64,000 nucleotides of DNA from Spirochaetia bacterium. Its GTDB lineage: Bacteria > Spirochaetota > Spirochaetia > SZUA-6 > Bin103. Where the stretch lies: the NCBI GenBank assembly GCA_965198005.1, contig CBDAOI010000003.1:800001-864000 (forward strand), given 5' to 3'. Made by a program: the position numbers and the translations under genes. The notes beneath the pieces were generated by a model. The model worked only from the letters and a program-made list of their open reading frames with translations. It did no database searches and was not told the origin of the DNA. This document shows, piece after piece, positions 1 through 64,000 of this stretch; the first letter of the stretch is position 1, and each line of letters opens with the position of its first letter.

Positions 1-1
1 G

Positions 2-1036
2 ACTGACTACGTCGAGGGCAGCTCTATAACCTATACCAAGAATCCTGACTACTGGGGCTACGACGAAAAATACCCGGAGAACCGCTTGCCCTATTTCGAC
101 CAGATAAAGGGCCTTGCGTTGCCAGAAGTGGCAACAATGCTGTCGGCACTGCGCACCCGTAAGATTGATTTTCTTTCTTATGCCATAAGGAGTATCGACC
201 AGGTAGAGAGTCTCCAGCGGACCAACCCCGAAATCCAGATGTTTACGCATTACACCCGGTCGAATGAAACGTTTGGTATGAACGTTCAAAAGCCGCCCTT
301 TGGCGACATCAGAGTGCGTAAGGCAATGCAGATGGCGCTGGACCTTGAGACAGCCAACACTACCTTCTTTAAGGGTTGGGCAGAAATGACACCTTATGGG
401 CAGAACCGGGGACCGGGTCTTCACGTTCCATTTAAAGAGTGGCCCGAAGAGGTCAAGAAAGTCTTTACCTATGACCCGGAAGGTGCAGAGGCGTTGCTTG
501 ATGAAGCCGGATTACCTCGCGGCTCGGATGGCATTAGATTCAAGACCGTGATGACATTCAACCAAAGTTACAATGTGGCTTATGGAGAATTATGCGCTGC
601 ATACTGGCGTGACATTGGCGTCGAGGTAGAGCTTGACGTATTACCGGGCGCTGTCCAAAACCAAAGAAGAGGAGATAGGGATTACGAAATGATGACTACG
701 GAAGCGGCCTTCCTCAACCCTCCCTTGTCACAACGCTTTTACTCGGGATTCCACCACAACACCGCCAACCCACAAGACCCGTGGTATGATGCCGCGTATG
801 AAGCCCTCGCAAAGGCTAAATCCTTCGCGGAGTTTGAGGAAATGGAGCGAGAGATGGATATGTATGCGATAGAGAAGTTCTGGCACATATGGGGTGGTAT
901 GGCCCCACAGATTCTCACGTCTCAGCCTTGGGTCATAGGTTATAACGGTGAACTGGCCTTGGGTGCCGGTCAATATAGGCTGTCATGGTCCCGCATGTGG
1001 TTTGACTCAGCGCTGAAGGAAGCAATGGGTTATTAG
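2..1036 (+). CDS. Peptide/nickel ABC transporter substrate-binding protein (family 5), 5' end outside the window
   Basis: Frame is open from base 2 (TDYVEGSSITYTKNPDYWGYDEKYPENRLPY). Contains PPFGDIRVRKAMQMALD and YDPEGAEALLDEAG. Paralog of 17185-19005. Confidence 0.92.
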   Translation, partial: TDYVEGSSITYTKNPDYWGYDEKYPENRLPYFDQIKGLALPEVATMLSALRTRKIDFLSYAIRSIDQVESLQRTNPEIQMFTHYTRSNETFGMNVQKPPFGDIRVRKAMQMALDLETANTTFFKGWAEMTPYGQNRGPGLHVPFKEWPEEVKKVFTYDPEGAEALLDEAGLPRGSDGIRFKTVMTFNQSYNVAYGELCAAYWRDIGVEVELDVLPGAVQNQRRGDRDYEMMTTEAAFLNPPLSQRFYSGFHHNTANPQDPWYDAAYEALAKAKSFAEFEEMEREMDMYAIEKFWHIWGGMAPQILTSQPWVIGYNGELALGAGQYRLSWSRMWFDSALKEAMGY

Positions 1037-1085
1037 GGGTTTTGAGCAGCCGCGGCCACCCATTGTGGCTGAGCTCAGGGAAAAA

Positions 1086-1587
1086 GGGAACTGGGAGGCT
1101 CAAGCCTCCCGTTCCCCCACACGATGTCATTGCGAGGAGCGCTTTCTTACTGTCATTCCGGGCGGAGACCCGGAATCCAGAAAACGCAACCATTTGAAAT
1201 TACTCTGGATTCCGCCTTTCGGCGGAATGACGGGAAAGGGGGATACAGGCCTGCCCGCTTGCCTTCGCTGAAGCTTTAGCGCAAGCAGGCCGCACAAGGC
1301 TTTGGCAGGCGGGGGGATGGGGCCTTCACCAACGATGGGCTACAGGTGTTCTATCGAGTGATCCTTGAACCCTGGACAGGGGAATCAAGGGGGACACCCC
1401 CTTGAACCCCCGTTTCAAAGGGGTTTCACCCCTCCGAACTCCCCAAAACGGTGAGAGGCGAGTTTCTTGGCAGGGGTCATTCGCACCTTAGAGAGTGCCG
1501 CGCCCTTCAACTTCGTTCAGGACAAGCCCTTCAGTGGACGGGGCCGGAAAGACGTGGCAGGTGGATTGCGGTTTTCACCGCAATGAC
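1086..1587. repeat. Cluster of REP-like short palindromic elements
   Basis: Hairpin at 1086-1116; GTCATTCCG..GGAATCCAG / CTGGATTCC..CGGAATGAC inverted pair at 1152-1231; GTCATTGCGAGGAGC near 1127; GGATTGCGGTTTTCACCGCAATGAC at 1563-1587. Confidence 0.7.
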
Positions 1588-1651
1588 GGGGGAAATGGGA
1601 ATGACAAAAGAGGGTGGCAATAACGGGGGAAAGTGAAATGAGGTGTGTTAC

Positions 1652-2653
1652 ATGAGAGCCTATATCATCAGGCGGTTATTGCTGATAATCCCCACCTTGT
1701 TTATATTGAGCATGCTGGTCTTTCTCTCGGTGCGCTTCATCCCGGGCGATATAATAGACGTTATGTTAGATGACATACAATGGACGGCTGGCGATATTGA
1801 CCGTGAAGCTCTTGAGCGGATGCTGGGATTAGACGTGCCTGTGCACGTGCAGTATGGACGCTGGATAGGAGTGTTGCCGACCCCTGACTGGTTTACCGGT
1901 GAATCCCACTTTAGAGGTCTCCTCCAGGGCACCTTTGGCAATTCGCTGTTTGGTGGCGCTTGGGCGGTAGAGGAGTTGATAATAGGTAGATTGCCGGTAA
2001 CCATTGAGCTTGGTGTCATGGCAATCGTAATCGGGCTAGCGATAGCCCTGCCGGTCGGCATATACTCGGCGATTCGCCAGGATACGGCCGCCGACTACGC
2101 TGGGCGCTCCGCCGCCCTCATCGGCCTAGCAACGCCTAACTTCTGGCTGGGAATTATGGTCATGATATACCCGGCAATCTGGTGGGGCTGGTCGCCACCG
2201 ATGGAGTGGGTTCCTTTCACCGAAGACCCGCTGGGGAATCTGGGGATTCTCATCATTCCCAGCCTGATTATGGGGACGGCCATGGCTGCAGCCACAATGC
2301 GGATGACGCGCACCATGATGCTGGAGGTGCTACGGCAGGACTATGTCAGGACTGCCTGGTCCAAGGGTCTGAAGGAGAGGGTGGTTATTATGAGACACGC
2401 CATCAAAAATGCCCTCATCCCGGTAGTGACTATGATAGGCATGCAGTTGCCTATCCTGGTAGGTGGCTCCGTTATCATAGAGAACATATTTGCCCTGCCG
2501 GGGCTAGGTCGTCTCTTTGTGGTTGCCCTCAATCGCAGAGACTACCCGGTGGTCTCTGGAGTGAACCTGTTTTTCGCCACCGTAGTTATGTTGAACATTC
2601 TACTTACCGACCTGATCTATCCTTATTTAGACCCCAGGGTCCGTTATAAATAA
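1652..2653 (+). CDS. Peptide ABC transporter permease (DppB/OppB-like)
   Basis: MRAYIIRRLL start; MLEVLRQDYVRTAWSKGL EAA loop; LDPRVRY end. Confidence 0.95.
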   Translation: MRAYIIRRLLLIIPTLFILSMLVFLSVRFIPGDIIDVMLDDIQWTAGDIDREALERMLGLDVPVHVQYGRWIGVLPTPDWFTGESHFRGLLQGTFGNSLFGGAWAVEELIIGRLPVTIELGVMAIVIGLAIALPVGIYSAIRQDTAADYAGRSAALIGLATPNFWLGIMVMIYPAIWWGWSPPMEWVPFTEDPLGNLGILIIPSLIMGTAMAAATMRMTRTMMLEVLRQDYVRTAWSKGLKERVVIMRHAIKNALIPVVTMIGMQLPILVGGSVIIENIFALPGLGRLFVVALNRRDYPVVSGVNLFFATVVMLNILLTDLIYPYLDPRVRYK

Positions 2654-2671
2654 AGGGGGGAAACCGGAAAT

Positions 2672-3604
2672 ATGAGTGATTCCATAGGGATACCACCAGC
2701 AGTAAGTGAGCCAAAGAGACGAACCGGGCCGACCTATTTCTTTATCAGGCTGTGGAGGGAGAAGCCACTGGGTACTGTCAGCGGGATTATCATATTGATA
2801 TTGATTCTGGTGGCTATCTTCGCCGATGTTCTGGCTCCTTATGGCTTTCTTGAAATACACCTGGCAGACCGGCTGCAGGGCTCATCAGCCCGGTATCTGC
2901 TGGGTACCGACTACTTGGGGCGAGACTTCTTGAGCCGCCTTATCTACGGGGCTCGCATTTCGTTACTGGTCGGTCTGGCAGCGACCGCTCTCAATGTTGT
3001 GGTCGCTACCCTGATAGGCGGCACTTCAGGATTCCTTGGTGGTAAACTGGACCTGGCTGTGCAGAGATTTGTCGATGCCTGGATGTGTTTCCCGGGACTG
3101 CTCCTGTTGTTAACCATAATGTCCATAGTGGGGCGGGGTGTGCCACAGATAATAGTGGTCCTGGGGATATCAGGAGGCATTGGCGGCTCAAGAGTAATCC
3201 GAGGCGCCGTTATCGGCATTAAAGAGAATGTGTATTTTCAGGCGGCGGAGTCGTTTGGCTCTTCAAAATGGAGAACACTTGCCCGACATGTCGTGCCCAA
3301 TATTATGCCTGTCGTAATCATCATATTCTCGATAAGCATAGGAGGCGTAATCCTGAGTATTGCTTCTCTGAGCTTCCTCGGACACGGTCTGCCTTTCGAG
3401 ATTCCTGAGTGGGGAGGCCTGCTCAGCAGAGAAGGGCGTCAGTACATGGAGATGGCACCACACCTGGGTCTCTGGCCTGGTCTTTGCCTGACTATTACCG
3501 TTTACAGTCTAAACATGTTCGGCGACGCGGTGAGGGACCTGCTCGACCCGCGGCTGCGGGGTGGTGGGGGACGCCTGGGAGCCGATGCCGCCAGGTCGGT
3601 CTAA
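2672..3604 (+). CDS. Peptide ABC transporter permease (DppC/OppC-like)
   Basis: LLGTDYLGRDFLSRLIYGARISL; NMFGDAVRDLLDPR. Confidence 0.95.
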   Translation: MSDSIGIPPAVSEPKRRTGPTYFFIRLWREKPLGTVSGIIILILILVAIFADVLAPYGFLEIHLADRLQGSSARYLLGTDYLGRDFLSRLIYGARISLLVGLAATALNVVVATLIGGTSGFLGGKLDLAVQRFVDAWMCFPGLLLLLTIMSIVGRGVPQIIVVLGISGGIGGSRVIRGAVIGIKENVYFQAAESFGSSKWRTLARHVVPNIMPVVIIIFSISIGGVILSIASLSFLGHGLPFEIPEWGGLLSREGRQYMEMAPHLGLWPGLCLTITVYSLNMFGDAVRDLLDPRLRGGGGRLGADAARSV

Positions 3605-3700
3605 TCGGGTCTAATCGCGCCCGAGCGGGATGCGCGGCCGCCGTCGGAGCAGGTCGCCAAACTACAATCGAAGTGTCGAAGTGAATGACCCTAAGGAGAC

Positions 3701-6418
3701 ATGGTGACCCATGCCCACGTACTACCCTTCGATGCCCCTGCTGACGCGGCCTCTGCCGACCTCGATTCCGTCGGCGGCAAGGGGCTGTCGTTAGCACGAC
3801 TGACGGCCGCGGGATTCGCAGTCCCGGCAGGCTTTACAGTCACGACCGCCGCGTACCGGCAGTTCGTTTCTGACGACGACCTTCAGCAGGCCATCATCGA
3901 TCTGGCAAAACCGGAACTGGTGGGCACAGCGGTGTCTTTCGATTCCGCCTCGCAACGTATCCAGTCGTTGTTTGCCAAAACCGATCTGAGTGATGCGCTG
4001 CAGGGGCAGATCGCGGCGGCCTATGCCGCCCTGGGCGACGGCGAACCACCGGTTGCGGTGCGCTCCTCGGCCAACGCGGAAGACCTGCCGGATCTGTCGT
4101 TCGCGGGGCAGCAGGACACCTATCTCAACATACGCGGTAGCGATGCGGTGTTCGAGGCGGTACGCGACTGTTGGGCGTCTCTGTGGACCGCACGGGCCAT
4201 CAGTTACCGGCACGAGCATGCCATCGCCCAGGAGGCAGTTGCCATGGCGGTGGTGGTGCAGATGATGGTGCCCTCGGAAGTCTCCGGCATCCTCTTTACT
4301 GCCAACCCCGCCACCGGGGAGCGGTCCGAGATCATCGTCAATGCCAGCTTTGGGCTGGGCGAGGCGATTGTCGGCGGCGAGATTACCCCCGATACCTACA
4401 TCATCGATCGGGACACGTTGGCAGTCCGGGAGACCATCCTCGGCAGCAAGGAGCACATGCTGGTGTCCGCTGCAGGCCAGGGTACCGACACCCGGGAGTT
4501 GAGCGCAGCGGAGCGGGACCAGTCGTCGCTGGCGGAGCCGGTGTTGCGGGAACTGGCCCAACTCGCCATCGCCGTGGAGCGGCACTTCGGCCAGCCCCAG
4601 GATATCGAGTGGGCAGTCGTCAACCGGACACTGTCGCTGCTGCAGTCGCGCCCGATTACCAACCTGCCTACGGCACCGCTGAAGGAGGTCCGCTGGGAGA
4701 AGCCCGACATGCCGGATTGGGTCCCGGAAAATCCACTGCTGCGAAAAAACCTGGTGGAGCATATCCCGGGTCCGGTCTCGCCGCTGTTCGAAGATCTCTA
4801 CCTGAAGGATGCGGTGGGCGGTCGAGCGGCCAACGGTAATCATTACGCTGTCAATGGTTATGCGTACTGGACGCTGGGTACGCCCCCAGGTGTGGAACCG
4901 ATAACTTTCGGCGTGAGCCCCGGGTCTGCGACCGAACTGACCTCTACTATCGCGAATATGAAGCTCTATATCTATAAGACGCCGCCGGTAAACGCAGTAA
5001 GGGCTACGCCTCCTGTGGGCAACCATATCTACAGTACTAGCAAATGGGCCAAGGTTTACGCCGAGCGGTATGATTCGTGGCGCAAGGAAACGTTGCCCGC
5101 GTACCTGGCCGTGATTGATGAGTGGCAGCAGGTGGACCCGCAGGCAGCATCGGATGTGGCACTGCTGGATGGCATGTGTGCCCTGGCAAGAGCGGATGGT
5201 GAGACCTGGTGGTCGCCCTCAATGAGACTGGAATCGATGGTCAGCCGTGTCGGCACGGTGTGGGTCATGAATATGCTGCGGCGTGCCGAAATCATATTCC
5301 ATGATTTTCTGCAGAAAGCGGCCCCGGGGAAGGGGTTTAGCAGCGGCCAGTTCCTCAGTGGCCTGCGCTCGATCTCCATGGAAGCCCAGGACGAGATCTC
5401 CGATATTGCCGAACTCATCCGGGCAGATGAGGGACTCCTTGAGCTCGTGCTGACGACTCCCGCACAACGGCTGCTACCCGCGTTGCGTGAGCGCTCAGAG
5501 GCAGAGTTGACCGTTCAGGCGATCGATCAGCATCTGGAGCGCTACGGGCATCAGATCACTACGCTCGACTTCGCCGAACCAACGCTTGCGGAAGACCCCT
5601 TGCCGGTGATGTTGAACCTGAAGGCAGTGGTCCAGGACACCGACCACGACCCGGCCGCCACGCAGATCGACCTCGCCAGGCGACGTCAGGCGGCCCTGAG
5701 GGAGGCGAAGCAGGCCTTCAGCGACGAAGACTGGCGGGAATTGTGCGAGTTCCTCTGGGTCATGAAGCGCGCCTATCCTGATCGCGAACAGGCGCTGTTT
5801 TACCTGGGGGCCGGATGGCCGACGCTGCGGCGGCTCGCACTCGAACTGGGGCGCCGTCTGGTCGAGGCCGGCACCCTCACCCAGCCGGACGATCTCTTCT
5901 ACCTGTGGAGAGCAGAGCTGGAAGAGGCCATCGCGGCGCGCCAGGCGGGTCAGGCGCTGCCGGAACTCAAGGAACGTGTCGCCGAACAGCGCGAACTGCA
6001 GCAGGCGCGCCTGCGGCTGGTGCCACCGAACGCGGTGCCACCGGAAGAAGGTGTCGGGCCTGGCTGGGGCAAGACCGCCAACGACGCGGACAGCGACAGC
6101 TTAAACGGCAACGCCTGCAGTCCCGGCCAGATCACCGCACGCGCCAGCCTCGTCATGTCCCCGGCCGATTTTGCGAAGATGCAACCCGGCACCATCCTGG
6201 TGTGCCCGATGACCACTCCCGCCTGGACGCAGCTGTTCTCCCAGGCCAGGGGTCTGGTGACCGATATCGGCAGCATCCTCACCCATGGCTCGATCGTGGC
6301 CCGTGAGTACAACATCCCCGCCGTGCTCGGACTCGGGATTGCCACCAAGAGGATCAAGCACGGGCAGATGATCCGTGTGGATGGCGACAACGGGGTGGTC
6401 GCTCTCCTCGACGAGTGA
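3701..6418 (+). CDS. PEP-utilizing phosphotransferase with rifampin-phosphotransferase-like architecture (ATP-grasp, central substrate domain, His swivel)
   Basis: VGGKG, VAVRSSANAEDLPDLSFAGQQDT, DIEW, LLQSRPIT, and C-terminal THGSIVAREYNIPAV. AAGGAG RBS upstream. Confidence 0.85.
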   Translation: MVTHAHVLPFDAPADAASADLDSVGGKGLSLARLTAAGFAVPAGFTVTTAAYRQFVSDDDLQQAIIDLAKPELVGTAVSFDSASQRIQSLFAKTDLSDALQGQIAAAYAALGDGEPPVAVRSSANAEDLPDLSFAGQQDTYLNIRGSDAVFEAVRDCWASLWTARAISYRHEHAIAQEAVAMAVVVQMMVPSEVSGILFTANPATGERSEIIVNASFGLGEAIVGGEITPDTYIIDRDTLAVRETILGSKEHMLVSAAGQGTDTRELSAAERDQSSLAEPVLRELAQLAIAVERHFGQPQDIEWAVVNRTLSLLQSRPITNLPTAPLKEVRWEKPDMPDWVPENPLLRKNLVEHIPGPVSPLFEDLYLKDAVGGRAANGNHYAVNGYAYWTLGTPPGVEPITFGVSPGSATELTSTIANMKLYIYKTPPVNAVRATPPVGNHIYSTSKWAKVYAERYDSWRKETLPAYLAVIDEWQQVDPQAASDVALLDGMCALARADGETWWSPSMRLESMVSRVGTVWVMNMLRRAEIIFHDFLQKAAPGKGFSSGQFLSGLRSISMEAQDEISDIAELIRADEGLLELVLTTPAQRLLPALRERSEAELTVQAIDQHLERYGHQITTLDFAEPTLAEDPLPVMLNLKAVVQDTDHDPAATQIDLARRRQAALREAKQAFSDEDWRELCEFLWVMKRAYPDREQALFYLGAGWPTLRRLALELGRRLVEAGTLTQPDDLFYLWRAELEEAIAARQAGQALPELKERVAEQRELQQARLRLVPPNAVPPEEGVGPGWGKTANDADSDSLNGNACSPGQITARASLVMSPADFAKMQPGTILVCPMTTPAWTQLFSQARGLVTDIGSILTHGSIVAREYNIPAVLGLGIATKRIKHGQMIRVDGDNGVVALLDE

Positions 6419-6431
6419 CGGTGGGCCATTA

Positions 6432-7123
6432 ATGAAGATTCTGGTCAAGAACGACGATGGTATTGATTCGCCCGGCATCCGGGCTCTCGCCGAAGCGATG
6501 AGCCGGGTCGAGGAGGTGCTCATCGTGGCACCGGACCAGGAGCAGAGTGGCGTTGGCACCGCCATATCCTTTCATAACGGCCTTGCTGCTGCGAAACGAG
6601 ACACTGCCATCGAGGGGGGGCGCGCATATGCGGTCAGTGGCACACCGAGCGATTGTGTGATCCTTGGCCTCGGGCCACTGGCCGACGGGACTATCGATCT
6701 GGTCGTGTCCGGCATCAACGCGGGTTGCAACGTCGGCAACGGTGTCCTGGGATCGGGGACCACCATGGCCACCCGAGTGGCTCACGCCGGCGGTGCCAGG
6801 ATCCCGTCAATTGCCATCTCGCTGAGCCTACATGGGCCAAAGGATCACCGAGAGCCGCTCTTCCACCTTGCTACCACGGTCTCGGAGTTGCTGGCGCGCA
6901 GTATGGCAGAGGGAGAAATACCGGCCGGCACTACGCTCAACGTGAACGTCCCCAGTGTCCCCAGCGGAGAGATCCGCGGCGTCGCCGTCACCAGAGTTAC
7001 TGGCGATTGAGAACCGAACAGGACGGCGATGGTCTTTACCACAACAAGCTCTCCGCAATCGCAGCGGACCATCCCGACATCGTAGAGGGGACCGATGTCT
7101 GGGCTCTGAATAGGGGGCTCATC
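6432..7123 (+). pseudogene. surE: 5'/3'-nucleotidase SurE, frameshifted near 6997 and truncated by a mobile element at 7124
   Basis: MKILVKNDDGIDSPGI, APDQEQSG, GTPSDCV, SGINAG, SGT. The C-terminal EGTDVWALNRGLI motif lies in another frame. Confidence 0.88.
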
Positions 7124-7242
7124 TGTTTCCAGCCAGTCGCTGTTTCCAAACCGTGCCAAGCAGGATTGCCAGCGCGTGCCAGCGTGTGATGCTGGTGTCC
7201 GCCAGCGGCGAACGCCAGCGGTGCCGGCTGTCGCGGTTTAGT

Positions 7243-8040
7243 TTAGTCGTGGAGTTCATCGGTAACGATGTTGGTGGAGTCGATGATGCTGATGTCGTTG
7301 ACGACGGCGTGGAGGATGGAACGATAGCAGACGGCGTTGACCAAGCGCGGCACGCCGCCGGCGTGGCGGTGAATGTCAGCTTTGGCATCATCGGCGAAGA
7401 TCGAGGCAGGGCGGCCACAGCGGACGGTGTGGTGGTCGATGTAGCGACAGGTCTCCTCCAGAGCCATGGCCGGCATGTGATAGGAGATACGGATGCGCTG
7501 GCGCAAGGAAGCGAAGGAAACATATCTGAGCAACTCGCGCAGCTCGGGTTGGCCGGCGAGGACGAAGGTGATGGAGTTTTTGGTGTCGAAGGCAAAGTTG
7601 ACCATGTTCTTGATGGCCGCCAGGGCGGTGGGGGCGAGGTCCTGGGCATCGTCGAGGATAATCAGTGGTTTCTTGGTCTGCTCGGGGATGGTCTTGAAGA
7701 ACAGCTGCCTGGCCTGGCCGGCGAAGAAGGGCGGGTCGATCTTCATCTCATTGAGGATTGCCTTGTAGAGCTGGGCTTCCGAGAGGCCGGCGCCGCGGAC
7801 ATAGAGGGGGCGGTAGCGGTTGCCGTCGAGTTCGCTAACGAAAGCGGCGAGGGCGACCGACTTGCCGGAGCCGATGGGGCCGGTGAGGAGCAGGAGATCC
7901 TCGTCAGCAACCCCGAAGGAAAGGCGGGAGAGCGCCTCCTGATGGGCGGCGGAGGGGAAGGTATCGGCAGGGCCGAGGTGTTTGCCGAACGGCAGCCGAG
8001 AAAAGCCGAAGAAGGCGAGGACTTGATCATGCATCTGCAT
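7243..8040 (-). CDS. ExeA-family AAA ATPase (transposition helper)
   Basis: FFGFSRLPF, Walker A GPIGSGKS, Walker B IILDDAQ, LAGQPEL, LRQRI, GGVPRLVN. Confidence 0.88.
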   Translation of the reverse strand: MQMHDQVLAFFGFSRLPFGKHLGPADTFPSAAHQEALSRLSFGVADEDLLLLTGPIGSGKSVALAAFVSELDGNRYRPLYVRGAGLSEAQLYKAILNEMKIDPPFFAGQARQLFFKTIPEQTKKPLIILDDAQDLAPTALAAIKNMVNFAFDTKNSITFVLAGQPELRELLRYVSFASLRQRIRISYHMPAMALEETCRYIDHHTVRCGRPASIFADDAKADIHRHAGGVPRLVNAVCYRSILHAVVNDISIIDSTNIVTDELHD

Positions 8041-8850
8041 CGTGGTGCTCCTGGTCGTTGGTACGGAACTGAGCGAACGAAGTCTGGTTGCGGTCGCGGA
8101 GCTGGGCGTGGTGCTGCTCGCGCAGGCGGGTGAAGTAGTCACGCGCGGCGGCCGACACCTCAGGCGGCTTGGCGGGGGACTCCTCGGGGACCGCCGGCAC
8201 TTGTGTGGAGACCTGTTTGGAAGCGCTGGTGGTCTCCAGCCGGCCGCCGCCGGGGACGTAGATGGCCAGCTGGGCGAGGTCGTAGGGGTCGAAGCGGACC
8301 TCGACGACGCTGCCATGAGGAACGGCGGTGACAGGGTATTGGTTGCCGTGCAGCTTGATCCTGCCGTACTTGCTGACGGTGCGCCGTTCGCGCCACAGGA
8401 ACAGGGCGTTGAAGGTCTCCAGATCGGTGATGCGGCGGTGGTCGGCGGGCAGCCCGTCGCGGAAACGTGCATCGGGACTCTGGCCGGTGGCTGAGTGGAC
8501 GCGGACGTTGTATTCGAGATCCATCCAGGCCCAGAAGGCGGAGTTCAGTTCATCGAGAGTACGCATCCCGGCGACTTGAGCCTCGCGTTGGAACTGGTTC
8601 TTGATGATCTTGTTGGCGGCCTCGACCTTGCCCTTGCAATAACTTTGATAGGGCGGGTGGCGCACTCGTTTGACCTGTAACTCGACCAGGATGGCGAGCA
8701 TGTGGCGTGAGATGTAAACTTTTCCGTTGTCGACATAGCACCGAGCCGGCACGCCGTAGCGCAGAACGCAATAGCGGAAGCTGTCCATCAGGGCGGGCAG
8801 CTTCTCGTCGAAATAGTACTTGCCGAACAGGATTTTGCGGGAGAAGTCGT
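8027..8850 (-). pseudogene. rve/Mu-like DDE transposase, N-terminally truncated
   Basis: DFSRKILFGKYY, YVDNGKVY, KGKVEA, YNVRVHSATGQSP, and Mu-transposase C-terminus VEVRFDPYD. Interrupted at 8851. Confidence 0.85.
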
Positions 8851-9272
8851 TGTCAGCGCCCGCGCTCTGGTAGTGGAAACTGGATAGAATTCTCGCTTTG
8901 CTGTAGGTGAGACTGAGCAGAGAGAAGAAGGGAGACCGGGAATCAGTGGTTGGACCCCACCCGGTCTCCCCTCAACCAGTACGATACTCATACTTGATAT
9001 AGCCCAGGAAAGCTACCACTTCGCTGAGCTCCGAGATAGCTGGCAGCGCGTACTCCAGGGGCTGGGGTGTCCGGCGTGCGGCAGCACCCGATTGGGGCAT
9101 CACAGCAGCTACGAGAAGTACCTGTACGAGCAGCCGCTAGCGATTCTGCGGCTGCGCTGCTGGGGGTGTGGGCGCACCCATGCCGTGATCCCCTCCTGGT
9201 CGCTGCCGGACACCTCGGTGGGTACCGCAGAGGTAGAGCGCTACCTGATAGATCGCGAGCGCGGCGCCAGCC
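8851..9272 (+). mobile_element. Left end of a second element with a truncated Zn-finger (DUF6431-like) gene at 8981-9283
   Basis: TGTCAGCGCC terminus; hairpin at ~8930-8970; reading frame (ACG)ILILDIAQ...CPACGSTRLGHHSSYEKY...CWGCGRTHAVIPSW. Confidence 0.6.
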
Positions 9273-9386
9273 GCCCCCGATGAGGCCGACAGCTTGAGCG
9301 GACCAGAGGTCGCGCACCAACCACTGGGGGGCGTCGCGCTGGGGATCGATAGCATGGACGGGAACGGTGGGCAGCGCAGTGGTCAT
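9273..9386 (-). pseudogene. N-terminal fragment of an AAA_25/RepA-like ATPase
   Basis: MTTALPTVPV...WLVRDLWSAQAVGLIGG breaks off at the Walker A motif. ATGA overlap with the upstream exeA-like gene. Confidence 0.55.
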
Positions 9387-9751
9387 GGCCATAACGACTT
9401 GCGGGCCGCGATCACGTCACCGGTACTGACGGTGGTGGCGGAGGTCTTGGCGGCGTACTGCAGCGCCGCCAGGGCCAAGCGGTCGATGGCGCGCAGGTTG
9501 CCGCGGCTCATTTCGAAGATGGTTTCCTGTGCATCGCCGTCGAAGGGATTGGTGCGAGCGCCGGCGAGGGTGCAGCGATGCTCGACGTAGGCGCGGGTCT
9601 CATCCCGGGAGAGCAGGCGCAACTCGGCGTAATGCGCCAAGCGGTGCGCGATGGCGGCTTGGTCAGGACGCCGCAGGAGCTGTCTGAGGGGTGGCTGACC
9701 GGCCAGCACCAGGGACACGACCAGGCGACTGTCCATTTCGAAGTTCGTGAG
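9383..9751 (-). pseudogene. C-terminal half of a second ExeA-family ATPase, cut by a RIT element
   Basis: LTNFEMDSRLVVSLVLAGQP, LSRDETRAYVEHR, SRGNLRAID. Confidence 0.8.
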
Positions 9752-9879
9752 ATATGCCGCTAGCGGCATATTGACCCTATGCCGACCGCCCGATTATGCC
9801 GCGTGGTGGAGCACGGGCGGGTATTCCGTGTGTTCCAGCAGGTGCAACGGCGGTGAACGCGCCGTGAGGGTCGGCATAA

Positions 9880-10869
9880 TTACAGGGCTTCCAGGAAGGC
9901 GAGGAGCGCGTCGGGGGGACGATAGCGCCCGGGAGTGGTGTGAGCCGGAGCAGTTTTCGCCAGGGCGCGTTCCTTGAGTCCGAGGTGGGCATGGAGATAG
10001 ACCTGTGTCGTCTGGACGCTCTCGTGGCCGAGCCACAGTGCGATCACGGAAGTGTCAATGCCCGCCTCCAGGAGCCGCATCGCCGCAGTGTGGCGCAGTA
10101 CATGTGGTGAGACCCTTTTGGCGCCCAGGGACGGGCACGCGAGCGCGGCGACGCGGGTGTGCTTGGCCAGCAGACGCTCGACCGCATCACGGCTGAGTGG
10201 TCGACTGAGCTGGCTGGGAAACAGCGCGGCGTGCGGGTCACCAGCGAGTTCGCGGAGCCACACTTGGAGCACTGCTACAGTCTGGACGGTGAGCGGGGTG
10301 ACGCGATCTTTGCGTCCTTTGCCGTGGCAGCGTACGTGAGCGCCACGGTCCAGACGGACGTCACAGCCGCGCAGGCCGACCAGTTCGGAAACGCGCAGGC
10401 CGGTCTGCACAGCCAGGACAAGCAACGCATGGTCGCGCCGACCGATGCGCGTAGTACGATCGGGGGCTGCGAGCAACGCATCGACCTCAGTTGGGGTCAG
10501 AAAGCTCACTTCGGTGCGATGCTGTCGCTTCGCCGGGATCGCGAGCACCCGCTGGATCATGTGGGCGTGATCGGGGTGACGCAGCTCGGCGAAGCGAAAC
10601 AGGGAATGAATCGCGACCAGACGGGCGTTCCTGGTGCGCGCGCTGTTGCCACGGTCATGTTCGAGATGATTGAGGAACGCGTCGATGACGGCCACGTCCA
10701 GATCGATGAGAAGCAACTGCGACGGCGGCTTGCCGAGCCGCGCAGTAGTGAACGCGAGCAGCAGCCGAAAGGTGTCACGGTAGGCAGCTACCGTGTGCGG
10801 GCTGGCCTGACGTTCGCCGAGCAAGCGCTGGGTGAAGAACGTCTGGAGAGTAGGTGCCAGGGTGCTCAT
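9880..10869 (-). CDS. Tyrosine recombinase, RitC-like, apparently intact
   Basis: GLRVSE, GKGRK, HVLRH, LGH and TTQVY catalytic motifs; N-terminal FFTQRL..ASPHTVAAYRD. Confidence 0.9.
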   Translation of the reverse strand: MSTLAPTLQTFFTQRLLGERQASPHTVAAYRDTFRLLLAFTTARLGKPPSQLLLIDLDVAVIDAFLNHLEHDRGNSARTRNARLVAIHSLFRFAELRHPDHAHMIQRVLAIPAKRQHRTEVSFLTPTEVDALLAAPDRTTRIGRRDHALLVLAVQTGLRVSELVGLRGCDVRLDRGAHVRCHGKGRKDRVTPLTVQTVAVLQVWLRELAGDPHAALFPSQLSRPLSRDAVERLLAKHTRVAALACPSLGAKRVSPHVLRHTAAMRLLEAGIDTSVIALWLGHESVQTTQVYLHAHLGLKERALAKTAPAHTTPGRYRPPDALLAFLEAL

Positions 10870-11328
10870 GTCATTTCTCCCCAGGCCTGTTCGACACCGA
10901 GTCGCTGGGCGGCCACCGTCAGCAACTCGGGAACGGCCTGCAGATACCAATAGGTGGAAGCCGGATGGCTATGGCCGAGATACGCCGCCAGCGCTGGCAG
11001 CTTGGCAGCCACGTCGACGCCATCGCGATACCAGCCGAGCAGCGTGTTGATGGCGAAGCTGTGACGTAACCCATGCAGCCGGGGACGACATGATAGCGAG
11101 CGTGGTTGGATGCCGACCTCGTTCGCCAAGTCCACAAACACCTTGCGGACGACGGGATAGAGCAGCGGGGTTCCAGCGGCTGAGACAAAGAAGCTTGCTG
11201 CCTTGGGCTTCGGACAGAGCCGATCTCGCTCCTGCGTGTAGGTAGCCAGAGCGTCGCTGGTCGAAGGATGCAACGGCAGGAGACGGGACTTGTTGAACTT
11301 GCTCTGACGTACGTTCAGCAGGCGGTGA
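10866..11328 (-). pseudogene. Tyrosine recombinase, RitB-like, C-terminal fragment
   Basis: SKFNKSRLLPLHPST, HGLRHSFA, LAAYLGH..STYWYL. 4-bp overlap with ritC. Confidence 0.85.
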
Positions 11329-11409
11329 CCGCTCCAGCCTTGCATCGCACCAGGCTTCGGCGCTAACGTACTCCTCGCTGGTGTGCCCCGATTGGTATCG
11401 AAGTTGCAC
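11329..11409 (-). pseudogene. N-terminal shard of an IS-associated Zn-finger accessory gene
   Basis: VQLRYQSGHTSEEYVSAEAWCDARLER resembles the starts of accessory genes of rve/ExeA elements (recall only). Confidence 0.4.
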
Positions 11410-11755
11410 CGGCCACGGCCCGGCGGGCCTGAGACCCGCGCGGGCCACTTTTCTCCTCGCTGGTTATGGATTATGCTCCCAAAGAGATAACCCGGTCAGG
11501 AGGGGTATCGGGAACCGTCCGCTGAGCCGTGTATTCTGCGGCCCCGGCACCTGTGAGAGTGCCCCTGCGTTTGTCGCTGCTGGTCGGCTGTACGCTGCCC
11601 GCGCAGAAGTCGTAGGCCGACAAATGATGGACCATGGTCATAATCCATGGCCGGCATCCGGGTACACCGGGCCACGCACATGAGCCGATCCGCCGCCGCG
11701 TTAATCACGATGACCTCTGATCGCCTGAGGAACTGCTGGCGCGAACCCGACCGCG

Positions 11756-13414
11756 CTACGCGGCCGGAGCAGAGCGGTAGCTGGCACAGCGCGGGTCGCG
11801 CCGTCGGTTATGGACGGTGCAGCGCAAACGCAAATTGACCATGTCGTTATTGCCGCCCTGCGCCACCGGCACGATGTGGTCGATCTGCACCAGGTGGGTC
11901 GACCCGCAGGTCACGCCGGTGAGCGGGTCCTGGTAGCAGCAAGCCCCACCGTCCCTTCGCCACACCGCACGTCGCACCGCCTCTGGAATGTGCCGCCTCC
12001 CCCGGCGCGCGCGGGCGGATTCGGGTGCTGGCGGGCGCGACGCCGTGCGATCTCCGGACAGCCGCGCTCGCACACCGGAGTGCAACTCGGCGGCCGTCCG
12101 GGAAGGCCCCTTCCCTGCCCGCGGCGCCTGCTGGTTCTGCGCCGAACTCGGAGTGCCGCGGCGAACCTGCTCGCTTCCCGGGGTCGCTACTGTCTGCGCT
12201 TGCCGGTTCGGCGCCGAACCGCGGGCAGGTGCGACGCTGGAGTCGGCCGCAACAGGACCGGGCGCAGGAGAGCTGGCAGCGACCGAGCCGGCGTGGCGCG
12301 GAGTCCGAGCACCACTCCGATCCGCTGCCCGCGGCGCTTGTTGGTCCTGCGCCGAACTGCCACCGCGTGCGCCCGCGGTGCCGGCGGCGACCGGACCGCG
12401 TGTGGGAAAGCCGCCATCAACCGAGCCGGCGTGGCGCGAAGTCCGATCGCCACTCCGGTCCGGGACCCGCGGCGCCTGTTGGTTCTGCGCCGAACTGCCG
12501 GCAAGTGCGACGCCGGGGCCGGCGGCGACCGGAGCGGGTGCGGGGCTGCCAGCAACCGGACCCGCGGCAACCGAACTGCGGGCAGCCGCGGTCGCGGGCA
12601 CCCCCTCGCCAGGCACACTAGTGGCGCAGGTCGACGAGCCGGCCTCGGGCGTAGCCGCGCCCACCGCACCTCCGGCGACCCGGCGTTTGCCGGTGCCGCC
12701 GCGTTCCTGCTCGCACGTTTCGGCGGGCCGCGTCGGCACCGCCGCCCCCCGCTTGGCCCGGCCCCGCTCCCGCATCGGGTCGTACTTCCGCTCCGCCTGC
12801 TGCAGCAGGTAGGCGAGCAGTTGCCCGGTGGTGAAGCGCGGGTTCACGTGCGACAGCCAGCCCTTCAGCTTGGCGATGGTGTCTATACTGCTCTGGTCCA
12901 GGATCACCCGCACCGCGTAGCGGCCGCCGCCGAGGGCGCGCTGCTGCTCTCGCGGCAGGCCCAGCTCGGGCTCCAGTTCCGCCAGCAGCTTCTCGGTCTC
13001 ACGGGCCGACTTGTTGGCGACCAGATCGACCAGTTCGACCTTCTGGTCCCGGGTCCATGCCGGTGGTGGTTCCGTCGCGGGCGGCGGCGGCGCAGACTCG
13101 CGGGCCGCACCCGGGGGCGGCGACGCAGCGGCCGACGCCAACGCCGCCGGGGATGCGGCCGCGGCCTTCCCGGCTGCGGCCGCGGTTTCCGCCTCCGGCG
13201 ACGTCGCCGGCCCTGGCGCCAGCGCTGCGGCAGGCGCGACTTCCTGGGTTCCCGCGACTTCCGTCTGCGCCGGGTGCACCCCTCCAGCCGACGACTCCCC
13301 GGCGCCCACACTTACAGCGCCCGTCGCCGACACGCTCGCCGACTCACGGACGGCCTTACGGGCCGCTTTCCGCGCACGCTTTTCAATCGCGTTCTGCAAC
13401 TGACTCGCGGTGAC
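11756..13414 (-). pseudogene. HNH endonuclease with a long Ala/Pro-rich repeat linker, probably N-terminally truncated
   Basis: RHIPEAVRRAVWRRDGGAC..C..QIDHIVPVAQGG..NLRLRCTVHN. In-frame stop just upstream of VTASQLQNAIE, with no convincing start. Confidence 0.75.
12118..12500 (-). repeat. In-frame repeats (SSAQNQQAPR) inside the HNH gene
   Basis: CCCGCGGCGCYTGYTGGTYCTGCGCCGAACT at 12118, 12328 and 12466 (spacings 210 and 138). Confidence 0.85.
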
Positions 13415-13543
13415 ACCGCGTCAGCACCGCTCCTCCCGCTCGCGTCCGGTGAGGGCTGGCGGCGTGGCGCCGTCGTCGGGAGTGAAAGCCGGTGTTACCG
13501 GCGCAAGCAAGAAACGGGCCACGGGTCGCAGACCCGAGATCCG

Positions 13544-13794
13544 ATCATTGGCCTGTTGATCGCGCTGGCGGTCGGCATCTACTCGGCGGTGCGCCAGGAC
13601 ACGTTGGGCGATTACGCTGGCCGCAGCGTCGCCATCTTCGGGTTGGCCACGCCCAACTTCTGGCTGGCCCTCATGGTCCTGATCTTTCCCGGCATCTGGT
13701 GGGGCTGGGCGCCCCCGCTGCGATTGTTTGACTTCAGCGAGGATCCGCTGGCCCACATCGGCGCGTTCCTCATCCCCGGGCGGATCCTGGGTAC
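13544..13794 (+). pseudogene. Internal fragment of a third DppB-like permease
   Basis: IIGLLIALAVGIYSAVRQD...GLATPNFWL...ILGT, matching the paralogs at 1652 and 19095. Confidence 0.85.
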
Positions 13795-15710
13795 GAGCGC
13801 CAGGCTAACTGGCATATGACAGAGGGTGAAAGTCCCTCGGAACGAAGGAGCAGCCAATCCACGTTTCTCCGCGAGCCGTGCGTTGGCACCTGCGAGGGTG
13901 CAGGCGAAGCGTCGGCAGCGGTGCGTGCGGGCAGAGTTATGGAGCGCCGCAAAATACGACATCTGGAGTGCCGAGACTCTGTACTCGGTCGAAGGCAACA
14001 CCGGTCGAGCCAGTATGGTGAGGATCGACCGGGCTCCACGGCGTCGAAGAACTCAGGCACGTGCGTACGTCATATACCGGGACCTGGGAGGTCTTCGGGT
14101 CGTCCCGGCGAGTCGTCGCCGGGACCGCGGAGGGAAGGCGTGAGGCTGGACCAAAGATGAACGACCCGAAGGAGTCGGACATGGGCATAGTAGCGGCGAA
14201 GCCGGCGAACAAGGGAGCGCAAGCGACTGCGGAGACGGTGGAGCGAAGGCCCATGACCAACGGGAATTCGCAAGGTCAAAGCACGGGCCGGACGCAGAGT
14301 CGGGCAACCGTGACACAGGCGGCCGAGCGGATACGGCAATTCGTAAAGAGAGAACCGCAGGAGAAACTCACTGCGCTGCTGCACCACGTGACGCCGGAAG
14401 CGCTGCGGGTGGCCTATTACGCGCTGAAGCGTGAAGCGGCCCCGGGGGTGGACGGGATGACGTGGCGGGAGTACGAGACGGGGTTGGAAGTGCGCTTGCA
14501 CGACCTGCACCGGAGAGTACACACAGGAGCGTACCGAGCGACCCCGGTACGGCGGGTCAACATCGACAAGCCGGACGGAGGCACACGACCGCTGGGGGTG
14601 GCCGCGCTGGAGGACAAGATCGTCCAGAAGGCCGTGGTGGATGTGATCCTGACACCGATCTATGAGGAGGAATTTCTCGGGATCAGCTATGGGTTTCGAC
14701 CGGGGCGAGGGGCACACGATGCGTTGGACGCACTGGCCTACGCCATCGAACGGCGCAAAGTGAACTGGATATTGGACGCGGACATTCGCGGCTACTTCGA
14801 TTCGATCTCGCGGGACTGGTTGATCAGATTCCTGGAGCATCGGATTGGAGATCGGCGGGTGCTGCGGCTGATAAAGAAGTGGCTGCGCGCTGGGGTACTG
14901 GAAGAAGGCCGACAGATCGACGCGGGGCGGGGTACAGCGCAAGGGTCGGTGATTTCACCGATGCTCGCGAATATATACTTGCACTACGTGTTGGACCTGT
15001 GGGTCACCAAGAAGTGGCGGCCGCAGGAGGCGCGCGGAGACATGATCATAGTGCGCTACGCAGATGACTATGTCGCCGGGTTCGAGCATCGTGACGATGC
15101 GGAACGCTTCCTGCGGGAACTGAAGGAGCGATTCAGAGACTTCGAGCTGGAACTGAACGCCGACAAGACCCGACTCCTCGAGTTTGGACGGTATGCCGAA
15201 AGGAACCGCCGAGCACGTGGGGAAGGGCGACCGGAGACGTTCGACTTTCTGGGTTTCACGCATTATTGCAGGAAGGACAGGAAAGGACGCTTCGGGCTGG
15301 GGCGGAAGCCAATTCGGAAGCGGATGAATCGTACGCTGAAGAGGATCAAGATCGAGCTCCGCAGACGAATGCATGATGACGTGATGGAAACCGGGCGCTG
15401 GCTGGGACGGGTACTGCGCGGATGGCTCAACTACTACGCGGTACCCACCAGCTACCGCTACCTGCATCGATTCGTGTGGCGTCTGCGAGGAATCTGGGTA
15501 AAGATTCTACGCCGGAGGTCCCAGAAGGACCGATTCTCCTGGGCTTGGATGCTGGCAATCAGCATCGAGCTGTGGCCCCAACCCCGAATCGTACACCCAT
15601 GGCCGGACCGGCGATTTGCCGTCAACCACCGAAGGTAGGAGCCGGATGGTTTAACGACCACGTCCGGATCTGTGCGGGGGGCGTCGGGTAACCGGCGTTC
15701 CTACCGCGCC
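13795..15710 (+). mobile_element. Group II intron (bacterial class E-like), full length
   Basis: DI motifs (GGGTGAAAGTCCC; GAAGGCAACAC); EBS1 GTACTC at 13981-13986 pairs with IBS1 GGGTAC at 13789-13794; DV from 15639 (GAGCCGGATG...CGTCCGGATC) and DVI ending CCTACCGCGCC. Confidence 0.92.
14157..15638 (+). CDS. ltrA: Group II intron reverse transcriptase/maturase without an endonuclease domain
   Basis: APGVDG, KPDGGTRPLG, SYGFRPGR, DADIRGYFD, GTAQGSVISP, RYADD, FDFLGF, X domain RGWLNYY. Start could be GTG at 14310. Confidence 0.93.
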   Translation: MNDPKESDMGIVAAKPANKGAQATAETVERRPMTNGNSQGQSTGRTQSRATVTQAAERIRQFVKREPQEKLTALLHHVTPEALRVAYYALKREAAPGVDGMTWREYETGLEVRLHDLHRRVHTGAYRATPVRRVNIDKPDGGTRPLGVAALEDKIVQKAVVDVILTPIYEEEFLGISYGFRPGRGAHDALDALAYAIERRKVNWILDADIRGYFDSISRDWLIRFLEHRIGDRRVLRLIKKWLRAGVLEEGRQIDAGRGTAQGSVISPMLANIYLHYVLDLWVTKKWRPQEARGDMIIVRYADDYVAGFEHRDDAERFLRELKERFRDFELELNADKTRLLEFGRYAERNRRARGEGRPETFDFLGFTHYCRKDRKGRFGLGRKPIRKRMNRTLKRIKIELRRRMHDDVMETGRWLGRVLRGWLNYYAVPTSYRYLHRFVWRLRGIWVKILRRRSQKDRFSWAWMLAISIELWPQPRIVHPWPDRRFAVNHRR

Positions 15711-16246
15711 CTCCCTGGGTTTGGAAGGCCGTCAGGGGGCCGCTATGAGGCCGACTCGGACGCCGAGCGGCCCGCTGCCGGCCAATCGGCCGTGAATGCC
15801 GGCCCTGGAGGGGTCCGAGTGCCGAGATCGTCGCCGCGGCGGCGCTCGTGCTGCCGCTCCTGTCCGAGCAGCCTCGAGCGCCGCGATGGCCGCAGCAACG
15901 GCCCATTCCCCCCGCGCGCGGCGACTGACGGAGCGGCGGCTTGACGCCCGAGGAGGTCTGCCGTCGCTAGTAGCTGGTCCTGGAGGTGGCTGCGACCCGA
16001 CCAGGCTGGGCTGCGGGCGGTGGCGGCGCGGTCAATACGGAGCCAGCGGTTGCCGGGAATCGGCGTTGACGGGTGTTGCAGGGGGTACCCCAGGCTTACC
16101 CCCGAGGGGCTGGAAGGCCCTCAGCGGGCCGCTGTGAGGCCGACGTGGACGGTGAACGGCCTGCGGACGGCCACATCGCCGGCGAATGACGGCTCCGGAG
16201 GGGCGATGCGCCCGAGTCGGCGCCGCGAGGGGCTCTCGGCTGCCGC
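15711..16246 (+). repeat. Degenerate ~147-bp direct repeat (15711-15857 and 16100-16246)
   Basis: TGGAAGGCCGTCAGGGGGCCGCTATGAGGCCGAC vs TGGAAGGCCCTCAGCGGGCCGCTGTGAGGCCGAC. Both end in CTGCCGC at an offset of 389. Confidence 0.75.
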
Positions 16247-16297
16247 GGCTGCCCGAACGAAATCTCAAGAAACCTTCAATTCGCCAGTTTTTTCCTG

Positions 16298-16325
16298 TTG
16301 ATTTGTGCCGCAGGGGTGGCATACT
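16298..16325 (+). promoter_or_regulatory. Sigma70-like promoter
   Basis: TTGATT-16 nt-CATACT with an extended -10 TG and an AT-rich upstream tract. Confidence 0.45.
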
Positions 16326-16759
16326 GAAAGTCTCAGGTTTGAACGGATGCAAAAGATGGCTGAAAACACTACTCAGAGCTGCCACCGGTTAGGGGCAGCG
16401 CAACCGGCGCGTCCTACCCTTGCCCATCCCCCCCTCCCCGGAAATCCTTTCGCGGCGGGGGTTGGCAAATGGTGGGGCCCCCTCCAGACTGTCTCTTCAG
16501 GCCATCGACTGCCGTTCACCGAGAATTGCTGGGCCGATTCGTGGTTGGCGTCCACCGGAGCGGAGGTTATGATAGGGTGGGATGCAGTCAATCGCGACAT
16601 CGCGACTACATCTGGGTCTGGGTATAGCTGTGCCTCACCTGCGGAGGGCTTGAGTGACCTATAACACGTCAACGCTTATGACACTCTGTTCCCCTGACAG
16701 CCGCTCGCCGAGATTTGCTGAAAATCAGCTCGCGGCGGGCTTGCTTAATGGTGAGGAGT

Positions 16760-16778
16760 CCCCCCCCCCCCCCCCCCC
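16760..16778. repeat. C19 homopolymer
   Basis: Run of 19 C seen directly. Confidence 0.9.
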
Positions 16779-17184
16779 GCCAGCTGTTCAGATAGCCGAG
16801 AACCGCTGACCGCAGGGGCCGCGCGCCCTCTCCTTCGCCCACGATCGCGACCGTCCCGGACCCCCGTCCGGGGGCAACTCGTTCCGAAACACACCCATCG
16901 CCGGCGTCGCCGGCCCAGCACACTCCCTGCGCACCGCCCCGCATCCCATGGTGTCACCCCGGACGGGCGGCGTTCGCAGTCGTACCAGGAGGAGCCCGCA
17001 CTCGGATGCAGATCCTGACCGTATACGGATAGAGCGGATCCAGCCCGAGCGGCCCCCCGCCGACCTCGGCGCTCCCGCCTGCCGCCCTTCGCTTTCGGGT
17101 CGCCTGCAATGCAAGCCAGACCTCGGGAGTAGGCGAAGGACCGGCAGTGGCCCGAGTACTCCCAAACAACAGGAGATCTACACT

Positions 17185-19005
17185 ATGAGTAGCGGAATGA
17201 CCAAAACGTGCCTCGCGGTGCTGTTTGGGGTCGTCCTGACCGCAACCGGCCTGTGGGCCAGCGCGGCCGCCGAAGAGGAGCCGGCCGCGGCGATGGAGAA
17301 GGAGATGGTGATGGACCCGGCCACCGGCAAGCAGGTGACCGCCCCCGAATATGGCGGCACCCTCACCGTCCCCATCCCCGATGACCCGCCGACGGTCGAC
17401 ACCTACTACGGCACGGGGGGCGTTATCGCCGGCCTCGTGGTGGAGAAGCTCGGCATCGGTGACTGGGGCGTCGATCGCGACACGTTCGACTTCCGCACCA
17501 CCTACCTGCCCGACCACGTCATCGTCGGCCGCCTGGCCGAGCGCTGGGAGCAACCCGACCCGACCACCATCATCTTTCACATCCGTGAGGGCGTGAACTG
17601 GCACGACAAGGCGCCGATGAACGGTCGCGCGCTAACCGCCAAGGACGTGGAATTCAACTTCCACCGCTACGTCGGAATCGGTAGCGGCTTCACCGAGGTG
17701 CCGGAAGCCGTCGCCCGCTCGTCGACCCTGGACGATCTCGGTATCACTTCGGTAACGGCCCAAGGCAACACCGTCGTCTTCAAGCTGGCCGAGGTGAACC
17801 TTGATGCGCTAAAGAACATTCTGACGGTGAACGTCGCGTTCATCTATCCGCCAGAGGTAATTCGGGCCGGGACCGGCATCGACATCGGCGATTGGCAGAA
17901 CCTGGTAGGCACCGGCCCCTACGAACTTACCGACTGGGTGGAAGGCAGCTCCGTCAACTGGGAGAAGGCTCCTGACTACTGGGGCTTCGACGAGAAGTTC
18001 CCGCAGAACCGACTGCCCTACATCGATAGCATCAACATGCTGGTGATGCCGGAGTCGCAAACGCGTCTGGCGGCCTTGCGCTCAGGGAAGCTCGATTTCG
18101 TCGGCTTCCAAACCAATGCGCAGGTTACGTCGATCGACCAGCTGGAGAGCCTGCAACGCACCAACCCCGACATCGTGGGGGAGGGCTACAATTACCGATC
18201 TGAGACCTCGCCCGTCATTAATATGAGCAGGCCGCCCTTCGACGATGTCCGCGTACGCCACGCCCTGCAGATGGCACTCGACGTGGAGGGCGCCGGGGGT
18301 ACCTATTTCAAGGGTTACGCAGTCACTCAGCCGCAGGGCTGGCTGGGGCGCAACCTGTACCCCTACATGAATCGCTACGAGGACTGGCCGGCGGACCTGA
18401 AGCGGTTTTATTCGTATGACCCGGCCGGCGCGGAAGAGCTCCTCGACGAGGCAGGCTTGCCGCGTGGCGCGGACGGCACCCGTTTCGAGCTCGAGTTGAC
18501 GGCTCTGCCAACACTTGGGGACGCTGGTTGGAATGAGATCATAGCGGACAGCTGGCGGCAGATCGGCATTGATGTAACGCTCACGGTCCAAGAGGGCCCA
18601 GTGTTTACTGCGAAGCGCAACGAGTGTGACTTCGACGTTCAGATGCTGATTGGTGGATACGAATGGAATCCAACCGGCCAGCTCTTGCATCACGTCACCG
18701 ACGGCGGATTCAACCCGGGCTGCCAGGGATCTGCCGGCAATAGTGACCCGGTCTACGATGCGATGGTCGAACGCGTGCAGGCGGCGACCAGCTTGGAAGA
18801 GCGCCAGGCGCTCTCGAGGGACGCCTCGGATTATCTCAACCGTCAGCACTTTGCGCTCTGGGGCGCGCGGGTGCCCTCATTCAACGTGTTCTGGCCGTGG
18901 GTGAAGGGCTACAACGGCGAGGCCGACCCCGGCGACGCGGACCGAATCCTGATCTACTCGCGCGTCTGGATCGATCAGGATCTGAAGCGCGAGATGGGAT
19001 TCTGA
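17185..19005 (+). CDS. Peptide ABC transporter substrate-binding protein (family 5)
   Basis: AGGAG RBS; signal peptide; PEYGGTL, LAERWEQPD, GTGPYEL, PPFDDVRVRHAL. Confidence 0.93.
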   Translation: MSSGMTKTCLAVLFGVVLTATGLWASAAAEEEPAAAMEKEMVMDPATGKQVTAPEYGGTLTVPIPDDPPTVDTYYGTGGVIAGLVVEKLGIGDWGVDRDTFDFRTTYLPDHVIVGRLAERWEQPDPTTIIFHIREGVNWHDKAPMNGRALTAKDVEFNFHRYVGIGSGFTEVPEAVARSSTLDDLGITSVTAQGNTVVFKLAEVNLDALKNILTVNVAFIYPPEVIRAGTGIDIGDWQNLVGTGPYELTDWVEGSSVNWEKAPDYWGFDEKFPQNRLPYIDSINMLVMPESQTRLAALRSGKLDFVGFQTNAQVTSIDQLESLQRTNPDIVGEGYNYRSETSPVINMSRPPFDDVRVRHALQMALDVEGAGGTYFKGYAVTQPQGWLGRNLYPYMNRYEDWPADLKRFYSYDPAGAEELLDEAGLPRGADGTRFELELTALPTLGDAGWNEIIADSWRQIGIDVTLTVQEGPVFTAKRNECDFDVQMLIGGYEWNPTGQLLHHVTDGGFNPGCQGSAGNSDPVYDAMVERVQAATSLEERQALSRDASDYLNRQHFALWGARVPSFNVFWPWVKGYNGEADPGDADRILIYSRVWIDQDLKREMGF

Positions 19006-19094
19006 GCACGGCGGCAGCGCTCCACGCGGCTGCTGAGTAATGCGAACCGTGGGGTGGCGGGTCGAGTCCGCCATCCCATTTTCAACCGGGTGAG

Positions 19095-20057
19095 ATGAGA
19101 GCCTATGTGATCCGGCGTCTGCTGCTGACGATTCCGACCCTCATCATCCTGTCGATGCTGGTCTTCCTGTCGGTCCGCTTTATTCCTGGCGACATCGTCG
19201 ACGTGATGATGCAGGAGATGATGCTCACAGGCAGCATTCAGGACGTGGATCGCGAAGCGGTCGAGCGCAGGCTGGGGCTGGACCAGCCGATCTACGTGCA
19301 GTATGGGCGCTGGGTGGGCGAGATCCTGCTGCGCGGCAGTCTGGGGCGATCCCTGCTGCACAACTGGGAAGTGGGCGAGCGGATTCTCGGACGCATGCCG
19401 GTGACCTTCGAGCTGGGGTTTCTCGCCATCGTCATCGGCCTGGTTATCGCCATACCGGTGGGCATCTACTCCGCGATCCGGCAGGACCACGTCGGCGACT
19501 ACGTGGGCCGTTCTGCCGCCATCATCGGCCTGGCGACGCCCAACTTCTGGCTGGGCGTGATGGTGATGATCTACCCGGCGATCTGGTGGGGCTGGACGCC
19601 CCCGCTCAAGCTGGTCCCCTTCTTCGAGGACCCTATCCGGAATCTGGGGGGCTTCCTCGTCCCCGCACTCATTCTGGGCACCGCCGGCGCGGCCGCCGTC
19701 ATGCGGATGACCCGCACCATGATGCTGGAGGTGCTTCGGCAGGACTACATCCGCACCGCTTGGTCGAAAGGAGTGCGCGAGCGCGTCGTGGTGGTGAGGC
19801 ACGCCCTCAAGAACGCGCTGATCCCCGTCGTTACGTTGGTTGGTCTGCAGCTGCCGATTCTCGTCGGTGGCGCGGTGATTATGGAGAACATCTTCAACCT
19901 GCCCGGGCTCGGCCGGCTGATGCTGCTCGCCCTGAAGGATCGTGATTACACGGTGGTGTCGGGAGTGAATCTGCTGTTCGGCACCGTTGTCCTGTTGAAC
20001 AACCTGTTCATCGATGTGGTCTACGGCCTATTGGACCCGAGGATCCGGTACCGGTAA
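19095..20057 (+). CDS. Peptide ABC permease (DppB-like)
   Basis: MRAYVIRRLL; EVLRQDYIRTAWSKG. Confidence 0.95.
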   Translation: MRAYVIRRLLLTIPTLIILSMLVFLSVRFIPGDIVDVMMQEMMLTGSIQDVDREAVERRLGLDQPIYVQYGRWVGEILLRGSLGRSLLHNWEVGERILGRMPVTFELGFLAIVIGLVIAIPVGIYSAIRQDHVGDYVGRSAAIIGLATPNFWLGVMVMIYPAIWWGWTPPLKLVPFFEDPIRNLGGFLVPALILGTAGAAAVMRMTRTMMLEVLRQDYIRTAWSKGVRERVVVVRHALKNALIPVVTLVGLQLPILVGGAVIMENIFNLPGLGRLMLLALKDRDYTVVSGVNLLFGTVVLLNNLFIDVVYGLLDPRIRYR

Positions 20058-20923
20058 TGGGCGGACGGCGCACCGGTGTTGCCGATTTCGTACGCAGGCT
20101 GGTCAAGACCAAACCGCTGGGAGCCGCGAGTGCCGCCGTCATCGTGATCCTGATCGTGGTGGCCATCTTCTCCGACCTCATCGCCCCCTACCCGCACACC
20201 GAGCTCCACATCATCGATAGACTACAGGGCGCTTCGGCCAAGTACCTGCTGGGCACCGACCAGGTGGGGCGGGATCTGTTGAGCCGCCTCATCAACGGCG
20301 CTCGCATCTCACTGTTGGTCGGCTTCGCTGCCACCTCGCTCAACATCGTGGTGGCCATGGTCGTGGGGGGCACGTCGGGTTTCCTCGGCGGCAAGTTCGA
20401 CCTGACAGTACAGCGGTTCGTGGACGCATGGATGGCGTTTCCCTCCCTGCTGTTGCTGCTCACGATCATGTCGCTGCTGGGGCCCGGCGTGCTGCAGATC
20501 ATCCTGGTGCTCGGCGTGTCGGGCGGCATCGGCGGCTCGCGCGTGCCGCGCGGCGCGGTCGTCGCCATCAAGGAGAACGACTACTTCCAGGCGGCGCAGG
20601 CGATTGGCACGCCGGTGTGGAAGACGCTGTTGCGTCATGTCCTGCCCAACGTCACCGCGCCAATGCTCATCGTCTTCTCGGTAAGCATCGGCGGCAACAT
20701 CCTGGCGGCCGCGTCGTTGGGTTTCCTCGGCTACGGCCTCCCACCCAGCACCCCGGACTGGGGCAGCATGCTCAGCCGGGAGGGGCTGCAGTACATGGAG
20801 TCGGCGCCGTGGCTGGCGCTGTGGCCGGGGCTGTGCCTGACGCTCGTCGTCTACTGCCTCAACATGTTCGGCGACGCCCTGCGCGACCTGCTCGACCCTC
20901 GGCTCCGCGTCGGCGGCCGCTAG
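20057..20923 (+). CDS. Peptide ABC permease (DppC-like)
   Basis: LGTDQVGRDLLSR; NMFGDALRDLLDPR. Confidence 0.95.
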   Translation: MGGRRTGVADFVRRLVKTKPLGAASAAVIVILIVVAIFSDLIAPYPHTELHIIDRLQGASAKYLLGTDQVGRDLLSRLINGARISLLVGFAATSLNIVVAMVVGGTSGFLGGKFDLTVQRFVDAWMAFPSLLLLLTIMSLLGPGVLQIILVLGVSGGIGGSRVPRGAVVAIKENDYFQAAQAIGTPVWKTLLRHVLPNVTAPMLIVFSVSIGGNILAAASLGFLGYGLPPSTPDWGSMLSREGLQYMESAPWLALWPGLCLTLVVYCLNMFGDALRDLLDPRLRVGGR

Positions 20924-20928
20924 CTCGG

Positions 20929-21794
20929 ATGCTCGGAGCGCGCCGCCGCCGTCGGGCCGGTGCCGGTGCGCTGGTCGCCGCGTGCTGCGCGCTGCTGGTG
21001 CCGGTGCCACTGGTCGCCCAGGTCGGCATGTCGGCGACCGCCTTCACCGTTTCTGACACCTGCAGTGGACGCTTCGTCCGCCACCCCCTGCTCCACACGA
21101 CGGCTGCGGCGGACAGCCCGGCTCGCTTCTTCGACAGCAACGGTGCCGGCGTGGCGCTTGCCGACCTCGACGACGACGGTCGCATCGACATCGCCCTGGC
21201 CGGCTTGCGCGCCCCGGCGACGCTGCTCTGGAACCGGGGTGGGCTCGCCTTCAAGCGCACCGTGCTAGTAGAGGAGACGGACACCCGTGCCGTCGCTGTG
21301 GTCGATGTCGACGGCGACGATGCCGTTGACCTGGTGTTCACCCGCGCGCGAATGCCGCTCCATCCTGGTGGCGCGGCGCTGGCGCCCGCCGCTTCGCCCG
21401 CGACGACGAGCAAGCGTTCGCCGGACCCTTTCCCATCTACGCCATGGACTGGGCCGACCTGGACGGCGACCAAGACAACCTCGCCGCTGCCGCCGTGCTG
21501 TTCGAGAATCAGCTGTGCAGCGAGGGCACGGCGGTTGAGATCGACCTGCACTGGTCGGGCTCGGCCAACACCCGTGCGCTCGGGGCGCGCGTCAAACTGG
21601 CAACGAGTGCCGGCCGCTACGCGCGGACGGTGCGCGCCAGTAGCGGCTACCTGTCCAGTAACCCAGCCCGCGTGCACGTTGGCTTGCCGCCGGCTGCTGC
21701 GGCGCTTGCACTCACGGTCCGCTGGCCGGACGGTGTCACGAGCCACCTCGGGGATGTTGCAGCGGGCCGGCTCATAAAGGTAACCCGACGTTAG
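20929..21794 (+). pseudogene. CRTAC1/FG-GAP plus ASPIC-UnbV secreted protein, internally deleted and frameshifted
   Basis: Signal peptide; GAGVALADLDDDGRID; DVDGDDAVD; DWADLDGD; NTRALGARV..SGYLS..VHVGL..VRWPDG in a second frame. Confidence 0.75.
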
Positions 21795-21908
21795 TACATG
21801 CCGCGACCGGTCGCCTCGGTCACCCGGGGGCAGGCGCAGGTGGTGTCGTAGGGTGGGGGCTGTGCGGGCGAGCGCGCTTTGTCAGCAAGGAGCGAGCTCT
21901 TCGGTAGT

Positions 21909-22193
21909 TCAGCGTTGGTGGTACGACGCTTGCCGACTACGTAGGTCCGTGACGATAACCACGGTCTCCCGCTCATCGATCATATAGAACAACCGGTACC
22001 CGCCCAATCGGTATCGATAGAAGTCGCTGAACTCGCCTTTCAGTCGCTTGATATTCGGCCCGAAGTGGGGCTCCCGGCGGAGAAGCGGATACACCACCTC
22101 CTCGAGCCGCGGGTGCAGCGCAGCAAGGGCTTTGTTCTTATGCAGTGATTTGCGAAACGACTCGGTTTCCGCGACGACGCAGCTAGTCGACAA
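21909..22193 (-). CDS. RelE/ParE-family toxin
   Basis: GPNIKRLKGEFSDFYRYRLGGYRLFY. Start uncertain (22193 or 22211). Confidence 0.85.
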   Translation of the reverse strand: MSTSCVVAETESFRKSLHKNKALAALHPRLEEVVYPLLRREPHFGPNIKRLKGEFSDFYRYRLGGYRLFYMIDERETVVIVTDLRSRQASYHQR

Positions 22194-22425
22194 CCTGGTA
22201 TTTGTTGCCACTCACTTCGGAGCGCGCACGCTTTAGGGAGGAGACGAGCTCCGCGTCTGAGAGGATCTCCGCCATCTCCTCATCAGAAACAGAAGCCTCT
22301 TCTGTGAGATACGAGATGGTGGCGTATTCGATGAAGTTGGCGATGCTGCGCATCTGCCCCTGGGCGGCGTGGCGAATCAATTGATAGGTATCTTCATCGA
22401 GACGAATCGTTACGGTTTTTGACAT
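22183..22425 (-). CDS. RHH/CopG-type antitoxin
   Basis: MSKTVTIRLDEDTY..RSIANFIE; acidic C-terminus; overlaps the toxin gene. Confidence 0.8.
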   Translation of the reverse strand: MSKTVTIRLDEDTYQLIRHAAQGQMRSIANFIEYATISYLTEEASVSDEEMAEILSDAELVSSLKRARSEVSGNKYQVVD

Positions 22426-22695
22426 GGACGTCTGCCTTCTAATGTATTCGTTTGCATTCACATCGTCAACACACTCTCTTTCGCGGGCTCCGACTACCTC
22501 GTTTACGTCAGTGCGGAAACCGTCGACATCCTCATGCCGAAGCGCTGCTGGCCGTCGCTGCCGCCGCATACCAGGGTGGCATCGCTCGCCGGTATGTCGG
22601 CCTGCTTACACTCTACGCTCGAGCGCTTGGCTCATCTGGTCTGGTCGGATCTGGACTCGGCAGCGCAGACATGGTGTGGTACAGTGCCATCCGCC

Positions 22696-22810
22696 ATGGT
22701 CGTGAACACCGTTACCGAGGCGAAGGCGCGGCTATCTGAGCTCATCGCGCGCGTACAGGCTGGCGAGGAAGTGGTCATCAACAAGGCGGGCAAGCCCGCT
22801 GCAGGCTTGA
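22696..22810 (+). pseudogene. Phd/YefM antitoxin N-terminal shard
   Basis: VTEAKARLSELIARVQAGEEVVINKAGKPAA. Confidence 0.75.
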
Positions 22811-22826
22811 CTGGGGAGCATGAACT

Positions 22827-23051
22827 GACCCCGAGGCGACGATCGGCAACGCCGGCGCCTTCACCGAAGCGTTCGTCGGGCAAGAGCTGCTGGCGTACGG
22901 CCGACCTCGGGCCAGACCCGAGCTGTTCTACTGGCATCGCGAGGCGCGCTCGAGCAACGCCGAGGTGGACTATCTGCTGGCGGGCGACGAGGGGGTGGTG
23001 CCTGTGGAAATGAAGAGCGGCACCACCGGACGGTTGCGTTCCCTGCAGCTG
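22827..23051 (+). pseudogene. AAA_14/DUF4143 protein C-terminal shard
   Basis: GAFTEAFVGQEL..LFYWHREARSSNAEVDYL..VPVEMKSGTTGRLRSL. Confidence 0.7.
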
Positions 23052-23325
23052 TCTGTCGACGCTCTCGCCCACGGCAACGTTCCATTTGACTATACGGGGT
23101 CTCTTCGGCGGCAATCAATCGCCAGCCCGCCCAGCCCGCCGGCGTCGGCAACCTCGACGGGCCTCTCAGCCGGCTGGGTAACGGCGCGAGCACGCCGTCT
23201 GGTCCAGCCCAGCCAGCGCCCGTGCCCCAGCTAGGTGGGGCGCACGTTGGGCGGGGCCGCCAAAAGAGTTTTGCGGTGAGGGGGTGGCTGTTCTTGGCCG
23301 CATACCGTACGCTGCCGTCGAAGAG

Positions 23326-24345
23326 ATGAGTGACAGCAACAGCCAGATTATCCTGCGGCGAACGTCGAGCGGCATGCCGGTCCCGGAGGACTTCGAATTG
23401 GTGGAGTCGCCGATTCCGCAACCGGGTGACGGCGAGGTCCTGGTACGCACCATTTACGTCTCCCTGGACCCCTATATGCGGGGCTCCATGAGCAAAACCG
23501 AGACCGTCGGCCAGGTGCTGGTTGGCGGCGTGGTCGGCGAAGTGGTCGAGTCGCGCCACCCGGACTTCCACGCCGGCCAATTCGTGTGCCAGTACGTCGG
23601 CGGCTACGGCTGGCAGAGCTACGGCGCGGTTCCGGGGGCTGAGCTGCGGGTGCTGGATCCCGGTTTGGTGCCGATATCCACGGCGCTGGGCGTAGTCGGC
23701 ATGCCGGGGGTAACTGCCTATTTCGGACTGTTGGCAGTGGGGCAGCCGGTCGCCGGCGAGACGGTTGTGGTTTCGGCGGCAGCTGGTGCGGTCGGCGCGG
23801 TGGTCGGACAGATCGCCAAGATCAAGAACTGTCGCGCGGTGGGCATCGCCGGCAGCGACGAGAAATGCAACTACGTCGTCGAGGAGCTTGGCTTCGACGC
23901 CGCCGTCAACTACCGGGCGGGCGACCTGGACGGGGCGCTGGCCAGCGCCTGCCCCAACGGCGTTGATGTGTATTTCGACAACGTCGGTGGGCCCGTCCTC
24001 GACGCGGTGCTGGCGCAGATCAACCGCGGCGCGCGCATTCCGCTGTGCGGTTCTATCGCCGAGTACAACGACCCGCTCGGATCGCTGCAGGGCACCCGCA
24101 TCAACCGTTACGTGCAGGGGAGCCTGGCCCATATGGTGGGGATGAACCAGGGACAGTACCAGGATCGCCACGAGGAGGCACTGGCCCTGCTGGCTTGGTG
24201 GGTGCGTGGCGGCAGAATCGCCTACCGGGAAGACATCGTCGCCGGGCTGGAGAAGGCGCCCGAGGCATTCATCGGCATGATGCAGGGCAAGAACTTCGGC
24301 AAGCTGCTGGTGCGAGTCAGCCCCGATCCGACCCGCGACGCCTAG
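23326..24345 (+). CDS. NADP-dependent oxidoreductase (CurA/prostaglandin reductase-like MDR)
   Basis: SLDPYMRG, GMPGVTAYFGL, AAAGAVG, DVYFDNVGG, GKNFGKL. Confidence 0.92.
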   Translation: MSDSNSQIILRRTSSGMPVPEDFELVESPIPQPGDGEVLVRTIYVSLDPYMRGSMSKTETVGQVLVGGVVGEVVESRHPDFHAGQFVCQYVGGYGWQSYGAVPGAELRVLDPGLVPISTALGVVGMPGVTAYFGLLAVGQPVAGETVVVSAAAGAVGAVVGQIAKIKNCRAVGIAGSDEKCNYVVEELGFDAAVNYRAGDLDGALASACPNGVDVYFDNVGGPVLDAVLAQINRGARIPLCGSIAEYNDPLGSLQGTRINRYVQGSLAHMVGMNQGQYQDRHEEALALLAWWVRGGRIAYREDIVAGLEKAPEAFIGMMQGKNFGKLLVRVSPDPTRDA

Positions 24346-24469
24346 GCGCGCAGGGGCGCGGCGCGCGGCGCCGTCGCGACCAACATCGCCCGGTCGGGGC
24401 GCAACCGGCCGGAGGCGCGCAAAGATCAGCAATCGGCCGAGCGCCAGGCGCTGCTGGCCGCGCAGAGCA

Positions 24470-24902
24470 TGTCGTTCTCAGGGGATGTTTCGCTTCTCGA
24501 GGATCCGTTCCGCGCGGTCGCTTGATACTTCGAGTAGGTATTCCTACATTGCCGGCGCGCGGCCGTGGCCGGTTGCCAAGAGGGGAGAGCGTAGACACCT
24601 ACCTGGCGCGCATTCGCGGGTGACCACCGCCGTCGATACGTCGGTCATCTTGATCACCGACGACGTGCTGCATGCCGCCGCTTCCGTCGAGGCACTGCGG
24701 CGCGAAGGGCGCATCATCGCCTGCGAGTGCGTCATCGCCGAGGTGAGGCCCGCTCTCGCCACCGATGCCGAGCTTCAGGAGATGCTGCAGGCGCTGGCCA
24801 TCGAGTTTGTGCCGGGATCCCAGGCATCAGCGGTACTCGCCGGCGGACACTTCGCCCGCTATCTCGAGCGGGGCGGCGCCGCCGGGCGCGTGCTGCCCGA
24901 CG
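24470..24902 (+). pseudogene. Degraded antitoxin-VapC (PIN) pair
   Basis: ...GRLILR..SVDTYLARIRG* overlaps GTG at 24620: MTTAVDTSVIL..ECVIAEVRP..RVLPD. The PIN C-terminus is missing. Confidence 0.65.
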
Positions 24903-24991
24903 ACCCGTTCCACCGCCACGTGATCATCGCTGGCGCGCCGGGTATACTGTGCGAGCGATACGCAAGACCTGCAACACCGGGAGGATTCCGC

Positions 24992-26005
24992 ATGGCTGAC
25001 ATGAATCGCGCCTGGACCATGGCCGCCTACCCGCACGGCGAGCCCAAGCTGTCCGACTTCGCGCTGACCGAAACCCCGATCCCCACGCCGGGGCCGCGTG
25101 AGGTGTTGATCGCCACCCACTACCACTCGCTCGATCCCTACATGCGCGGGCGGATGAACCGGCCCAATCCGGCCGCCTACGCCGCTCCGGTGGGAATCGG
25201 CGGCGTGATGGAGGCGGACGCGGTGGGGGAGGTGATCGCCTCCAATTCCGAGGGGTTCGCGGTCGGCGACTTCGCCATGGGCAAGATCGGGTGGCAGGAG
25301 TACGGGGTGATGAACGAGCGCGACGTGCGCAAGGTCGACCCCGAGGCGGCGCCGATCTCGACCTCGGTGGGGGTGCTGGGCATGCCGGGATTGACCGCGT
25401 ACTTCGGGTTCTTCGAGGTCGGCAAGCCGGTGGCCGGCGACACGGTGGTGGTGACCGCGGCCTCGGGGGCGGTCGGCGCCGTGGTGGGCCAGCTCGGCAA
25501 GATCAACGGCTGCCGCGTCATCGGCGTGGCGGGAAGCGCGGAGAAAGTGGCGTACGTGGAGCACGAGCTGGGCTTCGACGCCTGCATCAACTACAAGACC
25601 GATGACGTGCCGGCGCGGCTGGACGAGCTGTGCCCCAACGGCATCGACGTGTACTGGGACAACGTGGGCGGACCGGTGACGGACGCCGCGATCGATCGGA
25701 TCGCGCTGTTCGGGCGGGCGGTGATCTGCGGTCAGATCGCGTTCTACAATGCCACCTCACCGCCGCAGGGGCCGCGCAACATCCCGCGCATGCTGCTGAC
25801 GCGCCGCGCCCGCATGGAAGGGTTTCTCGTGTTCCAGTTCCAGGACCGCTACCAGGAGGGGCTGGCCCGGCTCGCGGCCTGGATCAACGACGGCTCGTTG
25901 CAGTACCGGGAGGACGTGGTCGAGGGAATCGAGCATTCCCCCGAGGCGTTCATCGGACTGCTGCGCGGCCGTAACTACGGCAAGCTGGTGGTGCGCGTCC
26001 GGTAG
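24992..26005 (+). CDS. NADP-dependent oxidoreductase (CurA-like), second paralog
   Basis: GGAGG RBS; SLDPYMRGRM, GMPGLTAYFG, DVYWDNVGG, GRNYGKL. Confidence 0.92.
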   Translation: MADMNRAWTMAAYPHGEPKLSDFALTETPIPTPGPREVLIATHYHSLDPYMRGRMNRPNPAAYAAPVGIGGVMEADAVGEVIASNSEGFAVGDFAMGKIGWQEYGVMNERDVRKVDPEAAPISTSVGVLGMPGLTAYFGFFEVGKPVAGDTVVVTAASGAVGAVVGQLGKINGCRVIGVAGSAEKVAYVEHELGFDACINYKTDDVPARLDELCPNGIDVYWDNVGGPVTDAAIDRIALFGRAVICGQIAFYNATSPPQGPRNIPRMLLTRRARMEGFLVFQFQDRYQEGLARLAAWINDGSLQYREDVVEGIEHSPEAFIGLLRGRNYGKLVVRVR

Positions 26006-26009
26006 CGCG

Positions 26010-27113
26010 CTAGTCGAAGGTCAGCACGCCCCGTTTGTGGCCGCCGGCGAGCAGGTCGGCGTAGGCCTCGTTGATCCGACTCAGCGGGTAAGTGGCGGAG
26101 ACCAATTCGTCCAGCAGCAACCGGCCCGACCGGTAGAAGTCCAGCAGGCGCGGGAACTCGACGTGCGGGTTGCAGGTGCCGAAGAACGAACCGAGTATCC
26201 GCTTCGCGTTGACGTGCAGGTCCAGGGCGGAATAGCAGGTCGTGGAGCCGCCCGGCGCCACGCCGACCACCACCTCGGTACCGCCGCGGCGGGTGGCCCG
26301 GTAGGCAGTCTCCTGCAACGCGGGTATGCCCACCGCCTCGAACGCAAAGTCGGCGCCGCGGCCGCCGGTCAGGTCGCGGACCTGCTCCAGAACGTCCGCT
26401 TCCTCGCCGCTGCCCGCGATCCAATGGGTCGCCCCGAACTGGTACGCGATCGGTTCCTTGGCCGGGTCGGTGTCGACCGCGATGATCGGTCCGGCGGCGC
26501 TGAGCCGCGCCCCCTGGAGAATGTTCAGTCCCACGCCGCCGCAGCCGAATACGACCACGCTCTCGCCGGGACGGATGTCGACCGTGTTGAGCGCGGCGCC
26601 GACGCCGGTGGTTACGGCGCATCCGACCAGCGCCGCCACCGTGAACGGGACGTCGTCGTCAATCGGGACGCAGCTCTCCGCCGGGGCAATCGTCTCCTCG
26701 GCGAAGGTCGACAGCACGCTGAACTGGCGCACCACCTCGCCGTTCAGCCGCAGCCGGGTGGAGCCGTCGGGCATGGTGCCGTTGTGCCAGTCCCAGTTGG
26801 TCTCGCACAGGCCGGACTGGCCGCGCAGGCAGTAGAAGCAGTTGCCGCAGGACGGCGCCCAGTTGAGGATTACGCGCTGGCCCGGGCGCAGATTGGCAAC
26901 CGCCGAGCCCACTTCCTCGACCACGCCCGCACCCTCGTGCCCCAGCACCAGCGGCAGCGGGCGGCGCAACTTGCCGGTGACGAAGTGCCAATCGCTGTGG
27001 CAGGTGCCGGCGGCGGCCAGCCGCACCCGCACCTCGTGCGGCTCCGGCGGCAGCAACTCCACCTCTTCGACTACGAACGGCCCACCAATCTGGTGCAGCA
27101 CGGCTGCTTTCAT
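26010..27113 (-). CDS. Zn-dependent alcohol dehydrogenase
   Basis: GTCHSD, LGHEGAG, CGNCFYC..C, GCAVTTG, GCGGVG. Confidence 0.93.
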   Translation of the reverse strand: MKAAVLHQIGGPFVVEEVELLPPEPHEVRVRLAAAGTCHSDWHFVTGKLRRPLPLVLGHEGAGVVEEVGSAVANLRPGQRVILNWAPSCGNCFYCLRGQSGLCETNWDWHNGTMPDGSTRLRLNGEVVRQFSVLSTFAEETIAPAESCVPIDDDVPFTVAALVGCAVTTGVGAALNTVDIRPGESVVVFGCGGVGLNILQGARLSAAGPIIAVDTDPAKEPIAYQFGATHWIAGSGEEADVLEQVRDLTGGRGADFAFEAVGIPALQETAYRATRRGGTEVVVGVAPGGSTTCYSALDLHVNAKRILGSFFGTCNPHVEFPRLLDFYRSGRLLLDELVSATYPLSRINEAYADLLAGGHKRGVLTFD

Positions 27114-27355
27114 GTACGTCCCTCCCAAGCCGGACAAACCGGCGATTCGGTGAGCGTCACCCTACGACGTTCCGCAACAAGAGTCCAGCCCCCGCGCCGT
27201 AGCGCCGTAGCGGTGGCTGCGGGCCGAGCTGCTCGACGATAAGCGGGAGTCTGTCGGACTGCTTGATGAGTGGGTCCGGCGTAACAATGAAGTCAGTCAA
27301 TTGCCTCTCGCGTGTCGGAAGCGATAGAGTCAGTGCTCAGGCTACGGTAGTGAGC

Positions 27356-29107
27356 ATGCCCCCCGCCTACCCCCGCATTCCCTACGGCGAGGCCGACTTC
27401 AGGCGCATCCGCCTGAACCGCTGGCTGTACGTCGACAAGACCCGCTTCCTGCGGCGGCTGGAGGAGGAGCGCTACGCCTTTCTGATCCGTCCGCGCCGCT
27501 TCGGCAAGTCGCTGTGGGTCTCCCTGCTGGAGAACTACTACGACCGTTTCTGGGCCGGCGACTTCGACGCCACCTTCGCCGGTACCGACGTCGGGCAGGA
27601 CCCGACCGGGGAACAGAGCCGCTACGTCACCCTGCGCTTCAACTTCTCGATGGTCAACGACAAGCTCGAAACGCTGGAGCGGGAGTTCGAGACCTACTGC
27701 CTGATAGAGCTCCGGGGGACGCTGCGGCGGCATCCCGACCTGTTTCCCGAAGCGGCGGTGCGGGACATCCTGGCGCCGCCCTCCATCGCCACCAAGCTTT
27801 CCGAGCTGTTCCGGTACGCGGGTGACCACGACATCCCGCTGTACGTGCTGATCGACGAGTACGACAACTTCGCCAACACCGTGCTGGCATACCACGGCGC
27901 GGAGGCGTACCACTCCTTCACCCACGGCGGCGGCTTCTACCGCAACTTCTTCGCCACCCTCAAGGGCGGCGCGGGCCGCAGCGGCGGCGGTCTGGAGCGG
28001 CTGTTCATCACCGGCGTGTCGCCGATCACGATGGACGACGTGACCAGCGGCTTCAACATCGGCAAGAACATCAGCCTGCACCCGGACTTCAACGAGATGG
28101 TCGGCTTCACCGAGCCGGAGGTGGGGCACCTGGTCGAGACCTACCGGGACTTGGGCGTGTTCAACCAGGAGGTCGGAACCGCCATGGGCATCATGGGCCA
28201 GTGGTACAACGGCTACCGGTTCTCCGAGGAAGCTGAAACCGATCTGTACAACACCGACATGGTGCTCTACTACCTGGACAACTCGATTCCCAACCGAGAC
28301 GTCCCGACGTACCTGATCGACACCAACGTGCGCATCGACTACGGCAAGCTGCGCCACCTGCTGGTGACCGGGCGGCAGCTCAACGGCAACTTCGACCTGC
28401 TGCGGGACGTGATCGGCGAGGAGCAGGTGGACACCCGCATCCAGCCCGGCTTTCCGCTGAAGGACCTCACCAAGCCGGAGAACTTCCTGTCGCTGCTGCA
28501 CTACTTCGGGCTGTTGAGCATCCGCGACGTGGTGGAGCGGGTGCCGCGGCTGGCGATTCCGAACCAGACGGTGAAGCGGTTGATGTACGGCTTCCTGCGC
28601 GATGGCTACCGCGACGTGGAGGTGTTTTCAGTAAACCTGTTCCGGTTCGAGCAACTGATGATGCGGATGGCCACCGAGGGCGAGTGGCGGCCGGCGTTCG
28701 AGTTCCTGAGCGAGGCGATCGCGCGGCAGACGGGGATCCGTGACTACATCAGCGGGGAGAAAGTGATTCAGGGGTTCCTGGCCGCCTATCTGAGTGTGGC
28801 CGATCACTACGTGTTCCGCTCGGAGGCGGAGTTGGGCAAAGGCCACGCGGACATCTGCCTGGAACCGCTGGTGGCGCGCTACCCGAACCTGCAGCGCGGT
28901 TATCTGATCGAGCTGAAGTACCTGAAGCGCAGCGAGTCGGTGGACGAGGCCGCCGTGGCGGCGGCGGCCTCCGAGGCAACGGCGCAGCTTGAGCGGTACC
29001 TGGCGGAGGAGCGGCTGGCGCGGCAGTTTCCGGGGGTGCGCTTCATCGGCCTGATCGTGGTGTTCCACGGCTGGGAGATGGTGTTCTGCGATGCTGTGCG
29101 GCGGTGA
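27356..29107 (+). CDS. AAA-ATPase-like plus PD-(D/E)XK nuclease protein
   Basis: YVDKT, RPRRFGKSL, VLIDEYD, FITGVS, GHADI..IELKY. Confidence 0.9.
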   Translation: MPPAYPRIPYGEADFRRIRLNRWLYVDKTRFLRRLEEERYAFLIRPRRFGKSLWVSLLENYYDRFWAGDFDATFAGTDVGQDPTGEQSRYVTLRFNFSMVNDKLETLEREFETYCLIELRGTLRRHPDLFPEAAVRDILAPPSIATKLSELFRYAGDHDIPLYVLIDEYDNFANTVLAYHGAEAYHSFTHGGGFYRNFFATLKGGAGRSGGGLERLFITGVSPITMDDVTSGFNIGKNISLHPDFNEMVGFTEPEVGHLVETYRDLGVFNQEVGTAMGIMGQWYNGYRFSEEAETDLYNTDMVLYYLDNSIPNRDVPTYLIDTNVRIDYGKLRHLLVTGRQLNGNFDLLRDVIGEEQVDTRIQPGFPLKDLTKPENFLSLLHYFGLLSIRDVVERVPRLAIPNQTVKRLMYGFLRDGYRDVEVFSVNLFRFEQLMMRMATEGEWRPAFEFLSEAIARQTGIRDYISGEKVIQGFLAAYLSVADHYVFRSEAELGKGHADICLEPLVARYPNLQRGYLIELKYLKRSESVDEAAVAAAASEATAQLERYLAEERLARQFPGVRFIGLIVVFHGWEMVFCDAVRR

Positions 29108-29180
29108 CCCGGACCCATCGCACGACGCGTATCTCGTTGGTCGTTGGCCTGGCGGCGACGACGCTGAACGTGGCGGTCGC

Positions 29181-30299
29181 TCAATGCCAGCCGTCGCGTG
29201 CGAACCGCTCCAGCGCGTCCTCGTCCAGGACGATGCCGAGCCCCGGCTCCTGCGGCAGCACCAGGCTGCCGTCGCGGGTCTCCAGCCGCGTTCGGAACAC
29301 CTCCATCAGATTGAGCACCTCGGTGTCGGTGAAGAACTCGACCCAGGTGGCGTTCGGGGTGGCCGCCACCAGGTGGACGTGGAGGTCGGCGAACCAGTGG
29401 GGGGCGACCGTGATGCCGTGGGCGGCGGCCAGTGCCGCGATCCGGCGAAATTCGGTCACGCCGCCGCACACCGCAGCGTCGGGCTGCAGAATCGCGGCGG
29501 CGCCGTGATTGAGGATCTCCTGGAAGTCCCAGCGGGTCTGATGGATCTCGCCGGTGGCGACCGGCGGCTCCACCGCGGCCGCCACCGCGGCGTGCGCGGC
29601 CAGCTCGTCGGGCGGGTTGGGCTCCTCGATCCAGCCGAGGTCGTACTCCTCCCAGCAGCGCACCGCGCGGATTGCGGAGGCGGCGTCGGGCCAGGCATTG
29701 TTGGCGTCGGCGAACAGGTCGACGTCGTCGCCGATCGCCCGCCGCACCGCCGCGATGCGCGCGGCATCCTCGCGCGTGCCGACCCGGCCCACCTTGATCT
29801 TGACCGCGCGGAAGCCGGCGTCGACGTAGCGCGCGCACTCGGCCGCCAGGTCGTCTGGGGTCTTGCCTGCCAGGTAATAGCCGCCGCTGGCGTACGCGGG
29901 CACCAGGTCGCGGTACGCCGCGCCCAGGTAGCGGTACAGCGGCAGCCCGGCGGCCCGCGCGTTGGCGTCCCACAGGGCGACGTCCAGCGCGCTCATGGCG
30001 CGCACCACCGCCCCGCGCCGCCCCATCAGCAGCGCGTCCTGGTACGTGGCGGCCCAGATCGCCTCGGTCTCGTGCGCGTCGCGGCCGACCACGTGCGGCG
30101 CCAGCAGGTCGCGCACCGCCGCGGTGACGATCCAGCCGGCGGCGTTGCCGCAGTAGCAGTACCCCAGCCCCTCGATCCCGGTCTCGGTCCTGACCCGGAC
30201 CAGGGTGTAGTGCCGCTCCGCCATGGTCCGCGTGGACAATGCGGTGACCACCCGCAGCGGAATCACCAGGGTGGCCGCGGCGACCTCGGTAACCTTCAC
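29181..30299 (-). CDS. Mandelate racemase/muconate lactonizing enzyme family protein
   Basis: ALDVALWD, AYASGGYY, VKIKVG, DAN, WIEEP, ATGE, CGGVTE. Confidence 0.9.
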   Translation of the reverse strand: MKVTEVAAATLVIPLRVVTALSTRTMAERHYTLVRVRTETGIEGLGYCYCGNAAGWIVTAAVRDLLAPHVVGRDAHETEAIWAATYQDALLMGRRGAVVRAMSALDVALWDANARAAGLPLYRYLGAAYRDLVPAYASGGYYLAGKTPDDLAAECARYVDAGFRAVKIKVGRVGTREDAARIAAVRRAIGDDVDLFADANNAWPDAASAIRAVRCWEEYDLGWIEEPNPPDELAAHAAVAAAVEPPVATGEIHQTRWDFQEILNHGAAAILQPDAAVCGGVTEFRRIAALAAAHGITVAPHWFADLHVHLVAATPNATWVEFFTDTEVLNLMEVFRTRLETRDGSLVLPQEPGLGIVLDEDALERFARDGWH

Positions 30300-31012
30300 T
30301 TCTTGACGTACTGGTGGCCGCCCATGATCGCGCGCACCTCTTCCAGCCCCTTGGCCTGCATCAGGTTGCCGACCCGTTCCTCCTCCTCGGCGAGCAGCTT
30401 CTTGGCGTTGGTCACCACCTCTTCCAGCCGGTCCCCCGGAAACTTGACCGCGCCGTTCTCGTCCAGGTGCACGATCTCGCCCGGGGCGACGTCCATCCCG
30501 CACATGCTCACCGGCACCTGCACCGCCTGCAGCGCCTGATTGCCGTGGCCGGCGCAGATGCCCCGCGTCAGATACTGGAACTTCATCGGACGGATCTCGT
30601 GGATGTCGCGCGACGGGCCGTTGGTGATGGCGCCGACGGCGCCGCAGGCGCGCATCGCGGAGGTCATGTTGCCGCCCGACAGTCCTACCTTGTCGGCGAT
30701 CTCCGGCGGGAAGGCTTGGTTGAGGCAGCAGATCGAGGGCTTGCCGACCCGGTCCACTGCTTCCAGCAGGTCCATCAGGCTCAGCCCCCGGTAGCCGGGG
30801 TCGGCGAGGCCGAAACTGCAGGTTACCGCGTACCCCGCCATCGGCCCCAGCTCCGGATACCAGCAGCGCAGGCGGTTGTCGGTGTACCAGTTCGCTTCCC
30901 AGGGGTGGTACAGGTCCAGGCTCAACTCGTGGCCCGGGTAGGTGGCGACCACGTTGGTCACCGTGGGCGTGTCGATCTGCTTCAACTCTTCCAGCAGCTC
31001 GAGGTCGGTCAT
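30296..31012 (-). CDS. RraA-family protein (HMG-aldolase-like)
   Basis: DTPTVTN, GYAVT, GGNM, GAITNGPSRD, VAPGEIVHLDENGAV. Confidence 0.85.
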   Translation of the reverse strand: MTDLELLEELKQIDTPTVTNVVATYPGHELSLDLYHPWEANWYTDNRLRCWYPELGPMAGYAVTCSFGLADPGYRGLSLMDLLEAVDRVGKPSICCLNQAFPPEIADKVGLSGGNMTSAMRACGAVGAITNGPSRDIHEIRPMKFQYLTRGICAGHGNQALQAVQVPVSMCGMDVAPGEIVHLDENGAVKFPGDRLEEVVTNAKKLLAEEEERVGNLMQAKGLEEVRAIMGGHQYVKK

Positions 31013-31136
31013 GATTGGTGCTCCTTGCGGATGGATTGGGTTGCGGGGATTCTCGGGTTTATCGCCGCGTTAGTCGAGGGGGCGGGGGGATAAGGAATGT
31101 GGGGAGGGGGTGCGCGATTCGGGGTAGGATGGCGCC

Positions 31137-32384
31137 GTGCTCGGCATCCTGAAGATGGACAACCCGATCCAGCGCTACGCCTGGGGGTCGACGGCGACGC
31201 TGGCGCGCCTGTGCGGGCGGCCGCCGGCGGCGGAGCCGGAGGCGGAGCTGTGGATGGGGGCGCATCCGCAGGCGCCGTCGGCGGTGACGGTGGCGGGGCG
31301 GCGGGTCGGCCTCGACCGGCTGCTGGCCGAGCGCCCGCGCGCGGCGCTGGGGGCGGTGGCGGACCGGTTCGGGGCGCGGCTGCCGTTCCTGCTGAAGGTG
31401 CTGGCGGTGGCGCGGCCGCTGTCGATCCAGGCGCACCCCTCGCGGGCGCAGGCGGAGGTCGGCTACGCGCGCGAGGAGGCGGCCGGCATCGCGCGCGCCG
31501 CGGCGCACCGCAACTACCGCGACCGCAACCACAAGCCGGAGGTGGTGGTGGCGCTGGAGCCGTACTGGCTGCTGAGCGGGTTCCGTTCGTGCGCGGAAAT
31601 CGGCGCGCGGCTGCGCGATCTGGGCGGCGCCGCGCTGCAGCCCGCGGTGGGGAGGCTGCTGGCGCAGCCGGGGCCGGCCGCGCTGCGCGCCCTGGTTGCG
31701 ACCCTGCTGGGCCTGGCCGAGCCGCAGCGGGCGGAGCTGGTGGCGCGCGCCGCGGCGGGGGCGGAGCAGGCGGAGCGGGCGGCGGCGGACGATCCGGCGG
31801 CGCGCTGGGTGCGGCGCCTGGCCGCGGAGTACCCGGCCGACGCGGGCGTGCTTGCCCCCTACCTGCTGAACCTGGTGCGGCTGGCGCCGGGCGAGGGGCT
31901 CCATACCGCGGCCGGGGTGCTGCACACCTCGCTGCAGGGCAGCGGCGTCGAGCTGCAGGCCAACTCCGACAACGTGCTGCGCTGCGGCCTCACGCCCAAG
32001 CACGTCGACGTACCCGAGCTGCTGCGGATCGGCCGCTTCGAGCCGGGCGCCGCGCAGGTCATCCGCGGCTCCGTGCGGCGCGCGCCGGCCACGGCGGCCG
32101 CCGCCGAGGAGCGGCACTACGCCACGCCGGCGGCGGAGTTCGCGTTGTCCGAGATCCGCCTGGCCGGCGGCCCGGCGGCGGCCGCCACCGGCGGCCGGCC
32201 GGAGGTGCTGCTGGTCCTGGACGGGCCGTGCGCGGTGACCGATGACGCCGGGCGCGGTACGCCGTGCCGGCCGGGCGATGCGCTGTTCGTGCCGGCCTGC
32301 GTGGCCGGCTGGAACGCGCGCGGCGCGGGGCGGCTGTTCCGCGCGCGTGTGCCGCACGTGAACAGCACCGCCACCAGCGCGTAG
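31137..32384 (+). CDS. manA: Mannose-6-phosphate isomerase, class I
   Basis: YAWGS, AELWMGAHP, LPFLLKVL, LSIQAHP, NYRDRNHKPE, ANSDNVLRCGLTPK. Confidence 0.95.
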   Translation: MLGILKMDNPIQRYAWGSTATLARLCGRPPAAEPEAELWMGAHPQAPSAVTVAGRRVGLDRLLAERPRAALGAVADRFGARLPFLLKVLAVARPLSIQAHPSRAQAEVGYAREEAAGIARAAAHRNYRDRNHKPEVVVALEPYWLLSGFRSCAEIGARLRDLGGAALQPAVGRLLAQPGPAALRALVATLLGLAEPQRAELVARAAAGAEQAERAAADDPAARWVRRLAAEYPADAGVLAPYLLNLVRLAPGEGLHTAAGVLHTSLQGSGVELQANSDNVLRCGLTPKHVDVPELLRIGRFEPGAAQVIRGSVRRAPATAAAAEERHYATPAAEFALSEIRLAGGPAAAATGGRPEVLLVLDGPCAVTDDAGRGTPCRPGDALFVPACVAGWNARGAGRLFRARVPHVNSTATSA

Positions 32385-32457
32385 CCGCCCGCGGCGAGCA
32401 GATGAACGGGCGAGACCGGCCCGGTGATCATGATCGCCGGCGTGCCGTGTTGCGGTA

Positions 32458-33240
32458 TCAGGCGTCCCCGGCGGCCGGCGCCCGATACGGTGCGAACGCG
32501 GCCGCCAGAGCGGCCAGTCCGCTGGCCGCGGCGCCGCCGTCGGAGCCGAGCGCGACGAAGGTGAAACCGCGCTCGACGGTCACGGCCACGTGCTCGGCCC
32601 GGTGCAGCAGAATCCCGGTCGCCTTGCCGGCCGCGGCCGCGGCGCTCACCACCTGCTCCAGGGCCGCGACGAACTCGGGGTTCTGGTACTGGCCGCGCAT
32701 CCCCATGCTGATCGAGAGATCGAACGGCCCCACGAACAGCACGTCGACGCCCTCCACCGCGGCGATGGCGGCGGCATTCCGCACCGCCTCGCGGGTCTCG
32801 ATCTGGACCACGGTGAGCAGGTTGTCGTTGGCGTCGCGCAGGTAGTTCTCCGCCTCGGCGCCGAAGGCGGTGGCGCGGTTGAGCGTCGCCGCGCCACGCA
32901 CGCCGGCCGGCGGGTAGCGCATGGACGCGGCCGCCGCGGCGGCTTCCTCCGGGGTGTTGACCCACGGCACCATCACCCCCGCCGCCCCCTGGTCCAGCAC
33001 CCGTTTGAACCGCCACGGTTCGTTCCAGGCGATGCGGACGATGGCCGGGGTCGCGGCCGCGGCGGCTGCCTGGAGCTGATGCAGCAGCTCGCTCTGGTCG
33101 CCGGCCCCGTGCTCCATGTCGAGCACCATCCAGTCGAAGCCCGCCCGGCCCGCCATCTCCACGGTCAGGGGCGAGCCCAGGTTGCAAAAGGTGCCGGTCA
33201 GCAACTCGCCGGCCAGCACCCGCTCACGTAGATAATCCAT
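32458..33240 (-). CDS. HpcH/HpaI-family aldolase
   Basis: LDMEHG, RYPPAGVRG, VQIET, FVGPFDLS. Confidence 0.9.
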   Translation of the reverse strand: MDYLRERVLAGELLTGTFCNLGSPLTVEMAGRAGFDWMVLDMEHGAGDQSELLHQLQAAAAAATPAIVRIAWNEPWRFKRVLDQGAAGVMVPWVNTPEEAAAAAASMRYPPAGVRGAATLNRATAFGAEAENYLRDANDNLLTVVQIETREAVRNAAAIAAVEGVDVLFVGPFDLSISMGMRGQYQNPEFVAALEQVVSAAAAAGKATGILLHRAEHVAVTVERGFTFVALGSDGGAAASGLAALAAAFAPYRAPAAGDA

Positions 33241-33333
33241 GGTCCGTAGTTTCGCTTCCGGACGGGTTGCCGTTCAAGGCGCTCGAGCGAGCGCCGGGGA
33301 GCGCACCTCGTGCCACGCCGTCGCCACCGCCGC

Positions 33334-33714
33334 TCACTGCGCGGCACGATCCAGCGGCGTGGCTATCCCCAGCCCCACGGCACACGCGGAGAGCTTGCCG
33401 TCGTACGTGGCAAGCTGGACCCGGGCGGCGACCGCCGCTGCCAGCAGAGCCGCGTCCACCCAGCCGATCCCCTTACCGGCCAACCCGTGGTGGCGTACGA
33501 AATCGAAAATCTCCTCCGGTGCGGCAACCTCGCACCAGACGAGCGACTGCAGGAGCTGTTCGTTGTTCGCCGAGAGACCGCCGAGAAGCAACTCACCGAT
33601 GACAAACGGATGCACCAGCACCGTGCCCGCGTTTATCCAGGGCCGTGCCACCAACCCCGCCGGTTCCCCGCGCAGGAATCTGAGCCACACGCCCGTGTCC
33701 ACCAGAACGATCAC
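33334..33714 (-). CDS. vapC: VapC PIN-domain toxin
   Basis: LVDTGVW, HPFVIGEL, GIGWVDAALL, LATYD. Confidence 0.88.
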   Translation of the reverse strand: MIVLVDTGVWLRFLRGEPAGLVARPWINAGTVLVHPFVIGELLLGGLSANNEQLLQSLVWCEVAAPEEIFDFVRHHGLAGKGIGWVDAALLAAAVAARVQLATYDGKLSACAVGLGIATPLDRAAQ

Positions 33715-33914
33715 CCGGGACTCTCCGGCGTGCGCCGGCGGGGAACGGCCGTCAGTTCGGGCTGGGAACCGAACGCCTCGCTCAGGAGCCGGCGCCGATG
33801 GGCGTCGATCAGCTCGCGTAGACCCAGTTCCAGGATCGCGGTCTTGGTTCTTCCGGCGTGGATCGCCATGGCCTGCCGGACGAGGTTATCGTCCAGGTTG
33901 AGCGTCGTTCGCAT
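33711..33914 (-). CDS. vapB: VapB antitoxin
   Basis: MRTTLNLDDNL..KTAILELGLREL; GTGA overlap with vapC. Confidence 0.85.
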   Translation of the reverse strand: MRTTLNLDDNLVRQAMAIHAGRTKTAILELGLRELIDAHRRRLLSEAFGSQPELTAVPRRRTPESPG

Positions 33915-34032
33915 ATGCATACAGTACTGCGTTATTGCCATATGGACCAGTGGGATCGATCTGCATTCGGTGCCTGCTACGCTGTCAGGAGCGGGAGTGG
34001 AGTCCGAATGTGGTATATTGAGCGGCAGAGCG

Positions 34033-34431
34033 ATGACGGCAGCAGAGCACCGGGTAGCCGTGCTGGGGGCGAGTCGCAAGTCCCGGCGGTACTCCAACCG
34101 CGCGCTGCGGGCGCTGCGGCGGCACGGCTACGACGTGGTGCCGGTCAATCCCGCGTACGACGCAGTCGAGGGTGTGGCGGCGGTGCGCAACCTGGCGCAG
34201 ATCGCGGGTCGGGTGGACACCTTGACGGTGTACGTGGGGCCGCGTGACGTGGGGCCGATGATCGACGACATCGTGGCGGCGCGGCCGCGGCGGGTGATCC
34301 TGAATCCCGGGACCGAGTCGCCGGCGCTGGAGCAGGCGCTGGAGCGGCACGGCATCCCTTATCTGGAAGCGTGCACGCTGGTGCTGCTCGCCACCGGCCA
34401 GTTCGAGAGTGCCCCTGCGCCCGCCCGGTAG
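34033..34431 (+). CDS. CoA-binding protein (YccU-like)
   Basis: VAVLGAS, VVPVNP, VILNPG, EACTLV. Confidence 0.88.
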   Translation: MTAAEHRVAVLGASRKSRRYSNRALRALRRHGYDVVPVNPAYDAVEGVAAVRNLAQIAGRVDTLTVYVGPRDVGPMIDDIVAARPRRVILNPGTESPALEQALERHGIPYLEACTLVLLATGQFESAPAPAR

Positions 34432-34533
34432 CACACGTGCGGGCCGGCGGCCGGGCGCAGGCCGGGCAGCCGCGTGCGGAGCCGGGTGGGGAGCCGGGTG
34501 GGGAGCCGCGTTGCAAGCCGGGCGGAGGGCCGG

Positions 34534-36315
34534 GTGAGCGAGAGCGTATTCTCCTGGAGCAAGAGTGAAGCGCACGGCGAGCGCGCGCTGGCGGCCACCA
34601 AGCATCCGCTGGCCACGGCCGCGGCGCTGGAGTTGCTGCGCGGCGGCGGCAACGTGATGGACGCGGCGGTGGCCGCGGCGTTCGCGGTCGGGGTGGTGGA
34701 ACCGGGCGCCAGCGGCCTGGGCGGCGGCGGCTACCTGGCGTATCAGCTCGGCGAGCGCGGCGGAGTGTTCGGGTTCCCGATGCGCGCGCCGCGCGCCGCC
34801 GCGCCGGACATGTTCCGGTTGTCCGGTGCGCACGCGGCCGGCGACTTCGGCTGGCCGGCCGTGGTGGACGACGCCAACCTGGAAGGCGGGCTGGCGGTGG
34901 CCGTGCCGGGCGCGGTGGCGGGCCTGGTCGCTGCCCACCGGGAGTTCGGGCGGCTGCCGCTGGACGAGGTGGTGGCGCCTGCGGTCGAGCTGGCGCGCTC
35001 CGGCTTCACGCCCGGGTTCCGCGGCCTGATGAGGTTCGCGGCGCAGCTCGGCAAGCTCACCCGCTTCCCGGAGCTGCGGCGGCTGTTCCTGGCCGGCGGC
35101 GAGCTGCCCGCCGGGGTGCGGATTCCCGGCGCCGGCTACCGGCGCGGGGAGCCGGTGTGGGCCGAGCCGGCCAAGGTCCGGCAGCCGGAGCTGGCCGATA
35201 CGTTGCGCGCGATCGGCACCGACGGCGCGGTCGCCTTCTACCGCGGCGAGGTGGCCGGGCGTCTGGTGGACGCGGTGCGCGCGGCCGGCGGCGTGCTGAG
35301 CCGCGCCGACCTGGAGAGCTATCGGCCGCAGCACTGGCCGGCCGGCGGCAGGGGCACCGGCGACGGCGCGGCGGGGACGGCCCCGCTGGAGGTGCGCTAC
35401 CGCAACCTGCGGCTGCGGGTGCCGCCGTTCGCCACCGGCGGCATCACCAGCGCGATGACCCTGCAGTTGCTCGCCGGCACCGACCTGGCAGCCTGCGGCC
35501 ACAACAGCGCGGAGGCGCTGCACCGCTACGTGTGCGCCGCCCGTCTGGCCTACGCCGATCGTTTCGCCTTTCTGGCCGATCCGGCCACCGCCGACGTGCC
35601 GTGGGCGGGCCTCACCTCACCGGCCTACGCGGCGCGCCGCTGGGCGGGGGTGGGGGCCAGGGCGCCGCGCCGCTTCAAGCCGGGCGATCCGTGGCGGGAG
35701 GAAGGGCGCCCGGCGCCGCGGCGCCTGCCCGGCAGCGCGCCGGCGTACCACGACGGCACCACCCACCTGTGCGTGATCGACGCCGCCGGCAACGCGGTGT
35801 CGCTCACCAACACCCTGATGTCGATCTTCGGTTCCGGCATCGTGGCCGCCGGCACCGGCGTCATCCTCAACAACGGCATGATGTGGTTCGATCCGGTGCC
35901 GGGCCACGTCAACTCGGTCGCTCCGGGCAAGCTGCCGCTCAACAACATGGCGCCGCTGCTGGCGCTCGACGAGCATGGCGTGCGGTTCGCGCTGGGGGCA
36001 TCCGGCGGGCGGCGCATCACCAACTGCGTGACCAGCCTGGTGGTCAACATGGTCGACTTCGGACTCGGCCCGCAGCAGGCGATCGACGCCCCGCGCGTCG
36101 ACTGCAGCACGCCGCTGACCGCGGTGGACGGTCGCATCGACCCGGCCGTCATCGAGCAACTGCGCGACCGGCGCCATCACGCCGCGGCGATCGACCGCCG
36201 CCACGTTACCGACGAGCCGAGCCCGTTCGCCAGTCCGGTGGCGGTGGCGCGCACCCCCGGCGGGTTGCGCGGCGGCGCCGACTCGTTCCACTCCGCGCAC
36301 GCCGCCGGTCTCTGA
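34534..36315 (+). CDS. ggt: Gamma-glutamyltransferase family protein
   Basis: GGNVMDAAVA, SGLGGGG, VAVPG, TTHLCVID..GNAVSLT, FGSG, GASGG. Confidence 0.9.
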   Translation: MSESVFSWSKSEAHGERALAATKHPLATAAALELLRGGGNVMDAAVAAAFAVGVVEPGASGLGGGGYLAYQLGERGGVFGFPMRAPRAAAPDMFRLSGAHAAGDFGWPAVVDDANLEGGLAVAVPGAVAGLVAAHREFGRLPLDEVVAPAVELARSGFTPGFRGLMRFAAQLGKLTRFPELRRLFLAGGELPAGVRIPGAGYRRGEPVWAEPAKVRQPELADTLRAIGTDGAVAFYRGEVAGRLVDAVRAAGGVLSRADLESYRPQHWPAGGRGTGDGAAGTAPLEVRYRNLRLRVPPFATGGITSAMTLQLLAGTDLAACGHNSAEALHRYVCAARLAYADRFAFLADPATADVPWAGLTSPAYAARRWAGVGARAPRRFKPGDPWREEGRPAPRRLPGSAPAYHDGTTHLCVIDAAGNAVSLTNTLMSIFGSGIVAAGTGVILNNGMMWFDPVPGHVNSVAPGKLPLNNMAPLLALDEHGVRFALGASGGRRITNCVTSLVVNMVDFGLGPQQAIDAPRVDCSTPLTAVDGRIDPAVIEQLRDRRHHAAAIDRRHVTDEPSPFASPVAVARTPGGLRGGADSFHSAHAAGL

Positions 36316-36337
36316 GGCGGAGCGCGTCCGGCGGGGC

Positions 36338-36976
36338 ATGGAATTGCTGACCACCGGTCCGCCGGACGCGCGGCACACCGTGGTGCTGGCGCACGGCGCC
36401 GGCCAGCCGATGGACGGCCCCGCCATGGCGCTGCTGGCGGCCGCCTTCACCGCCGCCGGGGTGCGGGTGGTGCGCTTCGAGTTCCCGTACATGCGGCGGC
36501 GGCGCGCCACCGGCCGCGGCGCCGCGCCCGACCGCCAGCCGGTGCTGGAGCAGTCCTGGCGCGACGCGATCCAGCGGGCAGGGCAGGCCACCGCCGCCGG
36601 CCCCGACGCCCTGGCGATCGGCGGCCGCTCCATGGGCGGCCGCATCGCCAGCTTGGTGGCCGACGGCTGCGGGGTGCGCGCGCTGCTCTGTTTCGCCTAT
36701 CCGTTCCACCCGCCGGGGAGGCCCGACCGGTTGCGCACCGCGCACCTGGCCAGCCTGCGGACCCCGACGCTGATCCTCCAGGGCGAGCGCGACCCGTTCG
36801 GCAACCCCGCCGAGGTGGGCAGCTACCGGCTGTCGCCAGCGGTCACCGTGCATTGGATCGCCGACGGCGACCACTCTCTCAAGCCGCGCAAACGCTCCGG
36901 CCGCACCCTGGAAGACAACGTGGCCGCCGCGGTCGAGTGCAGCGTGCGCTTCCTGAACCGCGCGGCGCCTCAGTAA
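36338..36976 (+). CDS. Alpha/beta hydrolase
   Basis: AHGAG, GGRSMGGR, QGERDPFG, GDHSL. Confidence 0.9.
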   Translation: MELLTTGPPDARHTVVLAHGAGQPMDGPAMALLAAAFTAAGVRVVRFEFPYMRRRRATGRGAAPDRQPVLEQSWRDAIQRAGQATAAGPDALAIGGRSMGGRIASLVADGCGVRALLCFAYPFHPPGRPDRLRTAHLASLRTPTLILQGERDPFGNPAEVGSYRLSPAVTVHWIADGDHSLKPRKRSGRTLEDNVAAAVECSVRFLNRAAPQ

Positions 36977-37473
36977 CCGTGCGCGCTGGCGAGCGCCGCG
37001 ACCGGAACCTCAGCCGCCCGCATCAGGCTGCGCAGCAGGTCACGGTTGTCTTCGATGAAGCGGCGCTGATCCGGCCACAGCATCGGCGGGAGCGCGTCCA
37101 GCGAGCCCCAGATCGCCGGCTGCGGATGCGCCTCGGGGTCCTGCGGCTCGGGAACGCACCAAGTGGTGACGTACGCGAACAGGTGCGTGACCGTCCAGCG
37201 CTTGCGGTTGAAGGTAAGCCGCTCCAGTACGCCGATCTTGGCCAGCAGGGCCAGGTCGGTGAACCCGGTCTCCTCGGCGATCTCGCGCCGGGCGGCGGCT
37301 TCCAGCGACTCGCCCGGATCCACCCCGCCCTTGGGGATGACCGCCGACGGCCAGAGCCCCTCACGGGCCAGCGCCACCTGCACCTCGCCGTCGTGCACGG
37401 CCAGGACCAGGCCGCCTGCCGTGGTCCGCTGCGGCGTACCGGGCGGCCGCCGGTACCAACTGGCGTCGATCAT
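36970..37473 (-). CDS. NUDIX hydrolase
   Basis: PKGGVDPGESLEAAARREIAEETG Nudix box. Confidence 0.88.
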   Translation of the reverse strand: MIDASWYRRPPGTPQRTTAGGLVLAVHDGEVQVALAREGLWPSAVIPKGGVDPGESLEAAARREIAEETGFTDLALLAKIGVLERLTFNRKRWTVTHLFAYVTTWCVPEPQDPEAHPQPAIWGSLDALPPMLWPDQRRFIEDNRDLLRSLMRAAEVPVAALASAHGY

Positions 37474-37725
37474 GCGCCTCAACATTCCGTCCCTCCCTCC
37501 AGAACGACCGCATGCTACACCGGATGGCGGGCGTAACGCCACCACGGGGTGCGTCAGAGCCTGAACCGTCTTGCCCGTCTGCTGGAGACGAATGACTGCG
37601 CGGGGCTCAAGGAGCTGTTCCACGGGCGGCTGGACAGGGCAGGGACGGACGGACCGGCCGACCGGCCGAGAGGAGGAGCTTGACGGTGGTGTTGCACGGC
37701 GCTAAGGTTGCGCCAAGGTTGGATT

Positions 37726-38220
37726 ATGAGCGGTGCGGTTCGGCAACAGGCTTGGCTCAGTCTCCTGGATACCGACAGAGACGCCCTGTATCTGTCGGCG
37801 ATGGCCGATAGAATGCGGCGGTGGCACGTCGCGACCTCGGTAATCGTATCGCTTGGGGCCACAAGCGCTTTTGCCACCATAGTGACCGGACTGCCCATTC
37901 TGGTGGGAGGCAGTATCAGTCTGGTGGTGGCGGGAGTCGCAATCTGGTCGATGGTCTGCGACCATTCCCGCAAGTCGGCGGTAGCGGCGTCACGTGCCGA
38001 AGAATGCGCCAAGCTGGCCTTGCAGTGGCGTCAGTTGTGGGCTGAGCTGAGCAGCCTGAGTGATGGCGAAGCTCTGCAGCGGGTTCAACGCCTGGAGCGC
38101 CGCGAGATAGAGATCACCAGTGCGGTTCCCCACGACCTCGGGATCAAGCCACGGCTCAACCAGAAGTGCGCAGAGCGCGCATACGAAATGATCAAGCACG
38201 AATATGGGGCTGTCGCGTGA
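37726..38220 (+). CDS. Two-TM membrane protein, SLATT-like
   Basis: Helix, two adjacent hydrophobic segments, then a helical C-terminus. Lower GC than flanks. Confidence 0.55.
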   Translation: MSGAVRQQAWLSLLDTDRDALYLSAMADRMRRWHVATSVIVSLGATSAFATIVTGLPILVGGSISLVVAGVAIWSMVCDHSRKSAVAASRAEECAKLALQWRQLWAELSSLSDGEALQRVQRLERREIEITSAVPHDLGIKPRLNQKCAERAYEMIKHEYGAVA

Positions 38221-38312
38221 GCCGGGTAGAGAAGGGTACCGTTCAAGACGGTCCGAAGCCGATACCGAGGCCGGACAAGCCTGAACCGCCCAAGCCGCCT
38301 CCACCCGAGTAA
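38217..38312 (+). CDS. Putative 31-aa Pro-rich micropeptide
   Basis: GTGA overlap with the upstream stop; MSRVEKGTVQDGPKPIPRPDKPEPPKPPPPE. Confidence 0.45.
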   Translation: MSRVEKGTVQDGPKPIPRPDKPEPPKPPPPE

Positions 38313-38415
38313 ACCGGAACGTCACCCGAGCCGCGGCCGAGGCTCCGCACTTCACTTCGGCGGGGGTTTTGGGTAGCTTGGAGAGTGACAGATCGTCGCG
38401 CGAGTTCCGACTCTC

Positions 38416-39558
38416 ATGATACAGGTCAACAATCTCACGAAGGACTATGGCGCCACGCGTGCGCTGGGCGGCGTCAGCTTTTCCGTCGACCGAGGCGAGA
38501 TCCTCGGCTTGCTGGGTCCCAACGGCGCCGGCAAGACGACCACCATGCGGATCGTCACCGGCTATCTGCCGCCGACCTCCGGCTCGGTGCTGGTCAACGA
38601 GATGGACGTGGCCGCCAACCCGCTGCAGACCAAGCGGCTGATCGGCTACCTGCCGGAGTTCGCGCCCCTGTACGCGGACATGGTGGTGTTCGACTACCTG
38701 CGCTACGTCGCCGCCGTACGCCGCCTCGCGCCGCGGCAGCGAAACGCGCGCGTCGGCGCCGCGCTTGAGCTGTGCGGTCTGCGCGACGTCGTCCATCAGC
38801 CGTTTCGGGAACTGTCGCGCGGCTACAAGCAGCGGGTGGGGCTGGCGCACGCGCTGCTCGGCGACCCCGACGTGCTGATTCTCGACGAGCCGACCGCGGG
38901 GCTCGATCCCAACCAGATCGTCGAGATCCGCTCCATCATCCGGGAGGCGGGCCGCGCCAAGACCGTGATCTTCTCCACCCACATCCTGAGCGAGGCGGAG
39001 AGCACCTGCGACCGCATCGTGATCATCGATCGCGGTCGGGTGGTGGCCGACGGCACCGCCGACGCGCTCAAGGAGCGCACGCTGTCCGGCATGGTCGTGC
39101 GCCTGGCGCTGCTGGACGCCGAGCTGGCTGAGGTGCAGCAACACCTCGGGGTGGCGGCGGGCGTGACCCGGGTCGCCCGGGTGGCCGACGCCCGGCCGCC
39201 GGTGGCGGGCGCGCTGGTGGTGGAGGTCGCCTGCACTCGGGAGAACCTGCGCGAGATCTACGCGGCGGTGAAACAGCGCGACTGGGTGCTGGTCGAACTC
39301 GATTCGGTGGGGCAGTCGCTGGAGGACACCTTCCGCGAGCTCACCCGCGCCGGGGGCGGCGCGGGCGGCCTGGCCGGCGGGAACGCCCCCGCCGCCGGGC
39401 GGGAGGCCGCGCAGGCCACCGGGCCGGCCGCCGCGCAGGCCGCCGGGAGCGACGCCACGGCCGGCGCCGTGCAGGCGGAGCAGCCGGAGCCACGGAAGCC
39501 ACCGGAGCCGGCGGCCGGCCCGGCCGCCGGAGCGCGCCCCGGGGAGACCGCGTCATGA
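38416..39558 (+). CDS. ABC-2 ATP-binding protein (GldA-like)
   Basis: GPNGAGKTT, LSRGYKQRVG, ILDEPT. Confidence 0.92.
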   Translation: MIQVNNLTKDYGATRALGGVSFSVDRGEILGLLGPNGAGKTTTMRIVTGYLPPTSGSVLVNEMDVAANPLQTKRLIGYLPEFAPLYADMVVFDYLRYVAAVRRLAPRQRNARVGAALELCGLRDVVHQPFRELSRGYKQRVGLAHALLGDPDVLILDEPTAGLDPNQIVEIRSIIREAGRAKTVIFSTHILSEAESTCDRIVIIDRGRVVADGTADALKERTLSGMVVRLALLDAELAEVQQHLGVAAGVTRVARVADARPPVAGALVVEVACTRENLREIYAAVKQRDWVLVELDSVGQSLEDTFRELTRAGGGAGGLAGGNAPAAGREAAQATGPAAAQAAGSDATAGAVQAEQPEPRKPPEPAAGPAAGARPGETAS

Positions 39559-40262
39559 GCCTGGCGTGGTTCCAGGTCGTGCGGCGCGAGCTGCGCGCCA
39601 CGTTCGGCTCGCCGGTCGCCTACATCGTCATCGTCATCTTCCTGACGGTTACCGGCTGGTTCTTCTTCACCCCGTTCTTCCTGATCGGCAGCGCCGATCT
39701 GCGCGGCTTGTTCCAGCTTCTGCCGATGACGCTGGCGCTGGTGGTGCCGGCGATCACCATGCGCGTGTTCGCGGAGGAGTTCAGCACCGGTTCCTACGAG
39801 GTGCTCAGCACCCTGCCGCTGACCCCGCTCGACGTGCTGCTGGGCAAGTTCGCCGGCAGCCTGCTGTTCATCGTGGCGATGTTGCTGCCGACCGTGGCGT
39901 ATCCGCTGATCGTGGCCGCACTCGGCGACCTGGACCCGGGGCCGGTGATCGGCGGCTACGTCGGCGCGGTGCTGCTGGCGGCCCTGTACTGCGCGGTGGG
40001 CATGCTGGCCTCGGCCCTCACCAAGAACCAGATCGTGGCGTTCATCGTGGGGCTGGCGCTGTGCGCGTTCCTGGTGCTGATCGACAAGGTCCTGGTGTTC
40101 TTTCCCGCCACGCTCACCGGGGTCCTGCAGTATCTCGGCGCGGACTACCACTTCCGCAACATCGCCCGGGGCGTGTTCGATACGCGGGACGTCGTGTACT
40201 TCGTCAGCGCCGCGGTGGTGGCGCTGTACCTCACCCGGGTGGTGGTCGGACGGCGCATATGA
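39555..40262 (+). CDS. ABC-2 permease (GldF-like)
   Basis: FGSPVAY, ITMRVFAEE..G, TKNQIVAF. Confidence 0.88.
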   Translation: MSLAWFQVVRRELRATFGSPVAYIVIVIFLTVTGWFFFTPFFLIGSADLRGLFQLLPMTLALVVPAITMRVFAEEFSTGSYEVLSTLPLTPLDVLLGKFAGSLLFIVAMLLPTVAYPLIVAALGDLDPGPVIGGYVGAVLLAALYCAVGMLASALTKNQIVAFIVGLALCAFLVLIDKVLVFFPATLTGVLQYLGADYHFRNIARGVFDTRDVVYFVSAAVVALYLTRVVVGRRI

Positions 40263-40269
40263 GGCGCAT

Positions 40270-42519
40270 ATGAGTAGTCGAACCGCCCTGCGCGCGCTCG
40301 AGATCGCGCTGTTCCTCGGCGCCGTGGTGATGATCAACGTCACCTCCTCCGGCACCTTCGCCCGCCTCGACGTGACCCAGGAGGGGCTCCACTCGCTGTC
40401 GCCGGCCAGCATCGACGTGGTGTCGTCGCTGCGCGAGCCGCTCACGATCCGGGCGTTCTTCACCCCCAACCTGCCGGCCCCGTACAACACGGTCGAGCAG
40501 ACGGTGCGCGACCTGCTGGACGAGTACGCCGTGCACGGCGGCGAGCTGTTCAACTACGAGTTCATCAGCATGGGCGCGGGGGAGACCAGCCAGGAGGTGG
40601 CGCTGGCCAACGAGGAGCTGGCGAGCGGCTACCTGATCTACCCGATCCAGATCGAACGGCTCGACCGGGACGAGGTCACGCTGAGCAACGCGTACACCGG
40701 CCTGGCGCTGATCCACGGCGACCAGATCGAGACCATCCCCTCGATCACCGGCACGGCGCAGTTGGAGTTCGTCCTGACCGAGGCGATGACCTCGCTCACC
40801 GGGCGCGTCAGCCGGCTGCTGGCGCTGGACGAGCAGATCGAGGTGCGGCTGTACTTCTCGTCGCTGCTCGGGTCTCTGTCGCCGGACGTGGAACGGATTC
40901 CCGCCCAGATCGCGGAACTGGTCGACGAGCTGAACGCCACCTACTACGACCGCCTGCGCCACTCGCTGGTCGATCCCGACGCGGAGCCGCTGTCGGAGCA
41001 AGAGGCCGCGCACCTGCGGCTGGCGCCGCTGAACCTGCAGCGCGCCGACGGCCGCGCGCACCGGGTCTACGCCAGCCTCACGGTCGCGGCCGAGGGCCGC
41101 AGCACCACCCTGGACCTGGTGCGCAGCGGCCCGTTCGGCTACCAGTTCCTGGACCCCGAGACCATCCGGGGCTCGCTCGACGCGACTCTCAAGAACCTGC
41201 TCGGCACCCAGGAGGAGATCGGCTATCTGACCGACTTCGGCACGCCGCCGTACCAGGGGCGGGGCAACGCCCCTCCGGCCACCCAGGTGATGGAGACCGA
41301 CCTCGCCAGTCTGTATCAGCTCGTTGCGCCGGAGTACGCCTACCGCGACGTGGCGCTGGGGCAGGGCGCGGTGCCCGAGGGGCTGCGCAGCCTGCTGGTG
41401 GTCGCGCCCCAGCAACCGCTCAGCGAGTGGGCCCTGTTCCAAATCGACCAGTTTCTGCTGCGCGGCGGTTCGCTGCTGCTGTTCCTGGACTCGCACGACG
41501 TGTTCATCAGCGGCGGCCGGCCACTCTACCTGCCGCGCGAGACCGGCCTGGAAGCGATGCTCGAGCATTACGGCATCAGGCTCCGGCAGTCGTACGTGCT
41601 CGACGAGCAGTCGTTCGTGCAGCGCCAAGCCGCACGCGGCGGCGGGATCATCGAAAACCAGCTCTTCTTCGCGCCGTTGCTGAAGGGCGCGCAGATCGAC
41701 AACGACCTGCCGTTCCTGGCCAACGTGCACCAGTTGATCGTGCTCAACGTGTCGCCGCTGGAGGTGGTGGGCGGACAGGCCGACGTCACCTATTCCGAGG
41801 CGCTGCGCACCTCGCCGACGGCGTGGGAGATGGCGGAGAACATCGACCTGATGCGGGCGCTGCCGCCGGGCGACGAGCAGCGGGCCGAGTTTCCGCTGGC
41901 GATTCTGGCGCGCGGCAGCTTTACCAGCTACTTCGCCGAGCGTGAGATACCGGAGCCGCCCCGGCCCGAACCGGACGCCGCGCCGGCCGACGCGGGGGCG
42001 ATGACCTTCTCCGCCGATCGGATGCGCGCCGGGCAGAGCTTCGTCGCGGCGGGGGAGGGTGCGCTGTTCGTGGTCGGCAGCTCCGCCGTGCTCGGCAGCG
42101 GGCTGGTCGACGCGCGCAGCCGCAATCCCAATTCGCTGTTCCTGCTCAATCTGATCGACTCGATGAACGGCCGCGACGAGCGCGCGTTGTTGCGCAGCAA
42201 GGGGCGCGGGGTGCGCGTGCTGCGCCCGCTCGAGCCGCAGGCGCGGACCGCGATCAAGAGCCTGGCGGTCGCGGGGCTGCCGGCGCTGGTGGTGATCGCC
42301 GGACTGGCCGTGTGGCTGCTCGGGAGGGTGCGCCGGAGCCGCATTCGGGTGCGGTACGGCGGCGCGGCCGCGTCCGGCGGCGGCGCCGGGCCCGGCGGCG
42401 GCGCGCGGTCCGGTACTGCGGGCAGCGTGACCCGAGGCAGCGGGTCCGGTACCGCCGACGCGGGTGGTCCCCGGGCGGGCACCGCGCCCGGTACGGCCGG
42501 CAGCGATGAGGGCGGGTGA
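40270..42519 (+). CDS. GldG-family ABC auxiliary component
   Basis: RLDVTQEGLHSLS, DLLDEY, IDQFLLRGG, C-terminal TM segment. Confidence 0.85.
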   Translation: MSSRTALRALEIALFLGAVVMINVTSSGTFARLDVTQEGLHSLSPASIDVVSSLREPLTIRAFFTPNLPAPYNTVEQTVRDLLDEYAVHGGELFNYEFISMGAGETSQEVALANEELASGYLIYPIQIERLDRDEVTLSNAYTGLALIHGDQIETIPSITGTAQLEFVLTEAMTSLTGRVSRLLALDEQIEVRLYFSSLLGSLSPDVERIPAQIAELVDELNATYYDRLRHSLVDPDAEPLSEQEAAHLRLAPLNLQRADGRAHRVYASLTVAAEGRSTTLDLVRSGPFGYQFLDPETIRGSLDATLKNLLGTQEEIGYLTDFGTPPYQGRGNAPPATQVMETDLASLYQLVAPEYAYRDVALGQGAVPEGLRSLLVVAPQQPLSEWALFQIDQFLLRGGSLLLFLDSHDVFISGGRPLYLPRETGLEAMLEHYGIRLRQSYVLDEQSFVQRQAARGGGIIENQLFFAPLLKGAQIDNDLPFLANVHQLIVLNVSPLEVVGGQADVTYSEALRTSPTAWEMAENIDLMRALPPGDEQRAEFPLAILARGSFTSYFAEREIPEPPRPEPDAAPADAGAMTFSADRMRAGQSFVAAGEGALFVVGSSAVLGSGLVDARSRNPNSLFLLNLIDSMNGRDERALLRSKGRGVRVLRPLEPQARTAIKSLAVAGLPALVVIAGLAVWLLGRVRRSRIRVRYGGAAASGGGAGPGGGARSGTAGSVTRGSGSGTADAGGPRAGTAPGTAGSDEGG

Positions 42520-43454
42520 TGCCGGTCAGACAACTGCTGACCCGCTTCCTGCTGCCGGCGTTGATCATCGTCGGGCTGGTCCTGTTCCAGACGCTGCGCG
42601 AGCGCGACCGCGTACTGTACGAACTGCCGCAGATCGAGGCGTTTGCCGCGGCGGACGCGGACCGGGTCGAGCTGTCACGCGGCGGGCGCGGGATCATCGT
42701 ACACCGCACCGATGCCGGCTGGGTGCTCGAGCCGGGTGACTTTCCCGCCGATGGCGTGCTGATGAACACGCTGCTGGAGACCCTGGCGCAGATCCGGCCC
42801 ACCGACCTGATCTCGCAATACGGCGCCTACGGCCGGTTCGAGCTGGATCCGGAGTCGGCGCTGCGCGTGTCCGCCTATCAGGGCGAGGAGTTGCTGCGCA
42901 CGATCGACGTCGGCAAGCAGGCCGGCACCCGCCAGCACACCTACGTGCGGCTGGCCGGCGACCCGCGCGTGTACCAGGCCCGGGGAAACTTGGCGGAGAG
43001 CTTCCCGTTCGGGCCGGACGCGTTGCGGGACAAGGTGGTGCTCACCTTCGACCCCGCCACGGTGGTCGGCATCGTGGCCCGCAGCCCGGCCGAGTTGCTG
43101 GCGCTGCAGCGGCTGCCGGCGGAGGAGGACGCCGCCCCGCAGTGGGCGACCGCGGCCGGCGCGGCCTGGGATGCGGCCAAGGTCGAGGAGTCGTTGCAGC
43201 GGATGGCGCAGCTCACCACCTTCCGTTTTGCGGACGCCGCCCCGGCCGCGGGCAGCGAGGTGCTGGAGTTGACCCTCACCACCGACGCGGGGAGCGTGCA
43301 CGAGGTGCGCGTGTTCGGGCGCGTGGACAACAGCTACCCGGCCACCTCGTCCGGGTCCGCTTATCCATTCCTGCTGTTCCCGTGGATGGTCAACGGCTTC
43401 CTGGACGCGTTCACCACCGCCGGCGCCCCGACCGACGAGTCCGGCACCGGCTGA
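42516..43454 (+). CDS. DUF4340-like periplasmic protein
   Basis: N-terminal [17 protein letters not shown]; typical position after gldG. Confidence 0.75.
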
Positions 43455-43586
43455 GCCGCCGCCGCGCGGCGCCCCCCTGCAACCCGGCCACCGGCGTTCC
43501 CCGGCGGAACGACGGGCAATCAAGAGGCTCCGGAGGTTGCGGCCGCCCGGTTGGCGTAACGGCGGCCGTCGGATACCGTGCGCCGC

Positions 43587-43979
43587 ATGAGACTGGAGCA
43601 CGTCGCGTTCAACGTGAAGCACATGCAGGCGGTAGTCGCCTGGTACGTCGAGCATCTCGGGATGCAGGTGGCCCGAGCCGACGCTTCCCCGCCGTACGCC
43701 ACCTTCGTGACCGATTCGACCGGCCGCAGCATGTTGGAGTTCTACACCCAGACCCGGTTCGCGCCGCCCGACTGGGGCGCGCGCGACCGGATGCAGACCC
43801 ATCTGGCGTTTCTCACCGGCGACCTGGACGCCGACCGCGACCGGCTGGTCGCCGCCGGCGCCGCGGTGGAAGGCGACCCGGTCACGCACCCGAACGGCGA
43901 CCGGCTGCTGTTCATGCGCGACCCCTGGGGGCTGGCGTTCCAACTGGTGCGGCGCGCCGCCCCGCTGCTCGACACCTGA
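43587..43979 (+). CDS. VOC/glyoxalase family protein
   Basis: [21 protein letters not shown]. Confidence 0.88.
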
Positions 43980-43988
43980 GCGGCGCGG

Positions 43989-44111
43989 GGCGGCGTGCAG
44001 GTGGCAGGTGTCGAGGCACACGCCGATCCGGCTGCGGTCGTCGATCCGCTCGATCAACCCGGCGAGCTGGGCGAAGGTGTGCCCCAGGTTGTTGCCCTGG
44101 CCGGCGGTGCT
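43989..44111 (-). pseudogene. nfo: Endonuclease IV internal shard
   Basis: [30 protein letters not shown]. Confidence 0.75.
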
Positions 44112-44577
44112 ACGGGTTCGCCTCGACCCGCGCCAAGCGCTCGCCCAGACCGCGCAGGTCTCTATGTACCTCGACGATGCGGTCAGTCTGCTTTTCAATA
44201 GCGGCGGTCAACTCACTTCGCGTCGCCGTCAGGTCGGTCTTGACGGCGCCAATCTGGGCTTCCAGGTCGGTCTTGACGGTGCCAATCTGGGCACTCAAGC
44301 GGTCTTCCGTGGCCTTGATGTTGCCCTCGATCCTGGCATGCGCTTGGTTTGCCGCCGATTCCAGGTCAGTCTTGACGGTGCCGATAGCCTCGGTCAGGTC
44401 AGTCTTGACGGTGCCGATAGCCTCGGTCAGGTCAGTCTTGACGGTGCCGATAGCCTCGGTCAGATCAGTCCTGACGGCGCCGATCTGCCTTCCCAGGTTT
44501 CGCCAGATGAATCCCAGCACCGCCATCAGCAACAGCACGGCCACGCTTACGATGGCGACAATGGCCTCGGCACTCAC
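44110..44577 (-). CDS. Membrane-anchored coiled-coil protein with 11-aa repeats
   Basis: N-terminal [13 protein letters not shown] repeats; TATACT box and AAGGAGG upstream. Confidence 0.75.
44230..44484. repeat. 33-bp tandem repeats (coding)
   Basis: Identical units at 44362, 44395 and 44428; in-phase variants at 44230, 44263 and 44461. Confidence 0.9.
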
Positions 44578-44706
44578 AGGTTCAGCCTCCTTACCGATTC
44601 ACACAGATCAGTATACATCCTATCGTGTTTGCGGTGGAGCGTCGCGCGGGATCAGCGATCGTGGCAGGCGGGTGGGGCTTGCGGGCCGGTCCGGCGCGCC
44701 GATAGC

Positions 44707-45369
44707 ATGGCTCATCCCATGCAGGGCGCAGCACCGCGGCTCGACGCCGTGATCAACCGGATCGACGCCATCAATCGCGCGGACCCGCAGCGCGAGCAGG
44801 CGGGCGGCATCGACTACCCCAAGGAGTTGCTGTACGCGCAGCGGATGAGCGCGTGGCTTGAGCGCCTGCGGCCGGACGCCGGCGACGCGTTGCGCATCGC
44901 CGTGCGCGCGCAACACGTCGAGCGCTGGAAGATCCCGCGCGCGCGGTTCCCGGACGGGCGCACCGGCTACCTGCGCTGGCGCACGCGCTTGGCGCGCCAT
45001 CACGCCGAGGTCACCGGCGGCCTGATGCGCGACGCCGGGTACGATGCGGCGGCCGTGGCCGCCACCGAGGCACTGCTGCGCAAGGAGGGACTGGCCGGGG
45101 CCGGCGCCGACAGCGCGGTGCAGGTACTGGAGGACGTCGTCTGCCTGGTGTTCCTCGAGCACTATCTGCCGCGGTTCGCGGAGGGCCATCCGCCAGCCAA
45201 GGTGGTCGCGATTCTGGCCAAGACTTGGCGCAAGATGTCGCCGCGCGCGCGCCGAACGGCACTGGACCTGCCGTTCCCGGACGAGACCCGCCGCCTGCTC
45301 CACGCCGCGGGCGCCGCGGGTCCGGGCTTGACGGCAGCCAAGCGGACAGCTACGGTAAACGTACGGTGA
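44707..45369 (+). CDS. DUF4202-like protein
   Basis: IDAINRADP, PKELLYAQRM, RAQHVERW, GYLRWR, LEDVVCLVFL, KTWRKMS. Confidence 0.8.
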   Translation: MAHPMQGAAPRLDAVINRIDAINRADPQREQAGGIDYPKELLYAQRMSAWLERLRPDAGDALRIAVRAQHVERWKIPRARFPDGRTGYLRWRTRLARHHAEVTGGLMRDAGYDAAAVAATEALLRKEGLAGAGADSAVQVLEDVVCLVFLEHYLPRFAEGHPPAKVVAILAKTWRKMSPRARRTALDLPFPDETRRLLHAAGAAGPGLTAAKRTATVNVR

Positions 45370-45419
45370 ACGCATGAAGAAACCGAAGTCCGTCGCTCGG
45401 CAGCCCACATCCGCGCCCT

Positions 45420-46232
45420 GTGATAGACGTCGTCATCCACAGTGATAATCCGGAGAACCTGCTCGAAGTAGACGGCCTGTGCCTGAGCTTCGGCGGCCTC
45501 ACGGTGCTCGACGCGGTGTCGTTGCGCGTGCCCGAGGGCAGCATTACGGCCATCATCGGACCCAACGGCGCCGGCAAGTCGAGCCTGTTCAACTCCATTT
45601 CCGGCAGCTACCGCCCGCAGGCGGGCACGCTCCGGTTCGCCGGCCGCGACGTCACGCGCCTGTCGACGGCACGGCGTGCGGCGCTCGGCATGGCGCGCAC
45701 GTTCCAGAATATCGCGCTGTTCCCGAGCATGACCGTCCTGGACAACATCAAGCTGGGGAGTCACGTGCACCTGCGCACCGGCTTGCTGGCGGCCGGCATC
45801 TACCGGGGACGGGCGCGGCGCGAGGAGCAGCAGTTGCAAGCCGCGGTCGAGCGCGAGGTGCTGGAGCCGCTCGGGCTCGGCGACCTGGCCGGGCTCCCGG
45901 CGACGACGCTGCCCTACGGCCGGCAGAAACTGGTGGAGCTGGCCCGCGCCCTGGCCATGCGGCCCCGGCTGCTGCTGCTGGACGAGCCGGTGTCCGGCAT
46001 GAACCGGGCCGAGCGCGCGGAGATGGTGCGTCTTATCCGCGACCTTCAGCGGCAGCGCGGCGCCACGGTGCTGCTGGTCGAACATGACATGAACGTGGTC
46101 ATGGATATTTCGGATCTGGTGATCGTGCTCGACTTCGGGCGCGTGATCGCGGCCGGCACGCCGGCGGCGGTGCGCGCCGACCCGGCGGTGATCTCCGCCT
46201 ATCTCGGCACCGCCGCCCAGGAGCAGACCTGA
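45420..46232 (+). CDS. Branched-chain amino acid-type ABC ATPase (LivG-like)
   Basis: GPNGAGKS, RTFQN, LPYG..LVELARAL. Confidence 0.9.
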   Translation: MIDVVIHSDNPENLLEVDGLCLSFGGLTVLDAVSLRVPEGSITAIIGPNGAGKSSLFNSISGSYRPQAGTLRFAGRDVTRLSTARRAALGMARTFQNIALFPSMTVLDNIKLGSHVHLRTGLLAAGIYRGRARREEQQLQAAVEREVLEPLGLGDLAGLPATTLPYGRQKLVELARALAMRPRLLLLDEPVSGMNRAERAEMVRLIRDLQRQRGATVLLVEHDMNVVMDISDLVIVLDFGRVIAAGTPAAVRADPAVISAYLGTAAQEQT

Positions 46233-47125
46233 TGGACCTGTTTCTCGAAGTGAGCCTGGTCGGGCTGGCGGTGGGCGGCGTGTACGCCCTGATCGCGCTC
46301 GGCTACGTGCTCGTCTATCGCGCCACCCGGGTGGTGAACTTCGCGCACGGCAACATCATGATGGTCGGTGCCTATTTGTTCCTCACCTTCGCGGCGCTGC
46401 TGGGCCTGCCCTGGGGCATCGCCCTGGCGCTGACGCTGCTCGCCGCCGCACTGCTCGGGGCCGGCCTCGAGCGGCTCCTGCTGCGGCCGCTGCTGCGCCG
46501 GCAGCGGAGTGAACCGACCGCGGCGCTGATGGCGACGTTCGGCCTGGCCTTCGCCCTGCACGGCATGGTGCAGATCATCTGGACCTCGACCGACTTCTTC
46601 CTGCCGTCCATATTCCCGGACCGACCGATCGTCATCGACGCCGCGCATGGCGCCATGTACATCCCCGCCAACATCGGCTACGGCGCCTTGATCGCGCTGG
46701 CGGCGATCGGCGTGTTGCTGGTGCTGCTGCGCTCTACCCGCGCCGGTCTGGCGCTGCGCGCGGTCGCCTCCGACCGGATGGCGGCCAGCGGGGTGGGCAT
46801 CAACGTGCCGGCAACCGTCAACCTGACGTGGGCGTGCGCCGCGGCCAGCGCCGCCCTCGCCGGGGTCGTGGTGGGCTCGATCACCACCCTCAATCCTACC
46901 ATGGGCATGCTCGGGCTGGCCGTGCTGGGGGTGGTCATCCTGGGCGGGCTCGACAGCCTCGCGGGCGTCATCGTCGCCGGCCTGATCGTAGGCTGGCTGC
47001 AGGCGCTGGCCGGCTTCTACCTGAGCGGCTCGTACCGCGACGTGGTGCCGTACGCCGTGCTGCTGGTCATTCTCCTGATCCGCCCGCACGGCCTGTTCGG
47101 CACCCCCCGGGTCGAACGGTTGTGA
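46232..47125 (+). CDS. ABC permease (LivH-like)
   Basis: YALIALG..VNFAHG, ILGGLDS, RPHGLFG. Confidence 0.9.
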   Translation: MDLFLEVSLVGLAVGGVYALIALGYVLVYRATRVVNFAHGNIMMVGAYLFLTFAALLGLPWGIALALTLLAAALLGAGLERLLLRPLLRRQRSEPTAALMATFGLAFALHGMVQIIWTSTDFFLPSIFPDRPIVIDAAHGAMYIPANIGYGALIALAAIGVLLVLLRSTRAGLALRAVASDRMAASGVGINVPATVNLTWACAAASAALAGVVVGSITTLNPTMGMLGLAVLGVVILGGLDSLAGVIVAGLIVGWLQALAGFYLSGSYRDVVPYAVLLVILLIRPHGLFGTPRVERL

Positions 47126-48132
47126 GCGGCCGGGGCGGCCGGCGTGGTGCCGCCGGCGCCGTGCTGGCCGCGGCTGCGGTCGGGGCGGCCGTGGCGCTGC
47201 CGCTGGCCGGCAACAGCTTCCACCTGCACGTGGCGTGCATGATCGGCATCAACCTGATCAGTGCCATGGGGCTCAACCTGCTGACCGGCAGCGCCGGTCT
47301 GGTGTCGCTCGGGCACGCCGTGTTCATGGGCGTGGGGGCGTACGGCGTCGCCTGGTTCAGCAACCACCTCGGGCTGCCGTTCTACCTGTGTCTGCCGCTG
47401 GCCGGGTTGCTGGCCGCCGGCGTCGGCATGATCGCCGGACTGCCCTCGTTCCGGCTGAAGGGGATGTACCTGGCATTCGCCTCGCTCGCGGCGCAGTTCA
47501 TCCTCAGCTTCGTATTCAAAGAGTGGGAAGCGGTCACCGGCGGCCGCAGCGGGGTGACGCTGGCTCCGGCGCAGCTTGCGGGGCTGGCGCTCGCCACGGA
47601 ACGGGAGATGTACTACCTGATCGGGGTTGTCACGGCCGCCGCCCTGCTGTTCGCGCGCAATCTGCTGCGCACCCGCGTGGGACGCGCCTGGGTCGCCATG
47701 CGCGACCGCGACCTTGCTGCCGAGGTGCTGGGGGTCGACCTGCGGCGCTACAAGCTGCTGGCGTTCGGCATCAGTTCGTTCTACGCCGGGCTGGCCGGCG
47801 GTCTGATGGCCTACTTCTTCAAGGTAGTGGCGCCGGGCCAGTTCGGCTTCCAGCTCTCGCTCTTCTTTCTCGCGGCGATCGTCGTCGGCGGTCTCGGAAC
47901 TGTACACGGTGTCTTGCTTGGTGCTACCTTCATGACCATCGCTCCGGGTCTGCTCGCATGGGCCGCGGGACCGTTCGGTCCGGTCGCTACGGGTATGTTG
48001 GCGCCTTTGCGCGAGGTGCTGTTCGGCCTGCTGATCGTGGTCTTCCTGATCGCCGAGCCGCGCGGCCTGTACGGGATCTGGAGCAGAGTCAGAAACTGGC
48101 GCCCAGCGATGACGCGAAGGAGCAACAGATGA
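47122..48132 (+). CDS. ABC permease (LivM-like)
   Basis: GLNLLTG..SLGHA, GRAWVAMRD, VVGGLG, EPRGL. Confidence 0.9.
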   Translation: MSGRGGRRGAAGAVLAAAAVGAAVALPLAGNSFHLHVACMIGINLISAMGLNLLTGSAGLVSLGHAVFMGVGAYGVAWFSNHLGLPFYLCLPLAGLLAAGVGMIAGLPSFRLKGMYLAFASLAAQFILSFVFKEWEAVTGGRSGVTLAPAQLAGLALATEREMYYLIGVVTAAALLFARNLLRTRVGRAWVAMRDRDLAAEVLGVDLRRYKLLAFGISSFYAGLAGGLMAYFFKVVAPGQFGFQLSLFFLAAIVVGGLGTVHGVLLGATFMTIAPGLLAWAAGPFGPVATGMLAPLREVLFGLLIVVFLIAEPRGLYGIWSRVRNWRPAMTRRSNR

Positions 48133-49346
48133 GGAAAGGAAAGTCAGGAATGGGCCGAGGCCGGTGGCGGCGCCATGCCGCCGCCATGCTGGCGGTTGCC
48201 CTGGGGGTGGCGTGCGCGCCGCCGGCGCTGCTGGCCGATGAGAGCGAGCTGGTAGTGGGCGCGGTCGCGCCGCTCACCGGCATATACGCCCAGGCGGGCG
48301 CCCTCGGCCGCATCGGCATGGATGCCTACGTCGGCTACGTGAACGCCACCGGTGGCATCGATGGCCGGCAGTTGCGAGTCGTGCTGCACGACTCGGGCTC
48401 CGTGCCGGAGCAGGCCGTGGCCGTGTTCAAGCAGATCATGGCCGAGGAAGAGAACGTGGTGGCGTTCTACGGCGACTCCACCACCTTCATGAAGCTCTCG
48501 GCACCGGAGGTCAACGAACGCTACAAGGTGCTGATGGGCGGCTCCTCGCTGGCCACCGAGCTGGCCGATACCGACAGATATCGCTACCATTTCATGACCG
48601 GACCGACCTACGCGGACATGGTCGGCATGCTGCTGGAGTACATCGCGGCCGAACGCGAGGCGGGCGCCGCGGCGCCGCGGGTGGTGCTGTTCTACTCCAA
48701 TATCGACTTCGGTCTTGATCCGATCCCCGCATCCCGGGAGCGCGCGAGGCGCCTGGACATCGACATCGTTGAGGAGATCGAGACCGCGCCGGTGGGGGTC
48801 GACGTGGCGCCTGCAGTCCTGAAGCTGCGCCGCGCGAACCCGGATTACGTCATCTTCCACGGCTACGCGACCACGATCTGGCCCGAGGTGATGAAGCAGG
48901 CGCTGCAGTCCGGCGTGGACGCGATGTTCATGGGCACGTTCTGGGCGATGGAGCCGTTGATCATCCGGCAGCTCGGGCCGCTCGCCGACCGCTACATGGG
49001 CGTTTTCCCCTACCGGTATTATTGGGAGCAGGAGCAGTCGGCGACGCTCCGGCTGATCAAGCAGGTGACGCAGCAGGAGTACGTGCCGACGTTCGCGCTC
49101 CAGGCCTGGTTCTCCGGCATGATCATTCATGAGGTGATCAAGCGCACGCTGGACGCCGGCCTGGAGCTCACCGGCGACAACCTCAAGGCGACGCTCGACG
49201 GGATCCAGGACTGGGATACCGGCGGTCTGATCGGCGTGCCGGTGAGCTTCAGGAACGGCTCCATTCCGGTCGGCCGGATCTACCGGGGCAACTCCGCCAC
49301 CGGACTGATGGACCCGATCTCGGACTGGATCGTGATCGACGACTGA
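48129..49346 (+). CDS. ABC substrate-binding protein (LivK/LivJ-like)
   Basis: Signal peptide; PLTGIYA, VNATGGIDGR. Start could be 48150 or later. Confidence 0.88.
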   Translation: MRKGKSGMGRGRWRRHAAAMLAVALGVACAPPALLADESELVVGAVAPLTGIYAQAGALGRIGMDAYVGYVNATGGIDGRQLRVVLHDSGSVPEQAVAVFKQIMAEEENVVAFYGDSTTFMKLSAPEVNERYKVLMGGSSLATELADTDRYRYHFMTGPTYADMVGMLLEYIAAEREAGAAAPRVVLFYSNIDFGLDPIPASRERARRLDIDIVEEIETAPVGVDVAPAVLKLRRANPDYVIFHGYATTIWPEVMKQALQSGVDAMFMGTFWAMEPLIIRQLGPLADRYMGVFPYRYYWEQEQSATLRLIKQVTQQEYVPTFALQAWFSGMIIHEVIKRTLDAGLELTGDNLKATLDGIQDWDTGGLIGVPVSFRNGSIPVGRIYRGNSATGLMDPISDWIVIDD

Positions 49347-49359
49347 CGGCCGCGCCGCG

Positions 49360-50187
49360 ATGCGGGTACGGGCCGTGCCGGTAGGGGAAGTGCCGCCGGC
49401 GCCGCCCGCCGCTGGCGGGCAGCAACCGGGAGCCGTGGCCGCGGCGCTGGAGGTCGACCGTCTGGAGGCGGCCTACGGCCAGGCGGCGCCGGTGTTGCGC
49501 GGCCTGTCGTTGCGCGTGCCGAAGGGGCGCATCGTGGCTCTGCTCGGTGCCAACGGCGCCGGCAAGACCACCGCCATCCGGGCGATCGCCGGGCTGCTGC
49601 CGTACGAGAACGGGGCGGTCACGGCCGGCTCGATTCTGCTCGACGGGCGGCGCGTGGACGGGTTGCCGCCGCATCAGCGTGCGCGGCGCCGTCTGGCGGC
49701 GGTGCTGGAGGGGCGGCGCCTGTTCGCCGACCTTTCCGTCGACGACAATCTGCGCGCCGCGTCCTGGGCGCTGACCGGACGCCGCACGCGCCCCCGCGGC
49801 GGTCTCGACGCGGTGTACCAGTTGTTCCCGCTACTGGCTGCGCGCCGCCGCCAGCGCGCGGGCTACTTGTCCGGTGGAGAACAGCAGATGCTGGCCATCG
49901 GCCGGGCGTTGCTGACCGAGCCCACCGTGATGCTGCTGGACGAGCCCTCGCTGGGCTTGGCGCCACGCCTCCGGGAAGAGATCTTCGCCGGCATTGGGCG
50001 GATCAACCGCGAACGCCGCGTGTCCATGCTGCTGGTGGAACAGAACACCGTCATGGCGCTGGCGATCGCGCGCTACGGCTACGTCATCGAGCAGGGGCGG
50101 GTGGTGCTGGAGGGCCCGGTCGAGGCGCTCAAGGCGAGTCGCGAGGTGCGCGACGCCTACCTGGGCCCCGGCACGCGGGCACCGTGA
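49360..50187 (+). CDS. ABC ATPase (LivF-like)
   Basis: GANGAGKTT, LSGGEQQMLAIGRAL, DEPSLGLAP. Confidence 0.9.
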   Translation: MRVRAVPVGEVPPAPPAAGGQQPGAVAAALEVDRLEAAYGQAAPVLRGLSLRVPKGRIVALLGANGAGKTTAIRAIAGLLPYENGAVTAGSILLDGRRVDGLPPHQRARRRLAAVLEGRRLFADLSVDDNLRAASWALTGRRTRPRGGLDAVYQLFPLLAARRRQRAGYLSGGEQQMLAIGRALLTEPTVMLLDEPSLGLAPRLREEIFAGIGRINRERRVSMLLVEQNTVMALAIARYGYVIEQGRVVLEGPVEALKASREVRDAYLGPGTRAP

Positions 50188-50366
50188 GTGTCGCCGGTCG
50201 CGCATGGTCCGGAGCTGCGCGTAGTCTAGTCTTCGGGGGGGGACTGACCAATGAGATTGCCGGAATTGTGGTTGCGCCGGGACCTGTGGTCAACCCGAAC
50301 GGACGGTGCCTGGACGGTGCTGCGCCGACTCGCCGGCGGGATGCGCAGGCGGTACATTTGCCTGCG

Positions 50367-51119
50367 ATGGCTATCGTGCAACTCAGCGGCGTGACCAAGG
50401 ACTACGCCCTCGGCAAGGTTACCGTGCAGGCGGTGCGCGGTGTCTCGCTGTCGATCGAGCGCGGCGAGTTCACCTCCATCGCCGGGCCGTCCGGCGCCGG
50501 CAAGACCACGATTCTCAACCTGGTCGGCTGCATCGACACGCCCACCGCCGGCACCGTGACGGTCGACGGCCAGGCCACCGGCGCTCTCAAGGATCGCGAC
50601 CTGACCAACCTGCGCCATGCCCACTTCGGCTTCATCTTCCAGTCGTTCAACCTGGTGCCGGTCCTCAACGTGTACGAGAACGTCGAGTTCCCGCTGCTGC
50701 TGGGCAGGACCAGCCCGGACAAGGCGGACAAGCGGCGCCGGGTGGAGGAACTGGTGGAGCAGGTAGGGCTGTCCGACCACATCGCCCACCGCCCCAACGA
50801 GTTGTCCGGCGGGCAGCGCCAGCGGGTGGCGATCGCCCGCGCCCTGGTGACCCGCCCGGCGATCGTGCTGGCCGACGAGCCGACCGCCAACCTCGACTCC
50901 AAGACCAGCGTGCAGATCATCGAGCTGATGAAACGGATCAACGCCGAGCGCGGCTCCACCTTCATCTTCTCGACCCACAAGCCCGACATCGTCGCCCTCG
51001 CCGACCACGTCATCCACCTGCAGGACGGTCTGGTCGTCTCCGAGCAGCGCCAGTCGCCGGAACCGTCCCCGGATCCGCCACCGCCCGCCCGCGGGTCCGA
51101 CCCGGCGCACCGGAGGTAA
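50367..51119 (+). CDS. LolD/MacB-type ABC ATPase
   Basis: GPSGAGKTT, GFIFQSFNL, LSGGQRQRVAIARAL, DEPTANLD. Confidence 0.92.
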   Translation: MAIVQLSGVTKDYALGKVTVQAVRGVSLSIERGEFTSIAGPSGAGKTTILNLVGCIDTPTAGTVTVDGQATGALKDRDLTNLRHAHFGFIFQSFNLVPVLNVYENVEFPLLLGRTSPDKADKRRRVEELVEQVGLSDHIAHRPNELSGGQRQRVAIARALVTRPAIVLADEPTANLDSKTSVQIIELMKRINAERGSTFIFSTHKPDIVALADHVIHLQDGLVVSEQRQSPEPSPDPPPPARGSDPAHRR

Positions 51120-51125
51120 TGCCGC

Positions 51126-52649
51126 GTGCCGGTGATCCTGCGCATCGCGTTGCGCAACCTGCGTGAGCATCGCGCCAAGACCTTGATCGTGGGCATCATC
51201 ATCGCGGTCGGGATCGCGGTGCTGGTGGCCGGCAACTCGCTGGCCGAGACCGCCACCCGCGGCCTGCGCCGGTCGTTCATCGACAACTACACCGGCCACG
51301 TCATGATCCACGGGCGCACCGCCAAGGACCTTTCCCTGTTCGGCTTCGGCGCCGGGACCGGCAATGAGGAGCTCCCCCGCATCGGCAGCTACGCGGAAGT
51401 GTTCGCCCACGTGGCGGCGCTGCCCGAGGTCGCGGCGGTGAGCCCGCAGCTCACTTCCTTCGCCGTCGCCCACGCCGACGAGGAGCAGAACGAGGAGTTC
51501 TTCGTGATGCTGTTCGGGGTCGACGTCGCCAGCTACGGCGCGATGTTCCCCGACAGTGCCGAGGTCGTCGCCGGGCAGCCGCTGGCGCCGGGCCGGCCCG
51601 GCATCATGCTGCCGGCCACCTTGGCCGAGGAGATGGGAGAGCAGCTCGGCGTGGAGCTGCAGCCCGGCCATCCGCTGCTGCTCACCGCCGTCGGCGGCAA
51701 CGGGCTCCGCATCCGGGAGCTGCCGGTCAGCGGCATCTTCCGCTTCCAGCAGGAGATGCAGGGCCTCAATCGGGTCGCGATCGTGGACGCCCAGTCGCTG
51801 CGCGCGCTCGCCGGGCTGGTGGTCAGCACCGGCCAGATCGAGCTGGACGCGCGGGAAACCGAGATGCTCGACGCCGGTGACCCGGACGCGCTGTTCGCCG
51901 ACGGGGAGGAGATGGTGGAGGCTGACGCCGCCGCGGACAGTGCCCCGGCCGGCGCCGCCGCAGGCGCTGCCGGCGGGGCGGCGCTCAGCGAGCGGCGCGT
52001 GCTGGCGATCCTCGGCGACCGGGCACGCGCGCCGCCGGTGATGGACGCCGGCGCCTGGCACTTCCTGCTGCTCAAGCTGGCGCCCGGAGCGGGCTCGGAG
52101 CGGGTTCGCGTGCAGCGGCTGATCGACGAGCTGAACGGCTACTTCGAGGCCCGGCAGATCGCCGCCGAGGCGGTCGACTGGCGCGCCGCGGCGGGCGGCT
52201 TCAGCCGGCTGGCGGCGGTGATGCAGGCGGTATTCAACGGCACCGTGGTAGTGATCGCCGTGGTCGCCGTGATCATCATCATGAACACGCTGGTGATCTC
52301 GGTGATCGAGCGCACCTCCGAGATCGGCACCATGCGCGCCCTCGGCGCCCACAAGCGGTTCGTGCGGCGCATGTTCGTGGTCGAGACGCTCAGCATCTCC
52401 TGGCTGTTCGGCGGCGCCGGCATCGTGCTGGGGGCGGCGATCGTGGCGGTGCTGGGGTGGACCGGCATCCGCGCCGGCAACGACTTCCTCAAGATCCTGT
52501 TCGGCGGCGAGGTGCTGAACCCGGCGCTGTCGCCGTTCTCGGTGGTGCTCTCGCTGGTGATCATGACGGCGATCGGCCTGCTGGCCAGCATCTACCCGGT
52601 GATGGTGGCGTTGCGCGTGCAACCGGTGCGCGCGATGCAGCCGGAGTAG
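51126..52649 (+). CDS. FtsX/LolE-like ABC permease
   Basis: IALRNL, large periplasmic loop, ERTSEIGTMRALG. Confidence 0.88.
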   Translation: MPVILRIALRNLREHRAKTLIVGIIIAVGIAVLVAGNSLAETATRGLRRSFIDNYTGHVMIHGRTAKDLSLFGFGAGTGNEELPRIGSYAEVFAHVAALPEVAAVSPQLTSFAVAHADEEQNEEFFVMLFGVDVASYGAMFPDSAEVVAGQPLAPGRPGIMLPATLAEEMGEQLGVELQPGHPLLLTAVGGNGLRIRELPVSGIFRFQQEMQGLNRVAIVDAQSLRALAGLVVSTGQIELDARETEMLDAGDPDALFADGEEMVEADAAADSAPAGAAAGAAGGAALSERRVLAILGDRARAPPVMDAGAWHFLLLKLAPGAGSERVRVQRLIDELNGYFEARQIAAEAVDWRAAAGGFSRLAAVMQAVFNGTVVVIAVVAVIIIMNTLVISVIERTSEIGTMRALGAHKRFVRRMFVVETLSISWLFGGAGIVLGAAIVAVLGWTGIRAGNDFLKILFGGEVLNPALSPFSVVLSLVIMTAIGLLASIYPVMVALRVQPVRAMQPE

Positions 52650-52661
52650 CGGAGGCCCGTC

Positions 52662-53966
52662 GTGACCGTGTTGCGGATCGCCGCGCGCAACCTGAACCGG
52701 CAGAAGAAACGCAGCTTCCTGCTCGGCGGCGCCATCGCCTTCGGGGTGCTGGTGATCACCCTGGTGAACGGCTTCGCGGGCGGCTTCGTGGCCAACATCC
52801 GCGCCAACGTCTCGCACCTGTTCGCCGGCCACCTGTTCATCCAGGGCTACGAGAAGACCGCCAGCGGTCGACTGGTGGAGCTGGTGCGCGACGACCGCGC
52901 GTTGCAGCGCATCCTGGCCGCGGCGGAGCTGCCGGCGGTGTCGATCACGCGGCGCTCGGAGGTGGACGCGGCGCTGATCTTCGCCGGCGAGAGCGTGCGC
53001 CAGCAGGTGGTGGGGGTGGACTGGGAAACGGCCGACTTCCTGCGCGACCGGCTGGTGCTGCGCGCCGGCTCGGTGGAGGAGCTGCTGGCCCGGCGCGACG
53101 CGGTGGTGCTGAACGAGAACGTGGCGGCGCAACTGGACGTGGCGGTGGGCGACACCCTGCTGTTGCAGTCGCAGACCGCCACCGGGCAGCAGAACGTGGG
53201 CGAGTTCCTGCTGGCGGCGACCACGGTCGACGCCGGCGTGTTCAGCGGCATCACCGCCTACGCCCACCGCTCCTACGTCAACGAGCTGCTCGACGTCGCG
53301 CCGGACGCCTACCTTACCCTGGGCATCCTGCTGGACGACCTGGAGGCGATCGACGCCGAGGCCGATCGTCTGTACGCGGCGCTGGCGGCGGAGCTGGAGC
53401 TGGTGCCGCGCTTCACCGGCCAGGACGGGTTCCGCGAGGTGCGCCGTGAGCTGCTGCAGGCGGAGTGGCAGGGCACCCGCTACCAGCTCTCTACGATTAA
53501 CGACTTCCTCGGCGGCATCGACGACGTGGCGCGCACGGTGGTGATCGCCGGCGTGGTGGTGGGGCTGATTCTGTTCCTGATCGTCGCCGTGGGCATCACC
53601 AACACCTTCCGCATGGTGGTGTACGAACGCACCCGCGAGATCGGCACCATGCGCGCCCTCGGCCTGCAGCGGCGCCAGACGCGGCGCCTGTTTCTGACCG
53701 AGGCGGTGCTGCTGGCGCTGGCGGCTAGCGTGGCGGGGCTGGCGCTGGCGGCCGTTGCCCGCCTGGTCCTGCAGTCGATCGACTGGGGCCGCGACACGCC
53801 CTTCTTCATCTTCCTGGACGACGGCCACCTGTCGTTCCCGGTCGACCCGCCGCTGCTGGCCGCCTACCTGGCGGCGGTGGTCGCCGTCTCCCTGATCGCC
53901 GCCCTGTTCCCGGCCAACCGCGCCGCCCGCCAGGACCCCGCCACCGCCCTGCGCAGCATCGCGTAG
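52662..53966 (+). CDS. FtsX/LolC-like ABC permease
   Basis: IAARNL, ERTREIGTMRALG, PANRAARQDPATALR. Confidence 0.88.
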   Translation: MTVLRIAARNLNRQKKRSFLLGGAIAFGVLVITLVNGFAGGFVANIRANVSHLFAGHLFIQGYEKTASGRLVELVRDDRALQRILAAAELPAVSITRRSEVDAALIFAGESVRQQVVGVDWETADFLRDRLVLRAGSVEELLARRDAVVLNENVAAQLDVAVGDTLLLQSQTATGQQNVGEFLLAATTVDAGVFSGITAYAHRSYVNELLDVAPDAYLTLGILLDDLEAIDAEADRLYAALAAELELVPRFTGQDGFREVRRELLQAEWQGTRYQLSTINDFLGGIDDVARTVVIAGVVVGLILFLIVAVGITNTFRMVVYERTREIGTMRALGLQRRQTRRLFLTEAVLLALAASVAGLALAAVARLVLQSIDWGRDTPFFIFLDDGHLSFPVDPPLLAAYLAAVVAVSLIAALFPANRAARQDPATALRSIA

Positions 53967-54075
53967 GGTCATTGGCACCACGGCGTAGACCGCGCGCCTC
54001 GCGTTGTGTCGATACTCGCCTCAGATCGGGCTGCGGCTGGCCGGTGACACGCGGCCACCGGTACATTTCCGCGGC

Positions 54076-54873
54076 ATGAAGCGACAGTTCATGCTCCCAT
54101 CGATACGGCTCCTGCGGTCCATCTGCTCGGTGGCCGCGCTGGTGGCCGCGTTGCTGCTGGTGCCGGTGCTGGGGTCGGCGGCGGACGAGACCGACCACCT
54201 CGCGGTGCTGCGCGCCATCGATCGCGCGCGCAGCTTCGATACGACCGACTTTTCGGCGGTCTTCACGGTGGTGTCCGAGAAGTCGGATGAGGAGAACAGC
54301 GTGTTCAAGGCGCAGATGTTTCGCCGCGACGCCGAGGACAAGTTCGTGATGGTGTTCCTGGAACCGGACGTGCAGCGCGGCCAGGGCTATCTGCAGGTAG
54401 ACGACAACCTGTGGTTCTACGATCCGGACAGCCGCAAGTTCTCCCACTCGTCCATGCGCGAGAGCCTGCAGGATTCCGAGGTGCGCAACAGCGACCTGAA
54501 CCGGTCCTCCCTGGCGGACGACTACACCGTGGAAGCGGCGTCCGAGGGGCGTCTCGGGCGCTACGACGTGTACATCCTGGAACTGAGCGCGCGGCACAAC
54601 GAAGTTGCGTTCCCGTACCTGAAGCTGTGGGTGCGGCGTGACAACGAACTGGTGCTCAAGGCCCAGAACCTCAGCCTGTCGGGGCGCCTCGTGTGCAGCG
54701 ACTATTTCCCCAGGTACGTGCGCGTGGGGGACCGCTTGCTGCCCGCGCAGATGTTGTTCGTGGATGAGCTGAAGGAGGGCCAGCGCACCCAGGTGACGAT
54801 GGCCAACACCTCGCTGGCACGGGTCCCCGACTCGGTGTTCAGCAAGAGCTACCTGGAACGGGTTAACCGTTGA
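54076..54873 (+). CDS. Outer-membrane lipoprotein-sorting protein (LolA-like), copy 1
   Basis: Signal peptide; FLEPDVQRGQGYL..NLWFYDP; SVFSKSYLE. Confidence 0.8.
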   Translation: MKRQFMLPSIRLLRSICSVAALVAALLLVPVLGSAADETDHLAVLRAIDRARSFDTTDFSAVFTVVSEKSDEENSVFKAQMFRRDAEDKFVMVFLEPDVQRGQGYLQVDDNLWFYDPDSRKFSHSSMRESLQDSEVRNSDLNRSSLADDYTVEAASEGRLGRYDVYILELSARHNEVAFPYLKLWVRRDNELVLKAQNLSLSGRLVCSDYFPRYVRVGDRLLPAQMLFVDELKEGQRTQVTMANTSLARVPDSVFSKSYLERVNR

Positions 54874-55102
54874 CGGGGCTTTGGCTGCTCAATCTGGTGG
54901 TGGAGTGTGAGATTTTTGCGCGCTTTATTCTGAGAAAGATGGTGAAACAAAAACGGTCCGGTAACCGTCGTGATCAGGTAGGCTTTGGTCGCTGCGATCA
55001 TCTGCTGAATGCTGCCGGTACCGAAGCGATCCTTCAACGCCACGACAGCCTGTGCTATTGTCCACCCGGAGGCTCGGCCGCGTACTCTGTATTCGTTGTA
55101 GG

Positions 55103-55363
55103 CTAGCGGTACACATCTCTGCGATGGCCTACCTTGATGACTGCGACGGCTCGTCGTTGGTCGTCGACTTCGTAGACTACCCGGTAGTCTCCTTGTCGCA
55201 CGCGATACCTGGGCTGCCCTGACAGTTTCTCGCATGCAGTCGGCCGGGGGTCGTTACCGAGCGCGTGTATTCGGCGGGCGATGCGTTGGCGGTCTTTCTT
55301 GGATCGGATAGCTTCGAGTTCTCTTACAGCGGCGGGCTTGATTAGCAGCTCATATCTTGCCAC
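55103..55363 (-). CDS. RelE/StbE-family toxin
   Basis: DPRP..EKLSG..YRVRQGDYRVVY..KVGHRRDVYR. Confidence 0.9.
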   Translation of the reverse strand: MARYELLIKPAAVRELEAIRSKKDRQRIARRIHALGNDPRPTACEKLSGQPRYRVRQGDYRVVYEVDDQRRAVAVIKVGHRRDVYR

Positions 55364-55580
55364 TGCGCTTCAGATCCTTCAGAACCTCCTCGTACTTCAG
55401 GTTGGGCTCATCCGCTCGGTCATCGAAGGCCGCAAGGTCCTCTGCATCCTCGGCCAGTCGCAAGCGAACGGCCTCATTCACCAGGTCGGACACCGATCGG
55501 TCGATCTCTGCCGCCTTCAGTCTCAGTGCACGGTATAGGTGGTGGTCAAAATAGATCGTCGTTCGCTTTGCATCAGGCAT
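55350..55580 (-). CDS. RHH/CopG antitoxin
   Basis: KRTTIYFD..ALRLKAAE..SVSDLVNEAVR..EDAEDL. Confidence 0.85.
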   Translation of the reverse strand: MPDAKRTTIYFDHHLYRALRLKAAEIDRSVSDLVNEAVRLRLAEDAEDLAAFDDRADEPNLKYEEVLKDLKRSGKI

Positions 55581-55883
55581 CATAGCACTATAACGCTATG
55601 CCGTTCCAAAGTCAAAACGTCATGGGTCCGGTGGACGTTCCGTCCTCTTACAACGGTCACCCCGGCGGAGTACATGGCGTGCTTCACGGAGCCAGCTCTA
55701 CGGGACCACCTACTCGGTACACTTCGCCGACTCGGTCTGCGGTGCCCGATGAGGCGCAGACACTACGATGCCAGGCGCCACTTCGAGCCGACCGGCCAGG
55801 TCACGCCCATCCACAGCCCGGCGCTCGTCGACCTAGTCGGCCGCGTTCCGGGCGCGCCTCCGGAAAATCGCTAACAGCTAAGG

Positions 55884-56411
55884 GACATTTCCGCCGCCCA
55901 CTTCAACCCCGCCGTGACGATCGGTTTCTGGAGCGTGGGGCGCCTGCCGACCCGGCTTGTGGTGCCCTACCTGATCAGTGAGCTGGTCGGCGCGGTGCTG
56001 GCCAGCCTGGCGCTGTGGCTGCTGCTGCCCGACGACCGCGGGCTGATGGGAGCGCACGTGCCGGCGCTGCCCGCGGGCGCCTCGATAGTGATGGAGGTGA
56101 TCCTCACCTTCTTCCTGATGTTCGTGATTCTCGGCGTCGCGGGATACCTCAACGCCGCCCCGTCGGCCGCCGCGATCAACCGGCAGCCCTCCTCCGGACT
56201 GGCGGTGGGCGCGGTCGTGGGACTGGCGATCTGGTTCGCCGGCCCCACCAGCGGCGCCTCGATGAACCCGGCGCGCTCGTTCGCCCCGGCGCTGTTCGCC
56301 GGCGAACCGCTCCGTTACCTGTGGATCTACGTCGTCGGCCCGGTCGGCGGCGCCCTGCTCGCCGGCGCGGTCGGCCGCCTGATCCGCCACGCCAGCCGCT
56401 CCCAACCCTGA
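55884..56411 (+). pseudogene. MIP/aquaporin lacking its N-terminal helices
   Basis: ISAAHFNPAVT and GASMNPARSF; in-frame TAA at 55872 with no start before NPA1. Confidence 0.8.
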
Positions 56412-57038
56412 TTACCGGGTTGCCTCCACAACGACGTCGCGGAATCGCGTGAAGCTGTTGGATCGGTTGCACCACGGATCGAAGTGACGCGCAACGGCAC
56501 GCGCGGCCTCAATCTTCCGTAAGCCCGTGGGATAGTATCCCGCACGCTTGAGGATTCGCTCGAACGCTTCCCAGGTTCCACCCGGAACTGCATCGGGATC
56601 ACGGAAGTTCGCTCGGCGCGGCACCGTCGCGGGCACTCTCGGGTATGCCCGGCGCACCGCGTCCCAGCTTCCGAAATACCACGCTTCCAACTCCTCGATG
56701 GCGATTCGGCTCACGACCTGCCAAGTTGCACCACCGGCCCGCGACCGGGGCAGTAGATTCGCGGTGGCTACCAGATCATCGAGTTGCTGCTTCAGTGTGT
56801 GACAGTCGTCCTGGTCGCGGTCTATTAGCAGGACGAGCCGCCAATTGGACGGTATCCAGTGTGCGTACGCTCGCAGGCGGTGCAGCAATTTGGTGCCCCT
56901 GGTGCCCAAGTGGCGCTTGTATGCAAACGTGTGAAGTGAGAAAGTGCACTCCGTGGGCAATATCCGCGGCAAGATTCCTCCGAGGAATGTCTCCATTGAG
57001 GGTTCCTCTACGAAGAACTCCAGATGTTGAGCCTTCAT
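56412..57038 (-). CDS. DUF4276-like (TOPRIM-like) protein
   Basis: [29 protein letters not shown]. Confidence 0.75.
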
Positions 57039-58264
57039 TGACTACCACGGTCCGTCGGAGCCCCCTCGTTTACGAGCGGGTCCCCCACACCGAGGTGTCC
57101 CTCCATCCACAGATCTCCAAGTAGTGCCCCTTCATCGGTGAACTCCGGGACACCGCGCTGGTCGACTGCCAATTCGCTGTGCGTGTACCCCTGTTCATCA
57201 CGCCATAGCACCCGTACCTCGTTTGCCCGTAACGCGTTCAGGAAGAACGGAGAATGTGTCGTGACGAGCAGCTGCGTACGCTCTGCGGCGGCCCGGCACT
57301 CCTCGGCTAGCTCCGGTAGTAGTCTCGGGTGCAGAAAGTTTTCCGGTTCCTCGATACCGATGAACGGCGGCGGCTCCGGGTCGTAGAGCAGGACCAGGTA
57401 CGCGAGCATCTTCAGGGTGCCGTCGGAGGCAAAACGGGCCATCACGGGGTTAATGAACGGAGCATCCTTGATCTGCAGCAACAAGCGCCCATCGGGCATG
57501 GTGTCGGCCAGCACTCGCTCGACACGTGGAACTCGCTGGCGCAGGACGCTGAAGATTTTTCTCAGCCGCTCCTGGTGTTGCTCGGCCAGATACTGGATCA
57601 CGTTAGCGAGGTTGTCGCCCGACCTGCTCAGTCGCTCCTGCGGACCCGCCTCAGGCTGTCCGCGGGCGCTATCGGACGAAAGATACGAGACGTACCAACC
57701 AGTGATGAAGTTTCGGAGCGCCGCGACACGCGGATGTTCGGCGAACTGTCCTAGTGCGTTCACCGCCAGCAGATCGGGCGCATTAAGGGGTATCTCAACC
57801 CGTTCGGCGTGTTCATCCGGCTCGTCACCCCTTACCGCTCGACCCAGGCCACCGCGATAATCAAGGAACCGAAATGGTTTTCCGTGTCGGCCGCGGCGCC
57901 AGCTCAACCACTCCTCCTCCACTCTGGGCTTGCCGTGTGTCTCGTCGACGGCAAGATGGTAGGTGATCAATGGGAGACTCGGGCGCTCGCGATACTTGAT
58001 TTCAATCGTTACCGGACCGGTCGTCCCGCGTGACTTGAGCTCGCGAGCACGTCCGCGTCGGTCCCACGCACGTCGCAAGCCGGTTTCAAAGCAGTCGGCG
58101 AGAAAAGCAAATACGTCGAACACCGTGGACTTGCCGCTGCCGTTGGGGCCGAGCAGTGCGGTGAGAGGCTTCATGCTCTTGAATTCGACATCGCGGAGAG
58201 CGCGGAAGTTGCGCACATGCAGCCGCTCGATCCGTGCCGGGCGAGGAAAGGCTATCGAATCCAC
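57035..58264 (-). CDS. AAA_21/AAA_15 ABC-type ATPase
   Basis: [37 protein letters not shown]. Confidence 0.88.
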
Positions 58265-58499
58265 GTTTCTTGCTCCTGATAAGTTAAGTTAAGTGAAGTT
58301 ACGCCCTTTCGGGCCACGCACCTGCCGGATGTTAGCACGAATGTCGTCAACGAGTGGCTAAGTGGGCTGTGCCCTTGGATTCAGGCGAGGCCGCGGCGGA
58401 TTTCGGCGGCGAAGGCTGCGAGCCGGTCGCGCACTCGGCGAGCAGCCGCAGCCACCGCCCGCGACCGATGCAGGTGGCGGCAGGCTTGGCCTGGTAGTG

Positions 58500-59718
58500 C
58501 TACGCCTGGGCCGCATGTGGTTGGAAGCCGCGCAGCTGTTCAATCCGTGCCTGGTAATCTCGGCCGCGGCGTTGCACGAGGTCGCGGTCGAGGAGCCAAT
58601 TCAGGTCACGGGTCAGGGTCTTGTCGGTCTTGGTGGCATAGCTGCGCGCGAGCGCAGGAGTAAGCTCCGGGATCTTCGGCTTCGGGAGCGGCTGCTGCTC
58701 CGTACCGAGGGCCAGCACCAACGCCCGGCGCCGGGAATTGGCCGCCGTGGGCGGCTCGGCGTCGAACGTCCGGTAAACCAGGTGTTCCCAGGCAATCTTC
58801 AATTGCAGACCGCTGACGTACGCACATTGCTCACGTAAGCCGTCGGCGAAGCCCTGCAGTGCATAGCACACGAATTCCACGGGGTCGCCGCGGCCGGCGT
58901 TCGCGCGACTCGAGCGATCGAGCTGGCGGTAGTACTCGGTGCGCGTCTGGTGGTAGTGATTGCTCAACAGATGGGCAGTGGGCGCCGGAACTCCCGCGCG
59001 CGCCAGCAGCATGAATTCCACCAACCGCGCGGTGCGGCCGTTACCGTCGCCGAACGGATGGATCCACGCAATGTATAAGGTGGGCGAGGATGGCCCGCAG
59101 CAACGCATCGGCGATGCGGTTGTCCGCAGGATTGCCGAACGTCTTGGCTTCCGGCTCCCGCTCGAGCCACGCGCACATTCGGTCGAGCAGGTAGGCGCAG
59201 TCACCACGCGGTGCGCCGCGGTAGCCACCGACCGCCACCCCATGGCGCGGAATCGCTCCCGGCACCACGCCTTCATCGAGGTGCTGTTCCAGCCGGGCGA
59301 GGACGCGCCGGTTGTAGTCGGCGATCAGGTGCGGTGAGAGACGCGGCGATTGGCCGTCCTCGATCGCCTGCCGGATTGCTTCGCAGGCTGCCAGGATATT
59401 GTCCACCTCGCGGCCCAGGTATTCCTGCGACGGCGGCAACTCGAGCTGCCCCTCCAGCCGCGCCCTCACCTGTGCTTCGCTCAGCGTGTTGCCCTCGATT
59501 GCGGTAGTGGCGCGGGCGCCCTTGGAGAGGTACAGCCGGTACATTTCGGCGGCGGCCGCCGGCGGCAGGGCAGCTTCCGCGATCTGCCGGCAGCGCGCCA
59601 CGGCCTCACCGAGCAGCGACCACACGCGCGTCGCCGCGGGCCGCAGGTCGACCGTGAAGCTGATCCAGGGATGGCTCTGCTGATATGGGCGGCCGGCGCT
59701 CACGCGGGTACTCATCAC
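58500..59718 (-). pseudogene. Fic-family protein with a +1 frameshift near 59076
   Basis: TTAIEGNTLS; AILAHL continues as YIAWIHPFGDGNGRTAR in a shifted frame; C-terminal HTH-like segment. Confidence 0.85.
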
Positions 59719-59921
59719 TCAGTCCGATTTTAGCACATGGAATGTCCGCTCTGCTGTCCGCTTGGGTGTCCGGCGCCTGCGCGGTGCGCTCGCAACCTTC
59801 CGCTTATTCCACTGGCCGTCGGGTCCGCCGCCCGCTACCTTGTTTGCACGGACGGCGTTGTCGGGACGGCGTCAGCCTGGACGGGGCGCTCGACGCCGTC
59901 AGGCGATTCACGGGGAGGGTC

Positions 59922-60704
59922 ATGGTGCAATCGACACGGTCTCTGCGGCGCACGAGGTCGCGGCTGGTGCTGGCCGGGGCGTTGCTGCTGGTGCCGCTAC
60001 TGGGGTGGGCGGCCGACGAGGTCGACTACGCGGCGCTGCTGCGCGCCATCGATCAGTCGCGCAGCTTCGACACGACCGATTTCTCGGCGGTGTTCACGGT
60101 GGTGTCCGAGAAGCCGGACGAGGAGACCAGCGTGTTCAAGGCGCAGATGTTCCGCCGCGACGCCGAGGACAAGTTCGTGATGGTGTTCCTGGAGCCGGAC
60201 GTGCAGCGCGGCCAGGGCTACCTGCAGGTGGACGAAAACCTGTGGTTCTACGACCCGGACAGCCGCAAGTTCTCCCACTCCTCCGTACGCGAGAGCCTGC
60301 AGGACTCGGAGGCGCGCAACAGCGACCTGAACCAGTCCTCGCTGGCGGAAGACTATACGGTGGAGGCCGCGAGCGCCGGACGGCTGGGGCGCTACGACGT
60401 GCACGTGCTGGAGCTCAGCGCGCGTCACAACGAGGTTTCCTTCCCCCAGCTCAAGCTGTGGATCCGGCAGGACAACGACCTGGTGCTGAAGGCGCAGAAC
60501 TTCAGCCTGTCCGGACGGCTGGTGCGCAGCGACTACTTCCCCAAGTACGTGCGCGTGGAAAGCCGCTTCCTGCCCTTGCAGATGTTGTTCGTGGACGAGC
60601 TGAAGGAGGGCGAGCGCACCCAGGTGACGATGGCCAACACCTCGCTGGCGCGCGTGCCCGACTCGGTATTCACCAAGAGCTACCTGGAACGGGTCAACCG
60701 TTGA
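59922..60704 (+). CDS. Outer-membrane lipoprotein-sorting protein (LolA-like), copy 2
   Basis: Mature region nearly identical to 54076-54873; different signal peptide; GGAGG RBS. Confidence 0.8.
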   Translation: MVQSTRSLRRTRSRLVLAGALLLVPLLGWAADEVDYAALLRAIDQSRSFDTTDFSAVFTVVSEKPDEETSVFKAQMFRRDAEDKFVMVFLEPDVQRGQGYLQVDENLWFYDPDSRKFSHSSVRESLQDSEARNSDLNQSSLAEDYTVEAASAGRLGRYDVHVLELSARHNEVSFPQLKLWIRQDNDLVLKAQNFSLSGRLVRSDYFPKYVRVESRFLPLQMLFVDELKEGERTQVTMANTSLARVPDSVFTKSYLERVNR

Positions 60705-62200
60705 CGGGGCTGGTCCGCCGGACGGCGGCGAGCGCGCTGGTGCTGCTGGCGGCGGCAGCGTGGGGGCAGAACGGTGGCGGCGACGACGAATTCGATGCCC
60801 TGTTCGACGCGGAGATGATCGAGGAGCAGCCGGACGACGGTACCGGTGACGCCGCCACGGCCGACGCCCCCACCGACAACCTCGACGCACTGTTCGACGC
60901 GGAGGTGGTGGAGACGGTGGAGACCGGCGACGCCGGCCGTGCGCGTGCGGTCGCAGCGCCCGAGGAAGCGCTGCTGACCCGCGCCGGGGTCGACTGGGGC
61001 GGCTCGTTCCGCTATGCGCCGCAGGTGGAGCTCAGCTTCCCGAGCTACGCGGCGCTGTCGGCGGCGCTGCGCGGCGAGCGGTCCGCACGGCGTGCGTTGC
61101 GCCACGACTTGGCGGCGGAGCTGTACTTCGACGCCCGCCCGAGCAGCGACTTCCGCGTGTTCGGCAAGGCCAACGTGGACTATGCCCTGCCCGGCAGCGA
61201 GGCCGGCGCCACCGCCGGGCCCGGCCAGCCCGCTCCCGCCGACTCCGGTGCCGGCGGCGAGTTCTCCTTTACGCTGTTCGAGCTGTTCGCCGATTTCCAC
61301 TGGGACGACCGGGTGTTCTTCCGCGCCGGCAAGCAGCGTGCCGACTGGGGCGTGGGCCGGTTCTTCAGCCCCGCCGACCTGATGAGCCTGGTGACCATCG
61401 ATCCGCTCGACCCCGAGGCGGAGCGCGAGGGGCCGGTGGCGCTCAAGGTGCACGCTCCGCTCGGCGTGCACAACGCCTACCTGTATCTCATTACCGCCGA
61501 CTTCCGCGACCCGCTGGAGGTGGCCGTGGGCGCCCGCGCGGAGTTGGTGGCGGGCGGCGTGGAGCTGGGCGCGGGCGGCCTGATCCAGGCCGACCTGGTG
61601 CCCAAGGCAATCGCCACCGCCACCGGCTCGCTGGGCGACTTCGACCTGTTCGGAGAGCTGGTGATCCAGCGCGGCACCGAGCGCAACCGGATCGAGCTGG
61701 ACGCCGCCGGCAGACTCCGGGTTACCGCCCGCGAAGCGCGCGACCAGGAGTGGTTTCCGGCCGCCACCGCCGGCGTCGTCTACTTCGATCCCGGACCCGG
61801 CATCGTGCTGTCCGCGCAGTACTACTACAATCCCCTCGGCTACCCGGACAGCGCCGCCCTGGCGCCGGCACGCGCTGCCCTGCGCGCGGGCACCGGCGCC
61901 GGCCCGCCGCGCACCGGCCCGCAGCCGGAAGCCGTGGACCTGCTGTACTTCGGCCGCCACTACGCCGGCGCCAGCGCCGCCTGGAACGGCATCGCCGACA
62001 CCGACCTCGGCGCCTCCCTGTTCTGGCTGGCCAATCTGAGCGACGGCTCCGGCCTCGTGCGCCCCTCGCTCACCTACCAGGTGCTGGACTACGCCCGGCT
62101 CTCGCTCGGCGCGAGTCTCGGCTACGGCACCGGCGCCACCGAGTACGGCGAGCGCGTCGCGTTCACCCTGGGCGCCGCCCTGGGCATCGGCCGCTTCTGA
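60701..62200 (+). CDS. Putative outer-membrane beta-barrel protein
   Basis: TTGA overlap with lolA-like copy 2; signal peptide; RAGKQRADWGVG; alternating beta-strand pattern; terminal Phe. Confidence 0.7.
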   Translation: MTGLVRRTAASALVLLAAAAWGQNGGGDDEFDALFDAEMIEEQPDDGTGDAATADAPTDNLDALFDAEVVETVETGDAGRARAVAAPEEALLTRAGVDWGGSFRYAPQVELSFPSYAALSAALRGERSARRALRHDLAAELYFDARPSSDFRVFGKANVDYALPGSEAGATAGPGQPAPADSGAGGEFSFTLFELFADFHWDDRVFFRAGKQRADWGVGRFFSPADLMSLVTIDPLDPEAEREGPVALKVHAPLGVHNAYLYLITADFRDPLEVAVGARAELVAGGVELGAGGLIQADLVPKAIATATGSLGDFDLFGELVIQRGTERNRIELDAAGRLRVTAREARDQEWFPAATAGVVYFDPGPGIVLSAQYYYNPLGYPDSAALAPARAALRAGTGAGPPRTGPQPEAVDLLYFGRHYAGASAAWNGIADTDLGASLFWLANLSDGSGLVRPSLTYQVLDYARLSLGASLGYGTGATEYGERVAFTLGAALGIGRF

Positions 62201-62251
62201 CGCGCGGGCGTACCCGGCGGGACGTGCGATGACCTCCCTGTGGAGGTCTCC

Positions 62252-62410
62252 CGTATCTTCTGGGAAGACCGCTCATTCCTGTCATCGACGCTGCTCCACG
62301 GGACGTTTTCGCTCAGGCTCTGTATCATCAACCACACTACGACTTGGGATGATGTACGCGAGCCCCTGGAGACCGCCGAGCGGTTTGGGCGGGAGACGTC
62401 GATCAAGTAG
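62252..62410 (+). pseudogene. C-terminal shard of a PLP-dependent (group II) decarboxylase
   Basis: FLSSTLLHGTFSLRLCIINHTTTWDDVRE. Confidence 0.65.
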
Positions 62411-62450
62411 ACGCGGGGTACGTGGCTGGCCTCGCTACAGGAGGAGCTTG

Positions 62451-62954
62451 ATGTCGTGGGGAAAGAGCACGGTTACCCTGCTGGCCGCGGTGGCGGCAAT
62501 GCTGGTGGCGCAGGCGGCGATCGCCGAGGAGAGTGGCACGTATCGGTCGGTGAGAAGCTACCACCACGAGTACGTCACCATTGACCATGGCGCCGAGAGC
62601 TTTACCGGGGGCTTCCTGCGGGGAACGGAAACTATCGTCGAGAGCAGCGGAGGCACGTTCGCCATTGGCTCCAACAGGCGCGTCGATTGCCTGGTGTATT
62701 CCCGCAGCTCGGACGGCGGTATCGAGTTGGAGGCGCCGTGCACGTCGGCCGACGCGGATGGTGACAGCTTCTTCACGGTGTCCATCCGGCGTCAGGGCGA
62801 CGTTGCGGTTGGCGGTGGCGGCGCGGGCCAGTGGGAGTTGCTGGGCGGCACCGGGAAGTACGAAGGAATTGCCGGCAGTTGTTCCTACGTCACCGAGTAC
62901 CTGGAAGGCGCACGCGTGGTGGTGATCGGCGACTGTAGCTGGAGCAGATCCTGA
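62451..62954 (+). CDS. Secreted beta-rich hypothetical protein
   Basis: AGGAG RBS; signal peptide; four Cys; GGTGKYEGIAG motif. Confidence 0.7.
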   Translation: MSWGKSTVTLLAAVAAMLVAQAAIAEESGTYRSVRSYHHEYVTIDHGAESFTGGFLRGTETIVESSGGTFAIGSNRRVDCLVYSRSSDGGIELEAPCTSADADGDSFFTVSIRRQGDVAVGGGGAGQWELLGGTGKYEGIAGSCSYVTEYLEGARVVVIGDCSWSRS

Positions 62955-63066
62955 AGCCCGGGGCTGAAGGGGCGATCGGTTAAGAAAATCTAACCGGCCG
63001 GTAACCGGCGCACAAAACCGATCGGCGACGCTTGAACTATCACACCTATCTACATGGAGGTTTTCG

Positions 63067-63969
63067 ATGAAGACCATGGTTCGAGCCGTTGTTGCGGCTG
63101 TGTTGCTGGCGGTGGGGTTGCCGCTGGCGGCCGATTACCACGAGTCGGCAGGCATCCAGGTGACTGCCGTGGACCCCGACGGGCCGGCCGCCGCGGCGGG
63201 CATCGAGCGCGGGGACCTGATCCTGAGCATTGACGGGCAACCGGTGGTGACCGCCAACGACCTGATCGAGGCGCTGGTTGCCGCGGAGGGTTCCGAGGTC
63301 ATGCTGTCGGTCAAGCACGGCAGCGAGCTGCGCGACCAGGTCGTGCAGATCGAGCACGTCTGGGGACGTCCCCGCATCGGCGTAATGATCGCCGCGGCGC
63401 CGCGTCCCGCGGTCGAGCTCGGCATGAGTCGCGACGACGCCGAGGCGAGCGCGGACGGTCCGCAAACCTGGTCGTTCCGGTTCGAGGGAACGGTTGACGA
63501 GCCGGGCGTCATCGTGGTGGACGTGGTTCCGGACAGCGCTGCCGCCGGCGCCGGGTTGCAGCCGGGCGACTCGATTACCGCAATCGACGGCGAGCAGGTC
63601 GGCCTCGACCGCGGCGACCTCGCGGCGGCCATCGGCGAACGCGCCCCGGGAGACAACATCACGGTCGACTTCGAACGCGCAGGCGAGGCGATGACCGCGA
63701 CCGCCACCCTCGGCGAGCACCCCGAGAGCGGCGCCGCCATGCTCGGCATACGGTTCCTGCCGCTGCCGTTCATGTCGGATGACCCGCGCGAGTTCGGCTT
63801 CGGGTTCGGCCGCGGAGGACACTTTGCCGAGATGCGCGAGCTGGTCGACCGGCTCATGCAGGAGCACTTCGAGCGGATCGGGAGCGACGCCGAGCCGATG
63901 CCCGAGGCGATGCCGGAAGCTGACGCGGAGGAGCACGCGGAGGAGATGGAGACCGAGAGCGGCTCATAA
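63067..63969 (+). CDS. Secreted tandem-PDZ protein
   Basis: GGAGG RBS; signal peptide; two PDZ repeats (GPAAAAGIERGDLILSIDG; SAAAGAGLQPGDSITAIDG). Confidence 0.85.
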   Translation: MKTMVRAVVAAVLLAVGLPLAADYHESAGIQVTAVDPDGPAAAAGIERGDLILSIDGQPVVTANDLIEALVAAEGSEVMLSVKHGSELRDQVVQIEHVWGRPRIGVMIAAAPRPAVELGMSRDDAEASADGPQTWSFRFEGTVDEPGVIVVDVVPDSAAAGAGLQPGDSITAIDGEQVGLDRGDLAAAIGERAPGDNITVDFERAGEAMTATATLGEHPESGAAMLGIRFLPLPFMSDDPREFGFGFGRGGHFAEMRELVDRLMQEHFERIGSDAEPMPEAMPEADAEEHAEEMETESGS

Positions 63970-64000
63970 GCGTAGGGGGCGCGTCCGGATCAATCCAGCG

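Follow-up and report, generated by a model that had tools for sequence, protein, structure and literature searches.

A recently active group II intron family that starts with GA in a spirochete genome

The group II intron found in a 64,000-nt stretch of Spirochaetia DNA (the window, in what follows) starts with GAGCG, with A in place of the U expected at position 2, and this GA start is inherited within a clade of related introns. In all other respects the element is very probably an ordinary, recently active retromobile group II intron, built of an IIB-like ribozyme of the RF02005 type and a reverse transcriptase (RT)/maturase without an endonuclease domain, in a clade that carries A for U at position 2. 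Neither the element as such nor its protein, targets, or CC end departs from what is ordinary or already on record. In the main texts covered by our full-text literature search, no description of GA-start introns was found. The features on which the analysis draws are listed here with the evidence that places them.

13789..13794, plus strand: IBS1, GGGTAC, the final hexamer of the 5' exon, inside a DppB-like permease gene fragment (EBS1 pairing)
13795..15710, plus strand: complete group II intron, 1916 nt (Rfam, Pfam, a 15-copy family, and empty sites)
13795..13799, plus strand: 5' terminal GAGCG, A not U at position 2 (family copies and relatives)
13829..14053, plus strand: domain I (D1) core (Rfam RF02005, group-II-D1D4-6)
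13981..13986, plus strand: EBS1, GUACUC (GTACTC in DNA), in the loop of the hairpin 13975-13990 (pairing with IBS1)
14157..15638, plus strand: intron-encoded RT/maturase, 493 aa from ATG (RVT_1; frame open from 14061)
15639..15670, plus strand: domain V (DV), with the AGC triad at 15640-15642 (RF00029 match and fold)
15672..15709, plus strand: domain VI (DVI), with bulged branch-point A15703 (RF00029 match and predicted fold)
15709..15710, plus strand: 3' terminal CC, with A for the penultimate C in some family copies
15711..15711, plus strand: first 3'-exon base, C, the presumed IBS3 (C in 15/15 full copies)
15711..16260, plus strand: a repeat of ~350-390 nt per unit, present as two units and serving as the principal homing target of the family (its first unit forms the 3' flank of the intron)
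16075..16094, minus strand: empty homing site of the second type, CCTGGGGTAC followed by CCCCTGCAAC, with the insertion point between 16085 and 16084

The initial annotation had read 13795-15710 as a full-length group II intron with RT (YADD), DV AGC triad, and DVI intact, and every one of these parts was recovered. The domain I core matches RF02005 over the full model (positions 1-225) at 169.5 bits (E = 3e-49; gathering score, 49). The match of DV/DVI to RF00029 (15637-15709) scores 32.1 bits, under the 40-bit gathering score, and the predicted fold of this segment (-42.1 kcal/mol, z -3.7) has a bulged UA, with A15703 lying 7 nt from the intron end, and pairs the penultimate C15709 with G15672 at the base of DVI. 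DV is unusual in that the G of its AGC triad stands opposite A15668 rather than U, and it has a 2-base CA bulge and a non-GNRA loop. Its 3' strand reads GGAUC in most relatives (GGUUC in L051 and L053 only), which marks the DV oddity as a class trait rather than damage, and DV-DVI is almost invariant across 16 relatives. RVT_1 is the sole Pfam match of the protein (E = 1e-35), with no endonuclease domain (D/En); the translation contains YADD and ends ~130 aa past the RT domain, where it has the maturase motif LRGWLNYY (RGWxNYY type). Identity of the RT to relatives, annotated ltrA genes among them, is 55-68%. For J2/3 (gamma) and D2-D3, the RNAalifold structure was atypical and left D2-D3 ambiguous; in a 12-row alignment inspected by eye, no column was seen to track the last intron letter. 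A 5' segment, CCRGG, could pair with a near CYGG or a far CCYGG, and all three segments covary.

The boundaries of the intron are exact, and more than pairing establishes them. Two types of empty site occur in the same genome, cctggggtat/ctccctg and cctggggtac/cccctgcaac (6 exact occurrences each; slashes mark the insertion point), and filled and empty sites differ by exactly GAGCG...CGCGCC. The first type rules out a one-base shift of the boundary either way. In the window, the intron runs to ...CCTACCGCGCC at 15710 and is followed by CTCCCTG. A 5' end four bases upstream (GUAC, GUAU, or GUGC, then G) was considered and ruled out, as the empty sites keep GTAY. All 15 full-length copies in the genome start with GAGCG, as do 21 of 24 5'-anchor matches, the other 3 being a GTGCG sister lineage. 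At the 3' end, 12 full copies have CC and 3 have AC, while the 3'-anchor matches (n = 20) divide into CC (14), AC (4, including one of the sister lineage), and AA (2). The number of copies with the same ends excludes sequencing error, so the GAGCG...CC termini proposed earlier can be taken as real, and the proposal that EBS1 sets the 5' splice site before GAGCG by pairing with GGGTAC is borne out at 6/6 positions, one of them a G-U. Sibling copies carry GGGTAT, GGGTAC, or GGGTGC as IBS1, with the pairing kept in all, and in the window copy and 20 further rows (21 in total), the six bases that precede the deduced 5' splice site all pair (6/6) with the homologous position of the EBS1 hairpin. 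EBS2/IBS2 pairing was looked for without a convincing result; most insertion sites have a G-rich stretch 9-20 nt upstream.

Measured against the published rules, GAGCG departs from the 5' consensus GUGYG in 15/15 full copies, and CC departs from the 3' consensus AY in the window copy and 11 siblings, the AC of 3/15 agreeing with it. Variations of 5' GUGYG are reported to be associated with RNA subgroups (PMC4238363), and the boundary tool of the database is reported to leave 25% of introns without a prediction (PMC3245105). GUGYG is a consensus, not a requirement.

The family as a whole bears the marks of recent retromobility. Its 15 full-length copies are 98-99% identical, and a 5'-truncated copy lies at C3:792474-794166. 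At least six kinds of 5' flank can be told apart: besides the permease, there are three to four unique sites and two repeat types oriented oppositely. Each has an EBS1-pairing hexamer before the intron and a C after it. The repeat is targeted in both orientations through a near-palindromic site, and the sequence that stands empty at 16075..16094 is occupied at four other loci. A 538-codon frame is open in 13/15 full copies, and among these 13 the 39 variable codons comprise 27 with synonymous changes only and 12 that change the protein; this synonymous excess shows that the RT protein is under selection. Local GC skew is positive on the intron-bearing strand for every one of the 15 full copies (C4, 11/11; C3, 3/3), including the single C1 copy, which is on the minus strand where the local skew is negative. 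The copies are presumed to lie in the lagging-strand template, the call treating GC skew as replication direction, which is an assumption for this organism. Several family fragments lie on the opposite strand, so the bias is limited to full-length copies. Endonuclease-less introns are reported to prefer the lagging-strand template (PMC5894124, PMC7923331). The suggestion of the initial annotation that this is an active lineage rather than decay thus agrees with the copy number, open frames, synonymous excess, diversity of contexts, and strand bias, and we conclude that the family was recently active.

Two further sets of observations concern individual loci. Once the intron is removed from the copy at C3:964601, the host frame is open for 539 codons across the junction; the 3' half matches Peptidase_M78 in Pfam and the 5' half has no match, so that no domain bridges the junction. 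In contigs of three RNA-library runs, no exon-exon joints were seen over 13600-15900; the intron body was covered, for which DNA carry-over is a possible source, and the result weighs neither way on splicing. Loose contig ends over the locus, from the RNA-library runs and one further run, show other copies or strains ending AA or AC, plus the GUGCG sister.

The GA start extends well beyond this genome. In an RT tree of 22 rows, one clade with support 96/95 contains eight rows, all of which start with GA: GAGCG in the window intron, L031/L033, and L074, and GAACRG in L036, L037, L040, and L059. The GA start is therefore inherited within the clade. A full-length metagenomic relative, L140, has CATTGA before GAGCG...CGCAAT and an RT 68% identical, so GAGCG is common to the window family, L031/L033, L074, and L140. 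Other relatives start with GAAAGCG or GAUAGCG; with these starts, as with GAACGG, 6-7 letters precede the first D1 helix, versus the 5 expected. GA-start families are multi-copy in other genomes as well: the L043 family occupies nine loci (L043-L049, L058, and L066), and the L031-type 5' end occurs at eight, seven in one assembly and one (L041) in another. Within the window genome, an ORF-less sister element, 82% identical, starts with GTGCG, which implies that position 2 has flipped more than once.

In metagenomes, an 18-nt pattern that accepts either A or T at position 2 matched 80 loci, 64 with GTGCG and 16 with GAGCG. The D1 profile test kept 42 of these, 40 GTGCG and 2 GAGCG (L138 and L140), and GAGCG is thus a small minority in that sub-family sample. 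A further two GAGCG loci, L147 and L167, resemble family members reduced to 5' fragments; the remaining GAGCG matches are due to chance. Also rejected was a GAGTGCG start, read as a 2-nt extension, in low-GC relatives (L083-L090 and L101): L087 is canonical, its EBS1 pairing 6/6 with the AAATGA before GTGCG. L101 has the same hairpin as L087, with IBS1 pairing at 4/6 positions only (hand count), and the other loci of the L083-L090 group, in which no clear EBS1 hairpin was found, are read as canonical by analogy only.

The initial annotation had also proposed that the change of U2 to A and that of the penultimate A to C are a co-varying pair, forming an alternative working terminus, and this did not hold up. 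The two changes do occur together in 12/15 full copies, and the penultimate C gains a predicted pair with G15672, so it is not structurally inert. However, GAGCG stands with AC in the other three full copies, on three sequence backgrounds, and with AA in fragments, and GA-start relatives elsewhere end in AA, AC, or AU, never CC. The penultimate base is A in all eight of these with a readable 3' end (AA in L031, L037, and L040; AC in L074 and L055; AU in L059, L043, and L140); L036 ends CGCGAA by cruder extrapolation only, the DV pattern having missed it. The CC end is confined to the window genome, as a polymorphism. In an alignment of 20 rows covering the first 300 nt, no column separates GA from GU rows, the best secondary covariation score being 1.4 of 2.0 at neighbouring inserted letters and the next 1.2, and inspection by eye of the last 85 nt, with DV-DVI, revealed no compensating change. 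Published work on RmInt1 points the same way: that intron is described as naturally ending in CC, with a C1883A mutant close to wild type in vitro, and the contact of the penultimate base is given as G1, not position 2 (PMC4238363). G1 is unchanged in the window intron. A compensating pair is accordingly very improbable, and the penultimate C is probably a young, nearly neutral variant that arose in the family of the window genome.

Decay of the window copy, that is, a dead relic with mutated ends, is exceedingly improbable. In its favor, the flanks are mismatched, with the permease fragment on the 5' side and a repeat unit on the 3' side; the 3' half of the permease is absent, elsewhere in the genome the downstream side has at best a partial match, and the permease fragment is cut at its 5' side too. 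The window copy is a recombinant. Yet its body is near the family consensus, with no private substitution seen by eye in 61 variable columns, its frame is open, and it shares the termini of the family; with IBS1 and the +1 C both retained, splicing is still possible. Quite unlikely as well is multiplication of the copies chiefly through DNA-level events (repeat-array duplication and recombination), in which case the GA start would say little about splicing competence. Three full copies share one array with near-identical flanks (C4:168-175 kb), variants are distributed among the copies as a mosaic suggestive of gene conversion, and the window copy is itself recombinant. Against this stand the six or more unrelated 5' contexts with their pairing hexamers and +1 C, the use of the repeat in both orientations, the synonymous excess and strand bias, the multi-copy GA-start families in other genomes, and the fact that extended flanks are not common to the unique-site copies. 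Some copies are embedded in tandem repeat arrays; amplification of the array, in place of independent retrohoming, may have produced them.

The preferred reading, an ordinary and recently active retromobile intron, carries a mechanism whose steps are derived from the established group II pathway. The maturase would fold the intron RNA, and EBS1 (13981-13986) would set the 5' splice site by pairing with the six exon bases before 13795. The bulged A15703 would attack at G13795 to form the lariat, and the freed 5' exon would then attack after C15710, the +1 C acting as IBS3. The lariat-protein particle would reverse-splice into DNA sites consisting of GGGTAY or GGGTGC and then C, in the lagging-strand template, where nascent DNA would prime cDNA synthesis. 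In such a scheme, splicing would proceed by branching at the GAGCG and CC ends. Position 2 of group II introns is not known to have a pairing partner, and A2 may be tolerated for want of one.

It is possible, and we offer this tentatively, that this class of endonuclease-less introns has an evolutionarily plastic 5' terminal motif and yet remains mobile, GU having become GA (GAGCG and GAACRG) in one clade and other multi-copy families having GAAAGCG or GAUAGCG. Should branching and reverse splicing indeed take place at these ends, neither lariat chemistry nor DNA invasion requires U2. A fixed register from the 5' splice site to the epsilon/lambda nucleotides would also be dispensable, counter to a suggestion in the literature that IBS1 must directly adjoin GUGYG in mobile introns. 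GUGYG...AY serves as a near-invariant rule for finding intron ends and for comparison with spliceosomal GU...AG introns; here, GA opens the introns of a naturally occurring, highly mobile family whose ends are exact and were fixed by independent means, and the clade of this family keeps GA across several phyla. A supposedly fixed letter can thus change without halting the spread of the element. Boundary-finding tools that demand GUGYG will miss or misplace such introns. The family and its relatives also provide a natural variant series (GUGCG in the ORF-less sister, GAGCG with AC or CC, GAACGG, and GAAAGCG) for studying the role of position 2 and of 5'-end spacing in branching and reverse splicing.

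Among known systems, RmInt1 of Sinorhizobium meliloti has a protein of 419 aa, versus 493 aa in the window intron, and a standard GUGCG 5' end. RmInt1 (class D, IIB-type) is described, like the window intron, as multi-copy and retromobile, with no endonuclease domain (PMC4238363, PMC5894124). Both have a CC end followed by C's in the 3' exon (here CC/CTCC or CC/CCCC), and both have penultimate A and C in natural copies (PMC4238363); both also prefer the lagging-strand template (presumptively so in the window family) and have a repeated genomic element as home (PMC4238363, PMC5894124). The nearest Sinorhizobium relative that we found is not RmInt1 but L073, which is 58% identical, encodes 493 aa, and has GTGCG...CGCGAA.

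Introns of class E/F (Cl.be.I2, Pe.th.I2, and Ge.ur.I1-1) are reported to have, as the window intron does, a small IIB-like ribozyme (450-700 nt, versus ~434 nt here without the ORF), no endonuclease domain, and a non-GNRA DV loop (PMC3753933). A 5-nt DV loop in place of GNRA is described for IIE/IIF (PMC3753933), and the relatives L073-L076 have 5-nt loops (GAAAG, UAGCA, GAAUU, and UAAUU). In the window intron, a U-G pair closes a UAAC loop, which is less clearly one of 5 nt. The class E/F introns reported as tested there have GUGYG...AY splice sites, unlike the window intron (PMC3753933). UHB.I2, from a Halorhodospira integron array, is a bacterial IIB-type intron that also breaks the rule, with ends UUGCG...GU, beside a repeated recombination site; it differs in its letters and in being described as a single copy, with no lineage-wide survey in that account (PMC7923331). 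C.te.I1 and fungal rRNA introns are reported to splice upstream of GUGYG (8 nt and 1-33 nt, respectively), and, as in the relatives of the window intron, their 5' splice site is set by EBS1-IBS1 and not by the GUGYG letters (PMC4024640, PMC4424553). Those introns are described as having lost EBS2, the branch A, and mobility (PMC4024640, PMC4424553), whereas the families here have kept the bulged A and the RT gene and are multi-copy.

The stretch from 13795 to 15710 on the plus strand of the window is a complete group II intron. Its 5' part matches the Rfam model RF02005 (group-II-D1D4-6) over the full model length (13829-14053, 169.5 bits), and domains V and VI (DV and DVI) match RF00029 at 15637-15709 with 32.1 bits, below that model's threshold of 40 bits. 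The intron's frame (14061/14157-15638) encodes a reverse transcriptase (RT), for which RVT_1 is the sole Pfam match (E = 1e-35); its translation contains YADD and the LRGWLNYY maturase motif and lacks an endonuclease domain. The predicted DV-DVI fold (-42.1 kcal/mol, z = -3.7) has the AGC triad, a two-base bulge, and a bulged UA, with A15703 seven bases before the intron end. All letters quoted in the initial annotation are present in the sequence where it placed them, and the proposed pairing of EBS1 GUACUC (13981-13986) with the exon hexamer GGGTAC holds, the sibling exon ends GGGTAT and GGGTGC pairing as well. Most relatives share the DV 3' strand GGAUC (with A opposite the G of the AGC triad) and a non-GNRA DV loop, which argues that these are class traits rather than damage. 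The CCAGG that follows GAGCG (13800-13809) can pair either with CUGG close by (13806-13809), forming a local hairpin, or with CCUGG farther away (14083-14087), directly 5' of a conserved GGGAG. All three segments covary among relatives (e.g., UCAGG, CUGA, and CCUGA in locus L063) and may be alternative pairings or a real domain I closing helix.

Features of the window (bare coordinates) and of host contigs C1, C3, and C4
13421-13794: DppB-like ABC permease fragment, cut at both ends
15711-16260; C1:19900-21400; C4:167700-175400: intron target repeat, unit of ~340-425 nt
16084/16085, minus strand: empty type 2 target site (cctggggtac), from site comparison
C3:29297-29938, minus strand: ORF-less sister intron, 646 nt, GUGCG start, CGCGAC end
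C4:360094, C4:411628, C4:380865, C3:760519, C3:979111: second RF02005-type family, 182-186 bits, ~70% identical

The window corresponds to C3:800001-864000 of the host genome, which holds many copies of the intron, 15 of them full length (1911-1917 nt) by anchored extraction. Every one starts GAGCG and is followed by C; 12 end CGCGCC and three CGCGAC. A looser scan found GAGCG at 21 of 24 5' ends, the other three being GTGCG ends of the sister lineage (~82% identical), and 3' ends of CC (14 of 20), AC (four, one from the sister lineage), and AA (two). Empty targets of two types occur in the same genome: type 1, cctggggtat/ctccctgggtttgg, as six exact and two variant sites, and type 2, cctggggtac/cccctgcaacaccc, as six exact and four variant sites among 15 rows, the rest being four occupied sites and one unrelated row. 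The sequence GAGCG...CGCGCC is all that distinguishes a filled from an empty site, and the type 1 sites rule out a one-base shift of the ends in either direction. The intron ends are exact.

The main target is the repeat, whose near-palindromic GGGGTACCCC stretch lets the intron use it in either orientation. The genome has 34 occurrences of the repeat's core motif, conservation extends over the whole unit, and units of two types often form short tandem arrays; Rfam gave no match to the repeat. Because a shared AT-richer tail of ~130 nt (16260-16390 in the window) comes after the last unit in two arrays, the arrays may be part of a larger element. The 5' exon of the window copy is a DppB-like permease fragment (BPD_transp_1, weak match) whose 92%-identical paralogue runs on as LILGT/GLSAATMRM..., and the 3' flank is a repeat unit. 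No GLSAATMRM-like continuation was found after the intron in the window or beside any other copy. Given these mismatched flanks, the window copy would most simply have arisen when two intron copies recombined. The last 150 nt of the permease fragment match well over 100 paralogous stretches of the genome, a number that suggests a very large peptide-type ABC permease family. Nearby lie an intergenic run of 19 C (16760-16778), upstream of a substrate-binding-protein gene (16948-19005), and a 547-aa minus-strand frame (11756-13399) with Ala/Pro/Gly repeats, which overlaps long frames on the opposite strand and whose translated C terminus resembles, by eye, an HNH nuclease motif.

The family has been recently active, and the initial view of an active lineage rather than decay is supported. 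The 538-codon frame is open in 13 of the 15 full copies, and among these (the two frameshifted copies being excluded) 27 of 39 variable codons differ synonymously only and 12 include an amino-acid change. The 5' flanks are of at least six kinds: two repeat forms in opposite orientations, the permease gene, and three to four unique sites. At C3:964601, removal of the intron leaves a 539-codon frame continuous over the junction, with a 3' part matching Peptidase_M78. Local GC skew is positive on the intron strand for all 15 full copies (11 of 11 on C4, three of three on C3, and the single C1 copy, which lies on the minus strand, where skew is negative), copies inside one tandem array not being independent. 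All full copies would lie in the lagging-strand template, assuming that the skew identifies the leading strand. The bias is limited to full copies; some fragments break the rule. Contigs of three RNA-library runs covering the intron body contained no exon-exon joints.

We sought relatives by protein (42 loci), in plasmid records, and with RF02005 (26 of 151 same-class genomes), and set their 5' ends by a pairing rule: a hexamer at a fixed position in the homologue of hairpin 13975-13990 is matched, G-U allowed, to the six bases that precede the splice site. Pairing was 6/6 in 21 rows and, by hand, 5/6 in two more; three were ambiguous, and 11 lacked the hairpin by the pattern used, one of these later resolving as canonical. 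At least 10 families start GUGCG. GAGCG starts the window family, a Dehalococcoidia MAG family (L031/L033), a Skermanella plasmid intron (L074), and a full-length metagenomic copy (L140); GAACGG or GAACAG starts L036, L037, L040, and L059. GAAAGCG (the L043 family, nine loci in one genome [L043-L049, L058, L066], and L055, L079, and L080) and GAUAGCG (L050) have two letters more than GUGCG before the first domain I helix, with ends set by perfect 6-bp EBS1-IBS1 pairing. The L043 family is inserted in an AGTGAAT-like heptamer tandem repeat.

In a maximum-likelihood RT tree of 22 rows (11 of 33 candidate loci, with no RT of at least 380 aa, were dropped), one clade with support 96/95 unites eight rows, all GA: the window, L031/L033, L074, L036, L037, L040, and L059. 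GA thus behaves in the tree as a lineage trait. The GA label requires four changes over the whole tree (three to four in bootstrap trees), the well-supported branches alone forcing just one. The sister intron, ~82% identical to the window family in its RNA parts and carrying a separate EBS1/IBS1 pair (UGCUGC/GCAGUG), gives that family a natural U2 counterpart within the same cell, so position 2 has undergone more than one change. The second RF02005-type family, which starts CCTCCT/GTGCG, is also present in the same-genus genome G127. The GGCTAACTGG sub-family, sampled from metagenomes, gave 80 pattern matches; 42 of these were introns, 40 GTGCG and only two GAGCG, so GA is recurrent, not common. 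The intron on metagenome contig L138 starts GAGCG. Its own RT, 69% identical to that of the window, starts ~2.4 kb downstream of the 5' end, with a distant RT (30% identical) in between; the arrangement looks like a nested intron.

Last two letters of introns with GA and GU starts
GA: window family, CC, AC, or AA
GA: L031, AA; L074, AC; L140, AU; L037 and L040, AA; L059, AU; L043, AU; L055, AC
GU: sister (C3), AC; L051, UC; L053 and L054, AC; L073, AA; L075 and L076, AU

The suggestion that U2A and the penultimate A-to-C change form a covarying alternative terminus is not supported by this comparison: copies and homologues show no consistent pairing of the two ends, GA going with CC, AC, and AA in the window family and never with CC in the other tabulated GA relatives. 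Penultimate C was found in the host genome only, on copies from at least five types of site, and the AC-ending copies have three different backgrounds. No other column separating GA from GU rows was found in the first 300 nt of the alignment or, by eye, in the last 85 nt. The penultimate C is predicted to form an extra G-C pair at the DVI base. According to PMC4238363, RmInt1, the endonuclease-less intron of Sinorhizobium meliloti, naturally ends CC before CC in the exon, its penultimate base contacts G1 and not position 2, and its C1883A mutant resembles wild type, with the first step unaffected. CC is thus a known, tolerated deviation, A or C there being probably near neutral, and it is unrelated to the GA start.

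The window element is a real, ordinary mobile intron, and its departure from the 5' consensus is real and inherited. Full-text searches, whose reach stopped short of class-defining papers and supplements, returned no account of group II introns that start GA. UUGCG...GU ends are reported in PMC7923331 as an isolated deviation, and PMC4024640 and PMC4424553 describe splice sites shifted upstream of GUGYG; according to PMC3245105, the boundary tool of the intron database leaves 25% of introns without a prediction. The GGAUC strand and the non-GNRA DV loop fit what PMC3753933 describes for classes E and F, whose introns are small and IIB-like, both being candidate classes here. Endonuclease-less introns such as RmInt1 prefer the lagging-strand template, as stated in PMC5894124 and PMC7923331, and the full copies of the window family would share this preference provided that skew marks the leading strand.
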